This document shows, piece by piece, positions 1 to 64,000 of a DNA stretch of 64,000 bases. The stretch spans positions 1 through 64,000 of the forward strand of contig DASPSR010000045.1 of assembly GCA_035623825.1 (NCBI GenBank), read 5' to 3'. How positions within the stretch are numbered: position 1 is the first letter of the stretch; every line of letters begins with the position of its first letter. The DNA comes from Nitrospirota bacterium. Lineage in GTDB: Bacteria; Nitrospirota; UBA9217. Both the position numbers and the translations under genes were made by a program. Under the pieces are notes generated by a model, which saw nothing but the letters and a program-made list of their open reading frames with translations, did no database searches and was not told where the DNA came from.

Positions 1-2
1 GC

Positions 3-821
<819 letters not shown>

Positions 822-945
822 TATAATAATATAGGAAGAAAACAGGCAGGAGTCAGAATAGGGGCCAGGGGCCGGGAAACGGGAATCAGAACTACTTGCA
901 TTCTGATCTCCGTCTCCTGATACCTGGCTTCTTTTATTTTAGGAC

Positions 946-1827
946 ATGGCAAACTACCTCAAAATAATCTTCGCCATGCTGATCTGGAGCACGTGGGGCC
1001 CGATGATCCGCTGGATCGCGCTTCCGCCCGTCGTGGTCCTTTTCTATACCTCACTGATCGCAAGCTTCACAGTCCCCGCGGTCCTGAGGGCCCGTGGCGA
1101 TTTCCCCGAAGGCATGTTGAGCCTCAGATCATGGTATCTCTTTGTAGGTTACTCGTGTGCCTCGATCGTGAACAACATCACCTATTTTTACTCCCTTGGG
1201 CATACCACGGTCTCGAACGCGGTCTTTACCCATTATACGGCTCCCGTGTTCGTCGCCGCGATCGCGCCGCTCCTGATATCCGAACGCCTGCAAAAGGTGA
1301 CGCTCATCTCGCTCCCCATAGCCGTTCTTGGCATGATCATGATCGTCGCAGCCGCGGGAAAGTTCAGTCTGAGCAGCGCAGAGAGCGCCGGCATCATGGC
1401 CGGCACCGCCTCGGGCCTGGCCTATGCTTTCACGATCATGATCTCGCGCAGGCTCAGCCAGTTGATGCTTCACCACAAGGCGATCATCGTGAACCTCTGG
1501 ATCACGGCCGTCGTCACCGCTCCTGTTGCGCTGACCACCCAGCACCACATTTCCTTCCGTGCCGGGGCACTTCTACTGATTACGGGGTTGTTTCATTCAA
1601 ACATGGCCCCGCTCCTTTACTTTAACGCTCTAAGGCGTGTGCTGGCACAGCACGCGGCCATCCTGGGCTACATGGAACCTCTTTGCGCCATACCGCTTGC
1701 GTTTTTTTTCCTTTCGGAGACCCCAACGTTAGTGACCCTGTTCGGCGGACTTTTGATACTTCTTTCCGGGTATATGGTGATGCACTACGGGAGAGGGAAC
1801 GAACCACAGTCCGCGACCGGTAATTGA
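946..1827 (+). CDS. DMT/EamA family transporter
   Basis: 293 aa, about 10 hydrophobic segments, two EamA-like halves (YTAPVFVA; YMEPLCAI). Confidence 0.85.
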   Translation: MANYLKIIFAMLIWSTWGPMIRWIALPPVVVLFYTSLIASFTVPAVLRARGDFPEGMLSLRSWYLFVGYSCASIVNNITYFYSLGHTTVSNAVFTHYTAPVFVAAIAPLLISERLQKVTLISLPIAVLGMIMIVAAAGKFSLSSAESAGIMAGTASGLAYAFTIMISRRLSQLMLHHKAIIVNLWITAVVTAPVALTTQHHISFRAGALLLITGLFHSNMAPLLYFNALRRVLAQHAAILGYMEPLCAIPLAFFFLSETPTLVTLFGGLLILLSGYMVMHYGRGNEPQSATGN

Positions 1828-2010
1828 ACCTCGAACGGGGCTTGCCCATTTGCCGCCTGGCCAATTTATCACTCCCAAAATGTTTTTCCTTCCTTGATTT
1901 AGGATATTTTTACGCTATACTAAATACTGTACGTCCCTCAACTTCGATCAAATCAAAACCAAAAGCATTATCCATCATACTTTCGGAGGACACAGGCATC
2001 GGGAAGACAT

Positions 2011-2159
2011 CACTACATTACCATGCAGCCACCGTTCCCGCGGTCAACGTGGACCGCAGAAGTGAACAAGATGATCAAGGTCATGGGCGCGCCGATCAAT
2101 GAAGAGGACGCGAAGCCATCATCGACTATCTTTCGACGAACTACGGCACGGGGAAGTGA
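2011..2159 (+). pseudogene. Remnant of SorB-like monoheme cytochrome c (C-terminal half, frameshifted)
   Basis: Reads YITMQPPFPRSTWTAEVNKMIKVMGAPINEEDAK, then after a 1-nt shift near 2115 IIDYLSTNYGTGK-stop; CxxCH and signal peptide absent. Confidence 0.6.
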
Positions 2160-2187
2160 CGCCAGAGCAGTCGCAAGGAGGCTGATC

Positions 2188-3246
2188 ATGAAAGACAGAG
2201 AGCGGATGCCGGCGAGCACAATCCCATGGCTTTTTCTTTCTTTCGCGCTTGTGCTCTTGCTGGCAGTCAGCGCTTTGGCCGGAGCAGAAGATAAGGAGCT
2301 CGTCACCAGGTCGAACCAGATCTTCGGCCCCTTGCCGCAGTCAATGCTCTCGGAGCAAAACCCGATTACCCCGTCTAAAGTGAAGCTCGGGAAAATGCTT
2401 TTTTACGAATCCCGGATTTCCGTCGATGGTACTGTGAGCTGCGCCAAATGTCACCCCATCAGCCTGTACGCGGCCGACGGGCTCAAGAAGGCAAGAGGCA
2501 ACAACTGCAAGGAAAACCCCCGCAATTCGCCCACGATACTGAACGCAGCGGCGCAGATTTCCGCTCACTGGATAGGCAACCGGACGGGCGTGGAGGACCA
2601 GGCAAAGCAATCCCTTGTAGGGCCGCCGTCCTTTGGCATGCCGTCCTACGAATCCGTGGAAAAGATCCTTGAGGGGATCAGGGGATACGTTATCCTGTTC
2701 CAGGAGGCTTTTCCGGAAGAGAAAGAACCGGTCAATGTGGATAACTTCGCCAAGGCGGTCAGCGCCTTTGAAAGGACCCTCATGACGCCGGCCCCATTTG
2801 ATGATTTCATGAAAGGAAACGTCGCGGCGCTGACCGAGCAGCAGAAGAGGGGACTGCAGACGCTTCTGGATACCGGGTGCATGACCTGCCATTTCAGCCC
2901 CTACCTGGGCGGACAGATGTACCAGAAGTTCGGAATACTTGAGCCTTACTGGAACTATACCAAGAGCGAAAAAGTCGACGATGGGCGTTTCCCAGTCACG
3001 AAGAACGAGGCCGACAAGTACGTCTTCAAGGTGCCGATACTCAGGAACGTGGCGATGACGTCGCCGTACTTTCATGACGGTTCCGTCGATAAGCTCGACC
3101 GGGCGATATGGATCATGGCAAAGATCCAGCTCGGGAAGGAGCTGTCGAAGCAGCAGGTAGAAGACATCGACGCGTTTTTGCATTCATTGACGGGCAAACT
3201 GTCCGATGACATAGTGACCGTGCCGGTTTTGCCGGCAATGGAATGA
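2188..3246 (+). CDS. Di-heme cytochrome c peroxidase (CcpA/MauG family)
   Basis: RBS AAGGAGG before ATG 2188, signal peptide, CAKCH and CMTCH, FKVPILRNVAMTSPYFHDGS. Confidence 0.9.
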   Translation: MKDRERMPASTIPWLFLSFALVLLLAVSALAGAEDKELVTRSNQIFGPLPQSMLSEQNPITPSKVKLGKMLFYESRISVDGTVSCAKCHPISLYAADGLKKARGNNCKENPRNSPTILNAAAQISAHWIGNRTGVEDQAKQSLVGPPSFGMPSYESVEKILEGIRGYVILFQEAFPEEKEPVNVDNFAKAVSAFERTLMTPAPFDDFMKGNVAALTEQQKRGLQTLLDTGCMTCHFSPYLGGQMYQKFGILEPYWNYTKSEKVDDGRFPVTKNEADKYVFKVPILRNVAMTSPYFHDGSVDKLDRAIWIMAKIQLGKELSKQQVEDIDAFLHSLTGKLSDDIVTVPVLPAME

Positions 3247-3292
3247 TAATGATTAATTCTGATCATATATTAATAAAGAAGGGAGATATTGT

Positions 3293-3625
3293 ATGAAAAA
3301 AGTTGTAGTCGTTTTAGCTTTCAGTGCAGCGATATCTTTCATTATGACATCTGCATCCCCCGTGGTGGCTGATTCAGCGAAGTCGGGAGAGGAACTGTTC
3401 AAGCAGAACTGCGCGGTGTGCCACGTCGATGGCGGCAATATCGTCAACCCGAAGAAAACGCTTCATAAAGCGGACCGCGAGGCCAATAATGTCAAGACGG
3501 TAAAGGATATCATAGGTAAAATGAGAAATCCTGGGCCCGGGATGATCAAATTTGACGAGAAGACCATCCCCGACAAGGAAGCAAAGGAGATAGCCGAGTA
3601 TATTTTAAAGACTTTCAATAAATAG
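3293..3625 (+). CDS. Class I monoheme cytochrome c, c6/PetJ-like
   Basis: Signal peptide, CAVCH, GGNIVNPKKTL, probable axial Met in GPGM. Confidence 0.85.
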   Translation: MKKVVVVLAFSAAISFIMTSASPVVADSAKSGEELFKQNCAVCHVDGGNIVNPKKTLHKADREANNVKTVKDIIGKMRNPGPGMIKFDEKTIPDKEAKEIAEYILKTFNK

Positions 3626-3704
3626 TATCTCATTAGGTTAAGCGGCCGAAAGTATTAGGGAAATTTCGTCACCAAAAAAAAAGCACAAAAAGTAACGGAG
3701 TCCC

Positions 3705-3733
3705 TTGACAGGTAGTCAACCCTCATATAAACT
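3705..3733 (+). promoter_or_regulatory. Sigma70-type promoter of hydrogenase operon 1, overlapped by TTGAC-N5-GTCAA palindrome
   Basis: TTGACA (3705-3710), 17-nt spacer, TAAACT (3728-3733); inverted repeat 3705-3719. Confidence 0.55.
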
Positions 3734-3785
3734 TGAGCTATCTTTTTTTTAAAATTTAATAAATTATCCCTATAAGGAGGCTTTT

Positions 3786-4859
3786 ATGCGTGATGACAGC
3801 GTGTATCAGAGTCTTGTCAAGCGCGGTGTGTCGCGGCGGGATTTCATGAAGTTCTGCACCGCCATGGCCGCAGCGCTGGCGCTGCCGGCATCGTATGCGA
3901 CAAAGATCGCCGCAGCGTTGGAGAAAGCTCAAAAACCGTATGTTGTATGGCTTGAATTCTCGGACTGTGCTGGCGATTCAGAGGCGACGCTCAGGGCGAC
4001 AAAGCCCACGATTGCCTCGCTCGTCCTCGATGTCATATCGCTCGAATATCACGAGACGATCATGACGCCCTCTGGAAAGGCTGCCGAGAAATCTCTGATG
4101 GACGTTGTCGATAAACAAAAAGGCAAATACATCGCTATCGTGGAAGGCGCGATTCCGATGAAGGAGAACGGTGTCTACTGTACCGTGAGCGGCAAGACGG
4201 CTGTCTCCACGGCCAAGCATGTGTGCGGTAATGCCATGGCTACCATAGCCGTAGGCTCGTGCGCAGCATGGGGCGGCGTTGCAAGCGCCTTCCCCAATCC
4301 GACAGGTTGCGTAGGCGTAAAAGATGCCGTAGCAGGCATCACCCTGGTGAATCTTCCCGGGTGCCCCCATAATGTCGAGAACCTCACTGCCACGATCGTA
4401 CACTTCCTGACCTTCAAGTCCCTCCCGCAGTTAGACAGCCACAATCGTCCGCTGTTTGCCTATGGCAAGAGGATCCATGACAACTGCGAGCGCCGCGCTC
4501 ACTTCGATGCCGGCCAGTTTGTGCGGAAGTGGGGCGATGAGGGTCATCGGCAGGGCTGGTGCCTGTACGAAATGGGCTGCAAAGGGCCGGAGGCGTATTT
4601 CAACTGTCCGACGGTCAAGTACAATGAAGGCACGAGCTGGCCTGTCCAGGCCGGCCACGGCTGCATAGCCTGCGCAGCCGATAACAACTGGGACACGATG
4701 TCGCCGATGTACAGGCGGCTGCCCACTGTTCCGGGGTTCGGAGTTGAGACAACGGCTGACAAGATCGGCGCCGGTCTCGCGGTAGCAACAGCAGTTGGTC
4801 TCGTGGCACACGGCATCGGAAGGGCCGCAAAGCCGAAAGATGAAAAAAAGCACGAATAG
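3786..4859 (+). CDS. [NiFe]-hydrogenase small subunit 1 (Tat-exported, membrane-anchored)
   Basis: SRRDFMK Tat motif, CAGD proximal motif, PGCP, HDNCERR/WCLYEMGCKGP distal cluster, SWP medial [3Fe-4S]-type, C-terminal TM helix. Confidence 0.95.
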   Translation: MRDDSVYQSLVKRGVSRRDFMKFCTAMAAALALPASYATKIAAALEKAQKPYVVWLEFSDCAGDSEATLRATKPTIASLVLDVISLEYHETIMTPSGKAAEKSLMDVVDKQKGKYIAIVEGAIPMKENGVYCTVSGKTAVSTAKHVCGNAMATIAVGSCAAWGGVASAFPNPTGCVGVKDAVAGITLVNLPGCPHNVENLTATIVHFLTFKSLPQLDSHNRPLFAYGKRIHDNCERRAHFDAGQFVRKWGDEGHRQGWCLYEMGCKGPEAYFNCPTVKYNEGTSWPVQAGHGCIACAADNNWDTMSPMYRRLPTVPGFGVETTADKIGAGLAVATAVGLVAHGIGRAAKPKDEKKHE

Positions 4860-4896
4860 CTTGATATTCATAAAATTTTACTAAGGAGGAGGAGCT

Positions 4897-6612
4897 ATGC
4901 CGAAGATCGCAATAGATCCTATTACCAGGATCGAAGGTCATCTGAGAATTGAAGCTCAGGTCGAAGGCGGCAAGGTGACGGACGCATGGTCGTCCAGCAC
5001 CATGTTCCGGGGCATTGAGATCATTGTCAAAGATCGTGATCCCCGCGACGCGTGGCTGTTTGTCCAACGTATTTGAGGGGTCTGAACGACGGTTCACGCC
5101 ACCAGCTCGGTTCGAGCTGTAGAAAACGCCTTAGGAATCGTAATACCGGACAACGCACGGATCATCAGGAACCTCATCTCCGGGATTCAGTATGTGCAGG
5201 ATCATGTAATACATTTCTATCACCTCCATGCCCTTGACTGGGTCGACGTCGTGAGCGCGCTCAAGGCGGACCCGGCAAAGACGTCGTCTCTGGCCATGTC
5301 AATATCTGACTGGCATAATTCCTCAACGACGTATTTCAAGGGCGTCCAGCAGAAGGTCAAAGCTCTCGTAGAGAGCGGCCAGCTCGGCATCTTTGCCAAC
5401 GGGTATTGGGGCCATCCGGCCTATAAACTGCCTCCCGAGGCGAACCTCATGGCCGTTGCCCACTATCTCGAGGCGCTTGACTGGCAGCGAGATGTCATCA
5501 GGATGCAGGCGCTCCTTGGCGCCAAGAACCCGCACGCCCAGACGTACCTGGTGGGCGGCGTAGCCATCCCTGTCGACCCCAACAGCCAGAATGCCTTGAA
5601 CGCGGGCAGTATTGCGTTCATGTCCGAAATCTCGAAGAAGGCATACGACTTCGTCGCGAAGGTGTACATTCCCGACCTGCTCGCAGTCGCCTCGTTCTAC
5701 AAGGACTGGGCGGCCTACGGCGCCGGCGTGGGCAACTTCCTTTCCTACGGTGAATTCCCTAATGACAATGCGTTGAATACCACGAACCTCTGGTTGCCGC
5801 GGGGCATCATCAAGAACAAGGACATAAGCAAGGTCCTTCCTGTCGACCAGGCAAAGGTCTCGGAGTATGTCAGCCATTCCTGGTATGATTACAGCGGTGG
5901 GGACGCGAAAGGAAAGCACCCGTGGGAAGGCGAAACGAACTTCAAGTACACAGGCCCTACTCCGCCCTTCGAGAACGGCTTTGTGAGCGACAAGCAGAAG
6001 TACTCCTGGGTCAAGGCGCCACGGTATGAAGATATGCCGATGGAGGTTGGCCCGCTCGCGAGGATGCTCGTGGCATACGTGTCGGGCCACAAGCGCGTAA
6101 AAGAAGTGGTGAACATGTGTCTGCAAAAGCTCGGCGTAGGCCCGGCCGCTCTCTTCTCGACCCTCGGCCGCGTCGCGGCACGGGGTATCGAGACGTTCGT
6201 CACTGCGGAGATGCTGCCCACCTGGATCGATCAGCTCGCGGCGAACATGGGCAAGGGCGACCTGCGCATCCACAACGGCGAGAAGTGGGATCCCGCTACG
6301 TGGCCCAAGGAAGCCAAGGGCTTCGGGTTCCATGAGGCGCCGCGCGGCAGCCTCTGCCACTGGATCCTCATCAAGGACGGCAAGATCGCAAATTACCAGG
6401 CCGTCGTTCCGGGCACCTGGAACGGCTCGCCGCGTGATGCGAAGGGGCAGCACGGCCCCTGGGAAGCAGCACTCGTCGGCACTCCGGTACATGACCCGAA
6501 CAAACCGATAGAGATCCTCCGGACGGTCCATTCATTCGACCCCTGCATGGCATGCGCCGTGCACGTGGTGGACCCGGAGGGCAAGGAAGTCACGAGGATC
6601 AAGATCGTCTAA
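4897..6612 (+). CDS. [NiFe]-hydrogenase large subunit 1 with two in-frame TGA (putative Sec60 and Sec63) in the L1 motif
   Basis: RBS AGGAGGAGG; MPKIAIDPITRIEGHLRIE...RDPRDAWLFVQRI*GV*TTVH is in frame with ORF 5194-6612, which ends HSFDPCMACAVH plus a 15-aa extension. Confidence 0.92.
5086..5125 (+). promoter_or_regulatory. Putative bacterial SECIS element
   Basis: Perfect stem CAGCTCG(5103-5109)/CGAGCTG(5113-5119) with G-initiated apical loop, about 24 and 33 nt after the two TGAs. Confidence 0.7.
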
Positions 6613-6627
6613 GAAAGGAGGTAGACC

Positions 6628-7293
6628 ATGCAGCCAAACAGGATTAGGGCGTATGTATGGGAATTCCCGGTCCGGTTCACCCACTGGATCAATGCCCTTT
6701 GCATCGTGATGTTCTGTATCACGGGCTTCTACATCGGGCGTCCGTTCATGCACGCCGTTTCATCTGAGCAGTACATCATGGGATGGATGCGGTTCCTCCA
6801 TTTCGCTTCGGGATACATATTCCTCCTGAGCATGATCATCAGGATCTACTGGATGTTTGCCGGCAACAAGTATGCGAGCTGGAGAGTGTTCATCCCCCTG
6901 ACCAGCAGGCAGTGGGAGGACATGATCGGCGGGCTGAAGTTCTATCTCTTCATGAAGAAGCAGCCGCCCTACGCGGCAGGGCATTCGGCCATGGCGTCGA
7001 TCACGTACCTCGGCGTGTTCATCCTGTTCCTCTTTGAGATCGCGTCTGGGTTCGCGCTCTATTCCCAGAGCCATTTAAAGAGCACGGTCCTGTGGCTTTG
7101 CGGCGGGTGGATGCTCAGCATCCTTCACGTGCAGACGGTCCGGCTGCTCCATCACATCGTCATGTGGCTCCTGATCGTCTTTACCGCCATCCATGTGTAT
7201 ATCGGGTGGTATCTTGACATCGCCGAGAAGAACGGAGTGATGGGCTCCATATTCGGCGGGTTCAAGTTCATTACGGGAAAGGAATGGGAATAA
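6628..7293 (+). CDS. Ni/Fe-hydrogenase b-type cytochrome subunit 1
   Basis: VWEFPVRFTHW, RFLHF, RLLHH, IHVY heme-ligand His; 4 TM; operon position. Confidence 0.93.
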   Translation: MQPNRIRAYVWEFPVRFTHWINALCIVMFCITGFYIGRPFMHAVSSEQYIMGWMRFLHFASGYIFLLSMIIRIYWMFAGNKYASWRVFIPLTSRQWEDMIGGLKFYLFMKKQPPYAAGHSAMASITYLGVFILFLFEIASGFALYSQSHLKSTVLWLCGGWMLSILHVQTVRLLHHIVMWLLIVFTAIHVYIGWYLDIAEKNGVMGSIFGGFKFITGKEWE

Positions 7294-7302
7294 AACAGTA
7301 TC

Positions 7303-7851
7303 GTGGGTGCTGATCAGAAGACATTTAGTCAAGACATGGTACGCCCGGAAGGTCACCGTGACTCCGGGCGTATCAGTGTTTTAGGCCTCGGCAACATTCT
7401 GCTCACCGATGAAGGCGTCGGGGTACACGCGGTAAACGCCATCAAGAAGAAGTATGCCTTTTCTCCCGAGATCGATATCATTGATGGCGGCACCATGGGT
7501 CTCGATCTGCTCCCCATCTTTCAAACGCAGGATAAGATCCTCATCGTTGACGCCGTCGACTTTAAAAAAGAGCCGGGTCATGTAGGCATCGTCGAAGGGA
7601 AAAACATCCCATCCGTTCTCAATACGAAGCTTTCTGTCCATCATATCGGGCTCTCTGACCTTCTTTTTACGGCAAAACTGACTCGCACCACGCCGCTGGA
7701 CGTCTACTTGGTCGGCATACAGCCGAAGTCATTCGATGTTGGCCTTGACATGACGGACGAGATCCGCACGCGGCTGGATGACATCATCGAGATCGCGTTA
7801 CGGAAACTCAAAGAATGGGATGTACAAATTAACATCAAGCCCCTGCCTTGA
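7303..7851 (+). CDS. Hydrogenase maturation endopeptidase 1 (HyaD/HybD family)
   Basis: GLGNILLTDEGVGV, DGGT, IVDAV, SVHHIGL. Confidence 0.93.
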   Translation: MGADQKTFSQDMVRPEGHRDSGRISVLGLGNILLTDEGVGVHAVNAIKKKYAFSPEIDIIDGGTMGLDLLPIFQTQDKILIVDAVDFKKEPGHVGIVEGKNIPSVLNTKLSVHHIGLSDLLFTAKLTRTTPLDVYLVGIQPKSFDVGLDMTDEIRTRLDDIIEIALRKLKEWDVQINIKPLP

Positions 7852-8344
7852 CGTGTCACGTCATCAGTATCCGCTCAACTTCAACGCTCATTAATTTACA
7901 CAAATCTTCCGCTCCTCCTCAAAAATTTTAGAAACAATCTATCAAATTTACAGATATTAGTCATAGGAATTCCCTATCGTTCATTAGAAAAATCATTTAT
8001 TAATTAAATACATAGAATATATTTTATTTCATCGCAGATTTGACAAATACGAAATTACCTGCTAATCTGAAATCGTACTTTACGCGGTGTGCTGTAATTG
8101 AACGCGCACGATCAAGGCAAGTCCTATTTCCCTTCTTTACATATTTAAATTGAGAGAATATTCTCGATTCCTTTTCAGAGTGATAGCTTTCTTGACTTAT
8201 TTTTTTTGCTCATTTCGGCGTAAGTAGGGACCGGTTTTACCACGGACATTGCCTTTTTGTGCGAAAGAGCTCTTTTTTCCAATCCTGCAGTATCACATTA
8301 CGGACAATTTTCATTTTTTAAAATACTACAAGGAGGATGCGCAA

Positions 8345-9454
8345 ATGAGTAAAAAGGAAGGTGCGAGTAAGCAGTTTCTTGACTCATTGGAGTTCCGTGG
8401 TATCAAACGCAGGGATTTTTTGAAGTTCTGCGGGGCAACTGCCGCCCTCATCGGACTCTCAGAATTTTACGTTCCCAAGATAGCCGCGGCGTTGGAAAAA
8501 GCCGCCAAAAGACAGCCGGTTGTATGGCTCAATTTTGCGTCTGATACGGGTTGTACCGAGGCCTTGATCAAGGCAACGTACCCCAGCGCCGCTGAGATCA
8601 TTCTCGATATCTTGAGCGTCGACTACAACGAAACGATCATGGCGGCCGCAGGGAAGCAGGCGGAGGAGATCCTTGACAAGTCTAAGAAAGCAGGGGGCTA
8701 TGTCCTTGTTGTTGAAGGCGGGATCCCGACCAAGAAAGGACACGGCATGATCGGGAACAAGGAGATGCTCGATGTCTTCAGAGAGTTTGCCGGTCCTGCC
8801 GTCGCGGTATTGGCGGTCGGCAGCTGTGCGACGACGGGAGGCGTTCCGGCGGCGAAACCGAACCCCTCGCAGATCATCGGCATCTCCGAGGCGCTCAAAA
8901 GGGTCGGCATTAATAAGCCGCTGATCAATCTCGACCTCTGTCCCGTGAACCCGCAATATCTCGTAGGCGTGGTGGTCAATTTCCTGCTCCTCGGAAAGCT
9001 CCCGGACCTCGACAGTGTCGGCAGACCGAAGATGTTCTACGGACAGACGATCCACGATAACTGCGAGCGCAGGGCGCACTTCGATGCCGGAAGGTTCGTA
9101 GAAAAGTTCGGCTCCAAGGAAGAGGCTCTCAACTATTGCCTCTACAAGATGGGCTGCAAAGGTCCGATGACCTATTCGGCTTGTTCAAAGATCCAGTATA
9201 ACAACCGAACAAGCTGGTGCATAAAGGCCGGAGGCCCCTGCATCGGTTGTGCCGAGCCCGGATGGACGGACAAGTTCGCCGGCTTCTATGAGAAACTTCC
9301 CGGCGTCAAGATCCCCGGGATCGGCGGCGTTGAAAAAGGCGCTGACACAATCGGTGCGGTTGCGGCAGCCGCGACAGCCGTGGGCATAGCGGTCCATGCC
9401 GCGGCAACGGCGGCGTCGGGCAGGACCAAAGAAGAAAAGGGAGGTGAAAAATAA
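8345..9454 (+). CDS. [NiFe]-hydrogenase small subunit 2 (Tat-exported)
   Basis: RBS AGGAGG before ATG 8345; KRRDFLK; DTGC proximal motif; SWC medial [4Fe-4S]-type; C-terminal TM. Confidence 0.95.
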   Translation: MSKKEGASKQFLDSLEFRGIKRRDFLKFCGATAALIGLSEFYVPKIAAALEKAAKRQPVVWLNFASDTGCTEALIKATYPSAAEIILDILSVDYNETIMAAAGKQAEEILDKSKKAGGYVLVVEGGIPTKKGHGMIGNKEMLDVFREFAGPAVAVLAVGSCATTGGVPAAKPNPSQIIGISEALKRVGINKPLINLDLCPVNPQYLVGVVVNFLLLGKLPDLDSVGRPKMFYGQTIHDNCERRAHFDAGRFVEKFGSKEEALNYCLYKMGCKGPMTYSACSKIQYNNRTSWCIKAGGPCIGCAEPGWTDKFAGFYEKLPGVKIPGIGGVEKGADTIGAVAAAATAVGIAVHAAATAASGRTKEEKGGEK

Positions 9455-11046
9455 TGGCCAGGATAACGATAGACCCATTTACGAGGATCGAAGGACATCT
9501 GAGGATCGACGTCGAGATCGAAGGCGGCAAGGTCAAGGATGCGTGGACGACAGGCACGCTGTTTAGGGGTTTTGAGATCATACTTCAGGGCAGGGATCCC
9601 AGAGATGCCTGGCATATTACCCAGCGCATCTGCGGCGTTTGTCCCACATCGCACGGACACACCTCGTCAATGAGCATGGATGACGCCTTCAAGGTAAGGC
9701 CGCCGGACAATGGCCGCATCCTCAGAAATATAATCGAGGGGGCCCAGTTCGTTCACTCCCATATTCTCTGGTTCTATCACCTGAATGCGCTGGATTATGT
9801 TGATGTTGTATCGGCACTGAAAGCCCAGCCGAAGGAGGCCTCGCTCAAGAAGGTCCATGCGAAGCTCAAGGCATTCGTCGAATCGGGGCAGCTCGGCCCC
9901 TTCGCCAATGCCTACTGGGGCCATCCCGCATACAAGCTGCCGCCGGATGTGAACCTCCTTGCAGTGGCACACTATCTCGAGGCACTCGAGATGCAGGCCA
10001 AGGCAGCTGAGGTGAGCGCCCTGTTCGGCGGCAGGATGCCGATGACCATGACGAGCCCTCCGGGCGGCGTAACGCATGTGCCGAGCGTCGATGACCTTAA
10101 AAACTATCTCTTCCGGATGAAAGAGCTTCAGGATTGGATTGATAACGTGTTCATTCCGGATGTCCTGGCCATCGCTCCGTTCTATCTCGACTGGGCAGCG
10201 GTAGGCAAGGGATTCGGGAACTTTCTTTCCTGGGGCGTGTTCGAGGATGCGTCCTTCGATCCCAAGAAACGGCTCCTGCCGAGAGGAGCAATATTCGCTT
10301 CGGATTTCCCGAAGGTCCACGATGCGAAGCCGGAGGACGTTACAGAGGACACGTCGCATGGCTGGTACAAGAGCGGCAAGCCGCTCAATCCGAGCGTGGG
10401 CGAGACGGAACCCGAATACACGGGCTACGACCCGAGCAAGAAATACACCTGGGCAAAGGCGCCTCGGCTCCAGGGCAAGCCCATGGAGGTCGGGGCCCTC
10501 GCCAGGATGCTCGTTGCCTATGCCTCCGGCCAGCCCACGGCCAAAAAGCTCATCGACAGCACGCTCACCGCTATCGGACATCCAGGACAGCCGCAGGTGC
10601 TCCTTGGCGTGATCGGAAGGATCGCCGGGCGGGCGCTCGAATGCAAGATGGTGGCGGATGCCATGTATCAATGGGGCCTCGACATCATCGAAAACATCAA
10701 GAAGGGGAATACGGCGGTGTACAATGAGTATAAGATCCCCGACAAGGCCCGCGGCATCGGACTTTGGGAAGCTCCGCGGGGCGCCTTGGGCCACTGGATC
10801 GACATAGAAGGCAAGAAGATAAAGAACTACCAGTGCGTGGTCCCGACTACGTGGAACGTCTGCCCCCGTGACGAGAGGGGGGTGCGTGGACCCATTGAAG
10901 AGGCCTTGATAGGGACCACGGTGGTGAATGCGGAGAAGCCGCTCGAGGTCATTCGTGTGGTTCACTCATTTGACCCCTGTCTTGCATGCACGGTGCATGT
11001 GATCCATCCCGAGTCTAACCGCATTATGGACTTCAAGGTCTGTTGA
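9454..11046 (+). CDS. [NiFe]-hydrogenase large subunit 2 (all-Cys; group 1a-like motifs)
   Basis: DPFTRIEGH, QRICGVCPTSH, HSFDPCLACTVH plus C-terminal extension. Confidence 0.96.
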   Translation: MARITIDPFTRIEGHLRIDVEIEGGKVKDAWTTGTLFRGFEIILQGRDPRDAWHITQRICGVCPTSHGHTSSMSMDDAFKVRPPDNGRILRNIIEGAQFVHSHILWFYHLNALDYVDVVSALKAQPKEASLKKVHAKLKAFVESGQLGPFANAYWGHPAYKLPPDVNLLAVAHYLEALEMQAKAAEVSALFGGRMPMTMTSPPGGVTHVPSVDDLKNYLFRMKELQDWIDNVFIPDVLAIAPFYLDWAAVGKGFGNFLSWGVFEDASFDPKKRLLPRGAIFASDFPKVHDAKPEDVTEDTSHGWYKSGKPLNPSVGETEPEYTGYDPSKKYTWAKAPRLQGKPMEVGALARMLVAYASGQPTAKKLIDSTLTAIGHPGQPQVLLGVIGRIAGRALECKMVADAMYQWGLDIIENIKKGNTAVYNEYKIPDKARGIGLWEAPRGALGHWIDIEGKKIKNYQCVVPTTWNVCPRDERGVRGPIEEALIGTTVVNAEKPLEVIRVVHSFDPCLACTVHVIHPESNRIMDFKVC

Positions 11047-11057
11047 GGGAGGATGCG

Positions 11058-11705
11058 ATGGAAAAAGACATGATACGAGAATGGAGTACGGGATACATTA
11101 TCGAGCACTGGGTCCGCGTTATTTCCATAGCCGTCCTGACCTTTACGGGCTTCTACATCCATTGGCCCTTCATAGCCGGCGGCACGGATAGCTTTATCAT
11201 GGCATGGAACCGTTTCTTTCACTTCATGGCGGCCTATGCCCTGATCCTCGGCCTTGTGGTGAGGGTCTACATGGCGTTCCGGTCGACGTTCGACAGCGAC
11301 TGGCAGGACTTCGGTCTTGTCCGGAACATTAAGAACCTTCCGGACATTCTGGGCTACTACCTGTTCATCAAGGGCTCGCACAAAGAGTACCGGAAGTATA
11401 ACCCCCTGCAGGCACTGGCGTACCTCGCCATCGGTCTTGTGATCATCTTCGAGGCGCTGAGCGGCGCGGCCATTTACCATGGATACTTGTTCGGGTTCAT
11501 TCCCTGTCCCGACAGCTTCAGGTGGGTGCTTAACCTGCTGGGCGGAGAAGGCGTCACACGGATGATACACTTCTTCGTGATGTGGTTCTTTATCATCTTT
11601 GTGTTGATCCATGTCTACATGGCCTTCATGATAGGTTGGGTGAACAAGGACGGAACCTTTACTTCGATTTTTACGGGCTATAAGCTCAAGAAGCACCACG
11701 AATGA
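11058..11705 (+). CDS. Ni/Fe-hydrogenase b-type cytochrome subunit 2
   Basis: EHW, RFFHF, YNPLQ, RMIHF, IHVY; RBS GGGAGG before ATG 11058. Confidence 0.92.
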   Translation: MEKDMIREWSTGYIIEHWVRVISIAVLTFTGFYIHWPFIAGGTDSFIMAWNRFFHFMAAYALILGLVVRVYMAFRSTFDSDWQDFGLVRNIKNLPDILGYYLFIKGSHKEYRKYNPLQALAYLAIGLVIIFEALSGAAIYHGYLFGFIPCPDSFRWVLNLLGGEGVTRMIHFFVMWFFIIFVLIHVYMAFMIGWVNKDGTFTSIFTGYKLKKHHE

Positions 11706-12208
11706 TGTCAGATCGTCAGATGAGGGGAGACGCTCAGGCGTCTCCCCAATCGATCTTGATTCTCGGTGTCGGAAATCTCTTGCTCGGGGACGACGGTTTC
11801 GGCGTTCATCTCATCAATGCGCTTAAAGATATCCCGTTTCCCCCCAATGTGCATCTTCTTGAGGCTGGTACGGTAAGCCACCAACTGATCCCCCTGTTCC
11901 GGGAGATCGAACATCTCATCGTTCTTGACGTCGTGGAAGCCGGCGATATCCCCGGCTCCATCTTCCGCTTTTCTCCCGACGACATGCAGTTTCCGACAGA
12001 GCAGAAAGCATCCCTGCACCAGATAAGTCTTATCGATGTCCTTCGCATGGCGGAGTTGACGGGCGGCAAGCCAAAGACCGTCATACTTGCGGTGCAACCC
12101 AAGGATGTCTCTTCCTGGTCTTTAGATCTGAGCGACGAGCTCGAGGCAATCATTCCCAAAGTCAAGGAGCTTGTCGTTGAGGAACTGAAAAAAATCAAGG
12201 CATTATGA
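11702..12208 (+). CDS. Hydrogenase maturation endopeptidase 2
   Basis: GVGNLLLGDDGFGV, SLHQ motif. Confidence 0.92.
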   Translation: MMSDRQMRGDAQASPQSILILGVGNLLLGDDGFGVHLINALKDIPFPPNVHLLEAGTVSHQLIPLFREIEHLIVLDVVEAGDIPGSIFRFSPDDMQFPTEQKASLHQISLIDVLRMAELTGGKPKTVILAVQPKDVSSWSLDLSDELEAIIPKVKELVVEELKKIKAL

Positions 12209-12283
12209 CCTGCCCTGTTTATCTTAAAGAGCCGTAAAACCCCGTCATTCATGGCGGGGATATAGGACGGCGCTGCAGCGTCA

Positions 12284-12694
12284 TCACGGTGACTTCTGGC
12301 TTTCGATATACCGTTTGACAATATCGAGAGGCGCCCCGCCACAGGAGGCCGAAAAATAACTCGGAGACCAGAGGGCGTTCTTCCAGTAAAACTTCCGCAG
12401 TTCGGGGTGAGATTTTCTCAGTATGCGGGATGACACCCCCTTCAGGCTGTTCACCATCCTGGAGACCGGTATCTTGGGAGGATAGGTGACCAGAAGATGG
12501 ACATGGTCCCGTTCTCCGTCGATTTCAACCAACCGGGCATCAAAGTCCGCAAGAACTCGGTCAAACACCATTCGCATGGTGTCATAGTGTCTCCCTGCGA
12601 ACACGGGCTTGCGGTATTTCGTCACAAAGACCAAATGCACGTGCATGGCGAAAACACAATGCCTGCCTTGTCTTAATGCATTTGACTTTAGCAT
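12284..12694 (-). CDS. tnpA: IS200/IS605 Y1 (HUH) transposase
   Basis: HLVFVTKYR, DHVHLL (HUH), LKGVSSR, LWSPSYF, catalytic Tyr in KRYIESQ. Confidence 0.95.
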   Translation of the reverse strand: MLKSNALRQGRHCVFAMHVHLVFVTKYRKPVFAGRHYDTMRMVFDRVLADFDARLVEIDGERDHVHLLVTYPPKIPVSRMVNSLKGVSSRILRKSHPELRKFYWKNALWSPSYFSASCGGAPLDIVKRYIESQKSP

Positions 12695-12716
12695 AGGCCA
12701 ATGATACCATAGAGAA

Positions 12717-13916
12717 ATGCTGATACGCAAGGCATTTCAGTACAGGATCCGGTTCTCCAAACCGGGCGAGGACGCAGCACTTACTCGGTTCGCCGGATGC
12801 TGCCGCTTCGTCTGGAACAAGGCCCTCTCCCTGCAGAAGGAGCGGCTGGACAGCAAGAAGCGCATCCTTTCCTATCCGGAGATGGCAGACCTTCTCCTTG
12901 TCTGGAAAAAGGAGCATCCGTTCCTCACGGAGGCCCCCTCGCAGGCGCTGCAGCAGCGGCTCATGGATTTAGACAAGGCGCTCCATGAAGCGTTCGACCC
13001 TCATAACCCCAAGCGGTTCCCCAGGTTCAAGAAGAAGCACAAGTGCCGCGAGTCCTTCAGGTACCCGCAGGGGTTCGCGGTGAAGAAGAACCGGGTCTAT
13101 CTCCCCAAATTCGGCTGGGCCAGGTTCTATAAAAGCCGCGAGATATCCGGCAACCCCAAAAACGTCACAGTATCGAGGAAAGGGGGCCATTGGTTCTTCT
13201 CCGTGCAGACGGAGATGGAAGTTGGCGGGCCGGTGCACCCATCCAAAACACAGATCGGCGTGGACTTCGGTGTCAAAAGACTCATTACTCTTTCCGACGG
13301 TATGGGGTTTCTTCCGATTAATGCATTAAAGAAGCACCTTAAGGGCCTGCGCGATGCGCAGAGAAGGCTCGCACGAATGGTAAAGAGGTCTAACAACTGG
13401 AAAAAGCAGAAAAGAACGATCCGGGATATTCATATCAGGATTGCCGATATCCGCTCAGACTGGCTGCACAGGGTATCACACTATTTGAGCAAAAACCACG
13501 CTTTGATCGTGCTTGAGGACCTTGGCATCAAAGACATGAGCGCATCGGCAAAGGGGACGATTGAAAATCCCGGAAGGAACGTTAGGCAGAAGGCCGGTCT
13601 CAACCGCGCCATTCTCGACCAGGGGTGGGGAGAACTCATGCGCCAGATACAGTACAAGCAGGAATGGCTGGGCGGCATGACGCTCTTCGTCGACCCCGCC
13701 CATACGAGCCAGGAATGCGCCGTATGCGGCCATGTTTCGCCTGAGAACAGGCAGTCTCGAGATTTGTTCAACTGCGTGCAATGCGGCCATGTTGAGAACG
13801 CCGACGAGAATGCCGCGAAAGTCGTGCTGTCAAGGGTGGGTCACACCCGGGTGATCTGTGGATCGAACGGTGCTGTAATGCCGTCGGAAGCAGAAACCGA
13901 AACAGTGCTGTCGTAA
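12717..13916 (+). CDS. tnpB: RNA-guided endonuclease TnpB
   Basis: N-terminal HTH, RuvC-I GVDFG, RuvC-II LEDL, Zn finger TSQECAVCG...CVQCG, RuvC-III NADENAA. Confidence 0.95.
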   Translation: MLIRKAFQYRIRFSKPGEDAALTRFAGCCRFVWNKALSLQKERLDSKKRILSYPEMADLLLVWKKEHPFLTEAPSQALQQRLMDLDKALHEAFDPHNPKRFPRFKKKHKCRESFRYPQGFAVKKNRVYLPKFGWARFYKSREISGNPKNVTVSRKGGHWFFSVQTEMEVGGPVHPSKTQIGVDFGVKRLITLSDGMGFLPINALKKHLKGLRDAQRRLARMVKRSNNWKKQKRTIRDIHIRIADIRSDWLHRVSHYLSKNHALIVLEDLGIKDMSASAKGTIENPGRNVRQKAGLNRAILDQGWGELMRQIQYKQEWLGGMTLFVDPAHTSQECAVCGHVSPENRQSRDLFNCVQCGHVENADENAAKVVLSRVGHTRVICGSNGAVMPSEAETETVLS

Positions 13917-14067
13917 GGCAGAACTGCGGAATCTTCGGCCTTCAGGCCGGAGAGGATGTCAATCGTAAATAGATCTTAAGGACTTGACAGAACAGGCAAT
14001 ATATGGGATAAATGAGCATGATATTGCTCCTAAATGATCGGCCGTTATTCCCGGAATCGGATATTCT

Positions 14068-14607
14068 ATGTGCCTTGCCATCCCTTCACTGATTGTAAGC
14101 ATCGATGACCTTATCGCAACGATTGACGTGTACGGCGCACGACGACAGGTGAGCCTCATGCTCCTGCCTGAGGCTCCGCGGATAGGGGATTATGTCCTTG
14201 TCCACGCCGGATTTGCGATCCAGAAGATAGCCAAGGAGACCGTTGAATCAGGTGAGATCATGCACGAAGCATCCATAGCCTTAAGCATCCTCGATATCGT
14301 CCAGACCAAATGCCAGGAGGAAGGGTGCCGCTCGGTGGATTCCGTCAAGGTCAGGATCGGAAAGGCGGCGGGGATCCTTCCCGATTCCCTTATATTCGCT
14401 TTTGACGCGGCGAAAGACAACACGGTTGCGAAGAACGCAACGCTCACCATCGAGACTGTGCCGGTCGGCGGTACCTGCCGTGACTGCAAGAAAGAGTTCA
14501 CGGTCGAGGACGCGCAGTACGTATTCTCTTGCCCTCACTGCGGCTCCAAATCCTTCGAGATCACCAGTGGCCGCGAAATGGATATCGTGGACATGGAGAT
14601 CAACTAA
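14068..14607 (+). CDS. hypC/hypA: HypC-HypA fusion protein
   Basis: MCLAIP...GDYVLVHAGFAI (HypC) continues in frame into MHEASI...CRDC...CPHC...GRE (HypA) from codon 65 (ATG 14260). Confidence 0.9.
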   Translation: MCLAIPSLIVSIDDLIATIDVYGARRQVSLMLLPEAPRIGDYVLVHAGFAIQKIAKETVESGEIMHEASIALSILDIVQTKCQEEGCRSVDSVKVRIGKAAGILPDSLIFAFDAAKDNTVAKNATLTIETVPVGGTCRDCKKEFTVEDAQYVFSCPHCGSKSFEITSGREMDIVDMEIN

Positions 14608-15251
14608 TGAAGGTCAAGGTGGTCACCCGCATCCTCGAAGCAAATGACCGCATCGCCGAGGAGAACCGGAAACGGTTCCAGGACGCGGGAGTGTATGTCG
14701 TGAACCTCATGGGAGCGCCCGGGGCGGGGAAGACCTCGCTGCTCGAAAGGACGATCCGCGAGCTCAAGCCGCATCTAGAGATCGGGGTGATCGAAGGCGA
14801 CATCGTAGGGAGCGACGACGCCGAACGCATAGGAGCTCTCGACGTTCCCGTGGTGCAGATCAACACCGGAGGGGCCTGCCACCTCGATGCGAATATGATC
14901 AACGAGGTGCTGGACGAACTGCCGCTCAAGGAATTGGACATGCTCATCATCGAGAACGTCGGCAATCTCGTCTGCCCCGCGGAGTTCAAGGTCGGCGAAG
15001 ACATGAAGATGATGGTCCTGAGCATCGCCGAGGGGCATGACAAGCCGCTCAAATACCCCCTGATGTTCCAGGAATCATCGGCCCTGGTCCTCAATAAGAT
15101 CGATCTCCTCCCGTACATGAATACGGACATGAACAAGGTAAGGAACGATTCCCTCGCACTCAATCCGAAACTGAAGATTTTCGAGGTCTCCTGCGCGAAC
15201 GGCGCGGGAATCGATGCTTGGGCTCAATGGTTGAGCGCGCTCACATCATAG
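14607..15251 (+). CDS. hypB: Hydrogenase nickel-insertion GTPase
   Basis: GAPGAGKT, CHLDA, ENVGNLVCP, KYPLMF, NKID. Confidence 0.96.
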   Translation: MKVKVVTRILEANDRIAEENRKRFQDAGVYVVNLMGAPGAGKTSLLERTIRELKPHLEIGVIEGDIVGSDDAERIGALDVPVVQINTGGACHLDANMINEVLDELPLKELDMLIIENVGNLVCPAEFKVGEDMKMMVLSIAEGHDKPLKYPLMFQESSALVLNKIDLLPYMNTDMNKVRNDSLALNPKLKIFEVSCANGAGIDAWAQWLSALTS

Positions 15252-17608
15252 TCAAAGGCGTCGTGCAAGGCGTCGGCTTCAGGCCCTATGTGTTCACCCT
15301 TGCCGAGCGCCTCGGCCTCAAAGGCTATGTCTCGAACACCGCCGACGGAGTGGTCATCGAAGCCGAAGGGCGCTCCCTCCCTGAGTTTATCAGTCGTCTT
15401 CCGAAAGAAGCCCCTCCGCTGTCCCAGATCTCCAGCGTCTCCGTGACTTCACTCCCCCTCTTAGGCTACAGGGACTTCACCATACAAAAAAGCGTTGATC
15501 AGAAGGGTAGCTTGCCGTTCACCCTGGTCTCGCCCGATGTCTCGGTCTGCGACGACTGTGCGCGGGAACTGCTCGACCCTAGGGACAGGAGATATCTTTA
15601 TTCATTTATAAACTGTACGAACTGCGGTCCCCGGTACTCGATAACCAGGCACGTCCCGTATGACAGGCCGAACACCACCATGGCCGATTTTGCCATGTGC
15701 CCCGAATGTCTCAACGAATATGAAAACCCGAGGGACAGGAGGTTCCACGCCCAACCGAACGCATGCCCGAAGTGCGGCCCGGATGTCGAGTTTCGAGTGC
15801 GAAAGAAAGAGTCCGGGCCTACGGGCAGTGAAGCCATTCGCGAGGCGATCCGGGCACTGCAGGGCGGCAGCATTCTTGCGGTGAAGGGTCTCGGCGGGTT
15901 CCATATCGCCTGTGACGCGTCGAATGACGCCGCGGTGGCGCGGCTTCGCCTGAACAAGAGGAAGAGCAACAAGCCGTTTGCCGTCATGGTCCCGAGCGTT
16001 GAAGCGGCACGGCGGTTTTGCATGGTTGCCGATGCCGAGAAGGTCCTCCTCGAATCCAACAAGCGGCCTGTCGTTCTCCTCGAGAAGACAGCGGACCATC
16101 TCTCCGCTTCGGTTTCGCCGAATAATAAATATGTAGGATGCATGCTCCCGTACACCCCGCTTCACTATTTGCTGTTTTTCCATCCGCTGGACGGAAACGA
16201 AAAGAGAACGGCCCCGCATTTCACCGCACTCGTGATGACGAGCGGAAATTTGTCGGAAGAACCGATCGTGCGGGACAATAGTGAGGCGCAGGGCAAGCTG
16301 TCCGGGATAGTCGACGGCTTTCTCCTTCACAACAGGGACATCTTCATGCGGGTCGATGACTCGGTGATGCGGGTGCAGAGCAAAGGCGGCCCCGGGCCCC
16401 GGACACCCAACTCCGAACCGGTTTTCCTCCGCCGCTCCCGCGGATATGCTCCCGATCCCATTGCGCTCCACGATGAAGGCCCGGAAGTCCTGGGCTGCGG
16501 CGCGGACCTCAAAAACACCTTCACCGTCACCAAGGGAAAGTTCGCCATACCGAGCCAGCACATCGGCGACATGGAAAATTACGAGACGGTGAGATTCTTT
16601 GAAGAAAGCCTTGCGAACATCAAGGCTGTGTACCGGGTAAACCCTGTAGCCATTGCGCACGACCTCCATCCGGGATATCTTTCGACACGGTGGGCGATTG
16701 ACCAGGGGGCAGGGGGTCGAAGTCAAGAGTCAGGGCGGGGCTTTAAGACCTATGCCATCCAGCACCACTATGCCCATATTGGTTCGGTGATGGCCGAGCA
16801 TGGCCTGGACCGGAAGGTAATCGGCGTTGCATTTGACGGAACGGGATACGGAACGGACGGGAACCTCTGGGGCGCGGAATTTTTGATCGCCGATACCGAC
16901 GGATTTGAACGGGCGGGGCAATTCCAGTACATCCCGCTGCCCGGCGGCGAGGCTGCCATCCGGGAGCCGTGGCGGACGGCAGTAAGCTACGTTCTCGAGG
17001 CGGCGGGCAGCGAGGCGCCGGAGTATCTCGAAAAAACGGGGTTCCAGGAGAGATACGGGAAAGCGTCCATGGAGCAGCTCGTCAAGGTCGCCCGCGCACG
17101 GGAGCTTTCTCCCCTCTCATCAGGCGCAGGCAGGCTGTTCGATGCGGTTTCCGCCCTCCTCGGGCTGTGCAGTGTGAACACCTTTGAGGGAGAGGCGGCC
17201 ATGGCACTGGAGGCCTGCGCCCAAGGTCGCGGCGACGACCAGTATCCGGTTGAGTTTGAGAAGGAAAACGGTTATACTGTCGTGGATTTTTCTCGTACCA
17301 TCACCGGGGTCATAGAGGACAGGATAAAAGGACAGAGCGCAGGCTTTATCTCCACGGCATTTCATAATACCGTCGCTTCGGTCATAGAGACGGTTGCTGC
17401 TTCACTGAGCAAGGACCTGGGGATCATGGATGTGGCCTTGAGCGGGGGAACGTTCCAGAATCTGTATCTTCTGAACAGGACGGAACGGCTGCTCAGAGCT
17501 CGCGGGATGAACGTGTTCGTCAATCATAAAATGCCCGCTAACGACGGGGGCATATCCCTCGGCCAGGCGTACATCCTGCGGGAGAGGCTCAAGAAGGGGA
17601 CCTTATGA
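15227..17608 (+). CDS. hypF: Carbamoyltransferase
   Basis: GVVQGVGFRP, two Zn fingers, RRFHAQPNAC, QHHYAH, PANDGGISLGQ. Confidence 0.96.
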   Translation: MVERAHIIVKGVVQGVGFRPYVFTLAERLGLKGYVSNTADGVVIEAEGRSLPEFISRLPKEAPPLSQISSVSVTSLPLLGYRDFTIQKSVDQKGSLPFTLVSPDVSVCDDCARELLDPRDRRYLYSFINCTNCGPRYSITRHVPYDRPNTTMADFAMCPECLNEYENPRDRRFHAQPNACPKCGPDVEFRVRKKESGPTGSEAIREAIRALQGGSILAVKGLGGFHIACDASNDAAVARLRLNKRKSNKPFAVMVPSVEAARRFCMVADAEKVLLESNKRPVVLLEKTADHLSASVSPNNKYVGCMLPYTPLHYLLFFHPLDGNEKRTAPHFTALVMTSGNLSEEPIVRDNSEAQGKLSGIVDGFLLHNRDIFMRVDDSVMRVQSKGGPGPRTPNSEPVFLRRSRGYAPDPIALHDEGPEVLGCGADLKNTFTVTKGKFAIPSQHIGDMENYETVRFFEESLANIKAVYRVNPVAIAHDLHPGYLSTRWAIDQGAGGRSQESGRGFKTYAIQHHYAHIGSVMAEHGLDRKVIGVAFDGTGYGTDGNLWGAEFLIADTDGFERAGQFQYIPLPGGEAAIREPWRTAVSYVLEAAGSEAPEYLEKTGFQERYGKASMEQLVKVARARELSPLSSGAGRLFDAVSALLGLCSVNTFEGEAAMALEACAQGRGDDQYPVEFEKENGYTVVDFSRTITGVIEDRIKGQSAGFISTAFHNTVASVIETVAASLSKDLGIMDVALSGGTFQNLYLLNRTERLLRARGMNVFVNHKMPANDGGISLGQAYILRERLKKGTL

Positions 17609-18666
17609 TTAAACAGATGCTGGAGGAAATGCATAAGCTGGTGGGCGGCATCGGGAGACCTCTTAAACTCATGGAGGTGTGCGGTACCCATACGGTCGAG
17701 ATATTCCGGCACGGCATCCGCGATGTGATTCCCGGGACGATCACGCTTTTGAGCGGCCCCGGCTGTCCGGTGTGCGTGACGTCGGTCCAGGATGTGGATG
17801 CGGCCATTGCGATCGCGAAGATGCCCGGGGTGATCATGGCGACCTTTGGGGACATGATGCGTGTGCCCGGAGGCACGGAATCGCTGCTCGAGGCGAGGTC
17901 GGAAGGCGCGGACGTACGGGTCCTCTATTCCCCCATGGACGCGATCTCACTCGCGCAGAAGGAACCGGACAAAGAGGTCGTTTTCTTCGCAACGGGCTTT
18001 GAGACGACTTCCCCGCTTATCGCGGCGACCGTTGCGCATGCGGTGGCGGCTGGGATCAGGAACTTTTCCGTGTATGCCGCGCACAAACTCGTTCCGCCGG
18101 CGCTTACGGCTCTGCTCGACTCGTCGGACGTGAAGGTTGACGGCTTCATCCTGCCCGGGCATGTCAGCACGATCATCGGCAAAAAGCCGTATGAGTTCGT
18201 TGCCGCCCGCTACGGCAAGCCGTCGGTTATCACGGGATTCGATGCCAAGGACATCATTGAAGGCATCCTGATGATCGTGAGGCAGGTCGCGGAGAAGCGG
18301 GCAAACGTGGAAATCCAGTACAAGAACGTCGTCAAGGAAGAGGGGAACCCCAAAGCCGTGGCGCTGCTTGACGAATACTTCGAGCCGGCCGACGCCTACT
18401 GGCGCGGCATCGGCGTCATACCGAGGAGCGGGCTGAAACTGAGGGACAAATTCGCCGTATTTGATGCGAACAAGAAGTTCAGTCCGCCGGTCTCGACATC
18501 CGCGGAGCCGGAGCTTTGCTCGTGCGGCGATATACTCCGCGGCGTGAAGATCCCGACGGAATGTCCTCTGTTCGGCACAGGATGCACGCCGGACAGCCCC
18601 GTAGGGCCGTGCATGGTGAGCACCGAGGGCAGCTGCGCGGCGTATTTCAAGTATGGACACAGGTGA
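17605..18666 (+). CDS. hypD: Hydrogenase formation protein
   Basis: MEVCGTHT, GPGCPVC, GFETT, PGHV, CMVSTEGSC. Confidence 0.97.
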   Translation: MIKQMLEEMHKLVGGIGRPLKLMEVCGTHTVEIFRHGIRDVIPGTITLLSGPGCPVCVTSVQDVDAAIAIAKMPGVIMATFGDMMRVPGGTESLLEARSEGADVRVLYSPMDAISLAQKEPDKEVVFFATGFETTSPLIAATVAHAVAAGIRNFSVYAAHKLVPPALTALLDSSDVKVDGFILPGHVSTIIGKKPYEFVAARYGKPSVITGFDAKDIIEGILMIVRQVAEKRANVEIQYKNVVKEEGNPKAVALLDEYFEPADAYWRGIGVIPRSGLKLRDKFAVFDANKKFSPPVSTSAEPELCSCGDILRGVKIPTECPLFGTGCTPDSPVGPCMVSTEGSCAAYFKYGHR

Positions 18667-18754
18667 TGCAGGTGCAGTAATCAACTAGGCCTTTTCCCTC
18701 GGCTCCGGAAGGTTTCTTCGGCAACATCTCCTCTCCCGCGGTTGGGATCTATCT

Positions 18755-20863
18755 ATGAGACAAAAGAAATACCGATATTTTCTCGCTGCAATTGTCTCTC
18801 TTGCGACCTTTTCTCTCTATATCGGCGCTCTCCGGAACGACTTCTTGCTGTGGGACGATCAGAGCTACGTATCGAGCAACTATCATATACGGGCGCTGGA
18901 TTGGTCGCTCGTTCGGTGGGCTGCCACGACCTTTTACTCAAGTAATTGGCATCCCCTGACATGGATCTCGCATGCTCTCGACTACGCTGTCTGGGGGCTG
19001 AATCCCATGGGCCACCATCTGACCAATGTTCTCCTCCACGCAGCAAATTCCTTTCTGGTCGTGATCCTGTATTTGAAGCTCCGTGACCTGTGGCTTGAAA
19101 GATCGATGCAAGCGGCGGATAGAGATGCCCGGGAGTGGCGTCTGGGCCTGATGGCTGCGGGCGTTGCCGGTCTGCTGTTCGGACTGCATCCCGTGCATGT
19201 GGAGTCAGTAGCATGGGTATCGGAGCGCAAGGACCTTCTGTGCGGACTGTTCTTCTTGCTGACCCTTTTAGCGTACGCAAACTATGTAAATTCCCCGTCT
19301 GCGGTTTCCAGTCGCATGCGGCCGCGGTCTTTCCGGAACGTTTTCCTGGAGAGGAGTTATCTGCTGTCCATCGCATGTTGTGCGCTTGCGCTCATGAGCA
19401 AACCAATGGCCGTGAGCCTTCCTGTGGTGTTGCTGATCCTTGACTGGTTCCCTTTCAAGAGGATCGATTCTCCGGCGTCATTTCGGTCTGTGCTGCTTGA
19501 AAAAATGCCGTTCATCGTCCTTGGCGCCATTGTTTCCCTTCTGACGATGATGGCGCAGAGGTCTGGCGGCGCCATGGAGCTTACTGACATCGTCCCGCTC
19601 TGGGCACGCGTCCTGGTGGCGGTAAAAGCTATCATTGCCTATCTCGGCCACATGGCATTGCCTGTGGGCCTAAGCCCGCACTATCCCTATCCGAAGCCCC
19701 ATGAGATCGCTCATCTTGCGTTCGGTGACCTCGCGGGATATCTCCTGGTAATCGCTCTTATCGCGGTTTTCTCTGGTATGATGAAAGATCGATCGTTGCT
19801 TCTGGCAGTCCTGTTGTATTATGGAGCAACGCTCCTTCCCGTGTTGGGCATCGTTCAGGTGGGCTCACAGGCCATGGCAGACAGGTACACCTATCTGCCC
19901 AGCCTTGGTCCGTTCTTCCTTGTCGGGACAGCTTCAGCTTGGGCCTGGGACCGACCGTCCCGTGAGCAACAACGGGGCCGCATGGCCAGATATGGCCTTG
20001 CTGCTGCCCTGGTCGTGGTGATGGTGACCCTGTCCATGGCAACAGTTCGGCAGGTATCCGTCTGGAGGAACAATATAGAGCTCTGGAGCTCAGTTATCGA
20101 ACATGGCACTGTTGACGTCCCCTTTGCCTATGTGAACCGCGGTTCTGCCTATGCAAAACAGGGCAGGCATGACCTGGCGATGAAGGATTATGACAGGGCG
20201 ATAGCACTTTATCCTTCGGATGCTGAAGCGTACAATAGTCGCGGCATGTTGTACGAAAAGCTGGGTCAGCTGGACCGTGCGCGCGAAGATTATGACAAAG
20301 CCATCGCTCATGACCCTTCGAACGCTTCCGCATACAGTAATCGCGGTATCATTTACGGCGAAATGGGCCGTTACGATCTGGCGCTCGACGACCTCACGAT
20401 GGCGATATCGCTGCGGCCGGGCCATGCAGATGATCACATACGGCGCGGCAGGGCATTGAGGGAGCTCGGACAATATGCCCGTGCTCTCGATGATTATACT
20501 TACGCCATTACCCTTGATCCTGCGAAAGCCGAGGCGTTCAACGGGAGGAGCATTGTGTATAAGTACACGGGACAGTACGATCTGGCTCTAGCCGATTGTG
20601 ACAAGGCCATCGAATTGAACCCATCGCTCTATTTGGCCTACTGCAATCGGGCTGTTGTCCTCGAAAAAATGGGCCGCGCGGAGCTGGCAATCAAAGATTA
20701 TTCTCGGGCCCTGGCACTGAGGCCTGATGTCGCACAGATCTACTTTGAGCGGGCTCAACTATACTTGAGAACCGGCGAGCGGAACCTTGCATCGAACGAT
20801 TTCCGAAAGGCATGCACGTTGGGCGGCACGGCAGGATGCGATATGTTGCGAAAGCTTCGGTAA
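18755..20863 (+). CDS. Multi-TM TPR protein, TMTC-like (putative GT-C glycosyltransferase)
   Basis: WDD, WHPLTW, HPVHVESVAWVSERKD, ADRYTY motifs and a long C-terminal TPR array. Confidence 0.8.
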   Translation: MRQKKYRYFLAAIVSLATFSLYIGALRNDFLLWDDQSYVSSNYHIRALDWSLVRWAATTFYSSNWHPLTWISHALDYAVWGLNPMGHHLTNVLLHAANSFLVVILYLKLRDLWLERSMQAADRDAREWRLGLMAAGVAGLLFGLHPVHVESVAWVSERKDLLCGLFFLLTLLAYANYVNSPSAVSSRMRPRSFRNVFLERSYLLSIACCALALMSKPMAVSLPVVLLILDWFPFKRIDSPASFRSVLLEKMPFIVLGAIVSLLTMMAQRSGGAMELTDIVPLWARVLVAVKAIIAYLGHMALPVGLSPHYPYPKPHEIAHLAFGDLAGYLLVIALIAVFSGMMKDRSLLLAVLLYYGATLLPVLGIVQVGSQAMADRYTYLPSLGPFFLVGTASAWAWDRPSREQQRGRMARYGLAAALVVVMVTLSMATVRQVSVWRNNIELWSSVIEHGTVDVPFAYVNRGSAYAKQGRHDLAMKDYDRAIALYPSDAEAYNSRGMLYEKLGQLDRAREDYDKAIAHDPSNASAYSNRGIIYGEMGRYDLALDDLTMAISLRPGHADDHIRRGRALRELGQYARALDDYTYAITLDPAKAEAFNGRSIVYKYTGQYDLALADCDKAIELNPSLYLAYCNRAVVLEKMGRAELAIKDYSRALALRPDVAQIYFERAQLYLRTGERNLASNDFRKACTLGGTAGCDMLRKLR

Positions 20864-20926
20864 GGCGCGTTGACGTATAATCGGAGTATTCACAAATACC
20901 AGGTGTACGCGAAAGGTTGAGAACCT

Positions 20927-21922
20927 ATGGATAAGATACTCCTTGGACATGGCAGCGGCGGCAAGCTCATGCACGAGCTGATACGCGAATATTTCAGCCC
21001 CGCTTTCGGCATAGAGGGAGCGGGCGATTCCGCGATCGTGAGCATCCCGTCAAGAAGGCTTGCCTATACCACGGATTCGTACGTGGTCACGCCCCTCTTC
21101 TTTCCTGGAGGCAACATCGGCGAGCTTGCCGTGAACGGAACCGTGAACGATCTGGCCGTCTCCGGCGCAGAACCGCTCTTCCTGACGGCAGCGTTCGTCA
21201 TTGAAGAAGGATTCCCCCTGAAAGACCTCAAATCCATCATCGCTTCCATGTCGGCGTCGGCCCGGGAGGCTGGGGTCAAGATCGTGGCCGGAGACACCAA
21301 AGTGGTGAACAAAGGCAAGGCTGACGGCATCTTCATCAATACATCCGGCATTGGCCTGCTGCACGATGGAAGGGAAATCGCCGCTTCACGGATCAAAATA
21401 GGGGACAAGATCGTGATCAGCGGAGAGATCGGGAGCCACGGGGTCGCGGTCCTTTCGGAGCGCAACGGCCTCACGTTCGAACCGCCCGTCAAAAGCGATA
21501 CCCGGCCGCTGAACGGCCTTGTTCGCGCCATGTACGACGTTTCTAATGAGATCCATTTCATGAGGGACCCGACGAGGGGCGGACTTGCAACAACGCTGAA
21601 AGAAGCGGCATTGGAATCAAAGCTGTGCATGCGCATCCATGAAACTGCGCTCCCCATTCCGCCGGGAGTGAAGGGAGCATGCGGCCTCCTCGGCCTTGAC
21701 CCCCTGTATGTGGCAAACGAAGGGATCCTGATCGCCGTGGTCGATGCATCTGTAGCCGACGCGGTCGCGAGCGCCATGAGACGTCATCTGCACGGCCGGC
21801 AGGCGCAGGTCATCGGCGAGGTGGAGGCGTCTCCGGCCGGCGTGGTCTTGCTGGAAACATCCATCGGCGGCAACCGGATCATGGACATGCTTCCGGGAGA
21901 GCAGCTACCGAGAATATGCTGA
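20927..21922 (+). CDS. hypE: Carbamoyl dehydratase
   Basis: HGSGG, TTDSYVV, GDTKVV, RDPTRGG, C-terminal PRIC. Confidence 0.97.
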   Translation: MDKILLGHGSGGKLMHELIREYFSPAFGIEGAGDSAIVSIPSRRLAYTTDSYVVTPLFFPGGNIGELAVNGTVNDLAVSGAEPLFLTAAFVIEEGFPLKDLKSIIASMSASAREAGVKIVAGDTKVVNKGKADGIFINTSGIGLLHDGREIAASRIKIGDKIVISGEIGSHGVAVLSERNGLTFEPPVKSDTRPLNGLVRAMYDVSNEIHFMRDPTRGGLATTLKEAALESKLCMRIHETALPIPPGVKGACGLLGLDPLYVANEGILIAVVDASVADAVASAMRRHLHGRQAQVIGEVEASPAGVVLLETSIGGNRIMDMLPGEQLPRIC

Positions 21923-22114
21923 GCAGGAGGATTACCGATGTTTGCGGTCATCTTCCTGTGTTTTCTTATACGATGAGACTTCCGGTCTCAAACAGGCCCA
22001 TCTGACCCGCCAAACTCCCTGATGCACTTCTGATAGCCCTTTACTTGACCAACGAAATATAGTATCAATGAGCTATTTATTTGAAAATTCGGGCGATGCG
22101 CCCTTACAGTCTCT

Positions 22115-23428
22115 ATGGAAAAGAATATAAGACAACAGGTTTTTTCCCTTGCTCTGCCCGTCGTGCTTTCGAGCCTGCTTCAAAGAGCTGTCGGCATCGT
22201 GGATATTTTCCTGGTCGGCGGTCTGGGAGCATCCTCCATAGCCGCTGTCGGTATCGCGCAGGTCATGGTTTTTGTGGTGATGAGCGTCTCCTGGGGCATC
22301 AATGTCGGCGTTACTGTTCTGGTGGCGCAGTTATGGGGTGCCGAGCGCAAACAGGACGCCGCACGGGCGGCCTACCAGGCTATGCTGATCGCTGTCGCGG
22401 CTGCCGGCGTTATTACGCTTTTCGGGCTGACCTTCGGTGGCAGGGTCGCAGCGATGCTAGGAGCGAATACGGTAGTCGAGGGGATCCTCTCCGAGTATAC
22501 GAAGATCATCTTTACCTTTATCCTCTTTACCATTTCCATCAATGTTCTCGCGGGGATCATGCACGGCACCGGCGATACGAAAACGCCGCTCTACGCGATC
22601 ATGATCGTGAATGTCCTGCACGTGATCGTGGCTTATCCGCTGATCTATGGCTACCTGGGTTTGCCGAAGCTCGGCGTCAAAGGCGCGGCAATCGCCATCG
22701 CGATCTCTGAAAGCACGGGCGCGGCGTTCTTGCTCTTCCGCTCCGTGCGCAAACGGTATATAATCGTAACGAAGGCCCTTGAGATCAAATATACGGTTAC
22801 GATGTTCAAACTGGGGTATCCGATATTCATCGACCGGCTCCTCCAGAACACGGGCTCGCTGTTCTTCGCAAAGATAATCCTCCTGTACGGCACTGCCGTG
22901 TATGCCGCCCATCAGGTGGGGCTGGCGATCGAGGCATTTTCGTTCATGCCCGGTTACGGCATTGCCGTGGCCGCCACGATGGTCGGTCAGAACCTGGGCG
23001 CCGGCAGACATATGGAAGCGCGGCTGTCAGCATACGAGGCGAACCGGCTCGCCGTCATCCTTATGGCCATGATGGGCTTGGTTTTCTTTTTCTTCCCCTA
23101 CGGCCTTCTCCGGGCGTTTACCGGCGATCCCGAGGTGATCCGCTACGGCATCCTATACATGAAGATCGTGGCCTTCGCGCAGATCCCCTTGGCCATCACA
23201 ATGGTTGTGGGCGGTTCGCTCCGCGGAGCAGGGGATACGGGATTCATCATGTTCGCCACGATCGCCGGCATGTGGTTCATACGCTTGCCGGTCGCCGCTT
23301 TTCTTGCGGCAGTGGTGAAAACCGAGATACGATACGTATGGTCAGTGATGATCGCGGACTGGCTTGTGCGGATGAGCCTGTTGCTCTGGAGATACCGCAA
23401 GGAGAGCTGGGGGAGACTGGAAATATGA
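22115..23428 (+). CDS. MATE family efflux transporter
   Basis: About 12 TM, LALP, GDTKTP, GVKGAAIA, GQNLGA. Confidence 0.92.
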   Translation: MEKNIRQQVFSLALPVVLSSLLQRAVGIVDIFLVGGLGASSIAAVGIAQVMVFVVMSVSWGINVGVTVLVAQLWGAERKQDAARAAYQAMLIAVAAAGVITLFGLTFGGRVAAMLGANTVVEGILSEYTKIIFTFILFTISINVLAGIMHGTGDTKTPLYAIMIVNVLHVIVAYPLIYGYLGLPKLGVKGAAIAIAISESTGAAFLLFRSVRKRYIIVTKALEIKYTVTMFKLGYPIFIDRLLQNTGSLFFAKIILLYGTAVYAAHQVGLAIEAFSFMPGYGIAVAATMVGQNLGAGRHMEARLSAYEANRLAVILMAMMGLVFFFFPYGLLRAFTGDPEVIRYGILYMKIVAFAQIPLAITMVVGGSLRGAGDTGFIMFATIAGMWFIRLPVAAFLAAVVKTEIRYVWSVMIADWLVRMSLLLWRYRKESWGRLEI

Positions 23429-23477
23429 AGGGCAGGGTAAGACCGCAAGAAATGAGAGAACAGAAGAAGGAGGAGGT

Positions 23478-23654
23478 ATGCTTGACATTCAGTCTATGAT
23501 CGGCAAGGAAGTCGAGATCATCGCGAACGGGGTAAGCTATACCGGGGTACTGATCGAGGTGTCGGATGCCGAAGTGAATCTAAAGGGATCGATGCAATGG
23601 ATCGCACTCCCCGTATCGACCATAAGCGTGGTGAAACTGAAAGATAAGGCCTGA
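23478..23654 (+). CDS. Small Sm/LSm-like protein (58 aa; below ORF-track cutoff)
   Basis: Strong RBS AGGAGGAGGT; MLDIQSMIGKEVEIIANGVSYTGVLIEVSDAEVNLKGSMQWIALPVSTISVVKLKDKA. Confidence 0.7.
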   Translation: MLDIQSMIGKEVEIIANGVSYTGVLIEVSDAEVNLKGSMQWIALPVSTISVVKLKDKA

Positions 23655-23903
23655 CCGCTGTGCGGCCGAACCGTTAAAGAACCGCCGGAGAGAAACGGCC
23701 TAAAAGGCGTCACTCGCAACCGCTAAATTTACACAGAGGCGCTAATACTTTAATCTGATTGACATTTTTGGTGACCATGCTATTTTTAGACAGGGTGGTT
23801 TCTAAACTGTCTAAAATCAGTCGCATAGTTCCGGAAAATATTCATGAGCGGACATCTTCGCGGGCTTAAGGGGAAATAAGCAGGTCATAACGGAGGAAAC
23901 ATC

Positions 23904-24191
23904 ATGCGTGCGATCAGATCATTCACTATGGTTACCATGTCCTTCTTGGCGATCTGCCTCGTTGCCGTATTACCGGCGTGTGAAGTGCAGGGAGGGGAAG
24001 CGCTGTTTAAAGACAGATGCCAGCAGTGCCATACCCTGCCGAACCCTGAGATGCGTAGCGCTGCCGAGTGGCCTGCCCTTGTCGAAAAAATGGGCAGATT
24101 CATGCACATTGCTCATAAGAGAGAACTGACAGAACAGCAAAAGCAGGAGATAATCGACTACCTGCAGGCGCACGCTGGCGGAAAGAAGTAA
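23904..24191 (+). CDS. Small monoheme cytochrome c, probable lipoprotein
   Basis: Signal ending LPAC, CQQCH, W...VEKM, IIDYL. Confidence 0.8.
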   Translation: MRAIRSFTMVTMSFLAICLVAVLPACEVQGGEALFKDRCQQCHTLPNPEMRSAAEWPALVEKMGRFMHIAHKRELTEQQKQEIIDYLQAHAGGKK

Positions 24192-24237
24192 CAGTGCTCG
24201 TTGAGAGAGACGACTCCTTCCGAAAGAGGAGGCTATT

Positions 24238-24723
24238 ATGAAAAAAATCGGAATGGCAGGGAAGTCAGGGCTGCTTGCAGTAAGCGTTTTCGTGGCTGCT
24301 GTGATTTTCGTAGCGTGTCAAAGCGCCCCGCCGCAGATCAGCATTGAGGGAGCACAAGCCGAATTGTCTCCTGCAATCGTGGGAGAAGCCATGGTGACCA
24401 TGACTATCAAGAACCAGGGGGGCTCGGACGCGCTTACGGGAGTATCGACTGACATCCCGGGTGCGAAAGCTTCATTCCACATTATGCAGGGTGAGCACAT
24501 GGCCAGTGTCGCCAGGGTGAAAATACCGGCAAAAAGCAATGTGGAATTCAAGATGGGCGGCAGCCATATCATGATCATGGATATGCCCAAGACCGCAGTG
24601 GAAGGTTCCCAATTCAACGTGACGCTGACCTTTGAGAAATCCGGGGAAAAGCAGGTACCGCTTACGCTTCGGGGAGCATCCAGTATGCCCGGCATGCCCA
24701 TGGGCCATGAGCATCATATGTAA
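24238..24723 (+). CDS. Copper chaperone PCu(A)C family lipoprotein
   Basis: H(x)6M...GGSHIMIM motif, TLTFEKSG, Met/His-rich tail. Confidence 0.88.
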   Translation: MKKIGMAGKSGLLAVSVFVAAVIFVACQSAPPQISIEGAQAELSPAIVGEAMVTMTIKNQGGSDALTGVSTDIPGAKASFHIMQGEHMASVARVKIPAKSNVEFKMGGSHIMIMDMPKTAVEGSQFNVTLTFEKSGEKQVPLTLRGASSMPGMPMGHEHHM

Positions 24724-24823
24724 CAAACGGAGCCGCCTGCTTTTTTTCAGTCACAGGATTCCGGCATGGAAATTATCTTTACAGCAAGTGTCCATGTAAA
24801 TGCCGTCTGTAAAATGCGTTCTG

Positions 24824-26182
24824 TCACGCCGTCTCTATTCTGAGCTTCTTCAACTTTCTATACAGTGTGGCAAGGTCGACGCCGAGCTTGTTCGCAGTAG
24901 TCTCTTTGTTCCCCTTGTTTTCCGTCAGACTGCGGCGGATGTAATCCCTCTCAAAGGTATCCAGGGCCTGGCGGAGTGACGATGTAGAAACTCCCTCGAC
25001 ATCCAGGGTCCTGAACTTGTCCGGCAGGTCGTGGATGGTTATCACTTCTCCGTCGGCGAGCACGGTTGCCCGTTCTATCGTGTTCCGGAGTTCCCTGATG
25101 TTCCCCGGCCAGTCGTAGGCGAGAAGCGCTTGCGTGGCCTCGTAGTCGATATCCTTGATGCTCTTTCCGGCCTCTTTCGAGAAAATCTCCCTGTAATGCT
25201 TTATCAGAACGGGGATGTCGTCTCTCCGCTCCCGCAGCGCCGGCATCCGGATCTCGATGACATTGAGCCGATAGTAGAGGTCTTCCCGGAAACGGCCTTT
25301 CTTTACCCGCTGCATGAGATCGGCATTCGTGGCTGCGATGATCCTGACATCGACGGTGATGACACGGGTATCTCCAACGGGCGTCAGTTCCTTTGTCTGG
25401 ATCACATGGAGCAGCTTTACCTGGAGGGCGGAAGGGAGCTCGCCGATCTCGTCGAGGAAAAGCGTGCCGCCGTTCGCCATGGTGATGAGGCCCTTTTTGT
25501 CGTCGACGGCAGAGGTGAACGCGCCTTTCTTATGGCCGAAAAGCTCGCTCTCAAGCAGGTTTTCGGGGATTGCGCCGCAGTTGATGGCGATGAACGGCTT
25601 GTCCTTGCGCGCGCCGCCCTCGTGGATGGCCTGGGCCACGAGCCCTTTGCCCGTGCCGCTATCACCGGTGATCAGGATGTTGCTCTTGCTCGGAATGACC
25701 TTCTCCATCACACTGAAAACCTTCTGCATGGCTTCCGAACTGCCGATGATGTTGGTGAACGCCGCCGGCCGCTGGCTGAGTTCCTGCCGCAGGATCTGGT
25801 TTTCCATCTGGAGATCTCTGCTCTTCAAGATCCTTTTGATGGTAAGCCTGATCTCATCGTTGATGAACGGTTTGGTGATATAATCAGCGGCGCCCGCCCT
25901 CATGGCTTCAACGGCCGAGCCTACCGAAGCGAATGCCGTCATCATGATCACCGCCGTCTCCGGGCTTATCTTTTGCGCCTCCCTCAGGACCTCGAACCCG
26001 TCCATTTTTTCCATCTTGATATCGGTCATGATGATATCGAAGTTCTCCTTCCGGATGCGTTCGATCGCCTGTTCGCCGTTATAACACTCCTGGACATTGT
26101 AACCCTCTTTTGTCAAGAGGATCCTTAGTGCCATGCAGATGTCTTTTTCATCGTCCACGACCATTATGTTCGGTTTTTGCAT
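24824..26182 (-). CDS. Sigma54-dependent response regulator (NtrC family)
   Basis: Receiver, GDSGTGK, ESELFGHKKGAFT, FLDEIGE, WPGNIREL, Fis-type HTH. Confidence 0.95.
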   Translation of the reverse strand: MQKPNIMVVDDEKDICMALRILLTKEGYNVQECYNGEQAIERIRKENFDIIMTDIKMEKMDGFEVLREAQKISPETAVIMMTAFASVGSAVEAMRAGAADYITKPFINDEIRLTIKRILKSRDLQMENQILRQELSQRPAAFTNIIGSSEAMQKVFSVMEKVIPSKSNILITGDSGTGKGLVAQAIHEGGARKDKPFIAINCGAIPENLLESELFGHKKGAFTSAVDDKKGLITMANGGTLFLDEIGELPSALQVKLLHVIQTKELTPVGDTRVITVDVRIIAATNADLMQRVKKGRFREDLYYRLNVIEIRMPALRERRDDIPVLIKHYREIFSKEAGKSIKDIDYEATQALLAYDWPGNIRELRNTIERATVLADGEVITIHDLPDKFRTLDVEGVSTSSLRQALDTFERDYIRRSLTENKGNKETTANKLGVDLATLYRKLKKLRIETA

Positions 26183-26200
26183 GATGGCTGCTCCCTTGTC

Positions 26201-28438
26201 TCATCCGTTCTCTACGGGAAGTATGACGGTAAACACGGTCCCTTTCCCGGTTTCGCTCTCTACCTTGATATCGCCCTTGAACCGTCTGACTATGCTGTAG
26301 CTGACGGAAAGGCCGAGGCCCGTGCCTTTGCCTGCTTCTTTGGTCGTGTAAAAGGGGTCGAATATCTTCTCGATTTCGCGCTTGGCCATGCCGATGCCTG
26401 TATCGGCGAACTCGACCATGACCGAGTTGTGCCCCTGGTCGTCTGCTCCCCGGTGCGTGGAAACGCTCAGCTTGCCCCCGTCAGGCATCGCGTCGAACGC
26501 GTTCAGAATGATATTGATGAATACCTGCGATATCTGGCCTTCGTCAATCATGATCTTCGGCAAGGCGGGATCCAGGACGACGCCGATCTCGATGGAGCTT
26601 TTCATGCGCTTGTCAAAGCGCATCAGGTCCAGCGTCGAATTCACCACGTCATTGATCTGCACTGATTTTATGTTCAATGCGTCGGCTCTGGAAAAAGTTG
26701 ACATCCGCCTCACGATGTCGGTGATCCTCTGGATGTGGTTGTTGATGATGTCGAGGCTGTTCTGCGTGAACTCATCCGTCGCCATCTCCCGCAGGAGCTG
26801 GGCGAAGGTGGAGATGGAGGTGAGCGGATTGCCGATCTCGTGGGCAACTCCCGCAGCGAGCCTGCCGAGCGCCGCGAGCTTCTCGGAGTGAAGCACCTGC
26901 TGTTCGAGCTTCTTTGCAGTGGCCGTGCCCCTGTCGACCTTGTCCTCGAGCTCCACGGTATACTGTTTGAGCGCTTCTTCAAGCTCGACGCGCTTGGAGA
27001 CGTCGTTGCTCGCGATAAGGATGCCGGGCGTCTTCCCGTCGAGCAGGAGCGGGCTGATGTTCATGCTAAAATATACCGGTGAAACGAGAAGCCCCGTTAT
27101 CTTGTAGTCCCTGATCTCGAAGCTGCGGCCCGCAAGGGCCTTCTGGAATATGGCCTCAATGGGGATCTCCTCGTACGGGGGAAGCTTGTCCGGGAAGAGG
27201 GATAATAACGGCTTGCCGACGATGTCCTTTTTGGAACGGCCGAAGGTCCGCGCCTGGGCGGAGTTCACGGTCCTGACCACCATATCCTTGTCGACGACCA
27301 TGAGGTTCGTTTTTGTTTTCTCGATGATATTCTCCAGAAAGTCTTTTGAAATTTCGATCTCACGTTCGAGTCTGCGCCGGTTCTCGAGATGCAGGGCCTT
27401 TTCTTCCGCCTGGATCTTCTTTTTGTAGTTGATGACCGTGGCTCCCGAAGCCAGCAGGGTGGTAAAAAAGATGGAGACGATGAGAAGAGAGTAAAATCGG
27501 CGGCTTTTCTGCATGAGCGCTATCACATCCGAATAGGGCGCCGAGACCACGACGATCCATGACCTGTGCGCGATCGAGAACCGATAGAATCCTGCAAGCT
27601 TGTTCTCACCGCCCGGGGCCTCGTAGGAACCGAAGGTTTCTTGTGCGCCCTCGATCATCTTCTTTTCAGTGTCGAAGGACTTATGGCACTGGAAACACGA
27701 TTTCCCGGTCTGATAGAGGTTCTTCCCGACCATCTGGGGCTGGGTGGGGTGATAGAGCAGGGTCCCGTCGCTGTCCATCATCCAGGCATAGCCGCGCGTC
27801 CCTGATTTGACAGGTGCAATATATCTCTGGGTGATGCCTTCCAGGGAGAGCACGGCAAGAACGACGCCGCCGAATTCAGGGACGGGCACATTGGGCAGAT
27901 GATGGTAGATTGGGGTTGCGATGATGAACCGCTTGGACTCAGGCCGCGGGTCCGTTGACGGGAGCAGGTCGGTGATCAGCTTCTCGCTTCTGGGGAGAAC
28001 CCGGGCTCTTTGAAAATAATCTGTCGTGGACAGGTCCACTCCCTCCCGGCCGGGGGACGCGCTGTCGTAGATCACAATGCCGTGCTTGTTAAGGATGCGG
28101 ATGGAGACGAGCACCTCGTTCTGGATGTTGAAGTTCATTGCCTCCAATACGGTACGATTCTGGCTGCTCTGATTGATTCTTTGAATTTCGGGCATTCGGG
28201 AGATCACGAGGATATCCTTGTACGTGTTGTCGATGAAGCTCTCGATGTTCATCGCAACCTCGCGGGCGAGCAGCAACTGTTGCTTGTTGAACTGCTCGGC
28301 CATTTCCTCCTGAAGCGACTGGTGAAAGAACTGCCCGAGGATGATGATGAAAGAAAGCACGACGAGGAGGGACAGAATGAATATGGTGGGCGTAAACAGC
28401 CCCCTCTGCTTAAGGGAACGAGTAAGGCTTTGAAACAT
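26201..28438 (-). CDS. Sensor histidine kinase (periplasmic Cache-like domain with CxxCH, PAS, HisKA, HATPase)
   Basis: Two TM, CFQCH, AHEIGNPL H-box, DPFYTTK/GTGLGL; probable start ATG 28438. Confidence 0.9.
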   Translation of the reverse strand: MFQSLTRSLKQRGLFTPTIFILSLLVVLSFIIILGQFFHQSLQEEMAEQFNKQQLLLAREVAMNIESFIDNTYKDILVISRMPEIQRINQSSQNRTVLEAMNFNIQNEVLVSIRILNKHGIVIYDSASPGREGVDLSTTDYFQRARVLPRSEKLITDLLPSTDPRPESKRFIIATPIYHHLPNVPVPEFGGVVLAVLSLEGITQRYIAPVKSGTRGYAWMMDSDGTLLYHPTQPQMVGKNLYQTGKSCFQCHKSFDTEKKMIEGAQETFGSYEAPGGENKLAGFYRFSIAHRSWIVVVSAPYSDVIALMQKSRRFYSLLIVSIFFTTLLASGATVINYKKKIQAEEKALHLENRRRLEREIEISKDFLENIIEKTKTNLMVVDKDMVVRTVNSAQARTFGRSKKDIVGKPLLSLFPDKLPPYEEIPIEAIFQKALAGRSFEIRDYKITGLLVSPVYFSMNISPLLLDGKTPGILIASNDVSKRVELEEALKQYTVELEDKVDRGTATAKKLEQQVLHSEKLAALGRLAAGVAHEIGNPLTSISTFAQLLREMATDEFTQNSLDIINNHIQRITDIVRRMSTFSRADALNIKSVQINDVVNSTLDLMRFDKRMKSSIEIGVVLDPALPKIMIDEGQISQVFINIILNAFDAMPDGGKLSVSTHRGADDQGHNSVMVEFADTGIGMAKREIEKIFDPFYTTKEAGKGTGLGLSVSYSIVRRFKGDIKVESETGKGTVFTVILPVENG

Positions 28439-28716
28439 GAAGTAATTTACCGCTAAAACATGAACGATGTCAAGGAGGAAAACCGGGACGAAGGACGAAA
28501 GAACCTGTTCCGTCTGGTCTCCGTCGAAGGACAGAAGAGCATTAGGAGGGAATACGGCAGAGTCCTCCAGATGAACGGGAAGCGCATGGTCGCAAACAGG
28601 AAGTGACGCATTTCCCCCCATGGTGATCTACTGCTACAGGCACAGGTATTTGGCCAGGCTTTTAAGAACAGTTTGATCATAAGCAGGGAAGACGGAGGGG
28701 GATGTGGCTCTCTGGG

Positions 28717-30540
28717 TCAAAGCTGGGCGATGATGCTCTGTTGCTGGCCGGCTACATGCCAGGCTTTGTCCAGGGGGAGGGTGAAGGTGAATACGCTTCC
28801 GTGGCCCGGCGTGCTCTCGGCCCAGATAGAGCCGCCGTGATACTCTATGATCTGCCTCGTGATCGTGAGGCCAAGCCCCGAGCCTTCCGTATTGTTGGTC
28901 AGGACATCGCCGGAACGCCGGAATTTATCGAAGATCAGATTCAGGTCCCCTGCCGGAATGCCGATACCCGTATCAGACACGGACACCAGGATTCGCGGTT
29001 TCGGCGTCTCCCCAAGGCTGGTCGTGATCTGGATCTTGCCGCCTTGCGGCGTGAACTTGATGGCGTTCGAAAGGATGTTGTTTATCACCTGTATCAAGCG
29101 GTCCCTGTCACCGAAGATGAGCGGCAGCGGGTTCTTCACGCTGGTCGAGATGGCAATGCTTTTGTTGTCAGCGAGCGACTGTATGCCGGACACCGAAGTC
29201 TGGATTATCTCCTCGAGAGATACCTTGGCGATGCGCCAGCTCAATTTCCCGGCCTCGATCTTCGTGAGATCAAGGACATCGTTTATGAGTCTGGCCAGAC
29301 GGTCGGTCTCATTGTTGATGATCGTGAGGAGCTTGCTCCGTTTTTCCGCGGGCATCTTGGGCTTGATCAGGATAAGCTCCGTGAAGGCCTTGATGGAGGT
29401 GAGCGGTGTCCGCAGCTCATGCGAAACAATGGATATGAAGTCGGATTTGACCTGGTCGCTCTCTCTGAGCTTCCTGTTCGCCTCTTCAAGGTAGCGATTT
29501 GCAGTGGCGAGATTCTGGTTGGATGTCTGAAGACGCTCATACGCCTTCGTCAGGTGCTCGGTCTTCTCTATCACCCGGAATTCCAGGTTGCGGTTGAGGT
29601 CCTCGAGCTCGCTCCGGTTCTTCTCGAGCTGCAGCGCCATTTTGTCGAAGCTCTCGGACAGCACCCCGGTCTCGTCATTGGAAATGAGGTTCGCTCTTGC
29701 GTGCAGGTCGCCTTTCTCAATCTCCCGGATCACGGTCATCAGGTGTCCGAGCGGTCTGGAAATGCTGGTGGCGAGCAGGATGCCGATGCCTGTTGCCAGA
29801 ACGAGAGCGACGGCGGTGACGACGAGAATGATCCCGAAAAGGTGTGACATCACATGCTGCACGAAGGGGACGCTCCCTAAAGCGGCGCCCAGCTCCGTTC
29901 CCGTACGGTGATAGACGAGCGCCCCCAGGGCCAGAAGTGGCACTATCACCGTCGCAAGCAGGATGGACAGGAGCCGCATCCGGGTGCTGACATGGATGAC
30001 ATTGGACTCGTTGACGCGAACGGACTTGGTCTTCTCGGCGAGGACCTTCCGGACCGGATAGAGAAGGCGCTCGGTTAAAAAGAACGAGAAGATGGGATAG
30101 ACGGCAAGGAGCGCTGCGGCAGAGATCCCAAGACGGATGTTTTCCTTGAGCGGAAGGCCCCCGAGCGTTCCCATGTAGATGCAGACGAGCATCGTTACGA
30201 TTTCGTAGCGGACGAGGACGGATAAGGCATGGACAAGGGGAAGGTTGAGAGCCCTTACCCTGGCGGCGGCAATGACGTCGTGAGGAGGTTCCAGCCGGCG
30301 CTCCATGTAGAAAGTGAGCATCTCTATGGGGCGGCACTCCCATCGGTCGATGAAATAGAACGCCGAGGCGATCCCCAGCGGGGTGAGAATGATCATTGTC
30401 ACAATTATGTAATGGAACAGTTGGATCGGGCTGAAATCCATGCTCACCAGGATGTAGGGTATCAAGGTGGCAAAGATGACCGCAATGATAGCCAATTCGC
30501 TGTATGCAATTTTTGCCGAGACTTTTAGTTGTGTCGTCAT
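28717..30540 (-). CDS. Multi-TM HAMP histidine kinase
   Basis: About 6 TM, HAMP, SHELRTPL, NAIKFT, GSGLGL; probable start ATG 30540. Confidence 0.9.
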   Translation of the reverse strand: MTTQLKVSAKIAYSELAIIAVIFATLIPYILVSMDFSPIQLFHYIIVTMIILTPLGIASAFYFIDRWECRPIEMLTFYMERRLEPPHDVIAAARVRALNLPLVHALSVLVRYEIVTMLVCIYMGTLGGLPLKENIRLGISAAALLAVYPIFSFFLTERLLYPVRKVLAEKTKSVRVNESNVIHVSTRMRLLSILLATVIVPLLALGALVYHRTGTELGAALGSVPFVQHVMSHLFGIILVVTAVALVLATGIGILLATSISRPLGHLMTVIREIEKGDLHARANLISNDETGVLSESFDKMALQLEKNRSELEDLNRNLEFRVIEKTEHLTKAYERLQTSNQNLATANRYLEEANRKLRESDQVKSDFISIVSHELRTPLTSIKAFTELILIKPKMPAEKRSKLLTIINNETDRLARLINDVLDLTKIEAGKLSWRIAKVSLEEIIQTSVSGIQSLADNKSIAISTSVKNPLPLIFGDRDRLIQVINNILSNAIKFTPQGGKIQITTSLGETPKPRILVSVSDTGIGIPAGDLNLIFDKFRRSGDVLTNNTEGSGLGLTITRQIIEYHGGSIWAESTPGHGSVFTFTLPLDKAWHVAGQQQSIIAQL

Positions 30541-30547
30541 ATTTCCG

Positions 30548-31723
30548 TCAAGGGAACAAGAGCTTGATCGCTGCTTTCCGGAGCATAGCGGGATCGAGGC
30601 CGAGCTTCTCCAGTATGGGCGGCACCGCAACCAAAAGATCCTTTGCCGTATTTACGTCATTGTTGCTGAGCTTCCATCTATCGGAATCGCTCATGCCGGT
30701 TACCCTGCTGAGCGGGGCGTCGTTCTTCGACGTGTACATGACCACCATCCTTGATTCACCCTGGATGATCGGCAGGAAGGTATAGTGTTTTATGCCGGCT
30801 TTCCTGATGATCTCGTCAGCCTCGGTCTCGGTAAAAAATCCTGTGTAATCGGTGAATAACGTCGAAAGAAGCACATCGACGGCGATCGTTTCGACGTTAT
30901 TGACGATCACCTGGTTGAAGAAAATGCCGTACCGGGAAACTCTGACCATTTCCTGGAGGAACCTTTCCCTCTTGTAGACGGGAAGATAGTGCAACACGTT
31001 TATCGCGGATACCCAGTCGTATGCACCGTCGTTGAATCGTGACAGGTCCATGACATCGCCAACCTGAAGTTCGACCTGGTCCTGGAGGCCCGCATCCGTA
31101 TTCTTCCGTTTCCCGAGCTCGAGGGTATGGATATTGATGTCGAGCCCCGAGGCGCTGATGCCAGGGCAGACCTTAACCGTCTCCCGGAGGACCGTTCCGT
31201 CCCCGCAGCCCAGGTCAAGGATCATGTGGCCGGAGGAAAGTCCGGCCCACATGAAGAATTCAGCGGAAGCCTTGGAAAGATGAGAGGCTACCCGAGGAAT
31301 GTATTCGCGGCTGATTTTCCCCTGCGTGATGCTGTCTAGGCCGACCCCTTTCTGATAGGCCTCTTTGGAGTTCTGGAGGGCCTTGGTAAAATAGCTGAAC
31401 ATATGATGCAGCCCGAGCAGGTCGGGCGCCGGAGTGCCCCGCCGCAAGAGGACGCCCTTGGCTGTCAGGCAGTAGCCGTTATCGGCCCTGCTGACATAAC
31501 CGTTGGCGACCGCAAAGCGCAGCCACCGTTCGACCTTGCTGATGTCATATCCCATCTGGGCGGAAAGTTCCTGGGCCGTAACGGCTTTTTTGTCCGGTAT
31601 CCAGTCGAAGAAGCCGAGCTCGATCCCCTGGACGGTGTCGAGGGCAATGGTGCCCTGAACGAGCATGTTCAGGAGGTCAGCCGAAAATTTCTTTATGTCA
31701 TCAGGGTCCATTGACCGCTCCAT
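30548..31723 (-). CDS. Class I SAM-dependent methyltransferase with N-terminal winged-helix
   Basis: ILDLGCGDG motif I, GLDI, VGD; N-terminal ELS...VERWLR wHTH-like segment. Confidence 0.85.
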   Translation of the reverse strand: MERSMDPDDIKKFSADLLNMLVQGTIALDTVQGIELGFFDWIPDKKAVTAQELSAQMGYDISKVERWLRFAVANGYVSRADNGYCLTAKGVLLRRGTPAPDLLGLHHMFSYFTKALQNSKEAYQKGVGLDSITQGKISREYIPRVASHLSKASAEFFMWAGLSSGHMILDLGCGDGTVLRETVKVCPGISASGLDINIHTLELGKRKNTDAGLQDQVELQVGDVMDLSRFNDGAYDWVSAINVLHYLPVYKRERFLQEMVRVSRYGIFFNQVIVNNVETIAVDVLLSTLFTDYTGFFTETEADEIIRKAGIKHYTFLPIIQGESRMVVMYTSKNDAPLSRVTGMSDSDRWKLSNNDVNTAKDLLVAVPPILEKLGLDPAMLRKAAIKLLFP

Positions 31724-31750
31724 ACGGCATGTGACTGGAATGTTTATCCA

Positions 31751-32425
31751 TCATTTCTTGTTTATCAGTGCGCCGGCAGCGATGAGACCGTAAACAACCC
31801 AGATGATCAACAGCGTCCCCCAGATGTAGAAACCCATTCTCTTCACGGTATCCGTACGGGTTGCCTTGTTTTCGCGCCTGGTCTCTGCGTCCTTCTGCCG
31901 AGCACGCCGGTAAAAATCCTCGAATTGCCGGTATTGATCCGGGGCAAGTTCGTAAAGCCTGGCAAGGGGGATCGCGCTCTTGGGGAGCGAGAACGGAAAC
32001 CGGAAGGAAATGTCGACCTCCGGCTCTCGGGATAGCAGGGCGTTCTGCGTCCCGAGGTCGGTGTTCTCGAGCTCTTTCGCATAACAGTAGATCATATTCT
32101 GGGAGAGGTCTTTGCAGAATTCGCGGAAAGGTTTCTTTTTTTCGAATTTCGAATTGATGAGGCTGGTTTCGTAACAGGTCAATGCCGTTTTGTACTCGCC
32201 GAGTTTCTGGTGACACAGACCGGAGACAGCGAGCGAGGTTGCAAGCCCTGATACCCCGTTCGCGAGGGGATCGCTGAACGGACGTCCTTTCACATCCAGC
32301 TTGCGGAAGGAGTCTTCTGCCCGCCGCAGCTCATTGAGCGCCTCTTCGTAGAGTCCTTGCTGAAAGAGGGCGTGGCCCGAATGATAAAGCTTTTCGGCCG
32401 TTTGCCTTTTAATGGTTGTGGCCAT
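31751..32425 (-). CDS. TPR-containing protein with C-terminal TM
   Basis: TPR-like helices (GHALFQQGLYEEAL; GLCHQKLGEYKTAL) and hydrophobic C-terminus. Confidence 0.7.
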   Translation of the reverse strand: MATTIKRQTAEKLYHSGHALFQQGLYEEALNELRRAEDSFRKLDVKGRPFSDPLANGVSGLATSLAVSGLCHQKLGEYKTALTCYETSLINSKFEKKKPFREFCKDLSQNMIYCYAKELENTDLGTQNALLSREPEVDISFRFPFSLPKSAIPLARLYELAPDQYRQFEDFYRRARQKDAETRRENKATRTDTVKRMGFYIWGTLLIIWVVYGLIAAGALINKK

Positions 32426-32432
32426 ACCGGCA

Positions 32433-32804
32433 TTACTTATCGAAGATATGCTTTATCTTCGAAAGTATTTCCATCGGGCTGAACGGTTTCACGATGTATT
32501 CATCTGCGCCGACTTCTTTGCCGCGTTCCTGCTCGGCCGCCTGACCTTTGGCGGTCAGCATGATCACGTAGGTGTTTTTGAGGACAGGGTCGCTCTTGAT
32601 GGCTCGGCAGACATCGTAGCCGTTGATTTCCGGCATCATGATATCGAGGAACAGGATGTCGGGGCGGAATTCCTTGACTTTCTCGATCGTCTCTGCCCCA
32701 TCCTTCGCCAGCGACAATTCGTATCCCTCATCTTCGAGAAGATAGGTGAGAGCGTCCCTGATATTTTCGTTGTCGTCGGCTATGAGGATCTTCTTCTGTT
32801 CCAT
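32433..32804 (-). CDS. Single-domain response regulator
   Basis: ILIADD, LDIMMP, MLTA, KPF. Confidence 0.93.
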   Translation of the reverse strand: MEQKKILIADDNENIRDALTYLLEDEGYELSLAKDGAETIEKVKEFRPDILFLDIMMPEINGYDVCRAIKSDPVLKNTYVIMLTAKGQAAEQERGKEVGADEYIVKPFSPMEILSKIKHIFDK

Positions 32805-33095
32805 GATTGTGAGTCAACCAATATTTTATAGTCTATTAAAAAAATATTAGCTACTATTTATGTTTTTGTCAAGCGTGAAAAGGGTTCCTTTCCCTTCACT
32901 GTGTATTTGCGTAGAGGCGGGGGGATGTCGCTAGAGAAAAATTCTCTTTTAGCGGCGGCAAAGTTGAAAAAATGACGAACTGGATGTATTATATAAGGAA
33001 ATAGTATTCTTTGGGCTGTGGGCGGCAGTGACAGGCCCTGAGATCACAGTGACTCGCGGGAGTCTTCGTAAACATCCGACCGAGGGGGGCTTCAA

Positions 33096-34499
33096 GTGCA
33101 GGACAGGTATTTTGATGTCGACTCTCGTTCAGTCTTGGCGAGGGCGTTAAGGAACGGAGGTGAATATGCAGATCTGTTCCTTGAGCGGAGTACGCCTTTT
33201 TCCATCATGTGCGAGGACGGCAGGATCGAGAAGATCCTTGCCGGTCTTGATTGCGGTGTCGGTGTTCGGCTGATATTTGGAGCGCGGACGGCCTATGCCT
33301 ATTCAAATGATATCTCTCTTGCATCCCTTCTGGCTCTCGCCGATGCGGTCAGCCAGGCAGCTGCAGCTGAACGCAATGCTTCGCATGCTTCTGTCATAAA
33401 CCTTACCCGAAAAGATACTCACGTCGATTTCCCCATCGAGAAGTCGCCGGAAGCGGTCAGCACCGATCAAAAGGTCGGCATGGTGCTCCAGGCGAACCGC
33501 GTCGCCCTTTCCATAGATTCCCGCATCAGGCAGGTGATGGTCGTGTACCGGGAGAACCGTCAGCAGGTGCTTATAGCAAATTCCGACGGGTTCGTTGCAG
33601 AAGACGAACGCAGGCACCTCACCGCGGTTGTCCACGTGGTGGCGGCAAGCGGTGAAGTCGTGCAGACGGGATACGAGCCGGTCGGCGGGTTTGCCGGCAT
33701 GGAACTGTTTGATCGTGAACCGCTTGACAAAGCGGCAGAGATCGCGGGCCGGCGCGCTGTCATGATGCTGTCAGCCCGGAAGGCGCCTGCCGGGAGGATG
33801 CCGGTGGTCCTGTCGTCTTCGGCGGGGGGGACGATGATCCACGAGGCGGTCGGCCACGGGCTTGAAGCGGATCTGGCGCAGTCCGGTCTCTCCGTGTATT
33901 CGAACAAGATCGGCCAGCGGATCGCTTGCCCGCTCATCACCGTGGTGGACGACGCTACGCTCGCAGGGAAACGAGGTTCGTTCCGGTTTGACGATGAAGG
34001 CACCGAGGCCGAGCGAACCGTGCTGGTGGACAAAGGCGTGCTCAAGACGTTCATGTATGACAGGCTGACGGCCATGAAGGATGGGGCGCGCTCTACGGGT
34101 AACGGGAGACGTGAATCCTACAAGAATCGGCCAATCCCGCGGATGACGAATACCATGATAGCTCCGGGGACATCCGATCCGGGAGAGATCCTGCGCACTA
34201 CATCGAACGGCCTGTTCGTAAAGAAGATGGGCGGCGGTCAGGTGAACACGGTGAATGGCGATTTCGTGTTCGAGGTGAGCGAAGGGTACCGGATCGAGAA
34301 CGGTACGATCGGCGAGCCGGTGCGCGGCGCCACGCTCACGGGAAACGGTCCGCTGGTGCTCATGTCCATCGATATGGTCGGGTCCGACCTGGGATTTTCC
34401 ATCGGCACCTGCGGCAAGGACGGCCAGGGCTCTCCGGTAAGCGATGCCCAGCCTACGCTCAGGATCCCGGAGATCACCGTCGGCGGAGAAGTGGCGTGA
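33096..34499 (+). CDS. tldD: TldD metalloprotease
   Basis: HEAVGHGLEAD, DDEG, TGNGRRE, PRMTNT, CGKDGQ. Confidence 0.93.
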   Translation: MQDRYFDVDSRSVLARALRNGGEYADLFLERSTPFSIMCEDGRIEKILAGLDCGVGVRLIFGARTAYAYSNDISLASLLALADAVSQAAAAERNASHASVINLTRKDTHVDFPIEKSPEAVSTDQKVGMVLQANRVALSIDSRIRQVMVVYRENRQQVLIANSDGFVAEDERRHLTAVVHVVAASGEVVQTGYEPVGGFAGMELFDREPLDKAAEIAGRRAVMMLSARKAPAGRMPVVLSSSAGGTMIHEAVGHGLEADLAQSGLSVYSNKIGQRIACPLITVVDDATLAGKRGSFRFDDEGTEAERTVLVDKGVLKTFMYDRLTAMKDGARSTGNGRRESYKNRPIPRMTNTMIAPGTSDPGEILRTTSNGLFVKKMGGGQVNTVNGDFVFEVSEGYRIENGTIGEPVRGATLTGNGPLVLMSIDMVGSDLGFSIGTCGKDGQGSPVSDAQPTLRIPEITVGGEVA

Positions 34500-34523
34500 G
34501 GACCGGGAGAGAAATGGTGCGGC

Positions 34524-36266
34524 ATGATTGAGATCGTCAAAAAAAGGCTTGAACTAAAGATCATCATATCCCTCATTGCCGTCCTTTGCTGCATTATCGG
34601 GATTTTCACCTATGCAGATATCCGGACCATGCGGGCCGACACGATCCGGGACTCGGAGCAGAATCTCGGGGCCCTGGCACGGTCGGTCAAGGAGAGCGTG
34701 GCGGCCGCGATGAGAAAGCAGCACCAGGACGAGGTCCAACACATCATTGAAGGGGTGCAAAACACTTTCGGCGTTGCCGGCATCGTCATTTACAATGAAG
34801 AGGGGAAAGCGCTGCGTCGCACGGGAACGGAAAGGAACGGCAAGGAACCTGATCTGCCGATTCCGCCGCAGATACTTCACACCGTGTCCGATCGTGACCA
34901 TGCCGATATCCAACGGCGGAATGGGATTTATTACCTCTCCTATTACTCGCCGATAGCAAATCTGTCCGAGTGCATTACATGCCACGGAGATCAGAATAAG
35001 CTGAACGGAATTCTCAGAATAGATTTTTCCCTTCAGGACAGAGAAAAACTCATTGCTTCACGCCGCAACACCATTCTTATATGGTCTGCGTTCATGATTG
35101 CAGCGCTCATCGTGGCGCTGATGATCCTGCTTAGAGTCGTCGTATACAGGCCGGTCAGGGAACTGCGTGACGCCATGGTCCGTGCCGAATCGGGGGAGGA
35201 GAAGGTGCTGCTGTCGACTGCCGGTGACGATGAACTCTCCGATCTCAAGCGGAGGTTTGTAAGCATGCTCGACAGGATAAACGCCCTGCATGCAGCCAAT
35301 CTCGAAAAGGAAAAGGAAATAGCGCGGAATCAGGAGATCATGCGGTTTCGAGCTGAACTCCAGACCATGTTCGATGCCATGCCCGAGGGCGTGCTCCTGA
35401 TCGACGGGGACTTGAAGATCGTTCAGATAAATCCCCGGGCATATGAATTGCTGCCATGGCTGAAAACAGCCGCCGGACGGATTCCGCCCGAAAGAACGAA
35501 AAAAAGTTCTTGCCCCCATAAAGGCATACCGGAAGCGTTTGAAGAAGGAAAGATGTTTGAGCATCAGTGCAGTATCAAGCTGCCTGACGGCACGGTAAGG
35601 CATCTCCACAGCATCTGCGCGCCGATCCTCGAGGACGGCAGGGTGCTCTACGTGGTCGAGGTCATCCGGGACATCACCGAACGGGTCAAAACAGAAAGGG
35701 AGCTTGAGGAAAAAAAGTCGGAACTTCTCGCCGCGAACAGGCTGCTGTCGCAGGTTGCCATTACGGACAGCCTCACTCAGGTATATAATCGCCATCACTT
35801 CGATGGGCTCCTTCACAAGGAGATAAAACGCCTTACCCGGAGGAAGTATTCACATCTCTCGCTCATGATGATCGATATCGACCATTTCAAAAAGCTAAAT
35901 GACAGGTATGGCCACCTCACCGGAGATGCGGTGCTCAGCGAGGTCGCGAAAGTGCTCAAGGAGCACATCAGGACAACAGATACCATCGCACGATACGGGG
36001 GCGAGGAATTTGCCATTGTCATGCCGGATACCCACCTGGAAGGCGCGGTGTACCGGGCGGAGGTTCTGAGAAAGACAATTGAGAACACAGAATTCCAGGG
36101 ACATTACGGTTCAATCCGGATTACGATCAGCATCGGAGTGGCTGTCTATTCCGTCGGTTCTCCCCGTGACTTTGTTGCGATGGCGGACCAGGCACTGTAT
36201 CAAGCCAAGGACTCCGGCAGGAATGCGGTGGCCGCGAGCAGAACCGAAGATGTGGCAACCCTGTGA
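34524..36266 (+). CDS. Diguanylate cyclase with periplasmic CxxCH domain, HAMP and PAS
   Basis: CITCH between two TM; RTTD I-site; RYGGEEF. Confidence 0.9.
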   Translation: MIEIVKKRLELKIIISLIAVLCCIIGIFTYADIRTMRADTIRDSEQNLGALARSVKESVAAAMRKQHQDEVQHIIEGVQNTFGVAGIVIYNEEGKALRRTGTERNGKEPDLPIPPQILHTVSDRDHADIQRRNGIYYLSYYSPIANLSECITCHGDQNKLNGILRIDFSLQDREKLIASRRNTILIWSAFMIAALIVALMILLRVVVYRPVRELRDAMVRAESGEEKVLLSTAGDDELSDLKRRFVSMLDRINALHAANLEKEKEIARNQEIMRFRAELQTMFDAMPEGVLLIDGDLKIVQINPRAYELLPWLKTAAGRIPPERTKKSSCPHKGIPEAFEEGKMFEHQCSIKLPDGTVRHLHSICAPILEDGRVLYVVEVIRDITERVKTERELEEKKSELLAANRLLSQVAITDSLTQVYNRHHFDGLLHKEIKRLTRRKYSHLSLMMIDIDHFKKLNDRYGHLTGDAVLSEVAKVLKEHIRTTDTIARYGGEEFAIVMPDTHLEGAVYRAEVLRKTIENTEFQGHYGSIRITISIGVAVYSVGSPRDFVAMADQALYQAKDSGRNAVAASRTEDVATL

Positions 36267-36296
36267 ATTTGCGCAGTTCCAATACGGGGGGGAACC

Positions 36297-36788
36297 ATGA
36301 TCCGTGCGGCAATTATCACGCTGAGCGACAAAGGCGCATCGGGAGAGCGGCTTGACGAGAGCGGTCCGATTATCCGCGAGATGATCGCCGGCATCGGCGC
36401 CTCTGTCGTTCACTACGACATCCTGCCGGATGAAAAATCGGGAATCATCGACCTATTGATAAGATTATGTGACGCTGGAAACGTCGATCTCATCATCACG
36501 ACCGGCGGTACAGGCGTGGCCCCGCGGGATGTGACGCCGGAGGCCACGCTTTCTGTGATCGACCGCGAGCTTCCAGGCATGGCGGAAGCCATGCGAGCCG
36601 AAAGCCTCAAAAAGACGCCGCGCGCCATGATATCCCGGGCCATTGCCGGCATCAGGAAACACACCCTGATCGTGAACCTCCCAGGCAGCCCCCGGGCTGT
36701 GCGCGAAAACCTTGCCGTGATCCTTCCTGCCATCCCCCATACGATCGAAAAGATCAAGGGTGATCCTTCGGAATGCGGCGGTTTGTAG
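36297..36788 (+). CDS. Molybdopterin adenylyltransferase MogA/MoaB
   Basis: TTGGTG, RDVTPEAT, NLPGSP. Confidence 0.92.
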   Translation: MIRAAIITLSDKGASGERLDESGPIIREMIAGIGASVVHYDILPDEKSGIIDLLIRLCDAGNVDLIITTGGTGVAPRDVTPEATLSVIDRELPGMAEAMRAESLKKTPRAMISRAIAGIRKHTLIVNLPGSPRAVRENLAVILPAIPHTIEKIKGDPSECGGL

Positions 36789-36963
36789 CCGGGGCACGGC
36801 GCACACCTGCGCATGGCGAACAGCATCCGACGTAGCCCCGTTCTCGCGCGATGCGGCACTTTCCCCTGGTCATTCCCATGAAAAAATCCATTTGTCTCTC
36901 TCCGGTCTCTGTGATACACTTCTTAAAAATGCTCAATACGACCATGCATAACGAGGAGGGCCT

Positions 36964-37716
36964 ATGTTCTGTTCCCAATGCGGCAAGGAGGTAGCTGAAG
37001 GCCAGGCATTCTGCCCGCACTGCGGAGCCAGTCTTGCCGAACCCGCGCCGCCTGCCGGGGCGAGGGAAAAGACGCCTTGGGAGGACCGTGAAGCGCGGGG
37101 TTTTTTCACCGGGCTTTTTACGACCGTCAGGGACACATTGTTCCAGCCATCGGAATTTTTCAAGAAAATGCCGGTCACCGGCGGGCTTACAGACCCATTG
37201 CTGTATGCTCTGATCGTTGGGATGATCGGCCTTATGTTCTCGTATTTCTGGCAGGTCCTGCTTCAGGGTGCAATGCAGGAGACCATGTTCCCCGCGATGA
37301 AGACCGTTGCAGGGCAGAACATGTTCCGAGGAATCGGCATGGCCGCTCTGGCCTTCTTCAGTCCTTTTCTGATCATTCTCTGGCTCTTTGTCTGGTCGGG
37401 GGTTCTCCACCTGTTTCTTATGATGGTCAAGGGTGCGAGGTCCGGCTTCGAGGCAACCTTCAGAGTGGTAGCCTACAGTTCCAGTACGAACCTTCTTCTC
37501 ATCGTCCCCTTTTGCGGAAGCATTTTCGCGGGGGTGTGGGCCATCGTTCTCACGATCATCGGGATCAGGGAAGCACATGAGACGACGGGGGGAAAGGCGG
37601 CCATTGCGGTCTTCTTCCCTATCGTCGTCTGCTGTGGACTGATTCTTGCCGCCATAGCGCTGTTCGTGGGCGCTGCAGCGGTATCATTGGGCACTTTCAT
37701 GCAGATGCAGCAGTGA
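36964..37716 (+). CDS. Zinc-ribbon plus Yip1-domain membrane protein
   Basis: FCSQCG...FCPHCG, PWE, about 5 TM. Confidence 0.8.
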   Translation: MFCSQCGKEVAEGQAFCPHCGASLAEPAPPAGAREKTPWEDREARGFFTGLFTTVRDTLFQPSEFFKKMPVTGGLTDPLLYALIVGMIGLMFSYFWQVLLQGAMQETMFPAMKTVAGQNMFRGIGMAALAFFSPFLIILWLFVWSGVLHLFLMMVKGARSGFEATFRVVAYSSSTNLLLIVPFCGSIFAGVWAIVLTIIGIREAHETTGGKAAIAVFFPIVVCCGLILAAIALFVGAAAVSLGTFMQMQQ

Positions 37717-37734
37717 TGTGAAACGCATACTGAT

Positions 37735-38142
37735 ATGCGCCTGATACTGAAAGAGCGGATGCGTGGTCAAATAGAGTTCGGCATCATTTATGGCGGCATT
37801 GCCTTGCTCGCGGTCTTCGTAGGGCGGTTTGTGCCCGTACTTTCGTTTGCCCCTTCCTGCGTTTTCAAAGGTCTCACGGGCGTTCCGTGCCCCACCTGTG
37901 GCGCCACGCGTTCGGTTGTGCATTTTGCCCATGGAGAGCTTTCCGCGTCGCTTAGTTTGAACCCGCTGGTCCCGTTGTGCCTTGTCATTGCTTCCATTAT
38001 ATTTTTTTACAGTCTGACTACCCTGATTCTTGGCATCCCGCGCATCGGGATCATTCTTTCCGATCGTGAAAAGAACATTGCAAGGGCCGCAATGATCGCT
38101 CTCGTTTTGGCGAACTGGTGTTATCTGATCTTTTCGCGGTAA
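37735..38142 (+). CDS. DUF2752-like membrane protein
   Basis: CVFKGLTGVPCPTCGATRS, NPL. Confidence 0.8.
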   Translation: MRLILKERMRGQIEFGIIYGGIALLAVFVGRFVPVLSFAPSCVFKGLTGVPCPTCGATRSVVHFAHGELSASLSLNPLVPLCLVIASIIFFYSLTTLILGIPRIGIILSDREKNIARAAMIALVLANWCYLIFSR

Positions 38143-38270
38143 TTTCCTTATCTTCACGTCTGTCCTTTCTGTTTGAATAATAATATTATTTACATTTAGT
38201 CCATAGTATGTTAAAATAATTATCTTTTAGGAATAATCCAAATAAATTAGGCGGTTACGGAGGGTACGGC

Positions 38271-39224
38271 GTGGACCGTGCTGTGATAGGCGTGGACCTG
38301 GGGGGCACGAATTTAAGGACGGCCCTTGTAAGTCCCGACGGAGAGATTCTCGACAAGCACAAGGAGGCAACTCAGGCGGCCGACGGCTGGATGAAAGTTG
38401 TAGCGAGGCTGATTGATAACATCAAGCGGCAGAAAGAAAAAGGTGCGCAGAATGGAATGGAAGTTTCTTCCGTCGGTGTCGGCGCACCGGGCGTTATACT
38501 GGTGAACAAGGGTATCGTCGTGAAGTCTCCCAACTTCCCTGATTGGAACAACCTCCCGCTGAAGAGCGAGCTGGAGAAGGCGCTCAATATCCCGGTCTTT
38601 ATCGAAAATGATGCCAATGCTGCGGCCCTCGGGGAGAAATGGCGCGGCGCGGGACGCGATGTCGCGAGTATGATATTGCTTACCTTGGGCACAGGTGTGG
38701 GCGGCGGTATCATCCTCGATAACAAGGTATGGCATGGAGCAGACGGCATGGCCGGCGAGATAGGGCACATGACGCTCATTCCGGACGGCAGATCGTGCAC
38801 CTGCGGCAATAACGGCTGCCTGGAAATGTACGCATCGGCACGCGGCATAGTGCGAAGTTACCGGGAAGAATTGGAAAAGCGCAATCTGTCCGCGACGGCT
38901 AAAGACATCACGTCGGAAAAAGTGTATCAGGCGGCGCGCGAGGGAGACGCAGTCGCCCGAGGGGTGATGAAGGACATGGGCCGCATGCTCGGGATCGGCA
39001 TCGCGAGCTTGATCAACATCTTTAACCCGGAGAGGGTCGTGATCGGCGGAGGGGTCAAGGATGCATGGTCGCTGTTCATCGGGGCAACGCATGAGGAGAT
39101 CATGAAACGGGCATTTCAGGTCCCTGCTGAGCGGACCGAGATCGTGCCGTCATCGCTGGGCGATGACGCAGGCATGGTAGGTGCCGCCGCAGTAGCGCTC
39201 GAGAATCGTGCCGGACGATGTTGA
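38271..39224 (+). CDS. ROK family sugar kinase (glucokinase-like)
   Basis: DLGGT, ENDANAAALGE, GEIGH, CTCGNNGCLE. Confidence 0.92.
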   Translation: MDRAVIGVDLGGTNLRTALVSPDGEILDKHKEATQAADGWMKVVARLIDNIKRQKEKGAQNGMEVSSVGVGAPGVILVNKGIVVKSPNFPDWNNLPLKSELEKALNIPVFIENDANAAALGEKWRGAGRDVASMILLTLGTGVGGGIILDNKVWHGADGMAGEIGHMTLIPDGRSCTCGNNGCLEMYASARGIVRSYREELEKRNLSATAKDITSEKVYQAAREGDAVARGVMKDMGRMLGIGIASLINIFNPERVVIGGGVKDAWSLFIGATHEEIMKRAFQVPAERTEIVPSSLGDDAGMVGAAAVALENRAGRC

Positions 39225-39338
39225 GGGAAATATCGCGGTTTCAGATGAGGGTCAGGACCGAAGATACTGTTTCAGCGTGATGATCATCATGCCTATGATC
39301 CAAACGTTGTAGAATTGGAACGCGGGATCTCAGGGGTT

Positions 39339-41150
39339 ATGGCAAGTACGAATATCAGGAATTTCTGCATTATTGCGCATATCGACCACGGCAAGTCCAC
39401 TCTTGCCGACAGGATTCTTGAATATACCGGCGCGCTTTCGGATCGGGAAATGCAGGCTGCTGGCGGCGACCAGGTGCTCGATGACATGGACCTCGAGCGT
39501 GAGCGGGGCATCACCATCAAGGCCCACGCCGTGCGCCTCCGCTATAAGGCATCGGACGGCAAGGAGTATGTGTTGAACCTGATCGACACCCCTGGCCACG
39601 TGGACTTCACCTACGAGGTTTCGCGCAGCATGGCGGCCTGTGAGGGAGCGCTCCTCGTGGTGGATGCGTCCCAGGGGGTGGAGGCCCAGACACTGGCCAA
39701 CGCCTATCTTGCGATCGACCACAATCTCGAGATGGTCCCCGTTATCAATAAGATCGACCTGCCGAGCGCGAACATCGAGGATGTAAAACGGCAGATCGAG
39801 GAGGTCGTCGGGCTCGACTCCTCCGGCGCCATTCCGGCGAGCGCCAAGGAAGGCATCGGGACCAAAGATATCCTCGAGGCAGTCGTGAAGCATATCCCGT
39901 CGCCGTCCGGAAGCCCGGATGCTCCGCTTCGGGCGCTGCTGTTCGATTCCTGGTATGACACCTATCAGGGAGTGGTCATCCTTGTGCGGGTAGTCGACGG
40001 GACGGTGCGGCCTAAGCAGAAGGTCAAGCTCTACTCGACCGCCGCAGTGTACGAAGTTCAATCCGTCGGGGTCTTCACGCCGAAGATGCAGGAGACGCCG
40101 GAGCTGTCGCAGGGCGAGGTGGGCTACATCATCGCCGGCATCAAGCGGGTCTCGGACGCGAAGATCGGCGATACGATCATGGATGCCGACCGACCTGCGG
40201 ACGCGCCGCTTCCGGGATACAAGGATGTGAAGCCCATGGTCTTCGCAGGCATCTACCCGGTGAACAGCGATGATTACGAGGACCTCCGGGACGCACTCGA
40301 AAAACTGAGGCTGAACGACTCGTCATTCAGCTATGAGCCGGAGACGTCGCTCGCCCTCGGGTTCGGGTTCCGCTGCGGGTTCCTCGGCCTCCTGCACATG
40401 GATATCATCAAGGAGCGGCTCGAGCGCGAGTTCAAGCTCTCGCTCATCCCCACGGCGCCGACGGTCGTCTACCGCGTGACGAAGAACGACGGCGATATCG
40501 TGATGGTCGACAATCCGGCCAAGCTGCCGAAGGTCCAGGACATCCAGCGCATCGAGGAGCCCTTTATCGTGGCCTCGATCATCACTCCGGAGCAGTATGT
40601 GGGTTCGCTCATCGCCCTCTGCCAGGAGCGGAGGGGGACCCAGAAGGAGATAGAGTACATCACGAAGGACCGTGTGCTGATCACGTACGACCTGCCGCTC
40701 AACGAGATCGTAATGGATTTCTACGACCGGCTCAAGTCACTGACCAAAGGGTACGCGTCGCTCGACTACGAGCTTTCGGGCTATGTTGAGTCGGATCTCG
40801 TGAAACTCGATATGCTGCTGAACGGCGAGCCAGTGGATGCGCTGTCGCTCATCACGCACCGCGACAAGGCAGCTGTCCGGGGCAGACAACTTGCCGAAAA
40901 GCTGAAAGAGGTGATCCCTCGGCAGCTGTATGAGGTGATCATCCAGGCGGCGATCGGGTCCAAGATCATCTCACGCGAGACGGTGAAGGCGCTCCGCAAG
41001 AATGTGACCGCAAAGTGTTACGGAGGCGATATCACGAGAAAACGCAAGCTCCTCGAAAAGCAGAAGGAAGGCAAGAAGAGGATGAAACAGGTAGGCAGCG
41101 TGGAACTTCCGCAGGAGGCGTTCCTTGCGGTGCTGAAGGTGGGAGAATAG
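39339..41150 (+). CDS. lepA: Elongation factor 4
   Basis: [32 protein letters not shown]. Confidence 0.98.
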
Positions 41151-41254
41151 ACAGGTCAAAGGGCGAAGCTGAAAAGTCCACAATAGTGAGGGTAAGGTTC
41201 CAGTGTATAGCATTAATTTCGGCGTTCTTGATGCGGTGATCCGCTGTTGGAGGC

Positions 41255-41962
41255 ATGATGTCTGAGACTAAGCAGGAAATCACGAAGAAAAAATCATTTT
41301 ACAAGGAGTGGATAGAGCCTTTTCTGATCGCGGCGATCGTCGCGCTGTTCATCAGGCAGTTCATCGTGGAAGCGTTCAAGATCCCGTCGGGGTCCATGAT
41401 CCCAACGCTCACGATCGGCGACCATCTGCTCGTAAACAAGTTCGTTTATGGCCCGCGGATACCCTTCATGGACAGCAGGATCTTCTCCTGGCAGGTCCCG
41501 AAGCGCGGCGAGATCATCGTCTTCAAATATCCTGAGAACGAGGACAAGAACTTCATCAAGCGCGTGGTCGGTCTGCCGGGAGATAAACTGCAGATCATAA
41601 GCGGCAAGCTGTATATCAATGACCAGGCCGTTCTCATAACGTCGACCGGGCCCCCTGCGGATAGCAGCGTTGAGGAGGGGCCATCGTTCGGCAAGCCGGC
41701 GTTTTACGAGGAGCAGCTCGGAACGGTCGAACACAGGATCCAATACCTTATTGACCAGTCCCACAAAAACGAAGGCCCCTGGCTTGTGCCCAGGGATTCT
41801 GTGTTTGTTATGGGAGACAACCGCGACAACAGCCAGGATAGCCGCGTATGGGGATTCGTCAAATTCAACAAAATTCTCGGCCGGGCATTCGTCATTTACT
41901 GGTCATGGGATGGGGACGGCCGTTGGGTAAGATGGGAGCGGATAGGAAAGCTGATCAAGTAG
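41255..41962 (+). CDS. lepB: Signal peptidase I
   Basis: IPSGSM, FIKR, GDNRDNSQDSR. Confidence 0.96.
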   Translation: MMSETKQEITKKKSFYKEWIEPFLIAAIVALFIRQFIVEAFKIPSGSMIPTLTIGDHLLVNKFVYGPRIPFMDSRIFSWQVPKRGEIIVFKYPENEDKNFIKRVVGLPGDKLQIISGKLYINDQAVLITSTGPPADSSVEEGPSFGKPAFYEEQLGTVEHRIQYLIDQSHKNEGPWLVPRDSVFVMGDNRDNSQDSRVWGFVKFNKILGRAFVIYWSWDGDGRWVRWERIGKLIK

Positions 41963-41980
41963 GGCCAGGAGGGGACTCCA

Positions 41981-42373
41981 ATGGGCATTCTCGCGAATCA
42001 GAACGGAGCGAGCAGATTCAAGGTGTTCTTGTGGTTTCTTTTTTTGTTCCTCGCCGTGCATGTCGCCGTCAAAGTGATACCGCCATACATGGATTATGCT
42101 AAGATGGAAGACGAAATGAAGACGAAAGCCAGCGTAGCCCAGGTGCTGAAAGACGAAGAAATACTGAAGGATCTAGAAAATAAGGCAAAAGAGCTTGACC
42201 TGCCGCTCACGCAGGACAGTTTCGTCCTCCACAGAGACATGGAAAGACGCAAGATGAAGATAAGCACAAAAGGCGGATGGGACGTCGAGGTGAACTTTCT
42301 GTGGGGCGCCTATGTTAGAACGTTTCATTTTGAGCCGGTGGTCGAAGAAGGTTTCATGCAGTCCCTGCCGTAG
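41981..42373 (+). CDS. DUF4845-like membrane-anchored protein
   Basis: NQNG plus hydrophobic N-terminal helix, KVIPPYM; follows lepB. Confidence 0.6.
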   Translation: MGILANQNGASRFKVFLWFLFLFLAVHVAVKVIPPYMDYAKMEDEMKTKASVAQVLKDEEILKDLENKAKELDLPLTQDSFVLHRDMERRKMKISTKGGWDVEVNFLWGAYVRTFHFEPVVEEGFMQSLP

Positions 42374-42443
42374 CGGGGCGTCATACGGTGAGTTTGACAA
42401 ATACAGCCCGGTAGCGTAGTATTTCTGCCGTGAACAAGGTGGT

Positions 42444-43328
42444 GTGCTGGTGATCCGCAGCATGACGGGATATGGCCGGAGCGAAATGAGCGATGCCGGC
42501 AGACACTTTACCATAGAAGTCCGCTCGGTGAATAACCGCTATATCGATATTCAGGTAAAGGCGCCGAGGGAGTTCTCGGTGCTCGAACAGCGTATCAGAA
42601 AAAGCGTTCAGGACCGCTTTTCCCGGGGCCGCTTCGACGTCTACATCACCCGAAACGGCGAAAAAGAGGGCGCCGGCAGGCTCGTCGTCGATGAAACGCT
42701 GGCTGGGCAGTATGTTGCGGCGCTCCGCGATCTGAAGGCGCGCTTCGGACTTGGCGGCGACGTCGATCTGTCCTTCCTGGCGGGATTTCAAGACCTCTTC
42801 TCGCTGACCGAGGTGAAAGAGAATATGGAGGCCGTATGGCAGGCGCTTGCCGACGGTCTCACCCATGCCCTCAAGGGGCTTGAAGGCATGCGGGCCGAAG
42901 AAGGCAGGGCGCTCGCCCGCGACATCTCGGGACGGCTCGAGACCATCGACAGATTGCTTGCCGCCATCCATGAACTTGCGCCGGCGTCGGTGGAGGCAGC
43001 GCGGAAGAGGATGTCTGATGTCCTGGCAAAACTTCTCCATGAACAGCCGGACCCCGTACGGCTGGCGCAGGAAATAGCCATTCTGGCAGAACGCACCGAC
43101 GTGACGGAGGAGCTCACGCGCCTGGGAAGCCATATGAGGCAGTTTCGGGCCCTGCTCGCGGACCCGTCCGAGGCGGTCGGCAGAAAACTTGATTTTCTCC
43201 TGCAGGAGATGGGGCGAGAGACGAACACCATCGCGTCGAAGGCCATGGATGCGCAGATATCATTGAGCGTGGTGAACATCAAGGCGGAACTGGAAAAGAT
43301 CCGGGAACAGGTCCAGAACATCGAGTAA
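42444..43328 (+). CDS. yicC: YicC/YloC endoribonuclease
   Basis: [30 protein letters not shown]. Confidence 0.95.
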
Positions 43329-43333
43329 AGACT

Positions 43334-43585
43334 ATGGCGAACCAGCTCGTCAATATCGGGTACGGTAACATGGTGATGGCCTCGAAAGTTGTCGCGGTCC
43401 TGTCGCCTGAATCAGCTCCGATGCGCCGGATCAAGGACGATGCCAAGGAGCGGAAGATGCTGCTCGACGCCACCCAAGGAAGAAAAACGCGGTCGATTAT
43501 CATCACCGACAGCGACCATGTCATACTGTCGGCCGTGCAGGTCGAAACGCTCATGCAGAGATTTTCCGGTCGAGGGGAAGAATGA
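43334..43585 (+). CDS. remA: RemA/DUF370 family protein
   Basis: [26 protein letters not shown]. Confidence 0.92.
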
Positions 43586-44190
43586 AGAGGAAAGACGGGC
43601 TGCTCTTTGTAATCTCGGCCCCTTCGGGCGCCGGGAAGACCACCCTGTGCAAGGCGCTTACGGACTCACTCGAAAACCTCAGGCACTCTATCTCCTACAC
43701 CACCCGGAAACCCAGACCCGGAGAGATCGACGGGAGGGAGTACAATTTCGCCACGGAAGAGCGCTTCCGGAACATGGTCCAGGCAGGCGATTTCGCGGAA
43801 TGGGCGCGCGTGCATTCCCATCTCTACGGAACGTCGAGACGGGTGCTCGATGAAATGCGTACAGAGGGGATCGATGTGATCCTCGACATTGACACCCAGG
43901 GAGCCAAGCAGATCAAGGAAAAGTATGGTGAATCGGTCTTCATATTCATCATGCCGCCGTCACTGGAGATACTGGAAGAACGGCTCCGGAACCGTAAGTC
44001 GGATCACGAAGATGAGATCAAAAGGAGAATGCTTCGGGCTCGGGACGAGATCAAGGATTACGCCATGTATGACTATATCATCATCAACAGGGATTTCGAG
44101 CGGGCGCTTGCCGAACTACGCGCCGTCGTCATTGCCGAGCGGTGCCGGACCAGGATGATCGATCGAACATGGATAGAAGGCATGTTCTGA
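43582..44190 (+). CDS. gmk: Guanylate kinase
   Basis: [24 protein letters not shown]. Confidence 0.97.
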
Positions 44191-44228
44191 CACAAAACCA
44201 TACTATTTATTCCACCGGGAGGTGAACG

Positions 44229-44669
44229 ATGCAAAAAAACGCTGAAGACATAATATCGCTGCCCATCGAGATGAAGGACGATATCGCCGACACCAAGTTC
44301 CGTCTGGTCCATGTTGCGGCCCAGAGGGTGAGACAACTGTCTGCAGGCGCCCCGATGCAGGTCGCAACAAGGTCAATAAAGGATACGACGATCGCTCTTG
44401 AAGAGAGCCTTGTCGGGAAATTCAAGATCCTGATGGGGGAAGAGGCCAATAAGGCGAAGGAGGAGTTCCGGAAGCGGGAAGAGCAGGCCCGACTGGAGGA
44501 ACAGCTCTCCGCCAAGGAAGAGGAGATTCGGAAGGAGCTCAGCGCGTATCTTTCAGAGACGCAGGGTGAGGAAGAATCTGAGGAGTCTCGGCTTCCGGAA
44601 GGCAACGGCGACGAATCGCCCGGGGCTGAAGACGCACTCGGTGAAGAGTCGGACGAACCGGAAGAATAG
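44229..44669 (+). CDS. rpoZ: RNA polymerase omega subunit with acidic C-terminal extension
   Basis: KFRLVHVAAQRVRQL, TIALEE; gmk-rpoZ-coaBC synteny. Confidence 0.85.
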   Translation: MQKNAEDIISLPIEMKDDIADTKFRLVHVAAQRVRQLSAGAPMQVATRSIKDTTIALEESLVGKFKILMGEEANKAKEEFRKREEQARLEEQLSAKEEEIRKELSAYLSETQGEEESEESRLPEGNGDESPGAEDALGEESDEPEE

Positions 44670-44687
44670 TCGGGGGAGCAGCGAAAC

Positions 44688-45881
44688 ATGCTTTCCGGAA
44701 AAAGGATCCTGCTCGGGGTAACTGGCAGTATCGCCGCGTATAAGGCCGTTGACGTCCTGCGCCGGCTAAAAGAGTCGGGTGCCGACGTGCGCGTGGTGAT
44801 GACGAAGAACGCCACACGTTTTGTTGCGCCCCTGACGTTCGAGGCTCTGAGCGGAAGGCCAGTGCTCTGTGATGAGTTCCTCGATTGGGGGAAGAGCAGT
44901 ATCGGCCATATCGATGTCTCGGCGAACCTAGACCTTGCGCTCATCGCGCCTGCGACGGCCAACGTCATCGGCAAGGCCGCAGCCGGAATTGCCGATGATG
45001 CGCTGACCTCGGCCCTCATGGCCCTAGAGTGCCCCGTCATGATGGCGCCTGCCATGAACGACAGGATGTACCGGAATCCCGCGCTGCGCAGAAACATCCA
45101 GCTTCTCAAGGAACAGGGAGTGCGGTTCATAGAGCCGGAAGCCGGTCCTCTTGCCTGCGGCACGACCGGACAGGGGAGGCTCGCAGACCCTCTGAGGATC
45201 GTCCAGGAAGTGTCCTCGATGCTGGCGTCACAGGATTTCACAGGCGTCACCATCCTTGTGACGGCAGGTCCAACGCGGGAACCGATCGATACCGTGCGGT
45301 TTATCAGCAACCCCTCCAGCGGAAAGATGGGCTATGCCATAGCGGCCGCCGCGCGAGACAGAGGGGCGCAGGTCGTTCTGATCAGCGGGCCCTCCGATCT
45401 CCCGCCGCCATACGGCGTAAAAACCGTTCAGGTCCTCTCAGCAGATGACATGTACCGTGCCGTCATGGGGCATATCGGGGGGACACAAATAGTCATCATG
45501 GCGGCAGCGGTATCAGATTTCAAAACCGCCACCTTCACGGACCGCAAAATCAAGAAACAGGAAGCGCCTACCATTCTGCATCTTGAACCTACCAGGGATA
45601 TCCTCCTGGAACTCGGCAAAGCTGCGAGCAAACGATTCCTAGTAGGTTTTGCCGCTGAAACGGACAATATCCGCCAAAACGCCCTTAAGAAACTTCAGGA
45701 GAAGAACCTTGACATGATCGTGGCTAATGATCTGATGAAGGCAGGTGCCGGTTTTGGCGCTGATACGAACGCGGTCACCATTATAGACCGAAACGGAACG
45801 GAAACAGAATTGCCGGTGATGCCCAAGTCCGAAATCGCAGCGCATATTTTGGATAAAATCCTAGAACTCAAGGCAAATTAA
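44688..45881 (+). CDS. coaBC: Phosphopantothenoylcysteine decarboxylase/ligase
   Basis: GSIAAYK, PAMN, TAGPTRE, SSGKMG, GFAAET. Confidence 0.97.
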   Translation: MLSGKRILLGVTGSIAAYKAVDVLRRLKESGADVRVVMTKNATRFVAPLTFEALSGRPVLCDEFLDWGKSSIGHIDVSANLDLALIAPATANVIGKAAAGIADDALTSALMALECPVMMAPAMNDRMYRNPALRRNIQLLKEQGVRFIEPEAGPLACGTTGQGRLADPLRIVQEVSSMLASQDFTGVTILVTAGPTREPIDTVRFISNPSSGKMGYAIAAAARDRGAQVVLISGPSDLPPPYGVKTVQVLSADDMYRAVMGHIGGTQIVIMAAAVSDFKTATFTDRKIKKQEAPTILHLEPTRDILLELGKAASKRFLVGFAAETDNIRQNALKKLQEKNLDMIVANDLMKAGAGFGADTNAVTIIDRNGTETELPVMPKSEIAAHILDKILELKAN

Positions 45882-45952
45882 AGGTTTTTACCTTGACTTT
45901 TGTCCACTTTTTTTGGTAAAATTTGCAAGGATTTTGGCATGTTGCGCAAATT

Positions 45953-47317
45953 ATGGATAAAGAGACCTCCGAAATAGCTAAGTTAACGGAGCGTATTTTA
46001 AAAGACCCGAAGTCCAAGCTTTTTGTGCCGCTCGCCGAAGAGTACAAAAAGGCTGGGGACCTAGAGATGTCCATCCATGTGCTAATGGAGGGCCTCAAGA
46101 ACAACCCGGAATATGTCACTGCCAGATCGTTCCTTGGCAGGCTTCTGTTCGAAAAAGGGGATTTGGCCGGAGCACAGAAAGAATTTGAAGAGGTTGCGAG
46201 GACGATCCCTGACAATCTGATGGCCCATCGAAAACTCGGTGATCTCTATGTACTCCAGGACAGGCCCGCCGATGCGCTGAAGCACTACAAGATGGCACTT
46301 TCTCTCAACCCCGGAGACGAGGAACTGGCAGCGCTGGCTTCAGATGTCGAAGCCGGTCGAGATGTCAAAGAGCGACTGCTCAAACCGAAGCAGCCGACGA
46401 CAGATAAACCTGCCAAGTCAGCGCCCGTAAAGGCGCAGGTAGAACCCAGGCCGGCCCCAAAAGCACCCGAACCCCCCCGGGCGCCGGCGATGTCTGCCGT
46501 GAAACCGGAAGAACCCGAGGAAGTTCTCGTTGTTGAACCATTGGACGTTGAACTGCAGGGGCACGGAGACCTCGCAACGGGGATCGCGGGTCAGAAGATG
46601 GAGGAGATACCTCCAGAGGCTGCAGAGCAAGGTGAAAAGAAGGTGTCGGCTGGAGAATTTGATTTTCTGGCCGAACAGGGACAAGGGACCGGCCCGGCTC
46701 CAATGCAGGAAGAGCCTGCGGAAATTACCTTCGATACGGCCGAGCCGGGCCAGGGTATACCAACGTCCCGTGCCGCTACCGCTGAACCCGCGCAGGTCGA
46801 GACGGAACCTGCCCTGAAAGTCCCGGAAGCGGCCTCCCAGAAGGGTGACGATTTCACCACGGATACGCTGGCCGAGCTCTATATAGCCCAGGGATTTTTC
46901 GAAAAAGCAATAGACATATACCAGCGGATGCTGACCGACAATCCGGACAGCCAGAAATTAAAAGACAAATTGGCGCACGTGCGGGCCATGGCCAGCGAGG
47001 CTGAACGCACTGGAGAATTAAAGATAGATGGCACACCAGTCACCACCGCCAGCGAAGAGGTAATTGTCTTAGGAGGACCGGGAAAACCCGCTGAGACCGG
47101 GAGCGGCCTCACAGTCGAAACGGTACCTGACGTCACACCACCAAAGCCTTTAGAAACTGGTTTTGAACCTGTAGAATATGTGCCTCCTCAAGCTGCAGAA
47201 AAGCACGAGCCGCTTGAGAAGAAAGCGCCACCCATGATGAAGTCCCCGATGGCCGGCCGGAAAGAGACCATAGACAGGCTGGAAAACTGGCTTAAAAATA
47301 TCAAGAAGGAGAAATAG
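45953..47317 (+). CDS. TPR protein with long acidic/Pro-rich linker
   Basis: N-terminal TPRs (SKLFVPLAEEY), TDTLAELYIAQG motif, C-terminal LENWL. Confidence 0.8.
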   Translation: MDKETSEIAKLTERILKDPKSKLFVPLAEEYKKAGDLEMSIHVLMEGLKNNPEYVTARSFLGRLLFEKGDLAGAQKEFEEVARTIPDNLMAHRKLGDLYVLQDRPADALKHYKMALSLNPGDEELAALASDVEAGRDVKERLLKPKQPTTDKPAKSAPVKAQVEPRPAPKAPEPPRAPAMSAVKPEEPEEVLVVEPLDVELQGHGDLATGIAGQKMEEIPPEAAEQGEKKVSAGEFDFLAEQGQGTGPAPMQEEPAEITFDTAEPGQGIPTSRAATAEPAQVETEPALKVPEAASQKGDDFTTDTLAELYIAQGFFEKAIDIYQRMLTDNPDSQKLKDKLAHVRAMASEAERTGELKIDGTPVTTASEEVIVLGGPGKPAETGSGLTVETVPDVTPPKPLETGFEPVEYVPPQAAEKHEPLEKKAPPMMKSPMAGRKETIDRLENWLKNIKKEK

Positions 47318-47674
47318 ATGCCCTTTTCCGATATCCTGAAAAATGTAGTCAATGGTACGGAAGGGGCGCTGGGTGCGCTTGTCGTCGGGCTCGACGGCAT
47401 CCCGGTTGAAGAGTATTCCGTGAGCAGCGAGATGGATCTCCAGTCCATGACCGTGGAATATTCCGCCCTTCTGAAGGAAATAGAAAAAGGTTCGCAGTCC
47501 GCACAGCTAGGTTCCACGAATGAAGTCACGGTCATCGCTGATAAGGCCATGATCATGCTGCGGCGGCTCAACGACGAGTATTTTTTCGTGCTTATCATAA
47601 AGCCGGGAGGGAACTTCGGCAAGGGGAGATTCCTCCTCAGAATGTCGGTCCCCAAGCTGCTCAAAGAGTTCTGA
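47318..47674 (+). CDS. Roadblock/LC7 domain protein (MglC-like)
   Basis: GALVVGLDGIPV, GNFGKGRF; upstream of efp-accB-accC. Confidence 0.8.
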   Translation: MPFSDILKNVVNGTEGALGALVVGLDGIPVEEYSVSSEMDLQSMTVEYSALLKEIEKGSQSAQLGSTNEVTVIADKAMIMLRRLNDEYFFVLIIKPGGNFGKGRFLLRMSVPKLLKEF

Positions 47675-47706
47675 TTGCAGAGTTTTTTCGATCTGCACTG
47701 CATCTG

Positions 47707-47728
47707 AAACTGCCTCAGGCAGTTTTTT
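47707..47728 (+). terminator. Rho-independent terminator
   Basis: AAACTGCC/GGCAGTTT stem running into a T-tract. Confidence 0.6.
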
Positions 47729-47746
47729 GTTTTGTAAGGGGTCTTC

Positions 47747-48196
47747 TTGAAGATACTCGTGATACATGGACCAAACCTGAATCTGCTCGGAAAACGAGAG
47801 CCGGATATCTATGGAAACTTCACGCTCGACGACATCGAGAGGCGACTCTCCTCGCTCGCCGGAGAACTCGGTGTCGAGGTGTCCTTCTTCCAGTCGAACC
47901 ATGAAGGCGAGCTGGTGCAGAAGATCCAGGACGCCATGGGCGAGTACCAGGCGATCGTTATCAATCCCGGTGCTTATACGCACACGAGCGTTGCGCTCCG
48001 CGATGCTATCTCCTCGACGGGCATCCCGACCGTCGAGACCCATATCTCCAACATCTACCGGCGCGAGGAATTCAGGAAGCATTCGTATATTTCCGGCGTT
48101 GCCGTGGGACAGATCACCGGCTTCGGCCCCGACAGCTACCTTCTCGCGCTCCGGGCCGCTGCTGCGCTCGTGAAGGGCGGCGCAAAGAAACGATGA
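47747..48196 (+). CDS. aroQ: Type II 3-dehydroquinate dehydratase
   Basis: [34 protein letters not shown]. Confidence 0.96.
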
Positions 48197-49278
48197 TGAA
48201 GAGGCCCAAACCGGACCGCATCGACAACCTCAGGCGGCTCATGAAGGCAGAAGGCGTCGATGCGCTTCTCGTGACGAAGCGGGAGAATGTCCGCTATCTC
48301 ACCGGTTTCACTGGTTCCGCAGGCTCCTTCCTGGTCACTCCCGGAAGGTCGTGGCTGATCACGGATTTCCGATACAAACTCCAGTCCCGCCGGGAGACCT
48401 CGGGAACGACGATCCTGATCCAGAAGACGGATTTTCCCACGGCGCTGCAGGAGACCGCTCTGAGCGCAGGCATAGATTCGCTCTGGTTCGATGAATCTTC
48501 GCTCACCATAGAAGAGCTGAAGAAGCTCAGGAAACGGGGGCTGAAGCCGAGAGGGCACCGAGATATCGTGGGGGAACTCAGGAAGCGGAAAGACAAACAG
48601 GAACTCGCAAGCATCCGCAAGGCTATCAGACGGGCAGAAGAATCTTTTCGGGAATTGAAAAAATATATCCGGCCCGGAGCTCGCGAGCGCAGACTCGCGT
48701 TCACGCTCGAATGTCTGATGCGCGAAAAAGGCGCCCGTAAGGCGGCATTTGACACTATTGTGGCATCGGGCAGAAACGGGGCCATGCCGCACGCCTCGGT
48801 GACGGACCGGCGCATCAAAGCCGGCGACCTCGTGACCTTCGACTTCGGCGCAGAGGCAGGCGGATACTTCTGCGATATCACCCGAACCTTCTGCCTGGGC
48901 CGGCCGTCGGCCAGGCAGCTGGAGATTCACGGTCTTGTCCAGGAAGCGCAGTTGGCCGCGATAAAGAGCGTGCGTCCCGGCGTCAGCTGCAAATCCGTGG
49001 ATGACGCGGCGCGGGATGTCATTAAAAAAGCAAATCACGGAAGTCATTTCGGCCACGGAACCGGCCATGGCATCGGCCTCATGGTCCACGAAGCGCCTTC
49101 TGTGTCGCCTCTTTCCCGCGACTCTGTCGCGCAGGATATGGTATTCACCGTCGAGCCGGGAGTCTATATCCCGGACTGGGGCGGCGTCCGGATCGAGGAC
49201 ATGGTGCTGGTGACGGAGAGAGGGGCAAAAGTGCTGACGACGCTGCCGAGGGAATTGGACGGTCTAAGGAGCTTGTAG
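48193..49278 (+). CDS. Xaa-Pro aminopeptidase (M24)
   Basis: [32 protein letters not shown]. Confidence 0.94.
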
Positions 49279-49354
49279 GGGCTTGAAGGATCGGGTGAGC
49301 CTTAAAGAACAAAAATAGTGTCATTGTCGATGACGAAAGGGAGGTAGTAAGAAG

Positions 49355-49921
49355 GTGCCTGTATCTACAGCGGAGTTCAGGAACGGATTGAAAATAGAGA
49401 TCGACGGGGAACCCTACGTGATCGTAGAGTTTCAGCACGTGAAGCCCGGCAAGGGCGGAGCGTTCGTAAGGACCAAGATGAAAAGTCTTAAGTCGGGCAA
49501 TGTGATCGACCGGACGTTCAGGTCGGGCGAGAAGGTTGAAGTGCCCGAACTGGAAGAAAAAACCATGCAGTACCTCTATTCGGCGGACAAGGACCGCGTG
49601 TTCATGGACACCAGCAGCTACGAGCAGATAAGCATGAGCGAGCAGCAGCTCGGCGAAAGCATCAATTATCTCAAGGAGAACATGGAGATCAAAGTGCTCT
49701 ACTACAAGGGACGCCCCATTAATATCGACGTGCCGATGTTCGTAGAGCTTGCGATCGCCAAGACCGACCCGGGCGTACGCGGCGATACGGCATCAGGAGG
49801 TTCAAAGCCGGCGACACTCGAGACCGGCGCGATAGTCAAGGTGCCGTTCTATCTGAACGAAGGAGATGTGATAAAGGTCGACACGCGTACGGGGACCTTC
49901 ATCGAACGGGTCAAAAAGTGA
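49355..49921 (+). CDS. efp: Elongation factor P
   Basis: [22 protein letters not shown]. Confidence 0.98.
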
Positions 49922-49964
49922 GTCTCCATCACTATCAATACTGCGACGCGGAAAAGGAGTGATC

Positions 49965-50435
<471 letters not shown>

Positions 50436-50543
50436 CGCCGCACGAGTGGGGGATATCCCAGGTTCACGATCCAAATTAAGGTAGACCGACTTGGAATGAG
50501 GTCTCAAAAAAAAATGAAACATGATCTCCATTGAGGTGTCTGA

Positions 50544-51890
50544 GTGTTTAAGAAAATACTAATCGCCAACCGGGGCGAGATAGCGCTCCGTATCATACGG
50601 GCGTGCAAGGAGATGGGCATCAAAACCGTTGCCGTTCATTCCACTGCGGATGCGGACTCCCTTCACGTGCGTTTTGCTGATGAGAGCGTGTGCATCGGGC
50701 CGCCCAAAAGCGCTGACAGCTATCTCAACGTTCCGAGCATCATAAGTGCCGCCGAGATCACCGATACCGAAGCCATCCATCCGGGCTACGGCTTCCTGGC
50801 CGAGAATGCCAGCTTTGCCGAGGTATGCAACTCAACCGGAATTCGCTTCATCGGTCCGAGCCCGGAGAGCATAAAGCTCATGGGGGATAAGGCCAAGGCC
50901 AGGGAGACGGCGCAGAAGGCGGGCGTCCCCGTCCTGCCAGGGAGCAACGGCGCGGTGACCGAGGAAAACAGCGCCATAGAGATCGCGCGAGAGCTCGGAT
51001 TCCCGGTGATCGTCAAGGCCGCGGCCGGTGGCGGGGGCAAAGGCATGCGCGTCGTGATGAACGAAGCGGACTTCGCCAACGCCTTTGTCATGGCGCAAGC
51101 CGAAGCCCTTGCGGCCTTCAGCAACGCTGATGTGTACATAGAGAAATACATACTCCAGCCGCGTCACATCGAGATCCAGATCATGGCCGACGAACAGGGC
51201 AATACGGTCTATCTGGGCGAGCGGGAGTGTTCTATCCAGCGGAGACATCAGAAGCTCATTGAAGAGGCCCCCTCGGTCATCGTCGACGACGGTCTTCGGA
51301 AGCAGATGGGTGAGATGGCAGTGGCAGTGTCCAAAAGCGTGAAGTACCGCAACGCGGGCACGATAGAGTTCCTCATGGATGAGGACATGAACTTCTATTT
51401 CATGGAGATGAACACCAGGATCCAGGTCGAACATCCCGTCACCGAAATGGTGACAGGCATTGATCTCGTGAAAGAGCAGATCCGCATAGCGGCCGGCCTG
51501 CCGCTTTCCTTCGCCCAGAAAGACATCAGGATCAAAGGTCACAGCATCGAGTGCAGGATCAACGCGGAATGCCCGGATAAATTCACCCCTTCGCCGGGCA
51601 CCATCACCGCGTTCAATCCTCCCGGCGGCCCCGGTGTACGCGTGGATACATTCGCCTACACCCAGTACGTCATCCCGCCGTACTACGATTCCATGATAGC
51701 GAAGCTTATCGTGCATGCGGACACGCGTGATGATGCGATCAGGAGAATGCAGCGGGCGCTCGATGAGTTCATCGTCGAAGGGGTAAAGACCACGATCCCC
51801 ATGCACATGAAGATACTCGCAGACCCTGATTTCCAGCACGGGGACATATCAACGAAATTCATGGAGAGATACAATAACCCGGCCAAATGA
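50544..51890 (+). CDS. accC: Biotin carboxylase
   Basis: [27 protein letters not shown]. Confidence 0.97.
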
Positions 51891-52533
51891 GCTCAGCGGG
51901 CTCTGCCTGATCCTTGACCAGGCAGTGCTTCGCGCCGATCCCGCGCAGGCCATGTCACAGGCCCTTGCCGCAGGCGTGAGGTTTTTCCAATATCGAAACA
52001 AAAGCGGGACAAGGCGTGAAATCTACGAGACGTCAATGCGGCTGGCCCTCCTGGCGCGGGGGGCAGGGGCCCTATTTATCGTAAATGACCACGCGGATAT
52101 CGCGCTTGCGGTGGACGCGGACGGGGTCCACCTGGGACAGGATGACCTGCAGATAGAGCATGCCAGGGGCCTGCTGGGGAGCGGTAAACTCATCGGTGTC
52201 TCGACACATAACCCCGAGCAGGCGAAGGACGCAGAGGCCGGAGGCGCCGACTACATAGGATTCGGGCCTATATTCCGGACTTCGACAAAAGACGCTGGAC
52301 CAGTTCAAGGGATCGAAATGATACCCGTGATCAAAAGGACCGTCGCGGTGCCCGTCTTCGCTATCGGCGGCATCACGCACGGAAACGTCGATAAGGTGAT
52401 AGCTGCCGGCGCGGATGGAGTGGCGGTAATATCAGCTATCCTTTACGCGCCTGACAGAAAGGCCGCGGCAGAAGAGCTGATGCGGAAAATTCGGCGCAGC
52501 AAAAATCTGGAGCCGGGAGTCGGGAGGGGATGA
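51887..52533 (+). CDS. thiE: Thiamine-phosphate synthase; 5' end appears frameshifted
   Basis: [29 protein letters not shown]; conserved first strand LCLILD lies upstream of GTG 51925 and out of frame with ATG 51887. Confidence 0.88.
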
Positions 52534-53646
52534 ATGATGAACAGGTTGACTAAGTTTGTTTTCATCGCGTTTGTTGCGGTACTCGCGGCTTCCAGTTGTA
52601 CCCGTCAGGATGATCAGGTGATCAGGATCGGAGCAGCGGGGCCGATGACCGGCGACCAGAGCAAAATGGGCGTGGATCTCAGGAATGCCGTAGAGCTTGC
52701 CGTGACAGAGTGGAACGAAAAGGGAGGAGTCCTGGGGAAAAAGATCGTGATGCTCGCGGGCGATGACCAGGCCGATCCCAAACAGGCAGTGTCTATCGCG
52801 AACAAGTTCATCAACCAGAAGATCGTTGCTGTCGTCGGCCACTGGAATTCGAGCTGTTCGATCCCCGCATCGAAATATTACAGTGACGCGAACGTCGTCA
52901 TGATCTCGCCGGCTACGACGAACCCTCAGCTGACCTTGCAGGGCTTCAAAAGGGTTTTCCGCGTCTGCGGAACCGATGACCAGCAGGGCCGGGTGGCCGC
53001 TGAATTTGTGTTGAAAACGCTCCATCCCAAGAGAGTCGCCATCATCCATGACAAGACCGCATACGGCCAGGGGCTGGCCGACTTCTTCAAGAAGGCCCTC
53101 GGTGACAAGATCCAGGTCGTTTATTACGGCGGGATCATCCAGCGTGACCCCGATTACAAGGCCGTGCTCACGACGATCAAGGAGAACAAACCGGAGCTCT
53201 ATTTCTTCGGAGGCATCTATCCTGAAGCTGGCAGGCTCGTGAGACAGGCGAAGGAGATCGGCATGAACATCCCCATGATGACCGGGGACGGCGTATTTGA
53301 CCCCACCTTCATCAGCATCGCCGGCAAGTCGGCCGAAGGCACCTACGTAACGTTCGGTCGGGAGCCGGCCGGCCTCTCGTCGGCGAAAGCATTCCTGGAA
53401 AGATACAAAGCCCGCTACGGTGATCCCGGCCCCTATTCAATATACGCTTATGATGCGGCAAATATCATTCTTACATCCATTGCAGAGACCGGGACCACGG
53501 ATGGAAGCAAGCTCGCGGAGTTCATTTCCAGGACGATCTTCCATGGCGCGTTCGGCGACATTGCGTTTGACCAGAACGGCGACGTGACCAAAGCGCCCTA
53601 TGTGGTGTGGCAGGTGAAAAACGGAAGGTTCGAGCAGTTACCGTGA
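52534..53646 (+). CDS. Branched-chain amino acid ABC transporter substrate-binding lipoprotein (LivK/J-like)
   Basis: GPMTG, DDQADP, GHWNS, HDKTAYGQG, YDAA. Confidence 0.92.
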   Translation: MMNRLTKFVFIAFVAVLAASSCTRQDDQVIRIGAAGPMTGDQSKMGVDLRNAVELAVTEWNEKGGVLGKKIVMLAGDDQADPKQAVSIANKFINQKIVAVVGHWNSSCSIPASKYYSDANVVMISPATTNPQLTLQGFKRVFRVCGTDDQQGRVAAEFVLKTLHPKRVAIIHDKTAYGQGLADFFKKALGDKIQVVYYGGIIQRDPDYKAVLTTIKENKPELYFFGGIYPEAGRLVRQAKEIGMNIPMMTGDGVFDPTFISIAGKSAEGTYVTFGREPAGLSSAKAFLERYKARYGDPGPYSIYAYDAANIILTSIAETGTTDGSKLAEFISRTIFHGAFGDIAFDQNGDVTKAPYVVWQVKNGRFEQLP

Positions 53647-53733
53647 TTAGATCGCAAGATAGCAAGAGCACCATGAACGTGGATATGGAGTAAACGCCTT
53701 TATCCTGAATATTTTCTTTATCACTCCGCGGTT

Positions 53734-54636
53734 ATGTTTATACAACAGCTTATCAATGGCCTTACCCTGGGTGCGGTGTATGCGCTCATCGCGCTCGGGT
53801 ATACAATGGTCTACGGCATCCTCCAGCTTATCAACTTCGCCCATGGTGAGGTGTATATGCTCGGGGCCTATCTCGGGATCATCGTCCTCGGATTGCTGAC
53901 CGCAGCCGGGCTCCCAGCCTACAGCCTCGCCCTTACGATCTTTATCTCGATCCTCGTTCCCATGTTTTTCTGCGCTGCCTACGGCGCAGCCATCGAGCGT
54001 GCCGCGTACCGTCCTCTCCGGCAGGCGGTAAAGCTCGCTCCGCTCATCAGTGCCGTGGGTGTGTCGATCATTCTTCAGAACTTTGTGATGCTCACGCAGG
54101 GGAAGGAGTACAAGAACCTGCCCCCTCTTCTTCCTTCTGAGGGTTTTACCTTATTCGGCGCCATCGTATCGCCTGTGCAGATCTTCATTCTGATAGCCTC
54201 AATCCTGCTCATGGTCGTCCTCAATTTATTTGTAGCCAAAACCAGGATAGGCAAGGCCATGCGCGCCACATCGCAAGACCGGGTAATGGCCGGCCTTGTC
54301 GGGATCAATATCAATCAGGTCATTTCAGTAACGTTCATGATCGGATCAGCGCTTGCTGCCGTGGCCGGGGTGATGGTGACGCTCTATTACGGCGTGGTGC
54401 ATTTCTTCATGGGCTATGTGGCCGGTATCAAGGCATTCACCGCCGCGGTGCTTGGCGGGATCGGCAGCATCCCTGGAGCCATGCTGGGCGGGTTCATGCT
54501 CGGCCTCATTGAAAATTTCGGCGCAAGCTATATCTCGAGCGTCTACAAGGACGCCTTCGCCTTTCTGGTCCTTATCATTACCCTTATCATTCGCCCTTCG
54601 GGCTTGCTCGGCCAGAAGTCCCTGGACAAAGTGTAA
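53734..54636 (+). CDS. livH: Branched-chain amino acid ABC permease
   Basis: LGYTMVYG, NFAHGE, AAVLGGIG, RPSGLLG. Confidence 0.93.
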   Translation: MFIQQLINGLTLGAVYALIALGYTMVYGILQLINFAHGEVYMLGAYLGIIVLGLLTAAGLPAYSLALTIFISILVPMFFCAAYGAAIERAAYRPLRQAVKLAPLISAVGVSIILQNFVMLTQGKEYKNLPPLLPSEGFTLFGAIVSPVQIFILIASILLMVVLNLFVAKTRIGKAMRATSQDRVMAGLVGININQVISVTFMIGSALAAVAGVMVTLYYGVVHFFMGYVAGIKAFTAAVLGGIGSIPGAMLGGFMLGLIENFGASYISSVYKDAFAFLVLIITLIIRPSGLLGQKSLDKV

Positions 54637-54775
54637 TGCAAGGGTCCCACGGCCGGCAGCTATCGGGTCACGGATCAGGGAGGATAGGTCATCGTTCGCT
54701 GCCAATAGCAGGTAGCGCGATCTCACGAGCACGAGCCGTGAAATGTTGGCTCCACGCATCATAGGGAGGGTTTCC

Positions 54776-56068
54776 GTGTCTGATATCAAGAAAATGTACA
54801 AGACCATTATGGCTGATAATTTTCCGCCTGAAATGACCGTTTGGTTCGGCGATCAGAAGCTCGTGTACAGAAAAAGGGCATGGAAACTGTCCGACGAAAC
54901 CACGGGAGAACTGATCGAGAAGGGCCTTCGGTACGGAGAGAATCCAGACCAGCAGGCAGCCATGTACGAGCTGGCCGCCGGCAATCTCGTGCTTGCCGGC
55001 GTCAAATTTATCGAACCGGGCAACGGGCTCGTGAGCAGCATCACCGAAGAGCAGATGATCCAGGCAGGCAAGCACCCCGGCAAGACGAACTTCACGGACC
55101 TCGACAATGCCCTCAACATCCTGAAGTTCCTAATGGATCGTCCGGCAGCCGCCATCATGAAGCATAATAACCCCTGCGGCGTCGCCCATGGCGGGACCAT
55201 TGCGGAGGCCTACGACAGGGCGAACATGGCCGACCGCATCGCCGCCTTCGGCGGCTGTCTGGCCGTCAACAGGCCCATCGACAGGCAGACTGCTCAAATG
55301 GCGAGCGCAAACTACCTGGAAGTCGTTGCTGCGCCGGATTATGAGGACGGCGCGGTCGAAATTCTCTCAAAGCGGAAGAACCTTCGCATCATTCGCCTCG
55401 AGAAGATCAGTGAGCTTGCGAAATACCGGGACAAGAACTTTGTCGAGTTCAAAGCACTCATCGACGGCGGCCTTATCGTCCAGCAGTCACAGGCGAATAA
55501 GATAAGAAGAAAAGAGGATTTCCAGGAGGCGAAGACTACATACAAGGGGAAGGAATATAAGATTGAACGGAGACCGACCAACGCGGAGTATGACGACATG
55601 CTGTTCGGCTGGAATGTGGAGCAGGGGATCACATCGAACTCGGTCATCTATGTGAAGGACGGTGTCACCGTAGGCATCGGGACGGGCGAGCAGGACCGGG
55701 TCGGCGTGGCCGAAATAGCCATCTTCAAGGCCTATACGAAATATGCCGACGCCCTTTGCTTCAGGAAGCATGGCATCCCGTACAAGCAGTTCGAACTCGA
55801 GGCGAGCCAGGGGAAAAGGGATAAAGCCGCTCTCCGCGAGATCGACGAATTGACCAAGAAGGACAAGGGCGGCCTCACCGGGTCCGTCATGGTCTCGGAC
55901 GCCTTCTTCCCGTTCAGGGACGGTGTTGATGTGGGTATCAAGGAGGGGATATCGGCGATCGTTCAGCCCGGCGGCTCTGATCGCGATTTCGATGCCATCA
56001 CGGCCTGTAACGAGGCCAATCCTAAAGTGACGATGGTCTTCACCGGTCAGCGGGTGTTCAAACATTGA
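54776..56068 (+). CDS. PurH-related AICAR transformylase-domain protein lacking the usual N-terminal MGS/IMPCH domain
   Basis: LRYGENP.Q, KHNNPCG, SDAFFPF, QPGGS; RBS GGGAGG before GTG 54776. Confidence 0.85.
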   Translation: MSDIKKMYKTIMADNFPPEMTVWFGDQKLVYRKRAWKLSDETTGELIEKGLRYGENPDQQAAMYELAAGNLVLAGVKFIEPGNGLVSSITEEQMIQAGKHPGKTNFTDLDNALNILKFLMDRPAAAIMKHNNPCGVAHGGTIAEAYDRANMADRIAAFGGCLAVNRPIDRQTAQMASANYLEVVAAPDYEDGAVEILSKRKNLRIIRLEKISELAKYRDKNFVEFKALIDGGLIVQQSQANKIRRKEDFQEAKTTYKGKEYKIERRPTNAEYDDMLFGWNVEQGITSNSVIYVKDGVTVGIGTGEQDRVGVAEIAIFKAYTKYADALCFRKHGIPYKQFELEASQGKRDKAALREIDELTKKDKGGLTGSVMVSDAFFPFRDGVDVGIKEGISAIVQPGGSDRDFDAITACNEANPKVTMVFTGQRVFKH

Positions 56069-56147
56069 TCAGTTGAACGATCAAGACGATCCCCATCTCC
56101 GATCATTCGGGTCTGCACGGATAAAGGCGGAGGAGGCCGGAGGCCTT

Positions 56148-56927
56148 TTAAATCAATTTCCTTATCTCCGGCAGCTTCTCCTCGGCCGCCTTCCTGCCGC
56201 GCCGTAGAAGTTCACGCGACTTGGACAAGTCATACAAAGCGATGCCGGTCGCGTTAACCTGAATGGCCACATCCGCGAGCTTTTCCTCTTCCCGCGAGTT
56301 CCGCGAAGCCCAAAGCATGGACAGATGGGTCGCGATCTTTATGATATTGTCGTACTCGTCAAATTCCAGCGCTTTGTAATTCACATTGACGGAAATTACC
56401 TGCTTCGCCCTTAATTCTTCTCGCACCGCTCTTACGGGCACTTGGCTGGCGACGCCGCCGTCAACGAGAACCTTCCTGTTTATCTCGGTGGGGGTGAATA
56501 TAACAGGCAAACTGCAGCTGGCCTGCACCGCCCTCGCGATTGAACCGCTCGTTATAACGACCTTCTCGGCGGTCCTCAGGTCTGTGGCGATGGCTGCAAA
56601 GGGGATGGAAAGGGAGGAAAATTTCTTGACCGGGAGGACATCTTCCATGAAGCGGTAGATGCCCTCGCTCGACATTAGCCCTCGTTTGGGAATTGTGAAT
56701 TTAAGGATGTCCTTCCATTTGGCATGGAGCAGAACGCGCTTGATCTCCGAGGGCGTCATGCCGGATGCATAGAGAGCGCCGACGATGCTGCCGGCGCTCG
56801 TGCCTGCGATGGCGTGGATGGGGATTCCTTCCTGCTCAAGGGCGTCTATGACGGCGATATGGGCGATTCCGCGAGCAGCCCCTCCGGAAAGCGCCAGCCC
56901 TATTGATGGGTTAGATGTTCCAGGCAT
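56148..56927 (-). CDS. Patatin-like phospholipase
   Basis: GGAARG, GTSAG, DGG. Confidence 0.92.
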   Translation of the reverse strand: MPGTSNPSIGLALSGGAARGIAHIAVIDALEQEGIPIHAIAGTSAGSIVGALYASGMTPSEIKRVLLHAKWKDILKFTIPKRGLMSSEGIYRFMEDVLPVKKFSSLSIPFAAIATDLRTAEKVVITSGSIARAVQASCSLPVIFTPTEINRKVLVDGGVASQVPVRAVREELRAKQVISVNVNYKALEFDEYDNIIKIATHLSMLWASRNSREEEKLADVAIQVNATGIALYDLSKSRELLRRGRKAAEEKLPEIRKLI

Positions 56928-56963
56928 GGTTCCCTTTGAGGATGGAAAAGAAGGGGATGTTGA

Positions 56964-57566
56964 TTATTTTTTTACCAGCCTTTTTACTGCGTCCTTAATG
57001 TGCCCACCCATGTCTTCAAACGCATAGAGGATACACAGGTACGTCGATGACGACTTCGGCGAGCACTCGCCGGTTACGAGCCTGTCCTCGTGAGCGGTCG
57101 CGTAATCGTTCGCCATACGCTCGATCATGTCGCTCTCTGCAATGGCGCTGTCGATGGTGGCTTGAGCCCCCGTAATGGTCGCCTCGCCTGCCTTTTTGAG
57201 AACATCTTTGGTCTTCGTGAAAAGCTTGCCGGTCTCAAGTATGGCCTTGTCGCTGAACAGCATCCCCTCCTTGATCCTCGTGCGGCTGCTATCGGCGATT
57301 CGCGAGATGCTCGTTGCGATCTTTTCTATGTGCGAGGGGACGGTCAGAAGGGCACGTGCTTCATTATGTGATGACGCCATTTTCGCAAGCGTCCCGGTAA
57401 GAAGGTTCTCCTTGGTTTGGATCTCCTTGGCAAGATCGTCGGCCTGATCCAGAGCCGATATCTTGTTTTTCGTGAACCCGTCCTCAGTAAGTTCCAGCAT
57501 CTCCTGTGCCTTGTGCACGACCAAGTAGATTTCTTTTTTGATGTCCTTTAGAGTCTGTTCCGGCAT
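56964..57566 (-). CDS. PhoU-domain-like protein
   Basis: Helical; FSDKA and HEDRLVTGEC resemble the C-terminal domain of Na/Pi cotransporters. Confidence 0.65.
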   Translation of the reverse strand: MPEQTLKDIKKEIYLVVHKAQEMLELTEDGFTKNKISALDQADDLAKEIQTKENLLTGTLAKMASSHNEARALLTVPSHIEKIATSISRIADSSRTRIKEGMLFSDKAILETGKLFTKTKDVLKKAGEATITGAQATIDSAIAESDMIERMANDYATAHEDRLVTGECSPKSSSTYLCILYAFEDMGGHIKDAVKRLVKK

Positions 57567-57804
57567 AAGATGCGCTCTCCTTTCAGCAAATCCTGTCGTT
57601 TATAAGTAGTATGGCGACGCGAAAACTGAGAAACTATAGCAGAAAACCATTGATATGACATGTTAAATTTTTTTATATTTATATTTTAATGATTTATAGA
57701 AAAGGTTGCCGTTTACGCATCATGAGGAATTTACGATACGGCCATGCGATGATGCGCGGCGTGTGATAACTGCGTGATGTTTTGGACTTCTGTCGGGTTT
57801 TTCC

Positions 57805-57833
57805 TTGACATACCAAGTGACCGCTGGTATAAA
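57805..57833 (+). promoter_or_regulatory. Sigma70-type promoter
   Basis: TTGACA, 17-nt spacer, TATAAA with upstream TG. Confidence 0.6.
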
Positions 57834-57872
57834 CTAATCCATTGATTTTCTTGTTACTCTAGGGAGCATGAC

Positions 57873-59138
57873 ATGCCCTTTTTTGCCGGAGAAATCTTTG
57901 TCAGCGAGGTCTCTAGTAAACCAGTGCTCGATCAGACCGGCGAGGAGATTGGCAAGCTCAGAGATATTGTCGTGGGCATGGGTGACCTTTTCCCCGCCGT
58001 CACTGCGCTTGTAGTCGGCGCAGGTAAAGATGACTATATCCTTCCCTGGGAGAGCATCAATCTCTTTAATCGGCGCGTCATTTCGGCGAACGTTTACGTC
58101 AAGGACCTCAAAAAAGCATCGGCTGCGCCAACCGATATCCTTATCTTCCGTGACCTCCTCGACAAACAGATCGTGGACATCAACGGTGCCAAGCTGGTTC
58201 GGGTTAATGACCTCAAGCTGGGCGACGTCAAAGGGAGGCTGTGCCTCGTAGCGGCAGACATCGGGTTGGGGGGCCTCCTGCGCAGGCTCGGGGTAGAGTC
58301 CCGCGGGGAAAAACTCTTTTCCCTGTTTCACTACAAGCTCCAGCAGCGGCTGATAGGATGGCATTATCTCCAACCCATCGAACCCAAGCTGACGCGCCTG
58401 ACGCTCACGATCTCCCGGCAGAAGCTGCCCAGCCTCCACCCTGCCGACCTGGCAGAGATCATCAGCGAAGTTTCCCAGAAAGAGCGCACGGCGATCTTCG
58501 GCAGCCTGGACGTGGATACGGCCGCTGAAGCCCTGCACGAGCTCGAACCGCGCGTGCAGGCGGATATTATTGACGACATGACCAAGGAGCGGGCGTCGGA
58601 CATCCTGGAGCGAATGCCCCCCGACGAAGCCGCGGACGTGCTCGGCGACCTGCCTGAAGCGAAGGCCCAGGAACTCATCAACCTCATGGAGAAAGAAGAG
58701 GCTGAGGACGTGCAGGAGCTTCTCGAACACGAAGAAGACACCGCGGGCGGCCTCATGACCACCGAATATCTGGCGTTTCCGCCAAATATGACCGTCGATG
58801 AAGCCATCAAGGAACTGCGGCTCGAGGCTCCGAACGTCGAGACCATTTACTACCTGTATATTATCGATGGTGAAGAGCGGCTGCTCGGCGTGCTATCGCT
58901 CAAGCATCTTATCCTCGCCGCGCCGCATGAGAAGCTCAAGGATATCATGATAGCGCCGGCAAAGACCCTGCCGCCTGAGGCAGGCGAAAAAGATGTGGCA
59001 GAATTCATTTCAAAATACAATCTCCTCGCTGCGCCCGTGGTGGACGACAACATCGTCATGCGGGGGATCGTGACTGTGGACGACGTGCTCGATTTCCTTA
59101 TGCCGCCGGCGTCGAGGAAGAAGCGCAGGAGGCGGTAA
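57873..59138 (+). CDS. PRC-barrel/MgtE-N/CBS cytoplasmic protein
   Basis: DKQIVD..G.KLVRVND, LHPADLA, TAGGLMT, CBS pair; no TM domain. Confidence 0.88.
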   Translation: MPFFAGEIFVSEVSSKPVLDQTGEEIGKLRDIVVGMGDLFPAVTALVVGAGKDDYILPWESINLFNRRVISANVYVKDLKKASAAPTDILIFRDLLDKQIVDINGAKLVRVNDLKLGDVKGRLCLVAADIGLGGLLRRLGVESRGEKLFSLFHYKLQQRLIGWHYLQPIEPKLTRLTLTISRQKLPSLHPADLAEIISEVSQKERTAIFGSLDVDTAAEALHELEPRVQADIIDDMTKERASDILERMPPDEAADVLGDLPEAKAQELINLMEKEEAEDVQELLEHEEDTAGGLMTTEYLAFPPNMTVDEAIKELRLEAPNVETIYYLYIIDGEERLLGVLSLKHLILAAPHEKLKDIMIAPAKTLPPEAGEKDVAEFISKYNLLAAPVVDDNIVMRGIVTVDDVLDFLMPPASRKKRRRR

Positions 59139-59208
59139 CTGCTCCTTTCACGCAGTTCCGCATCGCAGGTTTAACCCGTACCTCATCAATGCGAAGAAGA
59201 CAGAAACG

Positions 59209-60432
59209 ATGACCCGCTGGAAAAAATTCATACTGCTCTTGTCTGTTATCGGTCCCGGCATCATTACCGCGAACGTTGACAATGATGCAGGAGGGATCAC
59301 GACCTACTCCATGGCCGGCGCGCACTTCGGCTACTCCCTGCTGTGGTCTCTCGTCCCCATCACGGTCGCGCTCATCGTGGTGCAGGAAATGTCGGCGAGG
59401 ATGGGGGCTGTCACGGGCAAGGGTCTTGCCGAGCTCATCCGGGAAAATTTCGGGGTTAGAGTGACCTTCTGGCTCATGCTGTTCCTGTTCGTCACCGACC
59501 TCGGAAATACCGCCGCGGAGTTTGCCGGGTGGGCGGCAAGCAACGAAATATTCGGCATCAGCAAATACGTGTCGGTCCCGCTCGGCGCTTTCATCGTATG
59601 GCTTCTTGTCGTAAAAGGGACCTACCGCGTTGTCGAAAAGATTTTTCTGGTCATCTGCGTCGTCTATCTCGTCTACATACCGGCTGCCGTACTGGCAAAA
59701 CCCGACTGGGTTGATGTCACACTGCAGACCCTCAAGCCGTCGTTTCAGTTCAATACGCCCTATGTAGTGATGCTTATAGGCGTCGTCGGTACGACCATTG
59801 CCCCCTGGATGCAGTTCTACATCCAGTCGTCGATCGTCGAAAAGGGCATCAGGAAGGAACAGTACTGGGCATCGAGGATCGACGTGATCGTCGGATGCTT
59901 TTTGACGGACATTGTGGCTTTTTTTATAATTGTTGCATGCGGCGCAACACTTTTCAAGGCTGGCGTGCATATCGACACCGCCGATGCCGCAGCCCGTTCG
60001 CTGGCGCCGCTCGCCGGCAGATACGCCTCGATCCTGTTCGCGGTCGGACTCGCCAATGCCTCTCTATTTTCGGCGTCCATCCTGCCCCTTGCGACGGCCT
60101 ACTACATCTGCGAGGGCATGGGTTGGGAGGCCGGCGTCAGCAAGACATTCAAGGATGCGCCCCAGTTCATGTGGCTCTATACCATCCTGATCGTCATCGG
60201 CTCGTTGATCGTCCTCATCCCGAATTCGCCTCTTATCGCCATCATGTGGATATCGCAGGTGATCAACGGGGTCATGCTGCCCTTCGTGCTCATCTTTATG
60301 CTCTTGCTGATCAACAAGCAGGATCTGATGGAGCAATACACCAACTCCAAGACGTTCAACGTCATCGCCTGGGTGACGGCTGTGGTGATGATCGTGCTGA
60401 CGTTGATGTTTGTGGCCACGATGTTCTTTTGA
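59209..60432 (+). CDS. NRAMP-family divalent metal transporter (probably Mg2+-type)
   Basis: GPG, DNDAGG, GTTIAPW; paired with MgtE-N protein. Confidence 0.88.
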   Translation: MTRWKKFILLLSVIGPGIITANVDNDAGGITTYSMAGAHFGYSLLWSLVPITVALIVVQEMSARMGAVTGKGLAELIRENFGVRVTFWLMLFLFVTDLGNTAAEFAGWAASNEIFGISKYVSVPLGAFIVWLLVVKGTYRVVEKIFLVICVVYLVYIPAAVLAKPDWVDVTLQTLKPSFQFNTPYVVMLIGVVGTTIAPWMQFYIQSSIVEKGIRKEQYWASRIDVIVGCFLTDIVAFFIIVACGATLFKAGVHIDTADAAARSLAPLAGRYASILFAVGLANASLFSASILPLATAYYICEGMGWEAGVSKTFKDAPQFMWLYTILIVIGSLIVLIPNSPLIAIMWISQVINGVMLPFVLIFMLLLINKQDLMEQYTNSKTFNVIAWVTAVVMIVLTLMFVATMFF

Positions 60433-60477
60433 GATCCGGGACGACTGACGATCGGGAGACGGAAAGGCCGCCCAGAA

Positions 60478-61134
60478 TTACCGGCGCCGGACGACGCCTC
60501 GCTGATCGCAGGCGGAGCATATCCAGCACCGGGAGCAAAAGGGGGATACGGGCTGACAGATGCTCTGACCGAAGGCGACGAGGACGCCGTTCAGGTCCTT
60601 CCAGAATCGTTTGGGCAGCACCTGTCGAAGGGCGAGCTCCGTGTCATTGGGGCTTTTCGTCGTCACCAGCCCCCACCGGTTTGTGATTCGGTGAACGTGG
60701 GTGTCGACGCAGATGCCGTATTTATTGAACCCGCGGGTCAATACGAGATTGGCGGTCTTTCTTCCGACGCCTTTTAATGCGAGCAGCTCCTCGAGCGTAT
60801 CAGGAACCCGCGAGTCGTGCGTGCGGATGATCTCCCTGCTGATGTCCTTGATTGTTCCTGCCTTGACCCGGTAAAAGCCCACGGGATAGATGGCCCTTTC
60901 TATGGTTTTGAGGGAAAGCCGGGACAGCGCCTCCGGCGTTGAAGCGAGTGCGAAGAGACGTGCAGATGCATCTTCCGTCGTTTTGTCCTGCGTCCTGAGG
61001 CTTAGGATGCAGGAGATCAGTATTTTGAAAGGGTCACGGTCCTGGGAAGCGAAGTCTTCGAGCCACGGGATGTGGAGGGTTTTTACCTGTTTTTTGAGCG
61101 TCGGCCAAACCTTGATAAATTCCTTGACGGTCAT
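60478..61134 (-). CDS. nth: Endonuclease III
   Basis: [18 protein letters not shown]-x6-C-x2-C-x5-C; start overlaps queC stop. Confidence 0.93.
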
Positions 61135-61862
61135 TGCCCGTGCCCGCGCAAGTCCCGTTCGTACGGGATCGGGTCCTTGATCCCGGCTGCCCTGAACCCT
61201 TTCAGCCGTAAAGCACAGCTTTCGCACCTCCCGCACGCCTTTTCGCTGTTCTGATAGCAGCTCCAGGTCAAGTGAAAGGGAGCTCCCATCTCCATGCCTT
61301 TCGTCACGATCTGCGACTTCTTCATGTGGATGAGGGGCGTGACGATCGCTAGCTGCGTCTCCGGCTTCGTGCCCATTTCAATGACCTTGTTGAATGCCTG
61401 GTAGAACGTCTCGCGACAGTCGGGATAACCCGAACTGTCCTCCTCCACAGCGCCGATAAAGATCTTCCGGGCGCCGATCACCTCGGCCCAGGACGTGGCG
61501 ATGGAAAGGAGATGTGCGTTCCGGAAGGGGACGTAAGTGGACGGGATTGCGGACTGCGCAGGGGGGGACGGCGATACCGCCGTGCTTTCGGTGCGCACGA
61601 TGTCTACCTCAGGCACCGGGATACTCGCGTCCGTCAGGCTCGACCCGCCGATCACCTTCAAATGCTCAAGGCTGACCGAGAGCCGTTTCTCCGCCTTGTA
61701 GAAACCGGCTATATCGTTGAACGCCTGAAGCTCGCGCGCTTCTGTCCTCTGGCCATAATTCACATGCAGGAATGCCAGCCGATACTCCTGGTTCGCTATT
61801 GCGGCCGTGACGCAGCTGTCCATGCCCCCGCTCATGAGCACCACTGCCATATCCTTTTTCAT
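61131..61862 (-). CDS. queC: 7-cyano-7-deazaguanine synthase
   Basis: SGGMDS, YGQR, TYVPFRN, YPDCR, TWSCY...CGRCESC. Confidence 0.96.
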
Positions 61863-61926
61863 ATGGTCAATCTACCAGTATCGGCAGTAAAATTCTACAG
61901 CTTTTTGAACGGTCCCGGATGCCGGG

Positions 61927-61970
61927 AAAGAAAATCCCCGACGGGGTAAACCGGGAACCCCATCGGGGAC
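61927..61970 (-). terminator. Rho-independent terminator
   Basis: Minus strand TCCCCGATGGGGT...ACCCCGTCGGGGA followed by TTTTCTTT. Confidence 0.7.
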
Positions 61971-61988
61971 TGGGGGGAGTGTTTCGGA

Positions 61989-62126
61989 TCAGTGCGCTCC
62001 GTGAATGAGCATGGGCAAACACCGGGTACAGACGATCTTTTCTTTGCCTTCGTGGAAACAGGGGAGATACACCCTGGTCTTATCATCGGCTCCGCAGACA
62101 AAACATTTGATTTCTTTGCTGACCAT
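61989..62126 (-). CDS. Small Cys-rich (Zn-finger-like) protein, 45 aa; missed by ORF track
   Basis: RBS GGAGGAG; MVSKEIKCFVCGADDKTRVYLPCFHEGKEKIVCTRCLPMLIHGAH. Confidence 0.75.
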   Translation of the reverse strand: MVSKEIKCFVCGADDKTRVYLPCFHEGKEKIVCTRCLPMLIHGAH

Positions 62127-62127
62127 G

Positions 62128-62340
62128 CTACTCCTCCAGGGCGTTGATTTCGTCGACGATCTTGTTCGGATCGATGTTATGCATCATCGAGCCGAATGAA
62201 ATGGACTCCATGTTTATCCCGGGGCAGGTGAAGCAGCCGTTCCCGAAATATTTCTGGATAACCGCCTTGGCTCCCGGGCTCATCTTTATCACATCTCCAA
62301 TGATTGAATCCTTCGTGATTTTCTTTTTCTCCGCGATCAT
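62128..62340 (-). CDS. DUF1858-like protein
   Basis: ITKDSIIGDVI..P, GCFTCP, ESI, H.ID; RBS AGGAGG. Confidence 0.85.
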   Translation of the reverse strand: MIAEKKKITKDSIIGDVIKMSPGAKAVIQKYFGNGCFTCPGINMESISFGSMMHNIDPNKIVDEINALEE

Positions 62341-62369
62341 AGTGACCTCCTTGGTTATTGGTTGATCAT

Positions 62370-62412
62370 ACTATAGCAAAAACGCCGTTTCCCCGATATG
62401 ACCTGCATCATA
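62370..62412 (-). promoter_or_regulatory. CRP/FNR-family (HcpR-like) box with class II promoter geometry
   Basis: TATGA-N6-TCATA palindrome 62397-62412; minus-strand -10 TATAGT at 62375-62370. Confidence 0.55.
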
Positions 62413-62897
62413 CTCCGAAATTTTTGCTACAGTATTACGTATTACACAAAAGAAATGAGACATTTCTCTAGTTCTTTGAGCTTTCAAGAACATGATTCCC
62501 TGAAAGGGACTGACAGAGAGAACGGCTAATTGGTCTAAGTAGCGCCTTAGGATGCGGCTACTAACATGACAACTGACACAGGTCCTTGGGTGGCCAAGAC
62601 CCTTTTTTAACAATCAGCCATTGAAACATTTTTCTAATAATAGAACTCTTCCAATGATACCTCTACTACAAAAAGTGAGTATTTTAAATGGTAATGATGA
62701 GTACGGGACAAGTTGCCTGTGTTATACTAACTTGGTTTTTAGTCCTTTTTACCGAAAAAGCTAGATAGTCTAATTGTTGAAGCTTTAAATCAAATTTATA
62801 TTTATTTTCCTCCTCTATCCCACAATATGCTATATTTCCCGTGGGGTCACCGAAGAATCAACTTGGTATAATATATGTTGGCATATCTCGGAGGAAG

Positions 62898-64000
62898 ATG
62901 CACAGTATGCAAACCCTAACCTCTTGGCTGATGAAGTATCGATTCCCCATCTTATGCCTCTCGGTTTTTGGGGTCATGTGCTTACACACGAGAAACGGGC
63001 AGTGGATTGGAGACTTTTGGGAACATAGTGCGGTCGTCAGGGAGCTGGCAACGAACATTCTGCAACCGAAACATCCACAGCTCTTGCTGGACGCCCCTCA
63101 TGCTTTCTACTCTCCCTACGCGGTCATAGTAGCTCTCCTTGCTCGCACATTGCACTCGGGCGCTGTTATGGCACTCTCTATCATGGGGCTGGTCAACTTA
63201 TGCCTTTTGTTCCTGGGTCTTAGGCTCTTTGTCTTTTCAATAGTGCCCAAACATCGAAGTGCGACAGCTTTCTATGCGCTGTTACTGACTCTCTTCTGCT
63301 GGGGCTCTCACCCTTGGATTTGGAGTGGCTTCTTTCATATCGGTGTCCTTGGTTATGTCCTTCCATACCCGTCAACATTTGCTGCGGCGCTTACCCTGAT
63401 CGCACTTGGGGCGAATCGGCTTCGAATAGAGACCAAGAGGCAAATCTGGATTGTCGCCATCTTCTTTATTTCTGTCACAGTTCTGATATCACATCCGACC
63501 ACTTTTCTCTTCTTAGTAGTGGGACTTATCTCACAAGCGTGTGCCGAAAAAGGCTCTGTTCCATCTCAGATCGTCTTGGTCGGAGGTCTCTTGACTCTGG
63601 CTTTCCTTGTCGCGACTTTCTGGCCATATTTTCCCATGTTGAGTTTATTCTCGGATGCCAGTACCAGTATGCGTGATATGCAGAGCAGAATCATGTATCA
63701 GCAGGTCTTGAGCAGGATATGGCCGTCTCTGATTGTGGTGCCATTGATCATCGCTAACATGAGGTCAAATTGGCGCCGCCCATTGGTGTTGATGCTAGTA
63801 ATGCTGTTGGGGATCTACGCATTTGGAGCAATATCAGGGAATTACTCCTACGGCCGAGTCATCGCATACATTGTGCTGCTTTTGCATGTCACTATTGCTG
63901 AGCATCTTTCCATTCTTGAATCCAGGGTACATCAGATCCATGCCCCGACCTGGTTCCAGCGACTGATCGTGCCAGCGAGCGTCATGGCTCTCGCCCTGCT
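62898..64000 (+). CDS. Polytopic membrane protein, putative GT-C glycosyltransferase (runs off window)
   Basis: Open frame from ATG 62898/62907 to the edge; GDFWEH loop after first TM, FYSPY, YPSTF, HPTT; lower GC than flanks. Confidence 0.65.
   Translation, partial: MHSMQTLTSWLMKYRFPILCLSVFGVMCLHTRNGQWIGDFWEHSAVVRELATNILQPKHPQLLLDAPHAFYSPYAVIVALLARTLHSGAVMALSIMGLVNLCLLFLGLRLFVFSIVPKHRSATAFYALLLTLFCWGSHPWIWSGFFHIGVLGYVLPYPSTFAAALTLIALGANRLRIETKRQIWIVAIFFISVTVLISHPTTFLFLVVGLISQACAEKGSVPSQIVLVGGLLTLAFLVATFWPYFPMLSLFSDASTSMRDMQSRIMYQQVLSRIWPSLIVVPLIIANMRSNWRRPLVLMLVMLLGIYAFGAISGNYSYGRVIAYIVLLLHVTIAEHLSILESRVHQIHAPTWFQRLIVPASVMALAL

Follow-up and report, generated by a model that had tools for sequence, protein, structure and literature searches.

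The analysed window, a stretch of 64,000 nucleotides, contains four genes between positions 3786 and 7851, all on the forward strand. The first (3786-4859) encodes the hydrogenase small subunit (357 aa), which carries a twin-arginine signal and has a long tail at its C-terminus. It matches Pfam families PF01058 and PF14720 and the hydA model TIGR00391 (446.8 bits, cut-off 179.5). Its Tat signal is recognized at residues 15-33 (TIGR01409, 25.1 bits, cut-off 16.7), and the protein can be aligned to small subunits of the PDB through residue 354. The large-subunit gene (4897-6612) is followed by a b-type cytochrome membrane subunit (6628-7293; PF01292; TIGR02125, 166.2 bits, cut-off 121.5) and by a maturation endopeptidase of the HyaD/HybD type (7303-7851; PF01750; TIGR00140, 154.6 bits, cut-off 151.8), the gene of which ends in TGA. 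All four genes thus have family matches, and the operon is intact, as the first-pass annotation of this DNA had stated. The association of a Tat-dependent small subunit, a b-type cytochrome and a C-terminal endopeptidase in one operon is that of Group 1 uptake enzymes. The four genes would form an operon for an uptake [NiFe]-hydrogenase of Group 1 that is anchored in the membrane, faces the periplasm and is expected to couple H2 oxidation to the quinone pool via the cytochrome b. A second complete hydrogenase operon, of the Cys type, is located in tandem directly downstream (8249-12208).

The large-subunit gene begins at ATG 4897, two nucleotides after the Shine-Dalgarno-like stretch AAGGAGGAGGAG (4883-4894, letters read directly). 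When TGA is translated as U, positions 4897-6612 give 571 residues and a sole terminal stop, TAA, without any frameshift. Only two codons depart from translation table 11, U60 (5074-5076) and U63 (5083-5085), both within QRIUGVUTTVH. They occupy the two Cys positions of the L1 motif (RxCGxC), of which the first provides a terminal Ni ligand and the second the Ni-Fe bridging ligand, according to the passages of PMC13582414 that treat these roles. The read-through product matches Pfam PF00374 over the complete model (positions 1-508 of 508, residues 38-556, 792.5 bits, cut-off 25.8) and has orthologues in other genomes. PDB chain 3myr_B, which we take to be the Allochromatium vinosum enzyme, is aligned over residues 3-556 (723 bits), placing U60 and U63 opposite the cysteines of RICGVCT. 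The exact coincidence of both TGAs with the L1 cysteines, proposed earlier from the sequence, is in register with this structure. The C-terminal motif L2, DPCMACAVH (6538-6564; C550, C553, H556), is normal, as had also been noted: it starts with gac ccc tgc atg gca tgc, and both cysteines are encoded by TGC (6544 and 6553). The PDB chains stop at the aligned His, while the gene encodes 15 further residues after His556 (6565-6609), a C-terminal extension presumed to be cleaved off by the endopeptidase of the operon, as in the rest of the family. The product would carry the L1 motif of the [NiFe] family only if both UGAs are decoded as Sec or Cys.

A 472-aa open reading frame that starts at GTG 5194 lies in the same frame, and the first-pass choice of ATG 4897 as the common start was borne out by reading the sequence. 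The GTG was rejected as a start codon: L1 would be lost, and the region upstream of it is conserved in frame.

As to the enzyme class, the large-subunit models of NCBIfam all score below their cut-offs for the read-through product, which therefore receives no equivalog name; these include the HysA model NF045518 (422.6 bits, cut-off 780) and NF033181 (568.9 bits, cut-off 600). NuoD-type models reach at most 32 bits, and the protein does not belong to the energy-converting, NuoD-like large subunits of Group 4. The best 40 PDB matches, each with at least 560 bits, were deposited under the names of periplasmic, membrane-bound or uptake [NiFe] hydrogenases. We read these 40 as Group 1; for E. coli Hyd-1 and Hyd-2, group assignments are given in the cited passages of PMC8020662. 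In a species-wide scan, the nearest Cys-type relatives are copies from Geobacter, Acidobacteriota and Sysuimicrobiota. Group 1f hydrogenases have been reported in genomes of Acidobacteria and Sysuimicrobiota (PMC5900883 and PMC11604079, in part), which does not imply that they are identical with the Cys-type relatives found here. For the present enzyme, called 1c/1f-like in the first-pass annotation, subgroup 1f or 1e is expected.

The TGAs are not an assembly error, because the same letters are found in contigs of two other DNA runs. Those contigs (4984-5700 in run X3 and 4700-5126 in run X4) span both TGAs with zero differences, an outcome in favour of the first-pass annotation, which had asked for a sequencing check at this site. 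Contigs were counted only with more than 31 letters flanking each side, and run X2, with short overlaps (fewer than 31 letters on one side), was left out. Contigs of the metatranscriptome run X8 cover only 5433-5700, away from the UGAs. A genome-wide reassignment of TGA was rejected as well. TGA serves as an ordinary stop elsewhere in the genome, as had been claimed for the window: 709 of the 1561 open frames of at least 300 codons terminate in TGA, the commonest stop among them, and it closes both the protease gene (7849-7851) and the second large-subunit gene (11044-11046).

Both TGAs are conserved in relatives, a point that the first-pass annotation had proposed to check. The same two codons are present in 7 of the 41 nearest genomes, in orthologues 80-89% identical, and at codons 60 and 63 in 38 of the 301 sampled genomes of the phylum, or roughly every eighth Nitrospirota species sampled. 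The positions were verified in all 38 UxxU genomes, in the 7 among the nearest genomes and then in the other 31. L2 is CxxC in every UxxU relative with a readable L2, those of the phylum sample included; in one relative (G007), the hydrogenase copy is frameshifted near its 3' end and L2 was not found. Among the best 80 loci of the species-wide scan, which considered one genome per species, 31 are UxxU, 4 CxxU, 45 CxxC and none UxxC. By record title, the 31 UxxU loci belong to Nitrospirota (19), Chloroflexota (7) and Methylomirabilota (1), and 4 have another or no phylum label. CxxU is also found in 7 close genomes of the phylum sample (69-73% identical), and a clade at 51-55% identity comprises 21 genomes with one TGA, verified as CxxU in 5 of them. 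Codon 63 is TGA in all UxxU and CxxU relatives; in those CxxU relatives for which the codons were inspected, codon 60 is TGC or TGT. The 45 CxxC loci all read C at both positions, by TGC or TGT in the 37 inspected for codons. In homologues free of TGA, the two positions align with Cys only.

In the trees, CxxU and UxxU copies are sisters several times, and within a single clade that holds the whole series CxxC, CxxU and UxxU, well-supported branches force at least six changes of label. The 59 codons 5' of the TGAs are under strong purifying selection. In comparison with congeners, codons 1-59 show a pS of 0.47 and a pN of 0.022 (dN/dS ~0.03), and codons 64-140 a dN/dS of 0.05. Against more distant UxxU copies, the synonymous sites of codons 1-59 are saturated (pS 0.7-0.95), with a pN of 0.05-0.19.

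Downstream of the TGAs, a candidate SECIS hairpin, CAGCUCG-GUU-CGAGCUG (5103-5119, forward strand), starts 17 nt after the second UGA and 26 nt after the first, with a local fold of -10.1 kcal/mol. In 47 Sec-type sequences, four of the six stem pairs have compensatory changes, on both sides of the pair. Their covariation score is 0.134 versus a shuffled mean of 0.068, and none of 500 shuffles scored as high, although these statistics rest on related sequences, so that the p-values are too favourable. Among 47 Cys-type relatives, 57.4% of the stem cells are paired, and covariation does not exceed that of shuffled alignments. A hairpin of -6 kcal/mol or lower with a G in the first two loop positions is found in 47/47 Sec-type versus 5/47 Cys-type sequences. 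Sister copies of the UxxU and CxxU types (e.g., L072/L080 and L087/L094) have hairpins of identical or nearly identical sequence. A search of 4990-5200 against Rfam (E-value threshold 10) gave no family match.

A second, short hairpin, UGAAC-GACG-GUUCA (5083-5096, forward strand), holds the second UGA itself, and its role is uncertain. Across 46 distinct Sec-type sequences, 95.2% of its cells are paired and four of its five pairs are invariant. In our reading, these four are fixed by the amino acids, as they fall on codon positions 1 and 2 of UGA-Thr-Thr-Val-His. The only free position, the third base of Val, is U in 36/47 Sec-type and 20/47 Cys-type sequences. This short hairpin was considered as a separate SECIS for the first UGA and set aside, since four of its five pairs are amino-acid-fixed and it is equally present in CxxU copies.

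The loop of the candidate SECIS starts at +28 from the U of the second UGA and at +37 from that of the first. In other selenoprotein genes of this genome, the distance from UGA to loop is +27 (FdhA gene) and +22 (the fdh gene C60). The spacing of the second UGA is close to that in the FdhA gene. The first UGA is 9 nt further from its loop than any UGA in those genes, so that efficient insertion of Sec at codon 60 cannot be taken for granted.

Judging from its gene content, the organism encodes other selenoproteins. A selD gene was identified (375.7 bits, cut-off 125), and its own product is a predicted selenoprotein, reading SHGAGUACK with U. Three fdh-type genes have one in-frame TGA each, namely a full FdhA (1394 bits, over the cut-off) and two more. 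Of the Sec machinery that the first-pass annotation had proposed to search for, selD was found in the assembly, which is 89.65% complete; selA, selB and a tRNA-Sec were not found there. In that assembly, PF03841 gave no match and TIGR00475 nothing over its cut-off; ARAGORN predicted 39 tRNAs, none of them Sec, and with RF01852 no score exceeded 47 bits. When the sel gene regions of G002 (same genus; selA-selB-selC on contig C81) and G007 (same family) were used in blastn, they matched only two unrelated flanking stretches. The missing selA, selB and selC are not read as an absence, because the assembly is incomplete. In five relatives with the same hydrogenase, selA is over the cut-off in four, selB in all five and tRNA-Sec in four. 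The relative G036, a closed genome of 2.4 Mb, combines the hydrogenase gene with a complete sel set. In G007 there is a further tRNA(UCA), whose discriminator base is U, possibly a Cys-inserting tRNA-ReC that would place Cys at one of the UGAs in some hosts. In the searches of the five UxxU genomes with RF01852, such a second tRNA(UCA) was found in G007 only: the second match over the gathering score in G036 is a tRNA-Ser(tga), G001 and G002 have no second match, and G016 has none over the gathering score.

Taken together, it is likely that this gene encodes a Group 1 large subunit with Sec at positions 60 and 63, decoded by SelB through one hairpin. U60 and U63 would replace both L1 ligands of the nickel, and the L2 pair stays cysteine, so that two selenolates and two thiolates would coordinate the nickel, each pair with one terminal and one bridging ligand. 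Both UGAs would be recoded co-translationally by SelB with Sec-tRNA(Sec), guided by the single coding-sequence hairpin at 5103-5119 with its G-U in the apical loop. That Sec rather than another residue stands at both sites, and that one hairpin serves both UGAs, separated by only 6 nt, is what the comparative evidence suggests. The interpretation with two Sec, already put forward in the first-pass annotation, gains support from the TGAs of the relatives, from the other assemblies and from the genome's own use of Sec; the selenium itself we infer. More broadly, it seems reasonably probable that a natural Ni(Se2S2) site exists in a widespread Group 1 clade, with repeated origin or exchange involving Chloroflexota and Methylomirabilota copies, and with one hairpin for two UGAs.

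Decoding might nevertheless be mixed, with UGA63 read as Sec via the hairpin and UGA60 wholly or partly as Cys, either by a tRNA-ReC together with SelB or by a near-cognate tRNA-Cys, which would make the enzyme effectively CxxU. The extra 9 nt between UGA60 and the hairpin would fit with this, and the repeated sister relationships of CxxU and UxxU copies with the same or nearly the same hairpin indicate that position 60 toggles easily. The second tRNA(UCA) of G007, with its U discriminator, points in the same direction, as does the enrichment of tRNA-ReC in Group 4 UXXU genomes, named as a limitation in the relevant passage of PMC13582414. That tRNA, however, occurs in just one of the five UxxU genomes searched, and no UCA-anticodon tRNA at all was found in the (incomplete) source assembly. 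Moreover, codon 60 is kept as TGA in 38/301 genomes despite saturated synonymous sites. This retention is hard to explain under mixed decoding, because a TGC codon would yield an identical protein and spare the cell the cost of a stop. We regard this possibility as rather unlikely.

Much less probable still is a decaying gene, inactivated by two nonsense mutations or by a sequencing or assembly error, with the tandem Cys-type enzyme doing the work. The complete second operon next to the gene (8249-12208) and the failure to find selA, selB and selC in the assembly would agree with such a loss. The comparative data already contradict this reading: independent contigs agree letter for letter, the 571 codons hold no other stop or frameshift, both TGAs are kept in 38/301 genomes and in several phyla, dN/dS is ~0.03 upstream of the TGAs, and the covarying hairpin is specific to TGA-bearing copies. 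It is equally improbable that UGA specifies a standard amino acid (Trp or Gly) here, or that the code uses TGA as a sense codon. Nothing specific speaks for it beyond the formal possibility that exists with every in-frame TGA. Among the long frames, TGA is the most frequent stop (709/1561), it ends neighbouring genes, and in TGA-free homologues only Cys stands at the two positions. Trp and Gly are unable to ligate Ni.

A Group 1 large subunit with two Sec in L1, the reading preferred here, would be of interest in several respects. Among [NiFe] hydrogenases, those of Group 1 lend themselves best to crystallography and protein-film electrochemistry. If a natural enzyme has a double-Sec L1, the effect of selenium at each ligand position could be compared directly between it, the engineered single variants of E. 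coli Hyd-1 and the classical L2-Sec enzymes. If the reading is correct, selenium would be catalytic or protective at nickel-ligand positions besides the classical one. The two UGAs, 6 nt apart and with one hairpin, would constitute a compact natural test of the spacing rules of bacterial Sec insertion, and SelB recoding would have more latitude in spacing and re-loading than the E. coli model implies. The CxxC, CxxU and UxxU series within one clade offers a clean system for the evolution of Cys-to-Sec transitions. There is also a consequence for annotation. Gene callers stop at the first TGA, and the open reading frame listed here is the 472-aa fragment without L1; annotations will therefore probably describe such hydrogenases as truncated or as lacking L1. 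In MAGs of Anaerolineae and of the Thermodesulfovibrionales type from peat, groundwater and hot springs, H2 oxidation may be recorded too rarely.

The known systems closest to this enzyme include relatives of the Cys type. The copies from Geobacter, Acidobacteriota and Chloroflexota that read RxCGVCTTVH are 67-71% identical to the present protein. The Cys-type Geobacter/Acidobacteriota/Roseiflexus clade differs from it by TGC or TGT at both L1 positions and by having no conserved hairpin.

The classical Group 1a [NiFeSe] hydrogenases include the enzyme of Desulfomicrobium baculatum and HysAB of Desulfovibrio vulgaris Hildenborough (PDB 1cc1, 2wpn and others). The present enzyme shares with them the periplasmic Group 1 family and a UGA-encoded Sec (predicted here) as nickel ligand. 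They have a single Sec, at the first Cys of L2, as described in the cited passages of PMC13582414 and PMC8020662, whereas TGC is found at 6544-6546, where their DPUxxC motif would require TGA. In addition, PDB chains of the NiFeSe type match only residues 177-569, with 325-345 bits, as compared to 723 bits for the best [NiFe] chain. A citing sentence in PMC13582414 credits Baltazar et al. 2011 with Group 1 sequences that have CXXU in the N-terminal motif. Like that type, the present protein has a predicted Sec at the bridging L1 position, with a further one at the first, terminal L1 position.

The UXXU pattern itself has been published by Takano et al. (Front Microbiol, September 2026; PMC13582414), who described UXXU-type [NiFeSe] variants of Group 4 in silico, with a single predicted SECIS. 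According to the parts of the paper cited here, Groups 1-3 had been removed from their data set by HydDB, Nitrospirota had 0 occurrences, and UXXU was 'previously unrecognized' outside the Group 4 set. A Group 1 UXXU hydrogenase was not found in the literature searched, although Baltazar 2011, Vargas-Rodriguez 2018 or supplementary tables could list one; on UxxU, the Group 4 paper was found, and the passages of two reviews concern other protein families. The Group 1 UXXU enzyme is thus considered new, because UXXU has been published (2026) for Group 4 only. Of the novelty surmised at first, this part stands; the CXXU credited to the 2011 work on Group 1 and the UXXU of Group 4 (2026) precede it.

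The Group 4 variants, as far as the cited passages of PMC13582414 describe them, share several features with the present gene. In both, UGA takes the place of the two Cys codons of the N-terminal nickel motif, CxxC is kept in the C-terminal one, CXXU relatives exist in the same clades, and the loop of a downstream stem-loop has G as its first or second nucleotide. A single SECIS is proposed for both UGAs, and the carriers are mostly MAGs in which annotation missed the gene. The Group 4 enzymes are, however, energy-converting, cytoplasm-facing multisubunit complexes, in contrast to the Tat-exported Group 1 enzyme with cytochrome b predicted here. UXXC was found four times in the Group 4 study and in 0 of the best 80 loci of our scan.

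A functional precedent is provided by E. coli Hyd-1, in which Evans et al. (PNAS 2021; PMC8020662) replaced each of the four Cys singly by Sec. In the passages cited here, all four variants oxidised H2 in film electrochemistry, and C76U and C79U had a lower apparent KM for H2, with the activation enthalpy raised by ~13 and 10 kJ/mol. These two variants have Sec at the same two L1 positions, likewise in a membrane-bound Group 1 hydrogenase. They are engineered single substitutions in an O2-tolerant enzyme of group 1d, and the L1 double was not made there, whereas the double predicted in the present enzyme would be natural and conserved.

The [NiFe]-hydrogenase large subunit gene (4897-6612, + strand) forms a single frame of 571 codons with a TAA end when TGA is read as U. 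The ATG at 4897 is preceded by a strong Shine-Dalgarno-like run (4883-4894, + strand). Exactly two in-frame TGAs are present (5074-5076 and 5083-5085), giving the peptide QRIUGVUTTVH, while the C-terminal L2 motif is an ordinary DPCMACAVH, with TGC at 6544 and 6553. The 472-aa ORF from GTG 5194 in the mechanical ORF list corresponds to the 3' portion of this gene, in the same frame. The read-through product is spanned by Pfam PF00374 over the entire model (792.5 bits), and its residues 3-556 align with the solved [NiFe] large subunit 3myr_B at 723 bits, both U positions facing the cysteines of RICGVCT. The ribosome binding site, start codon and frame claimed by the first-pass annotation are thus confirmed, as are the TGAs at both cysteines of the N-terminal Ni motif (L1, RxCGxC) and the normal L2.

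The gene is part of a four-gene operon on the + strand. Its first gene (3786-4859) encodes a small subunit bearing a twin-arginine signal, and the large subunit is followed by a b-type cytochrome (6628-7293) and a HyaD/HybD-type endopeptidase (7303-7851). This architecture matches that of Group 1 uptake hydrogenases of the periplasmic, membrane-anchored kind. Small-subunit residues 61-64 (3966-3977) read C-A-G-D, where the aligned D. vulgaris Miyazaki and Hyd-2 chains have C-x-G-C, so that Asp replaces one cysteine of the proximal cluster. Asp-ligated proximal clusters exist in other hydrogenase groups. CxGD or CxGN is spread over the clade, Cys-type copies from Geobacter and Roseiflexus among them, whereas Anaerolineae copies retain CxGC; the substitution thus does not go along with the Sec trait.

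Directly behind lies a second operon (8249-12208) with the same four kinds of genes and ordinary cysteines. Its large subunit counts 530 aa and is about 52% identical to the Sec-type one. This tandem order, Sec-type then Cys-type, is kept in the congener G002, in G003 and in G007, a genome of the same family. The second operon might serve as a backup that needs no selenium, comparable to the Sec/Cys isoenzyme pairs of other organisms, but the subtypes differ. An IS605 OrfB/TnpB-like gene (12717-13916; PF01385, PF07282, PF12323) separates both operons from hypC/A, hypB and hypF (14068-17608). Two genes that directly precede the Sec-type operon in the same orientation (2023-3625) encode a di-haem cytochrome c peroxidase (PF03150) and a small c-type cytochrome; they may tie the operon to peroxide or oxygen defence.

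A sequencing error, a change of the genetic code and gene decay were considered as other explanations of the in-frame TGAs. The TGAs were upheld against TGC or TGT in other sequence data, as contigs of two other DNA runs cross both of them with zero differences. Genome-wide recoding is rejected, in line with the ordinary TGA stops claimed earlier: genome-wide, 709 of 1561 long open frames end in TGA, as do two neighbouring genes, indicating the standard code. Codons 1-59, before the first TGA, are under purifying selection as strong as the codons after it (dN/dS ~0.03 against congeners; pN 0.05-0.19 against more distant copies, for which synonymous sites are saturated). This equality indicates that ribosomes traverse both UGAs to make one protein.

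Both TGAs are also widely kept among relatives, as had been looked for. In the following, UxxU, CxxU, UxxC and CxxC denote which of the L1 Cys codons are TGA (U). Among the 41 nearest genomes, seven carry an orthologue (80-100% identical) with TGA at exactly both codons; a paralogous type (54-55% identical) has TGA at the second codon only in five and cysteines at both codons in two. Of 301 genomes drawn evenly from the phylum, 38 have the two-TGA gene, with codon positions confirmed in all 38 and L2 as CxxC in every readable copy; the G007 copy is frameshifted close to the 3' end. A CxxU copy (69-73% identical, positions confirmed) occurs in seven additional genomes, and a 51-55% clade with one TGA in 21 (five confirmed at codon level). 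Three genomes of one genus (G174, G198, G225; loci L186-L188) have a CxxU copy plus a TGA-free copy of the same hydrogenase (68-71% identical to the query), possibly a Sec/Cys paralogue pair. A scan of bacteria and archaea, one genome per species, gave 594 confirmed relatives, the best 80 of which comprise 31 UxxU, 4 CxxU, 45 CxxC and no UxxC. Going by record titles, which for MAGs are submitters' labels, these UxxU loci are mainly from Nitrospirota/Thermodesulfovibrionales MAGs, with seven from Chloroflexota (Anaerolineae, Thermoflexus) and one from Methylomirabilia.

Trees were built with FastTree (96 large subunits) and IQ-TREE (quick, LG+G4; 55-row subsample). Excluded from the former were 11 of 15 copies of the 530-aa paralogue (four were retained as outgroup) and the loci L026, L045 and L109, with unreadable L2. 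In both trees, UxxU copies occupy at least four places: a main Nitrospirota clade; an Anaerolineae clade, sister to a Cys-type Anaerolineales copy; a lone Chloroflexota copy next to Roseiflexus/Chloroflexales Cys types; and a Methylomirabilia copy, sister to CxxU. Well-supported branches force at least seven changes of the UxxU label in one tree and at least six in the other, counted without a fixed root or direction of change.

A candidate SECIS hairpin (5103-5119, + strand; alignment columns 36-52) is separated from the second UGA, which it follows, by 17 nt. In an alignment of 78 nt around the L1 motif, 47 TGA-bearing sequences (38 UxxU, 9 CxxU) were compared with 47 Cys-type relatives. Hairpin cells are paired in 85.9% of cases in the TGA set, most unpaired ones representing an alternative register with a one-base bulge, versus 57.4% in the Cys set. 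In the TGA set, four of six pairs vary on both sides, and compensatory stem changes are plain (AGCUC/GAGCU, UGCUC/GAGCA, GCUUC/GAAGC, GCCUC/GAGGC, UGCGC/GCGCA). The covariation score of the TGA set, with two helices tested together, was matched by 0 of 500 shuffles, although shared descent makes such statistics overstate independence; that of the Cys set did not differ from shuffles. Folded alone, the 23-nt segment has energies between -6.6 and -12.9 kcal/mol across the 47 TGA sequences (mean -9.4), while the Cys set averages -4.8. Hairpins that reach -6 kcal/mol or lower and have G in loop position one or two are present in 47/47 TGA and 5/47 Cys sequences; PMC13582414 applies this criterion to bacterial SECIS elements. 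A shorter hairpin (5083-5096), containing the second UGA, was given no weight, being dictated nearly entirely by codons.

The genome encodes other selenoproteins. Its selD (C48:65582-66493) encodes SHGAGUACK, where UGA occupies the customary Sec/Cys position, and three formate-dehydrogenase-type genes (C39:37092-40241, C22:13498-14232, C60:4807-5547), including a full-length FdhA, each have a single in-frame TGA; in these selenoprotein genes, the downstream hairpin loops begin between +22 and +27 relative to the UGA. The search for Sec machinery was only partly successful, as selA, selB and tRNA-Sec were not found in this assembly (89.65% complete, 67 contigs), which putatively reflects an assembly gap rather than true absence. 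A congener has selA, selB and selC grouped on one contig, and among five carriers of the same hydrogenase, selA was found in four, selB in five and a canonical tRNA-Sec in four. In the congener G001 (10 contigs, estimated completeness 77%), selA (C10:284212-285600) is split into four fragments and interrupted by TAA and TGA stops, for which indel errors of long-read assembly seem likelier than loss.

The hairpin loop starts at +28 from the second UGA and +37 from the first. The former distance adjoins the +27 of the organism's own FdhA gene and exceeds the +22 of another fdh gene. For bacterial SECIS loops, distances of 16-37 nt to the UGA are generally given, and E. coli permits little variation in this spacing. 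Sister UxxU and CxxU copies have identical or nearly identical hairpins, so an extra element for the first UGA is not evident; a hairpin common to both types is also reported for Group 4 in PMC13582414. The main rival reading is that codon 60 is decoded as Cys in some hosts. In its favour, G007 (6% estimated contamination) has, on a contig of only 9.4 kb, a second tRNA(UCA) of Sec-like long form whose discriminator is U rather than G (C13:3951-4041, minus strand; L140 997-1091), a candidate Cys-inserting tRNA-ReC. Under the double-Sec reading, which is the most likely one, SelB and Sec-tRNA would dock on the 5103-5119 hairpin and supply Sec at both UGAs, and loss of the 15-residue tail behind His556 would yield the mature subunit. 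Ni would then have two terminal ligands, Se60 and Cys550, and two bridging ones, Se63 (bridging to Fe) and Cys553, with roles as in PMC13582414 and PMC8020662. From family knowledge, electrons would pass from the small subunit via cytochrome b to the quinone pool.

The finding is real, and the double-Sec reading of the first-pass annotation holds as far as sequence analysis reaches; two selenolates on Ni and the decoding of two UGAs with one hairpin are predicted, unproven features. Engineered E. coli Hyd-1 variants C76U and C79U tolerate Sec singly at each L1 position, with altered kinetics (PMC8020662). In classical [NiFeSe] hydrogenases, Sec takes the place of the first L2 Cys, whereas this enzyme has DPCMAC there, and the HysA model scores it far under the cut-off. 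PMC13582414 credits Baltazar et al. 2011 with two Group 1 sequences that have an N-terminal CXXU. PMC13582414 itself (September 2026) describes CXXU, UXXC and UXXU in 47 Group 4 sequences, terming the latter two previously unrecognised; its methods left out Groups 1-3, and Nitrospirota is nowhere named in its text. Two prokaryotic-selenoproteome reviews (2022, 2026) give hydrogenase subunits only as UxxC or CxxU and, in their relevant passages, UxxU for other families. A search of full-text literature, with subscription papers and supplements beyond its scope, did not turn up any description of a UXXU hydrogenase from Group 1. A double-Sec L1 is surprising and of use to hydrogenase and selenoprotein specialists, though the concept is no longer unprecedented. 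The Group 1 UxxU enzyme, frequent within one phylum and also occurring outside it, is most aptly seen as a new Group 1 variant of the recently described N-terminal-Sec [NiFeSe] hydrogenases.

Follow-up and report, generated by a model that had tools for sequence, protein, structure and literature searches.

One hydrogenase gene in this Nitrospirota sequence carries two in-frame UGA codons 9 nt apart with a single prominent hairpin downstream, and the question raised by this locus is whether one such element could direct selenocysteine (Sec) insertion at both codons. The first-pass annotation of the window, that is, of the whole 64-kb stretch of DNA that was analysed, had proposed that a single SECIS drives double Sec insertion in a UxxU motif. 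From the sequence and its comparison with related loci, the hairpin most likely lets the ribosome read the two nearby UGAs as Sec, and a second, smaller hairpin has to be weighed in deciding how the first UGA would be served.

Results

The gene (4897..6612, plus strand; 571 codons, reading through the two TGAs) lies directly downstream of an AAGGAGG ribosome-binding site, and its frame matched the Pfam family NiFeSe_Hases (PF00374; 792 bits, residues 38-556) and the structure 3myr_B (E = 3e-216). Both TGAs are in frame, and UGA-1 (5074..5076, plus strand, codon 60) and UGA-2 (5083..5085, plus strand, codon 63) align without gaps with the N-terminal nickel-ligand cysteines of 3myr_B (QRICGVCT) and 1frv_B (RACGVCT), i.e., with the first and second Cys of RxCGxC, described in the literature as the terminal Ni ligand and the Ni-Fe bridging ligand, respectively. 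The N-terminal motif reads RIUGVU, and the C-terminal motif DPCMACAVH, followed by 14 residues, retains all its cysteines (DPCMAC). The same operon encodes, also on the plus strand, a hydrogenase small subunit (3786..4859; Oxidored_q6 and NiFe_hyd_SSU_C; TIGR00391, 446.8 bits, above cut-off), a b-type cytochrome subunit (6628..7293; TIGR02125, 166.2 bits, above cut-off), and a HyaD/HybD-type maturation endopeptidase (7303..7851; TIGR00140, above cut-off). Fold, motifs, C-terminal extension after the His, and operon content all fit a Group 1 [NiFe] large subunit, and the gene is assigned to this class on sequence grounds. A second large subunit (9454..11046, plus strand), which is all-Cys (RICGVC, first Cys codon at 9631), provided an internal control. 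Genes selA, selB, selC, and selD were absent from the 64-kb window, and ARAGORN predicted no tRNA in the window nor in 29 Sec-type loci. Elsewhere in the window, a possible selenoprotein at 36952-38142 was rejected, as it consists of two same-frame genes with an ordinary TGA stop between them.

Among the best 80 related loci, TGA was present at both codons in 25, at the second only in 4, at neither in 51, and at the first only in none, so that the UGA-1 position is TGA in 25/80 and the UGA-2 position in 29/80. The frames of these relatives are otherwise intact, save three frameshifted assemblies, and the C-terminal motif DPCxAC was found in all 75 rows reaching that region. Moreover, of the 120 best-matching short proteins in the database, 119 are stubs of the 59-aa type that terminate precisely at UGA-1. 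The TGA-bearing set used for comparison comprised 30 genes (26 UxxU, from at least four phyla, and 4 CxxU), and the Cys set 51 genes in the uniform hairpin criterion given below and 50 in the pairing comparison. On the tree, UGA-1 flips repeatedly between TGA and TGC, the 4 CxxU genes amounting to four label changes, and two of them (L054 and L056) are direct sisters of UxxU genes. Reassignment of TGA was rejected, since this codon ends 16 of the 23 Pfam-supported genes of the window and thus acts as the normal stop signal of this organism.

The main hairpin (5103..5119, plus strand), inside the large-subunit reading frame, has the perfect 7-bp stem originally described, CAGCUCG (5103-5109) pairing with CGAGCUG (5113-5119) around the loop GUU (5110-5112), or GGUUC with the top pair open. 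The spacing is likewise as annotated, the loop G being separated from UGA-1 by 33 nt and from UGA-2 by 24 nt; counted from the U of each UGA, the loop G lies at 36 and 27 nt, and the stem starts 26 nt after UGA-1 and 17 nt after UGA-2. The arms do use A/T-ending codons that are infrequent in the gene (GTT, 5/51 Val; CGA, 2/22 Arg; GCT, 5/57 Ala; GC3 of 0.75), and no comparable stem follows the Cys codons of the second large subunit, where the next 36 nt fold at -3.4 kcal/mol. The hairpin sequence occurs once in the window. Perfect 7-bp hairpins with loops of 3-8 nt number 31 on the plus strand over the 64 kb, corresponding to about 1.2% per given 25-nt target, and at least 6 in-register pairs were obtained in 160 of 20,000 synonymous-codon resamples with the codon usage of the window (0.8%). 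As for energy, RNAfold gave -22.6 kcal/mol for positions 5074-5140 (z = -1.96; 6 of 200 shuffles equally good), a folding energy as low as that observed was reached in 1763 of 20,000 synonymous resamples (8.8%), and the signal was absent in the 141-nt context of the hairpin (z = -0.09). A search of the whole window against Rfam at the gathering threshold returned nothing relevant to the hairpin, and relaxing it to E values up to 10 over 4850-5350 gave only a chance 8-bit match to the tmRNA model.

Position and form of the hairpin separate the TGA-bearing from the Cys genes. A uniform criterion required an MFE hairpin with 5 or more pairs, a loop within offsets 34-40, and a G as first or second loop base. 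It picked out the hairpin in 29 of the 30 TGA-bearing genes and in none of the 51 Cys genes, and so the hairpin is neither shared by Cys-only orthologues nor missing from the other TGA-bearing ones, the two patterns that the first-pass annotation had named as counting against a SECIS. A stricter MFE criterion with three fixed top pairs, which gave 19/30, was discarded because it missed a class with a bulged register. Cells of the 6-bp helix were paired in register at 87.9% in the 30 TGA-bearing genes vs. 47.0% in 50 Cys genes, and covariation, which had been suggested as a check, was found as compensatory changes on both sides at four of the six stem pairs of the TGA-bearing genes; one pair is A:U in 11, U:A in 5, and G:C in 3, and the next is G:C in 18 and C:G in 3. 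Part of this compensation is non-synonymous (Ala to Ser or Gly opposite GCT or GCC). L048 and L053, the two Cys genes nested in the main Sec clade, show a loss on reversion, with Ile in place of Val where the loop G would lie and with broken pairs. Furthermore, when the main and the smaller helix were considered jointly, 92.2% of cells were paired, with at most 44.2% for slid partners, and the joint covariation score was 0.112 vs. 0.053 for shuffles (0/500 reached the observed value). RNAalifold, run on 72-nt and 180-nt Sec-type alignments, recovered only the top three hairpin pairs, weakly (-1.14 kcal/mol), because eight genes pair in a shifted register that includes a 1-nt bulge. The same runs also gave an invariant long-range GACCC/GGGUC helix that lacks covariation.

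The claim of a G-first apical loop holds for the window (GUU or GGUUC) and does not extend to the family, where the Val codon in question is GTG in 29 of the 30 genes and the window is the outlier. Loops of the relatives read, for example, CGUGA or GGU, and the conserved feature is an unpaired G-U rather than a G in first place: G-T occupies offsets 36-37 in 30/30 TGA-bearing genes and is unpaired in 29/30 MFE folds. Pairing potential is partly built into the amino acids (Ala/Ser...Arg-Ala), and the two classes cannot be told apart by the folding energy of the same 36 nt, at offsets 20-55 (mean of -9.9 kcal/mol in UxxU vs. -9.6 kcal/mol in Cys genes); several GC-rich Cys genes form stable folds, in which the loops are placed differently. 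The phylogenetically independent Sec/Cys contrasts number 3-4, too few for significance in a sign test.

Two features are additions to the earlier annotation, namely a mini-hairpin at 5083-5096 and a bias to AUA before UGA-1. The mini-hairpin (UGAAC-GACG-GUUCA, plus strand; 5 bp, 4-nt loop) is part of the RNAfold MFE structure and holds UGA-2 within its 5' arm. Its cells are paired at 97.2% in TGA-bearing genes, and its only pair free of amino-acid constraint is A:U in 25 of 29 distinct TGA-bearing sequences and forms in 16 of 50 Cys genes. The Val codon of the mini-hairpin is GTT in 26/30 TGA-bearing genes (about 25% of Val codons gene-wide, and 5/51 in the window gene), and the Thr codon of its loop is ACG in 27/30 vs. 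about 25% gene-wide. ATA precedes UGA-1 in 23/26 UxxU genes (33% gene-wide), in 1/4 CxxU genes, and in 1/25 Ile-bearing Cys genes. Both hairpins occurred together in just 21 of 20,000 synonymous resamples of the window. A role of the mini-hairpin as an independent SECIS for UGA-1 was rejected, as its loop lies 14 nt from this codon and neither of the first two loop bases is a conserved G.

Discussion

We consider it probable that 5103-5119 is a bacterial SECIS inside the coding sequence of a Group 1 large subunit, serving UGA-2 and also UGA-1, with a Sec-containing product. SelB with its tRNA would bind the G-U loop and deliver when UGA-2 reaches the A site; with the ribosome 9 nt further upstream, this hairpin would still be folded and would serve UGA-1 as well, at 36 nt. 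UGA-to-loop distances range empirically from 16 to 37 nt (bSECISearch), and both loop distances fall in this range, that of UGA-1 near its upper end. Since no gene has UGA-1 alone, UGA-1 may be an add-on to the UGA-2 system. The resulting enzyme would hold nickel by two Se and two S ligands. With regard to the single SECIS of the first-pass annotation, the position and form of the hairpin are the same in the 4 CxxU and the 26 UxxU genes, and no other canonical SECIS candidate follows UGA-1; this fits one element for both codons and falls short of proof. The proposal is thus partly supported, and given a second conserved hairpin, "one element" may be incomplete.

The closest mechanistic comparison is the SECIS of E. 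coli fdhF, likewise a stem-loop just 3' of the UGA in the coding sequence, with an unpaired G-U at its tip (G23/U24; PMC8659212). In fdhF the hairpin starts 11 nt after a single UGA (PMC8659212), whereas the window stem starts 17 and 26 nt after its two UGAs, and the distance from the U of UGA to the loop G is 22 nt in fdhF vs. 27 nt for UGA-2. Unlike fdhF, the window stem has no bulged U, the bulge being found in the eight shifted-register relatives (1 nt). The E. coli work, with its hairpin 11 nt from the UGA, suggests a fixed spacing (PMC8659212), which makes the 9-nt tolerance required here an assumption.

The best-surviving alternative, which we nonetheless regard as unlikely, divides the task between two elements: the main hairpin would be the SECIS proper, and UGA-1 would depend in addition on the mini-hairpin and its local context. 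While UGA-1 occupies the A site, the mRNA channel would be filled by the 6-nt spacer, and the mini-hairpin would be folded at the channel entrance, where it could pause the ribosome or shorten the effective SECIS distance (36 minus 14 folded nt, close to 27); it must then melt to present UGA-2, a geometry inferred from ribosome dimensions. The free A:U pair, the GTT and ACG preferences, the ATA before UGA-1 in UxxU genes, and the rarity of both hairpins together in resamples all argue for such a role. However, four of the five mini-hairpin pairs are forced by U/C-T...V-H codons, and the window acquires a mini-hairpin in 14.8% of resamples; moreover, the structure is kept in all 4 CxxU genes, which have no UGA-1, and its NACG loop is not SECIS-like. 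Shared ancestry also inflates the counts, as most TGA-bearing genes belong to one clade, and the two other Sec clades have GTT in 2/4.

A further alternative, which we judge quite improbable, accepts SECIS-dependent recoding and assigns the inserted residue differently: one or both UGAs would be read as Cys by a SelB-dependent tRNA-ReC, leaving a partly or wholly ordinary [NiFe] enzyme. Genes resembling tRNA-ReC are reported in about 56% of genomes with UxxU hydrogenases vs. about 2.3% of other Sec-type genomes, and for Group 4, Takano et al. allow Cys at either or both UGAs (PMC13582414). The repeated TGA/TGC flips at UGA-1, with CxxU genes sister to UxxU genes, are in line with such a reading, and an advantage of Sec is not obvious from E. 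coli Hyd-1, whose C76U and C79U variants are reported to retain only 3% and 13% of activity (PMC8020662). Against it, the window and the 29 Sec-type loci hold no tRNA gene, and the upkeep of two costly UGAs in 26 genes of at least four phyla would be hard to explain if the product were the same as from TGC; recoding in E. coli is given as 30-40% per UGA (PMC4513850). That the hairpin is a by-product of amino acids or chance, with the TGAs being sequencing errors, a pseudogene, or a reassigned codon, can be dismissed as extremely improbable, for although the Ala/Ser...Arg-Ala codons are partly self-complementary, Cys genes are often equally stable in this region, and the energy signal is modest in synonymous resamples and absent in the 141-nt context, TGA lies at exactly the two ligand codons in 25 independent assemblies with otherwise intact frames, nearly all the short database entries break off immediately ahead of the first TGA, stem co-changes are compensatory and even non-synonymous, and the uniform criterion divides the two classes.

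The preferred reading, one SECIS for two Sec codons, has a precedent in Group 4b hydrogenases, in which Takano et al. (2026) described UxxU and proposed one SECIS for both UGAs, having excluded Groups 1-3 by design and found 16 UXXU sequences (PMC13582414). As described there, UGA takes the place of both N-terminal Ni-ligand cysteines and the cysteines of the C-terminal motif are retained, a single SECIS-like hairpin whose loop has G as its first or second base follows downstream and is common to CXXU and UXXU, and Cys relatives lose the loop G (PMC13582414), all of which is like the present family. Unlike the energy-converting Group 4b complexes, the operon in the window is of Group 1 type (NiFe_hyd_SSU_C, b-type cytochrome, HyaD-type protease), as are its best database matches, and against those 16 Group 4 UXXU sequences stand 25 of the best 80 relatives and 119 of the best 120 short fragments here. 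The sections on Group 4b UXXU considered here mention neither a mini-hairpin nor an AUA context (PMC13582414).

The [NiFeSe] hydrogenases of the HysA type (PDB 2wpn, 1cc1) share with this gene the Group 1 affiliation, a periplasmic/membrane-associated character, and, on the reading preferred here, a Sec nickel ligand encoded by an in-frame UGA with a SECIS inside the coding sequence. They differ in having Sec at the C-terminal motif, in the place of its first Cys (DPUxxC), whereas the window has DPCMAC and two N-terminal UGAs. The NCBIfam HysA model NF045518 scored the large subunit of 4897..6612 at 422.6 bits, below its cut-off of 780, and standard [NiFe] chains matched it much better than the solved [NiFeSe] chains did (1e-216 vs. 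about 1e-100). Predicted bacterial UxxU selenoproteins, as listed in the available text of two studies, comprise a Prx-like oxidoreductase, a mercuric-reductase-like metal-binding protein, and the FmdB family (PMC13188914, PMC9312934); they likewise have two Sec codons 9 nt apart derived from CxxC, but act in thiol-redox or metal-binding functions and are not hydrogenases. As far as the accessible portions of two Geobacter proteomics papers go, Sec is mentioned for formate dehydrogenase only (PMC7894505, PMC8691401). Judging from the parts of this literature at hand, the UxxU Group 1 clade appears to be unreported but common, and the idea of UxxU with one SECIS to have been published for Group 4 only.

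More tentatively, and as a reading that we hold possible though doubtful, these genes may form a large and so far unannotated Group 1 clade, spanning Nitrospirota, Chloroflexota, Methylomirabilota/Rokubacteria, and Thermodesulfobacteriota, with nickel ligated by two Sec residues, a terminal and a bridging one, that are made by means of a tandem-recoding cassette dedicated to them. The parts of such a cassette would be AUA-UGA at the first site, a 6-nt spacer, the mini-hairpin containing UGA-2, and a single SelB-binding hairpin used twice, with the mini-hairpin collapsing the distance to the SECIS while UGA-1 is decoded. If this is true, one bacterial SECIS would work at two spacings, against the fixed-spacing rule of E. 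coli.

Conclusion

Gene callers split a UxxU Group 1 gene in two, and since the resulting stubs end at UGA-1, an uptake hydrogenase that is common in the environment is probably undercounted or misclassified in hydrogenase surveys. With one conserved hairpin behind two UGAs spaced 9 nt apart, such genes offer a natural test of the rigidity of UGA-SECIS spacing for SelB and the ribosome. If the Sec reading is true, this natural Group 1 enzyme would carry Se at its first and second N-terminal Ni ligands and S where Sec canonically sits, an arrangement opposite to that of the known [NiFeSe] hydrogenases, and it could be compared directly with E. coli Hyd-1 engineered as C76U and C79U.

Hydrogenase Gene and Its Genomic Context

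In the window sequence, in-frame TGA codons were identified at 5074–5076 (UGA-1) and 5083–5085 (UGA-2) of a reading frame preceded by AAGGAGG (4897–6612, forward strand) which, when translated through both, encodes 571 residues with zero further stops. The product belongs to the nickel-dependent hydrogenase large subunits (792 bits against Pfam PF00374). Among solved structures, 3myr_B matches it best (E = 3e-216) and outranks the Hyd-1 and Hyd-2 chains of E. coli; matches to canonical [NiFeSe] chains are much weaker (about 1e-100). Both TGAs, codons 60 and 63 within R-I-U-G-V-U-T-T-V-H, coincide in gapless alignments with cysteines (QRICGVCT in 3myr_B; RACGVCT in 1frv_B), which are the terminal and the bridging nickel ligand of the N-terminal motif (D. 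gigas Cys65 and Cys68; C76 and C79 of E. coli Hyd-1). The latter numbering is used in PMC8020662. The C-terminal motif, DPCMAC, is Cys throughout. Since TGA is the normal stop in the window, terminating 16 of 23 Pfam-supported genes, recoding would be site-specific.

The same operon carries on the forward strand, according to Pfam and family profile matches, genes for the hydrogenase small subunit (3786–4859), a b-type cytochrome (6628–7293), and a HyaD-type protease (7303–7851); it is followed by a second, all-Cys hydrogenase operon of identical layout (8249–12208), and then by hyp genes. Between this second operon and the hyp genes lies an IS605 OrfB/TnpB-like gene (12717–13916, +) with HTH_OrfB_IS605, OrfB_IS605, and Cas12f1-like TNB domains. 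A 179-aa ORF (14068–14607, +) holds a near-complete HypC domain (residues 1–60) and then a complete HypA domain (65–178), joined at ...ETVESGEI-MHEASIALS... without a stop, which points to a HypC-HypA fusion or else to an internal start for hypA. At 36952–38142 (+), a zinc-ribbon membrane protein gene, with an ordinary TGA stop, and a small CPxC membrane protein gene share one frame; the ORFs opposite these two genes (36754–37578 and 37684–38157) are without a Pfam match.

The Hairpin in the Window

The first-pass annotation had described a perfect stem downstream of the two TGAs, and the sequence agrees (CAGCTCG at 5103–5109, then GTT, then CGAGCTG at 5113–5119). Its A/T-ending arm codons are indeed rare, with a gene GC3 of 0.75 and GTT, CGA, and GCT accounting for 5/51 Val, 2/22 Arg, and 5/57 Ala codons, respectively. 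On window evidence by itself, the hairpin is moderately beyond chance: the 64-kb + strand contains 31 perfect 7-bp hairpins with loops of 3–8 nt (a chance of about 1.2% per given 25-nt target), and when codons were redrawn from the window's own usage with the protein fixed (20000 trials), at least six in-register pairs were obtained in 160 resamples and the observed or lower folding energy in 1763. RNAfold gave z = -1.96 for 5074–5140, although the 141-nt context was without signal. A comparable stem was not found at the equivalent site of the second large subunit, as had been noticed, but this gene, a remote paralogue whose peptide differs at that site, is a weak control.

Relatives and Ligand Codons

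A protein search of genome contigs matched 601 stretches, 595 of them encoding relatives, and the best 80 of the 595 (57–81% identity; the window's own genome not included) were analyzed. The ligand codons were TGA...TGA (UxxU) in 25 loci, TGC...TGA (CxxU) in four, Cys at both positions in 51, and TGA...TGC (UxxC) in none, UGA-1 being always accompanied by UGA-2 in the sampled loci. DPCxAC was present in 75/75 rows reaching the C-terminal motif, the other five being truncated or frameshifted earlier. Three related large-subunit genes (L023, L047, and L066) have late frameshifts or, in L047, a run of unknown bases, which probably reflect misassembly of the MAG contigs.

In a quick maximum-likelihood phylogeny (82 rows, motif columns excluded, the frameshifted tails of these three genes trimmed, and the window's second large subunit as outgroup), the window gene fell within a mainly Nitrospirota clade of 28 rows (SH-aLRT 95) comprising 23 UxxU, three CxxU, and two Cys genes. 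Sec groups outside it were L004 with L054 (Methylomirabilota/Rokubacteria) and L005 with L007 (Chloroflexota), the latter having the Cys gene L060 as sister. The four CxxU genes represent four separate label changes, with UxxU genes as the immediate sisters of L054 and L056, and with L035 and L045 inside UxxU-containing clades. In L060 (4163–4234), the first Cys codon is still preceded by ATA, the mini-hairpin described below keeps its ACG and GTT, and the main stem has a single mismatch; the gene resembles either a pre-adapted ancestor or one from which both UGAs were lost recently.

The Group 1 UxxU form is common. Searching with the 59-aa N-terminal stub gave 1911 short-protein matches at E <= 1e-5, among 1924 candidates of 32–104 aa; among the best 120 of the 1911 matches, 115 are exactly 59 aa, and 119 stop directly before the first ligand codon, the remaining one ending at RICGV. 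Source records call these proteins "Ni,Fe-hydrogenase I large subunit" or "hypothetical protein".

Conservation of the Hairpins

The hairpin region aligned without gaps, with the consensus CAGCUC-CGUGA-GAGCUG in the 30 TGA-bearing genes (window gene included). Comparison of TGA-bearing with Cys genes supported the proposed element: 87.9% of the cells of the 6-bp helix were paired in the former vs 47.0% in 50 Cys genes, and two-sided changes occurred at four of six pairs (for example AGC...GCT, TGC...GCA, GCT...AGC, and GCC...GGC), the last two forms replacing Ala by Ser or Gly. A minimum free energy hairpin of at least 5 bp within offsets 24–49 (nt from the U of UGA-1), with its loop within offsets 34–40 and G at the first or second loop position, was found in 29/30 TGA-bearing vs 0/51 Cys genes, a comparison comprising only three to four independent Sec/Cys contrasts. 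The sole exception, L007, can still form an in-register stem (CGCCUC/GAGGCG). Eight genes (L023, L034, L036, L038, L040, L041, L043, and L046) pair in a shifted register, forming an 8-bp stem that carries a 1-nt bulge and is capped by GGU. G-T at offsets 36–37 is present in 30/30 TGA-bearing and 28/51 Cys genes, and the loop Val is replaced by Ile in both Cys genes nested within the main Sec clade. The window loop is atypical, with GTT at the loop Val codon vs GTG in 29/30 TGA-bearing genes. RNAalifold recovered only the top three pairs of the main hairpin, and folding energy did not separate the Sec and Cys classes.

In a mini-hairpin (UGAAC-NACG-GUUCA, 5083–5096), the 5' arm contains UGA-2. 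The U/C-T...V-H codons fix four of the five pairs; the fifth, between the third bases of UGA-2 and the Val codon, is A:U in 25/29 distinct TGA-bearing sequences and pairs in only 16/50 Cys genes. This Val codon is GTT in 26/30 TGA-bearing genes vs about 25% gene-wide, and the preceding Thr codon is ACG in 27/30. Jointly, both helices had 92.2% of cells paired vs at most 44.2% with partners slid by 1–3 columns, and a covariation score of 0.112 vs 0.053 in shuffled alignments, attained by 0/500 shuffles, although kin sequences may beat shuffles even without structure.

The Ile codon preceding UGA-1 is ATA in 23/26 UxxU genes (window gene included) vs 33% of Ile codons gene-wide, and ATA precedes the first ligand codon in 1/4 CxxU and 1/25 Ile-bearing Cys genes. 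This preference may act as a context signal on the 5' side of UGA-1; the window has ATT (5071–5073). Moreover, an invariant GACCC (Asp-Pro codons, 5038–5042) can pair with GGGGUC (Gly-Val codons, 5077–5082), enclosing UGA-1, with zero covariation (alignment columns 25–29 with 64–69).

Discussion

A SECIS is the best-supported reading of 5103–5119, and a well-supported one on comparative grounds, because position, form, the unpaired G-U, and phylogenetic behavior are as expected. The main hairpin is unchanged between one-UGA and two-UGA genes and UGA-1 never occurs alone in this sample, which suggests an element tuned to UGA-2, with 27 nt from U to loop G, a distance that by our count is 22 nt in E. 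coli fdhF; UGA-1, at 36 nt, would use the same element. A second SelB complex might have to load again within two codons, and the mini-hairpin might stall the ribosome or reduce the distance to be bridged. In the boldest reading, assuming usual ribosome dimensions, the mRNA channel would be occupied by the 6-nt spacer with UGA-1 in the A site, leaving the mini-hairpin folded at the channel entrance; 36 minus the 14 folded nt would approximate the UGA-2 spacing.

As for double Sec insertion from one SECIS, as first proposed for this gene, the element itself is well supported by comparison, and its service to both codons is a plausible proposal with a published parallel. Takano et al. (2026; PMC13582414) describe, for Group 4b hydrogenases, a SECIS-like hairpin whose loop G is fully conserved but is kept in only ~26% of Cys relatives, and a single SECIS is proposed there as possibly serving both UGAs, with the warning that Cys could be inserted by tRNA-ReC, a SelB-dependent Cys-inserting tRNA. 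According to the same text, UXXC and UXXU were previously unrecognized, Groups 1–3 were left out of the survey, and a C-terminal UXXC motif and two CXXU sequences (Baltazar 2011, cited there) were all that had been known for Group 1. In the available sections of two reviews (PMC13188914; PMC9312934), hydrogenases appear under UxxC only, and UxxU is confined to families of the thiol-redox, metal-binding, and FmdB types. Full-text literature searches, which do not extend to subscription journals, did not find a description of a UxxU enzyme in Group 1.

The gene encodes a hydrogenase of Group 1 in which UxxU replaces the two N-terminal ligand cysteines, most likely decoded through an in-frame SECIS and perhaps with the help of accessory signals. 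In E. coli, recoding efficiency is 30–40% per UGA, according to PMC4513850; if this held here, two sites would leave roughly 10–16% full-length product.
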